14,702 nucleotides of DNA, from positions 1 through 14,702 of the forward strand of contig JBDZWC010000073.1 of NCBI GenBank assembly GCA_040256005.1. Direction: 5' to 3'. The DNA comes from Deinococcaceae bacterium. GTDB taxonomy: Bacteria > Deinococcota > Deinococci > Deinococcales > Trueperaceae. Shown here in pieces: positions 1 to 14,702 of the stretch (its first letter is position 1; each line of letters starts with the position of its first letter). The notes beneath the pieces were generated by a model. The model did no database searches. It worked only from the letters and a program-made list of their open reading frames with translations, and had not been told where the DNA came from. The position numbers and the translations under genes were made by a program.

Positions 1-2
1 AG

Positions 3-287
3 CGCGGGCTCGAGAGCGGGATGCTCGCCACGCTGGGTTGGATCGAGATGGAGGCAGGTGACCTCGGGGCGGCCGAGGCGCACGCGCGGCGGGCCGTTTC
101 GGTAGCGGAGGACATCGGCGACGAGCCGGCACAACAGACCGCGTTGGTGCGTCTCGGCCAGGTGCTTCTTGCCAGAGGTCGTTCGGGTGAGGCCGCGGAG
201 CTTCTGGACTCTGCCGCTGAACACTCAGCGACGCTCACCTGGGCGCGCCGGCTGGCACAGCGGCTCCGTGAACAGGTGGCTCTGTAG
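3..287 (+). CDS. Tetratricopeptide-repeat-like protein, C-terminal part (5' truncated by window edge)
   Basis: Frame is open from the window start. Helical TPR-like pattern (LATLGWIEMEAGDLGAAEAHARRAVSVA; ALVRLGQVLLARGRSGEAAELLD). TAG stop at 285-287. Confidence 0.75.
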   Translation, partial: RGLESGMLATLGWIEMEAGDLGAAEAHARRAVSVAEDIGDEPAQQTALVRLGQVLLARGRSGEAAELLDSAAEHSATLTWARRLAQRLREQVAL

Positions 288-382
288 CGGCGCTCCGCCA
301 ACGAGCAGCGGGCCTTGGCGCCGACTCGCTTTAGACCCGCTTAAGGGGCCGCGTAGGAGTGTGGTGTGCGGAGGTGCACCGC

Positions 383-1591
383 ATGCCATCAACCCCCATC
401 CGCGGACGCCGGCTCATCGTACTGGCGCTCGCACTCTCACTCGTGCTCAGCGCGTGCTTCGTGACGAGCGAAGGCATCTTCGTCGTCGGGCCGGGTTTGC
501 GTACATACCCGCTCGCCAGCCCAGAAGGGCTGTTCCTCGCGGCTACTTACGTGGCGGGGTCAGGCCTCGATCCGATCGAGTTCGGGCCCGTCGCTGGGAT
601 GATCATCGTCGCGATCGCCACGGGGCAAGGCTTCAGGGTCCTCGACCTGATGAACGACGAGGAGCTGTACTCCTACGACACAGCGGGGAACGCCCCCATG
701 TTCGGCGTGGTCGCTATGAGCGACGAGCCGCAGGGAAGCGGCTACGCCGGGGTAGTGGGCTTCGGCTCCGGGGGCGTGACCGTGGCTGAGTACTTCGGCA
801 GCGGCACGTCCTTCGACACCCCGGTCGAGTACGGCAGCAGCGTGACCTACGACATGTACCCGGCGGGCGGTTCCATTTACGCCGACCTCGTGACCAAGGT
901 CCAGCCGTCTATCGGCGTGCGTTTCCTGGTGAACGAGCCGCCGCTCCCGCCGCGCAAAGGTATCGACGCGCCGGCTGCCGTGGGCCCAGAGCTGGAGTCC
1001 GACTGGACGATCTCCCCGGAGCTGTTGCCGGCAGCGAACTTCACCGGCGAGTTGGTCTCGGCTTTCGTGGCTGACGATGACCTCGTCACGGCCGCACCGG
1101 CGTTGGTACTCACGCGCGGCGTGACCAGCAACCTGTACCTCGACGACCGCGATGGCGATGCCCCAGTCCTCGCCGAGGTCCTGGGGCTTGACGCTCGCAA
1201 GCTTCGCTGCGTGGACACCGAGTCCTCGGCAGGCTGGCTCTGCGCAGTAAGCCTCTTCGGAGCCGACCAGCTCGCGATCCTGAACTGGGACGGGCAGACC
1301 GAGCCCACCTTCCGTGGCAACGTGAACGTGGGTGATGGCCCGGTTGGCATCGACCTCAAGCTCCTCGACAGCGGTGATGTAGCAATCGTCTCGACCGGGT
1401 TCAACGACGACTCGGTTACAGAGGTACGAGTGTCGAACGTGGGAACGTTGCTCGCCACGCAAGCGCGGTCGGCGCCGGGCGGCTGCGACTCACCGGGCCA
1501 CGCCATCTACTTCGAGGACGAAGGCGGCATGGCCTTGGTGGGCACGTGCTGGAACAGCGGCAACTACTTCGTGCTTAGGTCGGTGTTGTAG
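383..1591 (+). CDS. Putative lipoprotein, beta-strand rich (possible beta-propeller), function unknown
   Basis: GGAGG at 370-374 precedes ATG 383. Basic N-region, hydrophobic stretch and lipobox LSAC. Propeller-like segments (VNVGDGPVGIDL, VSTGFNDDSVTEV, SPGHAIYF). Confidence 0.75.
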   Translation: MPSTPIRGRRLIVLALALSLVLSACFVTSEGIFVVGPGLRTYPLASPEGLFLAATYVAGSGLDPIEFGPVAGMIIVAIATGQGFRVLDLMNDEELYSYDTAGNAPMFGVVAMSDEPQGSGYAGVVGFGSGGVTVAEYFGSGTSFDTPVEYGSSVTYDMYPAGGSIYADLVTKVQPSIGVRFLVNEPPLPPRKGIDAPAAVGPELESDWTISPELLPAANFTGELVSAFVADDDLVTAAPALVLTRGVTSNLYLDDRDGDAPVLAEVLGLDARKLRCVDTESSAGWLCAVSLFGADQLAILNWDGQTEPTFRGNVNVGDGPVGIDLKLLDSGDVAIVSTGFNDDSVTEVRVSNVGTLLATQARSAPGGCDSPGHAIYFEDEGGMALVGTCWNSGNYFVLRSVL

Positions 1592-1686
1592 GGCTTAGCC
1601 GGCCGCTCTGAATAGTGAAGCGCCGGAGGCGTAGGAAAGCCCCCGGCGCTTCGGCTTGGCGGCCCCGTTGGGCCGCGTCGCAATGT

Positions 1687-4644
1687 CTAGGGCGCCTGGA
1701 TAACGACCTGGCCTGGCTGCTCGACGATCTTGGCCTTGATCGCGCTCAACTGACCGGGTGTAGCCCCGCTTCCAACAACAGCATCGAACGTGTTGTTGGC
1801 CGTGGCTTCAATCAGGTTGTCGGTGACGTTGGCAATGTACACCTCAACGCTACCTTCGAACGTGCTGTTCTCGATGGGGGTGACCTTGGGGTCGCCGTAT
1901 GCCAGGATCCCGGCGGCTTCGTCTCCACCCGTGTACTCGATGTCGGCGAACGTCACACCGTCGATGGTCCCGACCACGTTGCCGCCGGCACGGTCCCAGA
2001 ACACGATCCCGTTCTGGGCGATCTGATCCGTAGCCCCCGCCCCGGTAAACGTTCCGCCGGAGACGTGAACCGTGATGTCTCCACCGTCTCCAGCGACTTC
2101 TGAGCCGTTGCCGGTCACGATGTCGATGCCGTTCTTCTGCCAGCCAGAGAAATCGGTGTCGACCACGGCGAGTAGGGTCGACTCACCGGAGCCGGCGTCC
2201 ACAGCCAGGGATTGACCGGTCTGAGCGCCATTTTCGTCGAGCCCTGCCCCGACGAAGTCAACCCTCTCGATGTGGCCTTCGGAAGCGTTCCAGAGAACCG
2301 CAGCGTTGATGTCTGAGTCCCACTGGAGGGCGGTCGTGTCGATCGTCAAGTCCTCGAGAACCACGCCTGAGGAGTGGTCGACGAGTGCTGCAACCAGGAC
2401 GTTCGTGCGGTACTTGTGGTCGACTCCGCTGGCGAAGGCAGCCGTGGGTGCGAGGACCGTACCCGCTCCTTCGCCGCTGATCTCGAGACCGTTCGCGTTG
2501 CTGATGGCGAACACTGCATCGAAAGTGCCCGCGGTCAGGTTCACGGTCGCGTTCGGTGCCGCGTTGTCGATGGCCGCCTGGATGCTCATCCCCTCGCCTA
2601 CGTGGAACACGTTCTCGTAGGTGATGGCGCCGATGACGTCGTTCCCGAGCTCGCGGATGTAGGCCGAGCCGTTGGTCGGCACGCACAGGGTCAGAGCGAG
2701 GTGGACGGCTTCGGGAAGCGTCCTGGTCAGGTCGATGAAGTCCTCACCGCGGCCCGGCGACGTCGCTTCCGCGCAGAAGCTGTGAACGCCACGCTGCTGA
2801 GGCGCGAAGACCGCGTAACTGAAGCCTTCTAAGCGCAGGCCGCTGATCTGCTTGTCGAACTCGTTGTCGATGTAAACGGCCCTGCCGGCGTTTCCTCCGT
2901 TGTCCTCGAAGATGCTGGCGGCATCCACGTCGACGTCGGTGACTCCGTTGATGGTCCCGGTGTTCGTGCTGAACAGCCCGAGCCCGCCCCAGTTGTTGCG
3001 CAGCGTGTGTACGCCTTGAAGGACGACATCGTCGACCCCAGAGAGAGCGATGCCCACGCCGTCGGTATCGTTGCCGTCAGCGGTCACATTCCTGAGGACC
3101 GCGCCGGCCACGGTGTTCAGGTCGATCTCGCTGCGACCGTAGTTGGTCACCGTCACGTCCTCGATCGTCAGGCCGTTGAGCCCGTCGTTCCGGAACGCCT
3201 TGATGCCATAGTTGCCGCCCACGCCGGCGTCGGGTCCGACGAGCGTGAAGGCCTTGAGCGTGACGCCGTCGGCGGTCACGTTCATGCCCCAGCTGTTCGT
3301 GCCGGTCGTCTTGATCGTCACGACGCCTTCGCCCGCGCCGAGCAGCGTGAGCGGCTTGTGGATGGCGTAGCCGGCTGCTTCGTACTCGCCGGCCATTACG
3401 AAGACCGTGCCACCTTCGGCCACGGCCGCGATGCCCTGCTCGATCGTCGGGAACGGACGCGCCTCGCTGCCGTCAGCGTTTGCCGCGGAGGCATCGTCGT
3501 CGACGTAAACGAAGCCAGGGAACGGAGTGGTGTCGCTGGACTCGTTGCCGGAGCTATCGGTAGCGACGACGGTCAGCTCGCCCGTCGGGGCGACCGTCAG
3601 GTCGGCGTGCCAGTTGGTCGTGCCGGGGGCGAAGATGACCTGTGCGATGTCTGGCCCCACCTGATCAGGGTCGGTCGTCGCGACAAGTATGGGGCCGTCA
3701 TAGACGGTCACCGACGCGATGCCCGCGTTGTCGTGCGCGGCTCCGTAGACACGGTTGAGGATGGAGTCGTACTGCAGCGAGACGGTGGGAGCCTCGAGGT
3801 CGACGGTGATGTCGCCATTGAACGGAGCCGGGCAGGCGATCTCGTAGGTTCCGTCGCCCTGGATGGCCACGTCACCCGGCTCGATATCGGGCCCGTCAGC
3901 GACGAGACCGGACACGGTGCCGGCAACGGTCACCTCGCTGCACGTTTCGTCCACCGTGATGCGGATGCCTCGCTTGCTGGTTGCCTCCACGGCACCGCCA
4001 ACGACCGCTCCGAAGCTGACCTCGAAGTCGGACATCGGTACCTGCAGGTACGAGCCCGGGAAGTCCGCGTTCCCGTTCGCCATGACGACGAGCATCAGGT
4101 CGAGCGTCGACCCTGGCATGGCGTAGTTCGTCGGGAAGCGGGGAACGAGCACGGCGCCGTCGGCCTGGTCTATGACAGAGGCGAGCTTCACCAGGACGGT
4201 CGTAGCGTCGATGACGTTGCGGTCCTGGGAGTCGTACGCGATGACGTTCAAGCTCCCTGCGTCGAAGCCCTTCGACTCGAAGGTGTACGGGTTGCCGGCA
4301 GCGGGGAGGTTGACCTGAGCGCTCGCGTCGGCCGGCGTTAGCTCTATCGTGTTGACGCCTCCGCCCACCTGCGCCGTGTACTCGCCGGCGCTCAGGACGA
4401 ACTCGACCTGCGTGCCGTCCTTGTCGAACACCGCCACCTGGACGTTGTCCACGGCGATGCCGCCGTCGTCAGGCGAGTAAGGCGCACCAGCCGCCTGGAT
4501 ACCCGACGCGTCGATCGCATCCTCCAGGCCAACGGTCAGCGTCACGTAGCCGCCTGGAACGTTGGCCACTTGCTGACCGCACGCGGCCAGTAGTGCACCG
4601 AGGGCTACTAACGCCCCCACGAGTAGCTTGCGTGAACCTCGCAT
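1687..4644 (-). CDS. Large lipoprotein with Ig-like domains and right-handed parallel beta-helix (pectin-lyase-like) repeats
   Basis: AAGGAG SD upstream; signal peptide with lipobox LAAC. Ig-like segment (DLEAPTVSL...DNAGIASVTVY...ATDSSGN). Beta-helix cap motif (VYVD...DGSEARPFPTIEQGIAAVAEGGTVFVMAGEY) and a second cap (SIQAAIDNAAPNATVNLTAGTF). N/G/T/V-rich coils. Confidence 0.85.
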   Translation of the reverse strand: MRGSRKLLVGALVALGALLAACGQQVANVPGGYVTLTVGLEDAIDASGIQAAGAPYSPDDGGIAVDNVQVAVFDKDGTQVEFVLSAGEYTAQVGGGVNTIELTPADASAQVNLPAAGNPYTFESKGFDAGSLNVIAYDSQDRNVIDATTVLVKLASVIDQADGAVLVPRFPTNYAMPGSTLDLMLVVMANGNADFPGSYLQVPMSDFEVSFGAVVGGAVEATSKRGIRITVDETCSEVTVAGTVSGLVADGPDIEPGDVAIQGDGTYEIACPAPFNGDITVDLEAPTVSLQYDSILNRVYGAAHDNAGIASVTVYDGPILVATTDPDQVGPDIAQVIFAPGTTNWHADLTVAPTGELTVVATDSSGNESSDTTPFPGFVYVDDDASAANADGSEARPFPTIEQGIAAVAEGGTVFVMAGEYEAAGYAIHKPLTLLGAGEGVVTIKTTGTNSWGMNVTADGVTLKAFTLVGPDAGVGGNYGIKAFRNDGLNGLTIEDVTVTNYGRSEIDLNTVAGAVLRNVTADGNDTDGVGIALSGVDDVVLQGVHTLRNNWGGLGLFSTNTGTINGVTDVDVDAASIFEDNGGNAGRAVYIDNEFDKQISGLRLEGFSYAVFAPQQRGVHSFCAEATSPGRGEDFIDLTRTLPEAVHLALTLCVPTNGSAYIRELGNDVIGAITYENVFHVGEGMSIQAAIDNAAPNATVNLTAGTFDAVFAISNANGLEISGEGAGTVLAPTAAFASGVDHKYRTNVLVAALVDHSSGVVLEDLTIDTTALQWDSDINAAVLWNASEGHIERVDFVGAGLDENGAQTGQSLAVDAGSGESTLLAVVDTDFSGWQKNGIDIVTGNGSEVAGDGGDITVHVSGGTFTGAGATDQIAQNGIVFWDRAGGNVVGTIDGVTFADIEYTGGDEAAGILAYGDPKVTPIENSTFEGSVEVYIANVTDNLIEATANNTFDAVVGSGATPGQLSAIKAKIVEQPGQVVIQAP

Positions 4645-4928
4645 CTGTTCTCCTTCCCCCGCCCCGGATGTGAAACGGGATCGTGACTCGCCATGCCCGC
4701 GGCATGGCTAGGCGCCCAGCGCGGTGGCCGGGTAGTGCGGGCCTCGAGAAGACGTGAAGAGCATGCCCGTGAACCGCTTTTGGAAGCGATCACCTTGTTC
4801 GGTCGCGAACCCACGCGACTCTCTTCAGCCAGCGTCTTCAACCCCCGCATCGCGTCTTACATGAGGCCGTGATGAGTGACCATGAAAAGGTCCGACCGGC
4901 CTGTTAGGGCGCTGGCTCCAATACAGCA

Positions 4929-4959
4929 AGACGGCGCGACAGGTAGCGTCGCGCCGTCT
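4929..4959 (-). terminator. Probable terminator hairpin downstream of the ArsR-SRPBCC gene
   Basis: Perfect 12 bp inverted repeat AGACGGCGCGAC-N7-GTCGCGCCGTCT about 30 nt past the stop at 4991. On the minus strand it is followed by TGCTGTATT, a weak U tract. Confidence 0.6.
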
Positions 4960-4990
4960 GGGGCCCGTGTGGATCGGGTCTTCTACCGAC

Positions 4991-5881
4991 TCAGCCTCCC
5001 TCGACCACCTTGCGGATCGCCTCCTCGAAGCGAGCCATGTCCCCGTGAAACCGGATCCCCCGCTCCTGCTCCTCGTCGATGGGGCCCACGATCACGCGGG
5101 AGGACCTCAGCACCGATCCTCCGTCGACCGCCTCGATGGTCGAAGTCGTATCCATGATCGTTCCGGGGTGCAGCCGGGACCGCACGGCGTATCCGCGTGG
5201 CGGGTCCCAGCTCGTCACCAAGCCGTAGTAGTGTCCGGCGCCGTCGCCCCAATCCTCGTACTGTGCGCCGCCGACCCGCGGCTCGAACACGATGCGCTTG
5301 GTGCGGGCCTCGCCGTAGGTGTACGGGAACCACTTTAGGATCTCATCGGGGTCCGTCATCACGCGGAAGACTCGCTCCGGGGTCGCCGCGAAGCGCAACT
5401 CGTTCTCCAGGCGCAGCACCCTTACCGCCTCCAGCGCGCCCGCCTTCTTGTCGTCTATCGCCATCGTCTCCTCCTCCAGGTGCCGCTTGAGCGAGGTCAT
5501 CTCCATCGCCGCGGCGTCCGCATAGCGGTTCACCCAACGTTCGTAGAAGGCTCGGAGGGATGCGGCGTTGATGTGGTTGTAGCGATGACGACCGCGTCTC
5601 TCGATGATCACGATCCCGGCGTCCGAGAGCACGTCCAGGTGCTGCATCACAGCGAAACGAGAGATGTCTGGCAGCTGCTCAGCCAGCTCTCCGGTCGTCT
5701 TCGGACCCTGCTTGAGCTCGTCGAGGATCCTTCGCCGCCACGGATTGGCGAACGCACGCCAGAACGAGTCTGGGTGTGGGTCGCTAGGGGTGCGGTCCCT
5801 CGCCGGTCCCGTCGCGGACTTCGAAGCCCGCCCGCCGGAGCCAGAGCGCGCCTCTACGGCCGAGGCGGAGGCTGTTGACAT
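4991..5881 (-). CDS. ArsR/SmtB-family HTH regulator fused to a C-terminal SRPBCC (AHSA1/START-like) domain
   Basis: ArsR motif (AFANPWRRRILDELKQGPKTTGELAEQL...ISRFAVMQHLDVLSDAGIV...RGRHRYNH). SRPBCC motif (FAATPERVFRVMTDPDEILKWF...FEPRVGG...GLVTSWDPP). Confidence 0.9.
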   Translation of the reverse strand: MSTASASAVEARSGSGGRASKSATGPARDRTPSDPHPDSFWRAFANPWRRRILDELKQGPKTTGELAEQLPDISRFAVMQHLDVLSDAGIVIIERRGRHRYNHINAASLRAFYERWVNRYADAAAMEMTSLKRHLEEETMAIDDKKAGALEAVRVLRLENELRFAATPERVFRVMTDPDEILKWFPYTYGEARTKRIVFEPRVGGAQYEDWGDGAGHYYGLVTSWDPPRGYAVRSRLHPGTIMDTTSTIEAVDGGSVLRSSRVIVGPIDEEQERGIRFHGDMARFEEAIRKVVEGG

Positions 5882-5899
5882 GTGACGTTTATATCACAT
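5880..5899. promoter_or_regulatory. Palindromic operator ATGTGA-N8-TCACAT, probably the ArsR autoregulatory site
   Basis: Inverted repeat at 5880-5885 and 5894-5899 inside an AT-rich island that overlaps the ArsR start codon. TTGACA occurs at 5875-5880 and 5901-5906. Confidence 0.6.
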
Positions 5900-6042
5900 A
5901 TTGACAATTGCCGCGTGAGACGTCTTCCATGGTCGCCCTACGTCCGTCCGCCTCCTAGCCGCCAGGAACCATCTGTTGTCGCCGGGTCCACCAGGCCGTA
6001 ACCTGAATCGCTCGGACAACGCGATGGAAACGGGAGGTCTCC

Positions 6043-6387
6043 ATGGCGACAGACAGGCATCAGGCCCACGGGAAGGTCTGGAGAGGCGAAGAGGGAGACG
6101 AGCTTCTCGACGACGCGATCGACGACCGCGACGCCACCCCAGACGACCCGGACGACAAAGAAGACCGAGGACGCGCCTATTACGCCGATGGCATCACAGT
6201 GTACTTCAACGCCCGCAAGTGCTGGCATACCGGCGTGTGCCTCCGAGGCCTTCCCGAGGTCTTCAAACTGGGACGGCGCCCTTGGGTCCGCGCCGACCTG
6301 GACACTCCCGAACGCACAGCGGCACTGATCGATGTGTGCCCCTCGAAGGCGCTCAGCTACGACTTGAAGGCGGCCGAGCCGGGCTGA
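6043..6387 (+). CDS. YjdI-like divergent 4Fe-4S mono-cluster (Fer4_19-type) protein
   Basis: GGGAGG SD before ATG 6043. Motifs GITVYFNARKCWHTGVC...PEVF...RRPWV...CPSKALSY. Acidic N-terminal extension. Confidence 0.85.
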   Translation: MATDRHQAHGKVWRGEEGDELLDDAIDDRDATPDDPDDKEDRGRAYYADGITVYFNARKCWHTGVCLRGLPEVFKLGRRPWVRADLDTPERTAALIDVCPSKALSYDLKAAEPG

Positions 6388-6522
6388 CGACACCGCGGTG
6401 GACGTTGCTCGGGTGCCAGGCGGCGTGGCGAACGCTCATTTGACTTTGAACTCGTAGTGATGGTGTAAACTGTCTCCCGCTGTCGCGCGGGCGGTGCTCT
6501 CTTGCGGCGGCTCGGCAAGCGT

Positions 6523-6598
<76 letters not shown>

Positions 6599-6602
6599 CG
6601 TG

Positions 6603-6633
6603 GAACCCCGTCCTGGACGGGGTTCTTCGCTTT
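6603..6633 (+). terminator. Intrinsic terminator after tRNA-Lys
   Basis: Inverted repeat GAACCCCGTCC-T-GGACGGGGTTC (6603-6625) followed by TTCGCTTT. Confidence 0.8.
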
Positions 6634-6854
6634 AGTGCCACGCGAGCCACGGGATAGGTGTGGGCCGGGGGGACATGTATGGGAGATATCCAAGTCCTGG
6701 TGCTCCCCATGGACAAACCAGAAGCTGGCGAACCCCGGGCTCTAAGAAGCGTGACTTTCCGCGCCATCACCTACACTTGAGCGCGTCCTCGCGCTTGTTG
6801 TTGCTCACCTGCGCTATGACGTGCTCGTTACGCGGTCCACTACCGGACGTTCAC

Positions 6855-7646
6855 CTACCTGGCCGCGGCGCCCACCACCGGACGCCGCCTGGCGCTAAGC
6901 GCCTTGCGCTGCCACCAGTCGACGATGAGCAGCGCCACTGCGCCCGCCACGATCAGCTCGGCGGGGACGAACGTGCCGACGGCGTTCGACATGGCGTGGA
7001 AGAGCGTGACCAGCAGCACGCTCCCGCCCGTGCCCTCGAACAGCCAGGTGTAGACGAACGAGCGCGCCACCACGACCTCCGCGAAGGCGACCAAGGGGTA
7101 GCTCGACATAGGGCTGTCGGCGTTGAGCAGCAGCGGCACGTGCCATGCCGCCCACAGGACGCCTACGACCAGGGTGGCGACGATCCGGCCGTGCCGGTCG
7201 CGCAGCTCAGGCAGCGCGAAACCGCGCCAACCCGCCTCCTCTGGTATCGCAGCGATGAAAGCTACGAGCAAGGCGGGCAGCAGCGCCAAAGGACGAGCGA
7301 ACGCCTCGCCGAACGGACGCACGTCACCCGAGAGGGCGAGAGACGCCAACCACATCGCCGGGTAGCCAAGGAGCGCCGCGGCGTACCAGAGCAGGTGGAC
7401 GCGCCACCTACTCAGGCCCCGGAACGCGCGGCCCAGCGCCCGCGAACCGCGCGTGACCCTCAGGACGAGGTAGAGGGCGAGAAGCGGCCCGGCGCCACCA
7501 ACGACGTAGAGAACGGGGCTATCGAAGGGGAAGAGACCGCGTGAGTGCAGCGCCTGCGGCACCCAAGCCAGCCAGGTGATCGCGAAGGCGAGGACGTAGA
7601 ACGCCGCCACTGGGCGCCGCTCCATCCAGCCGGTGACGCGCCTCAT
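6855..7646 (-). CDS. CPBP family (type II CAAX/Abi) intramembrane glutamic endopeptidase
   Basis: Motifs EEAGWRG, LWAAWH and FHAMSN, with several TM helices. Start placed at ATG 7646, which overlaps the upstream stop (ATGA), rather than 7949. Confidence 0.9.
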   Translation of the reverse strand: MRRVTGWMERRPVAAFYVLAFAITWLAWVPQALHSRGLFPFDSPVLYVVGGAGPLLALYLVLRVTRGSRALGRAFRGLSRWRVHLLWYAAALLGYPAMWLASLALSGDVRPFGEAFARPLALLPALLVAFIAAIPEEAGWRGFALPELRDRHGRIVATLVVGVLWAAWHVPLLLNADSPMSSYPLVAFAEVVVARSFVYTWLFEGTGGSVLLVTLFHAMSNAVGTFVPAELIVAGAVALLIVDWWQRKALSARRRPVVGAAAR

Positions 7647-8035
7647 GACGCACCGAACACGGCGGCCGGCCAGCGCGCGAAGAAGACCGCGTACAGGACG
7701 GCGGCGCTGACCACGATGCCCAGCACCAGCATGGCGTTCCAGAACATGACGAGCAGCAGCAGCGAGGCGACGGCGCCCACGACGGCGAACGCCTGCCAGT
7801 CGCCGGCGAGGAACGGCACGCCCAGGAGCCCGAGGCCCGCGGCGGTGAAGGCGAGGGCCGCCACCAGCGCCAGCGTCCAGCCGAGGGGCCTGAGCGCCGC
7901 GGCGCCCACGCCCGCCAGCAGCCAGGAGCGCGTGAGGGCGAACGGCCAACCCTTGGCGTCAGCCGGCACCGGCGTGAAGTACGAGGCGTGGATCAGGCCG
8001 TGCGCGACGAGAAACAGACCCATAAGCGTACGCAT
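7643..8035 (-). CDS. Small multi-pass membrane protein (~130 aa, about 4 TM) with an HGLIH motif
   Basis: AGGGAGG SD at 8041-8047 before ATG 8035 (MRTLMGLFLVAHGLIH). Hydrophobic throughout. Stop overlaps the CPBP start. Confidence 0.8.
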   Translation of the reverse strand: MRTLMGLFLVAHGLIHASYFTPVPADAKGWPFALTRSWLLAGVGAAALRPLGWTLALVAALAFTAAGLGLLGVPFLAGDWQAFAVVGAVASLLLLVMFWNAMLVLGIVVSAAVLYAVFFARWPAAVFGAS

Positions 8036-8327
8036 GCCGACCTCCCTTGCCGGATCGTCAAGGGCCGGCTGTCGTTGTGGCGGCGCCCGTCGGTCGGTCC
8101 TCGACCTGAGGGTAGGGACGAAGCCCGCCAGCCATCGGCGCACCCGTCGTGCCGGAGGCGTGCTGGCCTCCGAGGCGACGCTAGGGCAAGGAGGCGTTCC
8201 GCGCCAGGGAGGACTGTCCCCCGGACCTGCGGCGGGAAAGGCAACGGCACGATCGCGCCGGGCGCGCTCGCGCGTGCCGGACGGCACCTGGGCCGAAGGG
8301 ACGCCCGAGGTCCCGCCCGACGGGGGC

Positions 8328-8363
8328 CTGACGCAAGCTGCCGAGCCCTAACACGCGTGTAAC
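8328..8363 (+). promoter_or_regulatory. Phased direct repeats (CTGAC, CTGCC, CTAAC, GTAAC), candidate OmpR-family binding site
   Basis: Pentamers start at 8328, 8338, 8348 and 8359 (10, 10 and 11 bp apart), just upstream of an operon that encodes an OmpR-family regulator. Confidence 0.4.
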
Positions 8364-8395
8364 CGAACGGCGAGAAGCTTCGGCCGGAGGTCGCC

Positions 8396-8695
8396 ATGGA
8401 GGCAAGGAAGGTACTGATCGTCGCGCTCGTCGCGCTCGCCTCGTTCGCCCTGGGCTACCTGATCCTCGGTCTGGCGCAGCCCGCTTCCCCCTCGACTCCA
8501 AGCGTCGGCGAACCGTCCGTCGTCGCTGGCGAGGGGCAGGTGCTGTTCGTAGACGAGAGCACGCTCTTCCGAGGCGGGGAAGAAGAGGAGTACTCCGACC
8601 AGGGGTACGAGGACGACGAGGGCGAAGAAGAGCACGAAGACGATGACCACGAGCAGCTTCGCTACGACCGGAGAGGCGAGGAGGACGATGACTGA
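8396..8695 (+). CDS. Small membrane-anchored or secreted protein with an Asp/Glu/His-rich tail
   Basis: GGAGG SD at 8386-8390. N-terminal hydrophobic helix. 23 of the last 38 residues are D/E. Stop overlaps the next start. Confidence 0.75.
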   Translation: MEARKVLIVALVALASFALGYLILGLAQPASPSTPSVGEPSVVAGEGQVLFVDESTLFRGGEEEEYSDQGYEDDEGEEEHEDDDHEQLRYDRRGEEDDD

Positions 8696-8903
8696 CCGCA
8701 AGAGGTTCGATGCCCGCTCCGCCAGCAGCATCCTGCTGGTCATCGTCCTGGGACTGGCTGCGGGCACGGCGACGCGGAGCTTCGCCCCTGCTGCCCCGGT
8801 CATCGCCTCGCCGGTCGCGCTCTCGGCGCGCGACTCGACGCCGCGCGTGATCTTCGTGCGCGGCGGCGCATCGCGGCCGGTCGCGAGGACGAGGGCGAGC
8901 TGA
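8688..8903 (+). CDS. 71 aa single-TM peptide ending ...RPVARTRAS, function unknown
   Basis: ATG 8688 follows GAGGAGG. Overlaps the upstream stop, and its TGA overlaps the ApbE ATG (TGATG). One hydrophobic helix (SILLVIVLGLAAG). Confidence 0.7.
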   Translation: MTDRKRFDARSASSILLVIVLGLAAGTATRSFAPAAPVIASPVALSARDSTPRVIFVRGGASRPVARTRAS

Positions 8904-9736
8904 TGCTGCTTCGCGCCATGGGGACGGAGGTGCGGATCGAGGGACGCGGCGCGGAGGACGCCGCAGGCGAGATCCTCCGCCTCGAGGCCATGCTCACCCG
9001 CTTCGCGCCGTCGCCCCTGACGCGGCTGAACGAGGAGGGCTGCCTGCGGGACCCGCCCCCGGACCTGGTGGCCGCGCTGCGCCACGCCCTCGCCGTCGCC
9101 GATCTGACCGGCGGGCTCGTGACCCCGACGGTGCTGGACGCGCTCGAGCACGCCGGCTACCGGCGAAGCTGGCCGGCGGTCGACCCGCCCCTCCCGGGTC
9201 CCCCGCCGATGGTGCCCGCGACGGCCGGCATCGAGGTGAACGAGGGGCGCATCGGCCTGCCTGCGGGCGTGCGGCTGGATCTCGGGGGGACGGCGAAGAG
9301 CTGGATCGCCGAGCGCGCCGCCCGGCTCATGCCCGGCGAGGCCGTCCTCGACGCCGGCGGCGACGTCCTCATCCGCCGCCGCCGTCCCAGCCCCGTCGAG
9401 GTCGTCGACCCGCTGGGCGGTGAGCCGCTCACGCTCGTCATTCCTCCCGGGCGCTGGGGCGTCGCGACCTCCAGCGTCATGCGGCGCGCCTGGGCGGGGG
9501 CGCACCACCTCATCGACCCGCGCACGGGCCTGCCCAGTCGCGCGCCGTGGCTGCAGGCGACCGCGGTCGCGAAGACGGTGACGTGGGCGGAGGTCACCAG
9601 CAAGCTGCTCCTGCTGGGCGAGCAGCCGCCAGGCGTCGCCATGACCGTGGCCTTCGACGCCGATGGCCGAGCCTGGTCGGGGACCGGCCCGGAAGGGAGT
9701 CGTCGTGACGCGGACGGCGCCGCACGTCTCGCCTGA
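8903..9736 (+). CDS. apbE: FAD:protein FMN transferase (ApbE family), no signal peptide
   Basis: Motifs AMGT, LTRF..SPLTRLN, TGGLVTPTV, LDLGGTAKSW, DAGGD, VATS and HHLIDPRTG. Confidence 0.92.
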   Translation: MLLRAMGTEVRIEGRGAEDAAGEILRLEAMLTRFAPSPLTRLNEEGCLRDPPPDLVAALRHALAVADLTGGLVTPTVLDALEHAGYRRSWPAVDPPLPGPPPMVPATAGIEVNEGRIGLPAGVRLDLGGTAKSWIAERAARLMPGEAVLDAGGDVLIRRRRPSPVEVVDPLGGEPLTLVIPPGRWGVATSSVMRRAWAGAHHLIDPRTGLPSRAPWLQATAVAKTVTWAEVTSKLLLLGEQPPGVAMTVAFDADGRAWSGTGPEGSRRDADGAARLA

Positions 9737-10325
9737 GCTGATGGCCGGGCTGCTCGTGGCCGGCGTGGCGGGGCTGTGGCTGCTCGCCGCTGCCGGGGCG
9801 GCTCCCGCCGGCCTCGCCTGGACGTTCAACCGTCTGGCGGGCGTGGCAGCGTACGCGTTGCTGACGCTGTCGGTTGCGCTGGGAGCCCTCATGGGCAGCC
9901 GCCACGTCCCACCCTGGCTGGCCAAGCCGCTGCAGTACGGCTGGCACGGGCTGCTGAGCGGCTTCGCGCTCGCGACGACCGCCGCCCACGTGGCGTTCAG
10001 CGTCGTTGATGCCGAGTACCCCCAACCGCTCGCCGGGGTACTCGTGCCGGGGCTCGCCACGTACGCGCCGCTCGCGCTGGGGCTCGGCACGCTGGCCTCG
10101 TACGCCCTCGCGGCGGTCTACCTGTCGTTCGCCCGCCGCAGGTGCCTCGCGCCGCGCCTGTGGCGCACCCTGCACCTGCTCGCCTACCCGGCGTTCGCCC
10201 TCGCGACGCTGCACGGCCTGTTCGCCGGCAGCGACCGGCTCGCCTGGCTCTACCCGCCGGCGTTAGCGCTCGTGGCCGCGGCGACGGCGCTGCGCTTCCT
10301 CGAGCGCCCTAGACTCCTGACGTGA
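9705..10325 (+). CDS. Ferric reductase-like transmembrane (MsrQ-like) heme b protein
   Basis: GTG 9705 after GGAAGGGAG (alternative ATG 9741). R.AGVAAY.LL..SV.LG motif. His pairs H-x13-H (WHG...AHV) and H-x12-H (WRTLHLLAY...TLHG). About 6 TM helices. No FAD/NAD-binding domain. Confidence 0.88.
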
Positions 10326-10981
10326 GGCTCCTGCTGGTCGAGGACGACGAGCGGATCGGCCAACCGCTCGTCCAGGCGCTCACCGAGGCCGGCTACCGGG
10401 TGACCTGGGCGCGCACCGGACCTGACGGGCTCGTCGAGGGCCGCTCCGGCGAGTACGGGATCATCGTGCTCGACGTGATGCTGCCGGGCCTCGACGGCTT
10501 CGCGCTGGCCAGGGAGCTGCGCGGCCTGGGCGTCGCGACCCCCACCGTCTTCCTCACGGCGCGCGACGAGGTCGAGGACCGCGTGGAGGGGCTCGACCTC
10601 GGCGGGGACGCCTACCTGGTCAAGCCGTTCGAGCTCGCCGAGCTGCTGGCGACCCTGCGCGCCGTCGCCCGCCGCGGCGAGAGAGCCACCAGCGCCCGGC
10701 ATGCCTTCGGCGACGGCGAGGGGCTGATCGACGCCCGCACGCGCCAGGTCTGGTGGGGAGGTCGAGAGGTCATGCTCACCGCCCGCGAGTACGAGCTCCT
10801 CGAGGTCCTTGCCCTCACGCCGGGGCGTTGGTTCCGCCGCGAGGAGCTCGTCGACCGCGTCTGGGGGCCCGCCTTCGAGGGCGACTCGCGGGTGGTCGAC
10901 GTCTACGTGCGCTACCTGCGGCGCAAGCTGGGCGACGTGGCGGTCCGCAGCGCGCGCGGCAGGGGCTACTCGGTGGGATGA
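10322..10981 (+). CDS. OmpR/PhoB-family response regulator
   Basis: LLVEDD, phospho-acceptor in LDVMLPG, FLTARD, KPF. Winged helix LTAREYELL...[13 protein letters not shown]...RGRGY. GTGA overlap with the upstream stop. Confidence 0.95.
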
Positions 10982-12321
10982 CGCTCAGGCGCCGCTTCGC
11001 CGCCATCGTCGCCGCCCAAACGGCGGTCTTGCTCGTGCTGCTGTCGGTGCTGCTGTTCTTCGTGCTGCAGCGGTTCCTCGTCGCCGGCGAGGAGGAGCGC
11101 CTGCAGCTAGCCTTCTCGGCGCTCGACCTCGACGAGCTCGAGATCGAGCACGGCCGCGTGGCCGGCCAGGCGCTCGAACCCGTGCTAGGCAGCGACTTCC
11201 CTGCGGGCGTGCACGCGCGCGTGGTGGCGGACGGCGAGGTCCTGAGCGCCACCGACGGCTTCCCGGCGCTGCGAATCGACCTGCCGCCGGGGTTCAGCCA
11301 CGCGCAGGGCCACCAGCTGCTGGTGCGCGGCGTGAGGGAGGAGGGCCGCGATCTCGTCGTGCAGCTCGCTGCCGACACGCGAGGCATCCGCGAGCCGCTC
11401 GACGCCTACCTGCGGGCCCTGGCGGTCACGGTGCCGCTGATGATCGGCATCGCCGCCTTGAGCGCTGGCGCGGTCGCCAGCCGCCTGCTGGCGCCGTTGA
11501 AGGCGCTGGAGCGCTCGGCGCGCGAGATCGCCGCGGGCGGCGGCGCCCGGCTGCGCACGCCGATCCCGGGCGCCGACAAGGCGGACGAGCTCGGCAGCCT
11601 GGCCAGGACGCTCCAGGACTCCTTCGACAGGCTGGCGGCGGCGCGTGAGCGCGAGCGGGACTTCACGAGGGCCGCGGCGCACGACCTGCGCTCGCCTCTC
11701 ACGGCCCTGCGCACCAGGTTGCAGGCGACCCTGGCGCGCGAGCGCGACGCGCCGGAGTATGCGAGGCAGCTGCGCGAACTCGAGGTCGACGTCGCGCGCA
11801 TGTCCGAGCTGGCCGAGCACCTACTGATGCTCGCGCGGGATGCAGACGAGGCGCTGACGCTCGCGCCGCTCGACCTCTCGGCGTTGGCGCGCGAGCGCGT
11901 CGCGAGGGCGCGGACCTCGCACCCCGGCATGGACATCGACACCAAGGGGGATGCGGAGGTGGAGGTCGAGGGCGACGCGCGCCTGCTCGCTCACGTGCTC
12001 GACAACCTCATCGACAACGCCGCCCGGCACGGCGCCGGATCGCCGGTGACCGTCACGGTCCGCCGAGTCGGGGGGAGCGCTTGGCTCGCGGTGCGCGACG
12101 AAGGCCCCGGGGTCGACCCGGCGGAGCTGCCGCGGTTGACCCGCCCCTTCCACCAGGCCGACGCCGCGCGCTCCAGCGGCGGCAGCGGCTTGGGCCTGGC
12201 GATCGTCGCGCGCATCGCCGAGCTCCACGGCGCTGACCTGCGCCTCGCCAACGCCCTGCCGGCGGGGTTCGAGGCGTCGCTGAGGCTCCCGCTGGCCGCG
12301 CCCGGACCGGCGGCCGGCTGA
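10978..12321 (+). CDS. HAMP-domain sensor histidine kinase
   Basis: ATG 10978 overlaps the regulator stop (ATGA). Two TM helices and a HAMP domain (PLKAL...DELGSLA). H box [11 protein letters not shown] box NLIDNA, G1 DEGPG, G2 GSGLGL. Confidence 0.95.
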
Positions 12322-12346
12322 GTCCCGTAGGAGGAGATGATCGAGC

Positions 12347-13492
12347 ATGCCGAACCGCGACGCGCGCACCAGTCCCGACTCCCAGCGCTACCTGGAGTTC
12401 TGGCGGGACGAGCGCGAGAGCGAGTACCTCTACCGCTCCCTGGCCGAGGCCGAGGAGGACGCCGGCCTGCGCAGCGTCTATGCGCGTCTCGCCGACGCAG
12501 AGGCGCGGCACGCGCGGACTTGGGAGGAGGAGCTGACGACACTCGGGGTGCAGCCGGGAGCGTTCCGGCCGTCCTGGCGCGCCCGCACGCTCGCCTGGTT
12601 GGCGCGCCGCTTCTCCCCTGCCCTCGTCGCCCCCACGCTCAGCGCCCAGGAGGCGCGCGACGGCGAGAGGTACCTGGGCGTGCCCGCCGCCGCGGGAACC
12701 GAGCTGCCGGCCGAGGAGCGCTCCCACGCCCGCCTCCTGCGGGAGATCGCCAGGTCCACGCCCGGCGGCCTCAGCGGCGGCGCCGTGGCGCGCATCGAGG
12801 GCCGGCATCGCGCCGGAAGCGGCAACGCGCTGCGCGCCGCGGTGCTCGGCGCCAGCGACGGCCTGATCTCTAACTTCAGCCTCGTCATGGGCGTCGCCGG
12901 CGCCGCCCCCGACTCGAGCGCCGTCCTCGTCGCCGGCCTCGCCGGCCTGCTGGCCGGCGCGTTCTCCATGGCGCTGGGCGAGTGGATCTCGGTGCAGAGC
13001 TCCCGCGAGCTCTACGAACGGCAGATCGGCATCGAGCGCGCCGAGCTCGCGGCGCACCCCCAGGAGGAGGCAGAGGAGCTCGCGCTCATCTACCAGGCGA
13101 AGGGCCTCCCCGAGGAGCAGGCGCGCGCCCTCGCCGAGCGGCTGCTCAGCGACCCCGGCACGGCCCTCGACACCTTGAGCCGCGAGGAGCTGGGCATCGA
13201 CCCTGGCGAGCTCGGTGGCTCGGCGTGGGAGGCGGCGTTCGCCTCGTTCGGCTTCTTCGCCGTGGGGGCCGTGCTGCCCGTCCTGCCCTTCCTCTTCGGC
13301 GCGGGCTCCTCCGCCGTCCTCCTCAGCGTCGGCATCAGCACGCTCGGGCTCTTCGGCATCGGCGCCGCCATCACACTCCAGACCGGCAGGAGCGTCTGGA
13401 GCTCCGGCGGCCGCCAAGTGGCCATCGGGCTCGCCGCCGCAGCCATCACCTACCTCGTGGGCCGCCTCCTCGGCGTGGCCGTGGCGGGGTGA
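12347..13492 (+). CDS. VIT1/CCC1 family metal transporter with an N-terminal ferritin/rubrerythrin-like domain (MbfA-like architecture)
   Basis: N-terminal DE..S..LY..LA, EARH and ERSH ExxH motifs. VIT1 core LRAAVLGASDGLISN, GAFSMALGEWISVQS, EELALIYQAKG and SREELG. Confidence 0.93.
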   Translation: MPNRDARTSPDSQRYLEFWRDERESEYLYRSLAEAEEDAGLRSVYARLADAEARHARTWEEELTTLGVQPGAFRPSWRARTLAWLARRFSPALVAPTLSAQEARDGERYLGVPAAAGTELPAEERSHARLLREIARSTPGGLSGGAVARIEGRHRAGSGNALRAAVLGASDGLISNFSLVMGVAGAAPDSSAVLVAGLAGLLAGAFSMALGEWISVQSSRELYERQIGIERAELAAHPQEEAEELALIYQAKGLPEEQARALAERLLSDPGTALDTLSREELGIDPGELGGSAWEAAFASFGFFAVGAVLPVLPFLFGAGSSAVLLSVGISTLGLFGIGAAITLQTGRSVWSSGGRQVAIGLAAAAITYLVGRLLGVAVAG

Positions 13493-13769
13493 CGCGCGGT
13501 CATCGGCTGACCCAGCCCCGGGTGGGCGCGAGCGCTTCAGCGTCGCCGGCGATCATCACCGCGTGGGACGAGTGCTGGGTCCCCTCACTTCTGCTCAATA
13601 GGGTTCCTTCGGCCTCTCCCCGTACCGGCGACCGTCACCCCTCCCCCCTCGCGGGACATTTGCGAGTAGCCGTGGCGGCCGGCCCGGAGCAGCATCGAAA
13701 GCGTAGGGAACTGGTGTCGTCTTCACGGGCGCTCCCAGGGGCGCCCGCCCCAGGAAGGGGGTACTAGAG

Positions 13770-14174
13770 ATGACAGCCGCACGCCTGACAAGAGTTGCAG
13801 TCGTCATGGCCACGATCGCCCTGCTTCCCCTGAACGCCATGGCCCAGCGTGGTGACGCCGCGGAACCGGTGGCCCCCCTGCGCGCCGACACGCGCTACTT
13901 CACCGTCGGCAGCCACTTCTTCGCCCCCGCCGACATCACCGTCGAGACGGGCAGGCCGATGCACATAGTCGTCGTCAACGGCAGCCCGGACCACATGCAC
14001 GACTTCGTGATCATCTCGCCCACCGGCGGGTTGGTCGGCGGCCGCGCTGCGGTGATCGAGCCAGGGCAGCGCGCCGAGTTCGACTGGACGCCGCTCGCCC
14101 CCGGCATCTACCGAGTCCTCTGCGCCGTGTGCCCCGCTGAGGAGGGGATGCTTGCTCTCGTGCACGTCCACTGA
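13770..14174 (+). CDS. Secreted cupredoxin-domain protein with an atypical ligand loop
   Basis: Sec signal ending AMA. Cupredoxin strand motifs F.P..ITV..G, N...HMHDF, IEPGQ, PGIY. C-terminal loop CAVCPAEEGM. Confidence 0.85.
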   Translation: MTAARLTRVAVVMATIALLPLNAMAQRGDAAEPVAPLRADTRYFTVGSHFFAPADITVETGRPMHIVVVNGSPDHMHDFVIISPTGGLVGGRAAVIEPGQRAEFDWTPLAPGIYRVLCAVCPAEEGMLALVHVH

Positions 14175-14225
14175 CCGGCACTCGCCGAGACCGCCGGCTC
14201 GACCTCGACACCGGTAACCCCTAGC

Positions 14226-14251
14226 GCGAGCGGCGCGGCGGCGCCGCTCGC
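14226..14251. terminator. GC-rich hairpin between convergent genes, possible terminator
   Basis: Perfect 11 bp inverted repeat GCGAGCGGCGC-GGCG-GCGCCGCTCGC, with no strong U tract. Confidence 0.45.
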
Positions 14252-14426
14252 ACGCTCGTTTCGCCCGTCCGGCGAGGGCGGCGCTCGCCGTGAGCGCCCA
14301 AGAAGGTGCGGTGACCCTCGTTGGGCACGACGCGGGGCCGGCATCCACCACCCGTGAGGGCAACCGACCACTGGCCGCCCGGGCGCACCCGCGCGTGAGG
14401 CGCCCAGGAGGGCGCCTCGGTGGGCC

Positions 14427-14702
14427 TCAGAACCAGACCTGGATCCTGCCATGCTCAAACGTGATCGTCTGCTCGCCGCCGAGCTGGAAGCCCGAGACGA
14501 GCCGAGCTCCAAGCCAGAAGGTGCCCTCGTTGGCCAGCCCGGCGAGCTTAGGCGCGGCATCCCCCTCGCCGACACGGATCGTCTGCGCTTCACCCGCCGT
14601 TAGGGTGAATGGGCCGCCGAGCTCGACGTCCCCGGCGGCCTGCGCGACGCAAGCGCCGGCGGGCGGTGTGGAGCGGCCGAAGATCTCGATCGTCGCCTCG
14701 TC
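14427..14702 (-). CDS. Hypothetical protein, C-terminal 91 aa (5' truncated by window edge; not in the ORF track)
   Basis: Manual translation is open from the window edge to TGA at 14427: DEATIEIFGRSTPPAGACVAQAAGDVELGGPFTLTAGEAQTIRVGEGDAAPKLAGLANEGTFWLGARLVSGFQLGGEQTITFEHGRIQVWF. Protein-like, beta-strand composition. Confidence 0.7.
   Translation of the reverse strand, partial: DEATIEIFGRSTPPAGACVAQAAGDVELGGPFTLTAGEAQTIRVGEGDAAPKLAGLANEGTFWLGARLVSGFQLGGEQTITFEHGRIQVWF

Follow-up and report, generated by a model that had tools for sequence, protein, structure and literature searches.

Introduction

The closest described systems are the flavinylation clusters in which ApbE accompanies an MsrQ-like cytochrome b. 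The survey of Meheust 2021 (PMC8238504) counts 1797 MsrQ-like clusters, 153 of them with VIT1, and is left with 670 genomes that encode an ApbE without a known substrate, with other substrates said to remain unidentified. Clusters entered that survey by way of a secreted or lipidated ApbE or an FMN_bind gene, and genes without a signal peptide were left out. Short terminal tags are also among the known targets of ApbE, and some ApbEs are cytosolic (PMC12052999; bioRxiv 2025.05.17.650163).

Here we describe a locus in a 14,702-nucleotide contig, the window (JBDZWC010000073.1 of assembly GCA_040256005.1, from a Deinococcaceae bacterium), belonging to a genome assembly that is 96.8% complete. Its cluster type, ApbE plus an MsrQ-like cytochrome b with or without VIT1, is already catalogued; the new part is the tail peptide encoded by ORF2. 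The reading we favor, with somewhat better than even confidence, is that a leaderless ApbE modifies the terminal Ser of ORF2 with FMN, making ORF2 a membrane-tethered, fold-less flavin carrier for a two-haem cytochrome b. This locus falls outside the survey's entry filter. Because that filter acts on signal peptides and the cytochrome scores under the Pfam cut-off, the survey may have overlooked such clusters, and leaderless ApbEs like this one may be uncounted in it. Truepera, Deinococcus and Solirubrobacter had no match in the three small files of its supplement that were searched.

Results

Locus layout and the conserved core

Seven co-oriented ORFs, from ORF1 through VIT1, occupy the locus (Table 1). 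An earlier note on this DNA had described them as a run of overlapping genes followed by a 25-nt gap, and every junction re-read as claimed: ATGACTGA between ORF1 and ORF2, TGATG between ORF2 and apbE, a 32-nt overlap between apbE and the cytochrome b gene (which starts with GTG), GTGA and ATGA on the two sides of the response regulator, and 25 nt between the kinase and VIT1. A sigma-70 promoter scan returned 0 sites, and no terminator was found at the operon ends. Four runs examined for expression, as contigs with small shares only, gave no sign of transcription or of a transcript spanning the operon. The note's interpretation, a self-regulated electron conduit tied to iron homeostasis, is supported in part. 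Across related loci the core ORF2-apbE-cytb is kept, but the seven-gene set is not a conserved unit and VIT1 is rare. The conserved core is three genes, with ORF1 and the two-component system as common companions; a regulator and kinase lie within ~5 kb in 46/77 loci, not all of them necessarily cognate.

Table 1. Features of the locus, in window coordinates.
Feature	Position	Strand	Description
TAAC-N7-TAAC direct repeat	8349..8363	+	11-bp period, 33-47 nt 5' of ORF1 start
ORF1	8396..8695	+	99 aa, N-terminal membrane helix, accessory
ORF2	8688..8903	+	71 aa, likely ApbE substrate
Codons T68-R69-A70-S71	8889..8900	+	Candidate flavin-attachment motif, extreme C-terminus of ORF2
apbE flavin transferase	8903..9736	+	277 aa, PF02424
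MsrQ/ferric-reductase-like cytochrome b, stand-alone	9705..10325	+	206 aa
OmpR-family response regulator	10322..10981	+	Response_reg and Trans_reg_C (Pfam)
Sensor histidine kinase	10978..12321	+	HAMP, HisKA, HATPase_c (Pfam)
VIT1/CCC1 protein with N-terminal ferritin-like extension (MbfA-like)	12347..13492	+	PF01988

The ORF2 tail

ORF2 is annotated at its full length in public assemblies, without a name, and has no Pfam match. It starts with a basic N-terminus and a single membrane helix (residues 9-32); a disordered linker follows, and the protein ends in T-R-A-S-stop. AlphaFold2 models the helix only (pTM 0.34). Its Arg-rich tail reads PVARTRAS at the end. The ending is [T/S]xxS throughout the family; in alignment A1 (38 sequences) the terminal Ser is at least 90% conserved, and one Deinococcus homologue (L057) has a terminal Ala. 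Among the 103 tails defined by our rule, the last motif position is Ser or Thr in all 103 and Ser in 101. The motif intergrades with SGAS, TGAS and SGGS, and canonical [S/T]GAS is found in only 3 of these tails, Arg taking the canonical Gly position in 53. ORF2 does not match the full canonical motif D-x-x-[S/T]-G-A-[S/T], but its [S/T]-x-x-[S/T] core is kept and linked to apbE. Residues beyond the motif are present in 25/103 tails; among those that end at the Ser, none carries the upstream Asp (-6). The idea of such a tail peptide was not found in the literature searched. As a lead only, the ESM Atlas holds three clusters of 'hypothetical protein' at 0.89-0.90.

We also considered the tail as a by-product of gene overlap or of a ribosome-binding site. 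The terminal Ser is encoded by TCN in 55/78 cases and by AGY in 23/78, and the same ending occurs in only 3/628 translationally coupled genes of this genome. Since both Ser codon families are used and the ending is rare in coupled genes, the tail is not an overlap by-product; the spread of codons, gaps ranging from -4 to +37 nt and the swapped gene order at some loci rule out both origins.

The [T/S]xx[S/T] tail peptide is present in 112/117 loci with ApbE and cytochrome, drawn from Deinococcota, Actinomycetota and Chloroflexota (directly upstream in 103, elsewhere in the cluster in 9), and in 6/70 ApbE loci without a cytochrome. Every Deinococcota cytochrome locus has it (28/28); in four of these the gene order is swapped and the peptide precedes the cytochrome. 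Under a strict rule, 0/30 canonical Deinococcota ApbE loci had a tail, and of the positions that precede long ORFs in this genome 7/1362 passed. All tail-bearing loci fall within one ApbE subtree, so these counts describe one inherited module rather than independent origins. Co-variation of the tail with ApbE Lys234 gave no clean pattern, as Lys is absent at 24 tail loci and 28 Lys loci, Thermus-type loci included, lack a direct tail.

ApbE and its predicted complex with ORF2

The apbE product is the sole ApbE in the genome (Pfam E 4.8e-27), and its profile matches 13 solved ApbE sequences. Judged by sequence rather than by a signal-peptide predictor, it starts at the first strand, without a hydrophobic leader. 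The FAD-binding motifs DLGGxxK, GGD, ATS and HxxDP are present and (near-)invariant across 31 sequences, and D126, K132, G153-D154, S190, R195, H201-H202 and D205 are invariant in alignment A2. FMN transfer by the enzyme is putative. The canonical AD-x-x-x-T helix reads AE-x-x-x-K here. In the Ser-His-Asp triad, S190 and H202 are retained and, by alignment, the Asp position is Glu230; because this position is replaced (by Asn in some relatives), activity is not assured.

In a complex prediction, the ORF2 tail docks on the ApbE C-terminal domain with a score of 0.92, against 0.01 for the best of 3 controls, the mark for this score being one that 116/157 solved pairs and 2/215 mismatched pairs attained in a calibration that is only a rough fit here, with alignments of our own and ligands included. 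Runs have at least 46% of contacts in common, with a partner pLDDT of 47. The predicted interface comprises ORF2 residues 51-61 and 63-71, and the tail is predicted to bind beside the GGD and ATSS motifs, residues of which are among its contacts. The output consists of scores and contacts without coordinates; the best contacts are those of T68, and ApbE H202 is absent among the interface residues listed.

Binding of this kind would also fit an unmodified tail that serves as a non-covalent anchor or regulator, keeping a leaderless, FAD-bound ApbE at the membrane beside the cytochrome. The prediction speaks to binding only, over ~20 residues, the enzyme has no membrane anchor of its own, the tail deviates from the canonical motif, and the D...T helix is altered in the very clade that the tail accompanies (105/137 non-D...T ApbEs versus 1/46 D...T ApbEs). 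Speaking against an anchor are two conserved hydroxyl residues at exactly the spacing of [S/T]GA[S/T], the last of them Ser or Thr without exception by the rule, the intergradation with SGAS and TGAS, and the invariance of the catalytic Ser and His. We judge this alternative unlikely, though it survives best of those considered. ORF2 is probably a fold-less, putative flavinylation substrate; the earlier note had proposed a small membrane peptide as the flavinylated partner, and the C-terminal T-R-A-S points to ORF2 specifically as the likely one.

The cytochrome and the orientation of the tail

The cytochrome b has six long helices (model pLDDT 94), with H81, H95 and H157 invariant and H170 nearly so in 36 sequences. 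It scores 24.3-24.5 bits against Ferric_reduct (E 3e-05), under the Pfam cut-off of 28, which three relatives clear; a separate PF01794 gene on contig C174 of the genome scores higher. SpNOX, STEAP4/2/1 and NOX5 are its best Foldseek rows, none at E<=0.001. No NAD(P)H domain or NuoF-like donor was found in the protein or in the window. The core encodes neither an electron donor nor an electron acceptor. W39, R43, P115, P122, G175 and D177 are conserved and, from charge, we infer that they sit on the outer face.

In ORF2 and its relatives, K/R residues are commoner before than after the helix in 34/38 peptides (the reverse in 1), which predicts an N-in/C-out orientation by the positive-inside rule. 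Tat export or hitchhiking was rejected: TatC is encoded, but RRx[F/L] occurs in only 2/38 peptides. This predicted orientation bears on a second alternative, in which the flavinylated tail stays in the cytoplasm and its tethered FMN substitutes for the absent FAD/NAD(P)H domain, supplying electrons to the inner haem in the manner of a split NOX. A leaderless ApbE, a cytochrome like the NOX/STEAP membrane domains without their flavin domain, and the Arg-rich tail in the window would suit such an arrangement; the K/R bias and the placement of the conserved cytochrome residues on the putative outer face speak against it, and we consider it quite unlikely.

Regulation, VIT1 and the iron link

ORF1 has an acidic, His-bearing tail ending in EEDDD and no Pfam or NCBIfam match. 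Many related loci encode counterparts with acidic tails, often ending in DD, and in Chloroflexota the slot is occupied by a PepSY protein that also ends in DD. Upstream of ORF1, the TAAC-N7-TAAC repeat is exact in 9/11 related regions and has one mismatch in the other 2. It occurs in 12/15 Deinococcota loci that bear a two-component system versus 3/13 that lack one, and in 0/7 Actinomycetota loci. The genome holds 6 exact copies versus 0.9 expected, and the remaining five point to no common function. We regard the repeat as a candidate site at which the OmpR-family regulator would bind, and its conservation lends indirect support to the earlier description of the operon as self-regulated. The best NCBIfam row for the regulator is a heavy-metal regulator model (179 bits, under the cut-off of 279).

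The VIT1 gene product (381 aa; PF01988, E 5.8e-68) matches plant VIT1 6iu3 over residues 158-369, and its N-terminal ferritin-like part has a weak Rubrerythrin match (E 0.006). Only 2/77 loci have VIT1 within 5 kb, and these two proteins share only 32% identity; VIT1 is absent from 3/3 other same-genus genomes, one of which has the remaining operon intact. We therefore reject the idea that VIT1 is consistently linked to the conduit: it is an occasional passenger, without conserved operon membership. The tie to iron homeostasis drawn in the earlier note is not supported, as the rarity of VIT1 near these loci makes the link weak; the note's step from peptide to metal is purely hypothetical, and an iron reading is no longer fit as the default.

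A dedicated iron-homeostasis unit, with the conduit reducing Fe(III) and VIT1 transporting the Fe(II), could nevertheless coexist with our favored reading in this lineage. VIT1 follows the kinase closely, the survey cited above counts it in a minority of its MsrQ-like clusters, a Deinococcus plasmid carries the arrangement Nramp-VIT1-peptide-apbE-cytb, Nramp lies nearby in 5/77 loci, the best two-component models are of heavy-metal type, though under cut-off, and ORF1 has its acidic, His-bearing tail. Set against these are the scarcity and divergence of the linked VIT1 genes and the description of MbfA (ferritin-like plus VIT1) as an iron exporter (review PMC7762939), which is at odds with uptake after reduction. 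Such a unit seems to us improbable, on a par with the cytoplasmic tail.

Other candidate substrates

The absence of a canonical FMN-binding protein, noted earlier for the locus, extends to the genome: a profile search returned 0 matches for FMN_bind (its control rang in 4/14 genomes), DUF2271, RnfD/NqrB and Flavodoxin_4, and FMN_bind was found in none of the 31 Deinococcota genomes searched. That ApbE acts on a conventional substrate elsewhere, the small ORFs being dispensable, is very improbable: a DVISGAT in the solute-binding protein of an ABC system (contig C203), two FMN_red genes, the incompleteness of the assembly, a DUF3570 search whose control was silent and an FMN_bind gene elsewhere in 2/5 non-Deinococcota genomes tested would allow it, but the peptide is kept at every Deinococcota cytochrome locus, FMN_bind is missing throughout that phylum's searched genomes, and the FMN_red contigs gave no match in a motif scan.

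Discussion

In the reading we favor, S71, which corresponds to the final position of [S/T]GA[S/T], would carry the covalent FMN. With a cytoplasmic ApbE and an outward-facing tail, an unproven order of events is needed: the tail would be modified in the cytoplasm and then exported, facing outward by the positive-inside rule. Electrons from the quinone pool, or from a soluble reductase encoded elsewhere, would cross via the two haems, reduce the tethered FMN and pass on to an envelope acceptor. The adjacent two-component system may activate the operon through the TAAC repeat.

More broadly, and with confidence that falls a little short of even, these loci may represent an undescribed, widespread class of ApbE substrates: natural, fold-less flavin-tag peptides that a dedicated clade of leaderless ApbEs, its catalytic helix rewired, flavinylates on the last residue at a non-canonical T-R-x-S. 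Modification would take place in the cytoplasm, and the peptides would then work on the outside as swinging-arm electron carriers, in all three phyla (Deinococcota, Actinomycetota, Chloroflexota), for a cytochrome b that stands alone. If true, 'hypothetical proteins' of 70-150 aa ending in [T/S]xxS would be substrates for a large ApbE clade in three phyla, the recognition motif would be broader than the canonical one, and the enzyme and its tail could be used to label proteins as an orthogonal pair of enzyme and tag.

Like the published MsrQ-like flavinylation clusters (PMC8238504; PMC11334425), this locus has apbE adjoining a PF01794-like bis-His cytochrome b, and occasional VIT1 and a wide presence in Actinomycetota are common to both. 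An FMN_bind gene is typical of those clusters and an NAD-binding domain frequent in them; this locus has neither. The cytochrome has the four-His, two-haem membrane domain of MsrPQ and the SpNOX/STEAP superfamily in common with them, but the system in the window differs in having no MsrP and no dehydrogenase domain. Like MbfA, the VIT1 protein joins a ferritin-like N-terminus, here weakly matched, to a VIT1 domain. FMN_bind, NqrB/RnfD, DUF2271, DUF3570, Flavodoxin_4 and FMN_red substrates also have a Ser/Thr-x-x-Ser/Thr acceptor, and in flavinylated FMN_red the sites lie in an unstructured extension at the C-terminus, much as proposed for the ORF2 tail. Known ApbE substrates all have a folded domain, whereas ORF2 has a helix, a linker and a terminal motif only, and unlike theirs its motif type is usually T-R-x-S without Asp. 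The engineered flavin-tag and ADD-tag (PMC12052999; bioRxiv 2025.05.17.650163) demonstrate that a short unstructured terminal peptide suffices for ApbE, as we propose for ORF2; these tags are synthetic, with canonical DxxxGAT and residues after the acceptor, whereas the ORF2 family consists of natural genes in which the putative acceptor is mostly the last residue.

Gene content of the locus

The seven ORFs and their junctions match the description in the earlier note. ORF1 and ORF2 match no Pfam or NCBIfam family, and Pfam assigns families to the other five. The source genome is 3.1 Mb and 96.8% complete, the window being one entire 14.7-kb contig, and the nearest named relatives of the window ApbE are from Trueperaceae and Deinococcus. 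Window GC is 63-68% left of tRNA-Lys(CTT) and 70-76% from about 7000 on (genome mean 68.9%), a change that is possibly an integration boundary.

Features of the window (TCS, two-component system)
Feature	Position	Strand
Beta-helix lipoprotein-like protein, 985 aa	1687-4644	-
ArsR-AHSA1 regulator	4991-5881	-
4Fe-4S protein (Fer4_19), divergent	6043-6387	+
tRNA-Lys(CTT)	6523-6598	+
TAAC-N7-TAAC direct repeat, 11-bp	8349-8363	
ORF1	8396-8695	+
ORF2	8688-8903	+
apbE	8903-9736	+
Cytochrome b	9705-10325	+
Response regulator (TCS)	10322-10981	+
Kinase (TCS)	10978-12321	+
VIT1	12347-13492	+
Secreted-looking cupredoxin (PF13473), 3' of VIT1	13770-14174	+

A Ser-ending tail peptide accompanies ApbE and cytochrome b

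ORF2 consists of a basic N-terminus, a single helix (residues 9-32), a linker and a final ARTRAS before the stop, and in related loci the ORF immediately 5' of apbE shares this type of ending. Mean column identity across a 38-member alignment is 18%, yet the terminal Ser is kept in at least 90%, with the consensus T-R-x-S. Under a fixed rule (a membrane-helix ORF ending -200 to +40 nt from apbE with terminal [T/S]xxS), tail peptides were found at 0/30 canonical Deinococcota ApbE loci, 22/39 lower-scoring Deinococcota loci, 20/28 Actinomycetota loci and 9/29 Chloroflexota loci (20/29 if up to three trailing residues are permitted), groups that include a few duplicate loci. Background was 1/1500 at random positions and 7/1362 upstream of long ORFs in the source genome (25/1362 under the relaxed rule), where [T/S]xxS protein ends occur in 10/1893 genes and 3/628 coupled genes.

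An enlarged survey, with 40 lower-ranked Actinomycetota loci added, 10 duplicates dropped and 40 wide re-fetches excluded, comprised 199 loci; 12 had too little upstream DNA and 187 were scored, at a hydrophobicity threshold reduced post hoc from 1.4 to 1.2, near-misses having been seen. A cytochrome lies within 2.5 kb of apbE in 117/187, and among these the tail peptide is directly upstream in 103, elsewhere in the cluster in 9 and absent by rule in 5, two of which have a Ser-ending tail visible on inspection. The 70 loci without a cytochrome gave five direct matches, one distant match and 64 with none. One row (L121) comes from an unpublished genome (G343), and our claims are independent of it.

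Position -4 of the 103 direct tails is T in 72 and S in 31, the last motif residue S in 101 and T in 2; 78 stop at that residue and 15 carry one extra Arg. The commonest motifs are TRSS, TRGS, SGGS, TRAS and TGGS, with canonical [S/T]GAS in three of the 103, and terminal Ser codons are split between TCN (55/78) and AGY (23/78). Counting the window, there are 28 non-redundant Deinococcota cytochrome loci; every one has a tail peptide, which is retained in the four with the gene order peptide-cytochrome-apbE. The window ApbE belongs to a Deinococcota group of 29 rows (support 100), each with both tail and cytochrome. The 110 tail-plus-cytochrome rows are all confined to a subtree of 127 rows (support 80, midpoint drawing), separate from 52 canonical enzymes. 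Because the loci, retrieved with profiles of the window's ApbE clade, are mutually related and all such rows share one subtree, we treat the association as one inherited module.

Individual apbE loci from other genomes vary. In a plasmid of Deinococcus radiomollis, two transposase-like ORFs (L002:4032-4977) separate the cytochrome gene from apbE, with peptide, apbE and cytochrome all intact. L003 has a duplicated acidic-tail/peptide pair, one ending GGN and the other TRTS, as well as ferredoxin-sized and FAD-reductase genes; L183 has two divergent peptide-apbE-cytochrome units. Long peptides at L069:6984-7553 (-) and L116:2364-3068 (-) apparently combine an ORF1-like acidic stretch and an ORF2-like tail in one frame. 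The peptide of L057, one of the 28 Deinococcota cytochrome loci, ends in Ala, and L117 and L233 have Cys-bearing ends without terminal Ser (TCGTHPC; SGTVTCY).

ApbE and its predicted complex with ORF2

The window ApbE matches 13 solved ApbE sequences and retains D126, K132, G153-D154, S190, R195, H201-H202 and D205. Judged by eye, it is leaderless, beginning at the first strand, as are the other clade members examined. The helix ADxxxT of solved enzymes reads AEVTSK here; a tail was seen with 105/137 non-D...T enzymes vs 1/46 D...T enzymes, and the Lys is neither required nor sufficient for a tail. A second leaderless type, in one family with thermophile-sized genomes (L052, L070, L072, L075-L077, L079, L082, L083), has no tail peptide; it is divergent from a TCS and is followed by two genes resembling, by eye, DUF2271 and PepSY-type membrane proteins.

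ESMFold2 scored ApbE + ORF2 + FAD + Mg at 0.92 (best of three controls, 0.01), a mark reached by 116/157 solved vs 2/215 mismatched pairs, counts that apply only roughly given our own alignments and added ligands. At least 46% of contacts agree between runs, and partner pLDDT is 47. ORF2 51-61 and 63-71 are placed against ApbE 148-195 and 218-222, with T68 contacting residues 153, 155, 187-189 and 220. The prediction supports binding of the tail near the GGD and ATSS motifs, does not resolve the attacked hydroxyl, and may reflect recall of a like complex.

Proposed mechanism and alternatives

On balance, we favor a model wherein the leaderless ApbE would put FMN on the tail Ser and an N-in/C-out peptide would present it to the outer haem of the cytochrome. 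The charge pattern indicates N-in/C-out in 34/38 tail peptides. Across 36 cytochrome sequences, H81, H95 and H157 never vary and H170 hardly does; the cytochrome model (pLDDT 94) gives SpNOX, STEAP and NOX5 as top Foldseek rows, all weak. No NAD-binding family was detected on the 13 cytochrome members scanned, the longest included, so the electron donor would lie outside the core; by analogy with MsrQ it is presumably a quinone or soluble reductase.

The tail might instead be a non-covalent anchor, for which the predicted contacts would also serve; given the conserved terminal hydroxyl we think this unlikely. A tail acting as FMN donor facing the cytoplasm would suit a leaderless enzyme, and with the charge pattern pointing outward we consider it rather improbable. 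That the single ApbE of this genome serves a conventional substrate encoded elsewhere is very improbable: the lack of FMN_bind claimed for the operon extends to the 96.8%-complete genome (control positive), DUF2271, NqrB/RnfD and Flavodoxin_4 were likewise not found there (controls positive for each), and a six-frame scan for a restricted form of D-x-x-[S/T]-G-A-[S/T] placed none of its four matches on the contigs of the two FMN_red genes. One of the four, the perfect canonical motif DVISGAT in an ABC solute-binding-type protein (contig C203:17387-19054, -), is probably chance.

VIT1 and neighboring metal genes

The earlier note tied the operon to iron homeostasis, and gene neighborhoods speak against this. 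Of 77 loci (about +/-5 kb each), 75 had a called apbE and 71 the cytochrome; a regulator together with a kinase was called in 46, Nramp in five and VIT1 in two. Some VIT1 occurs in 20/31 Deinococcota genomes and none in the three other genomes of the window's genus, one of which (G164) keeps ORF1 through the kinase intact; beyond the source genome and G090, a weak VIT-like match lies beside apbE only in genome G227. VIT1 is outside the conserved core. The window VIT1 is extended at its N-terminus by 150 residues that match Rubrerythrin weakly, giving the MbfA layout, which a review places among iron efflux systems (PMC7762939). Metal genes recur at a minority of loci. A role with metals is therefore possible, though this is not what the module is conserved for, and a dedicated iron role, a separate axis from the readings above, seems doubtful.

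The cupredoxin has no counterpart in any other related locus compared. Contigs from two public runs link the VIT1 end to the cupredoxin gene with a shorter spacer. In run X9, a 1156-nt contig (record 26) matches the window only from 12342 on (letters 905-1156), a weak, single-contig hint that non-kinase sequence may precede VIT1 in a close relative.

Upstream repeat and ORF1

The TAAC-N7-TAAC repeat is exact in 9/11 related upstream regions and has one mismatch in the other two. An 11-bp direct repeat so placed suits an OmpR-family activator, for which we offer it as a putative site. It occurs in 12/15 TCS-bearing vs 3/13 TCS-less Deinococcota loci and 0/7 Actinomycetota loci, a correlation that is no more than a lead, since TCS presence largely tracks family. 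Five further exact repeats lie on source-genome contigs C19, C112, C150, C177 and C181, several adjoining genes whose products look secreted or lipoprotein-like. Proteins of the ORF1 type, with a membrane helix and an acidic tail that often ends DD, are encoded 5' of the peptide in many loci; in Chloroflexota a PepSY protein occupies this slot.

Relation to known flavinylation systems

Among the flavinylation clusters of Meheust 2021 (PMC8238504) are 1797 of the MsrQ-like type, which typically include an FMN-binding gene and in 153 cases VIT1; that survey discarded signal-peptide-less genes and left 670 orphan-ApbE genomes. Huang 2024 (PMC11334425) added Flavodoxin_4, FMN_red and DUF4405, and most of its text describes no small tail peptide. 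A 2025 review (PMC12052999) gives the ApbE triad as Ser-His-Asp and the motif as D-x-x-[S/T]-G-A-[S/T], with only minor effects of swapping the Asp, and notes that cytosolic ApbEs exist and that tags perform best when terminal; terminal tags are confirmed in a 2025 preprint (10.1101/2025.05.17.650163). In literature searches, with subscription papers mostly outside them, no publication describing a fold-less natural tail substrate came up. New here are the Deinococcota T-R-x-S form, negative controls, tests of gene order and codons, the predicted complex, the repeat upstream of ORF1 and the exclusion of VIT1 from the core. Set beside these known systems, our verdict is that the tail peptides form an unpublished, directly testable class of proposed ApbE substrate.
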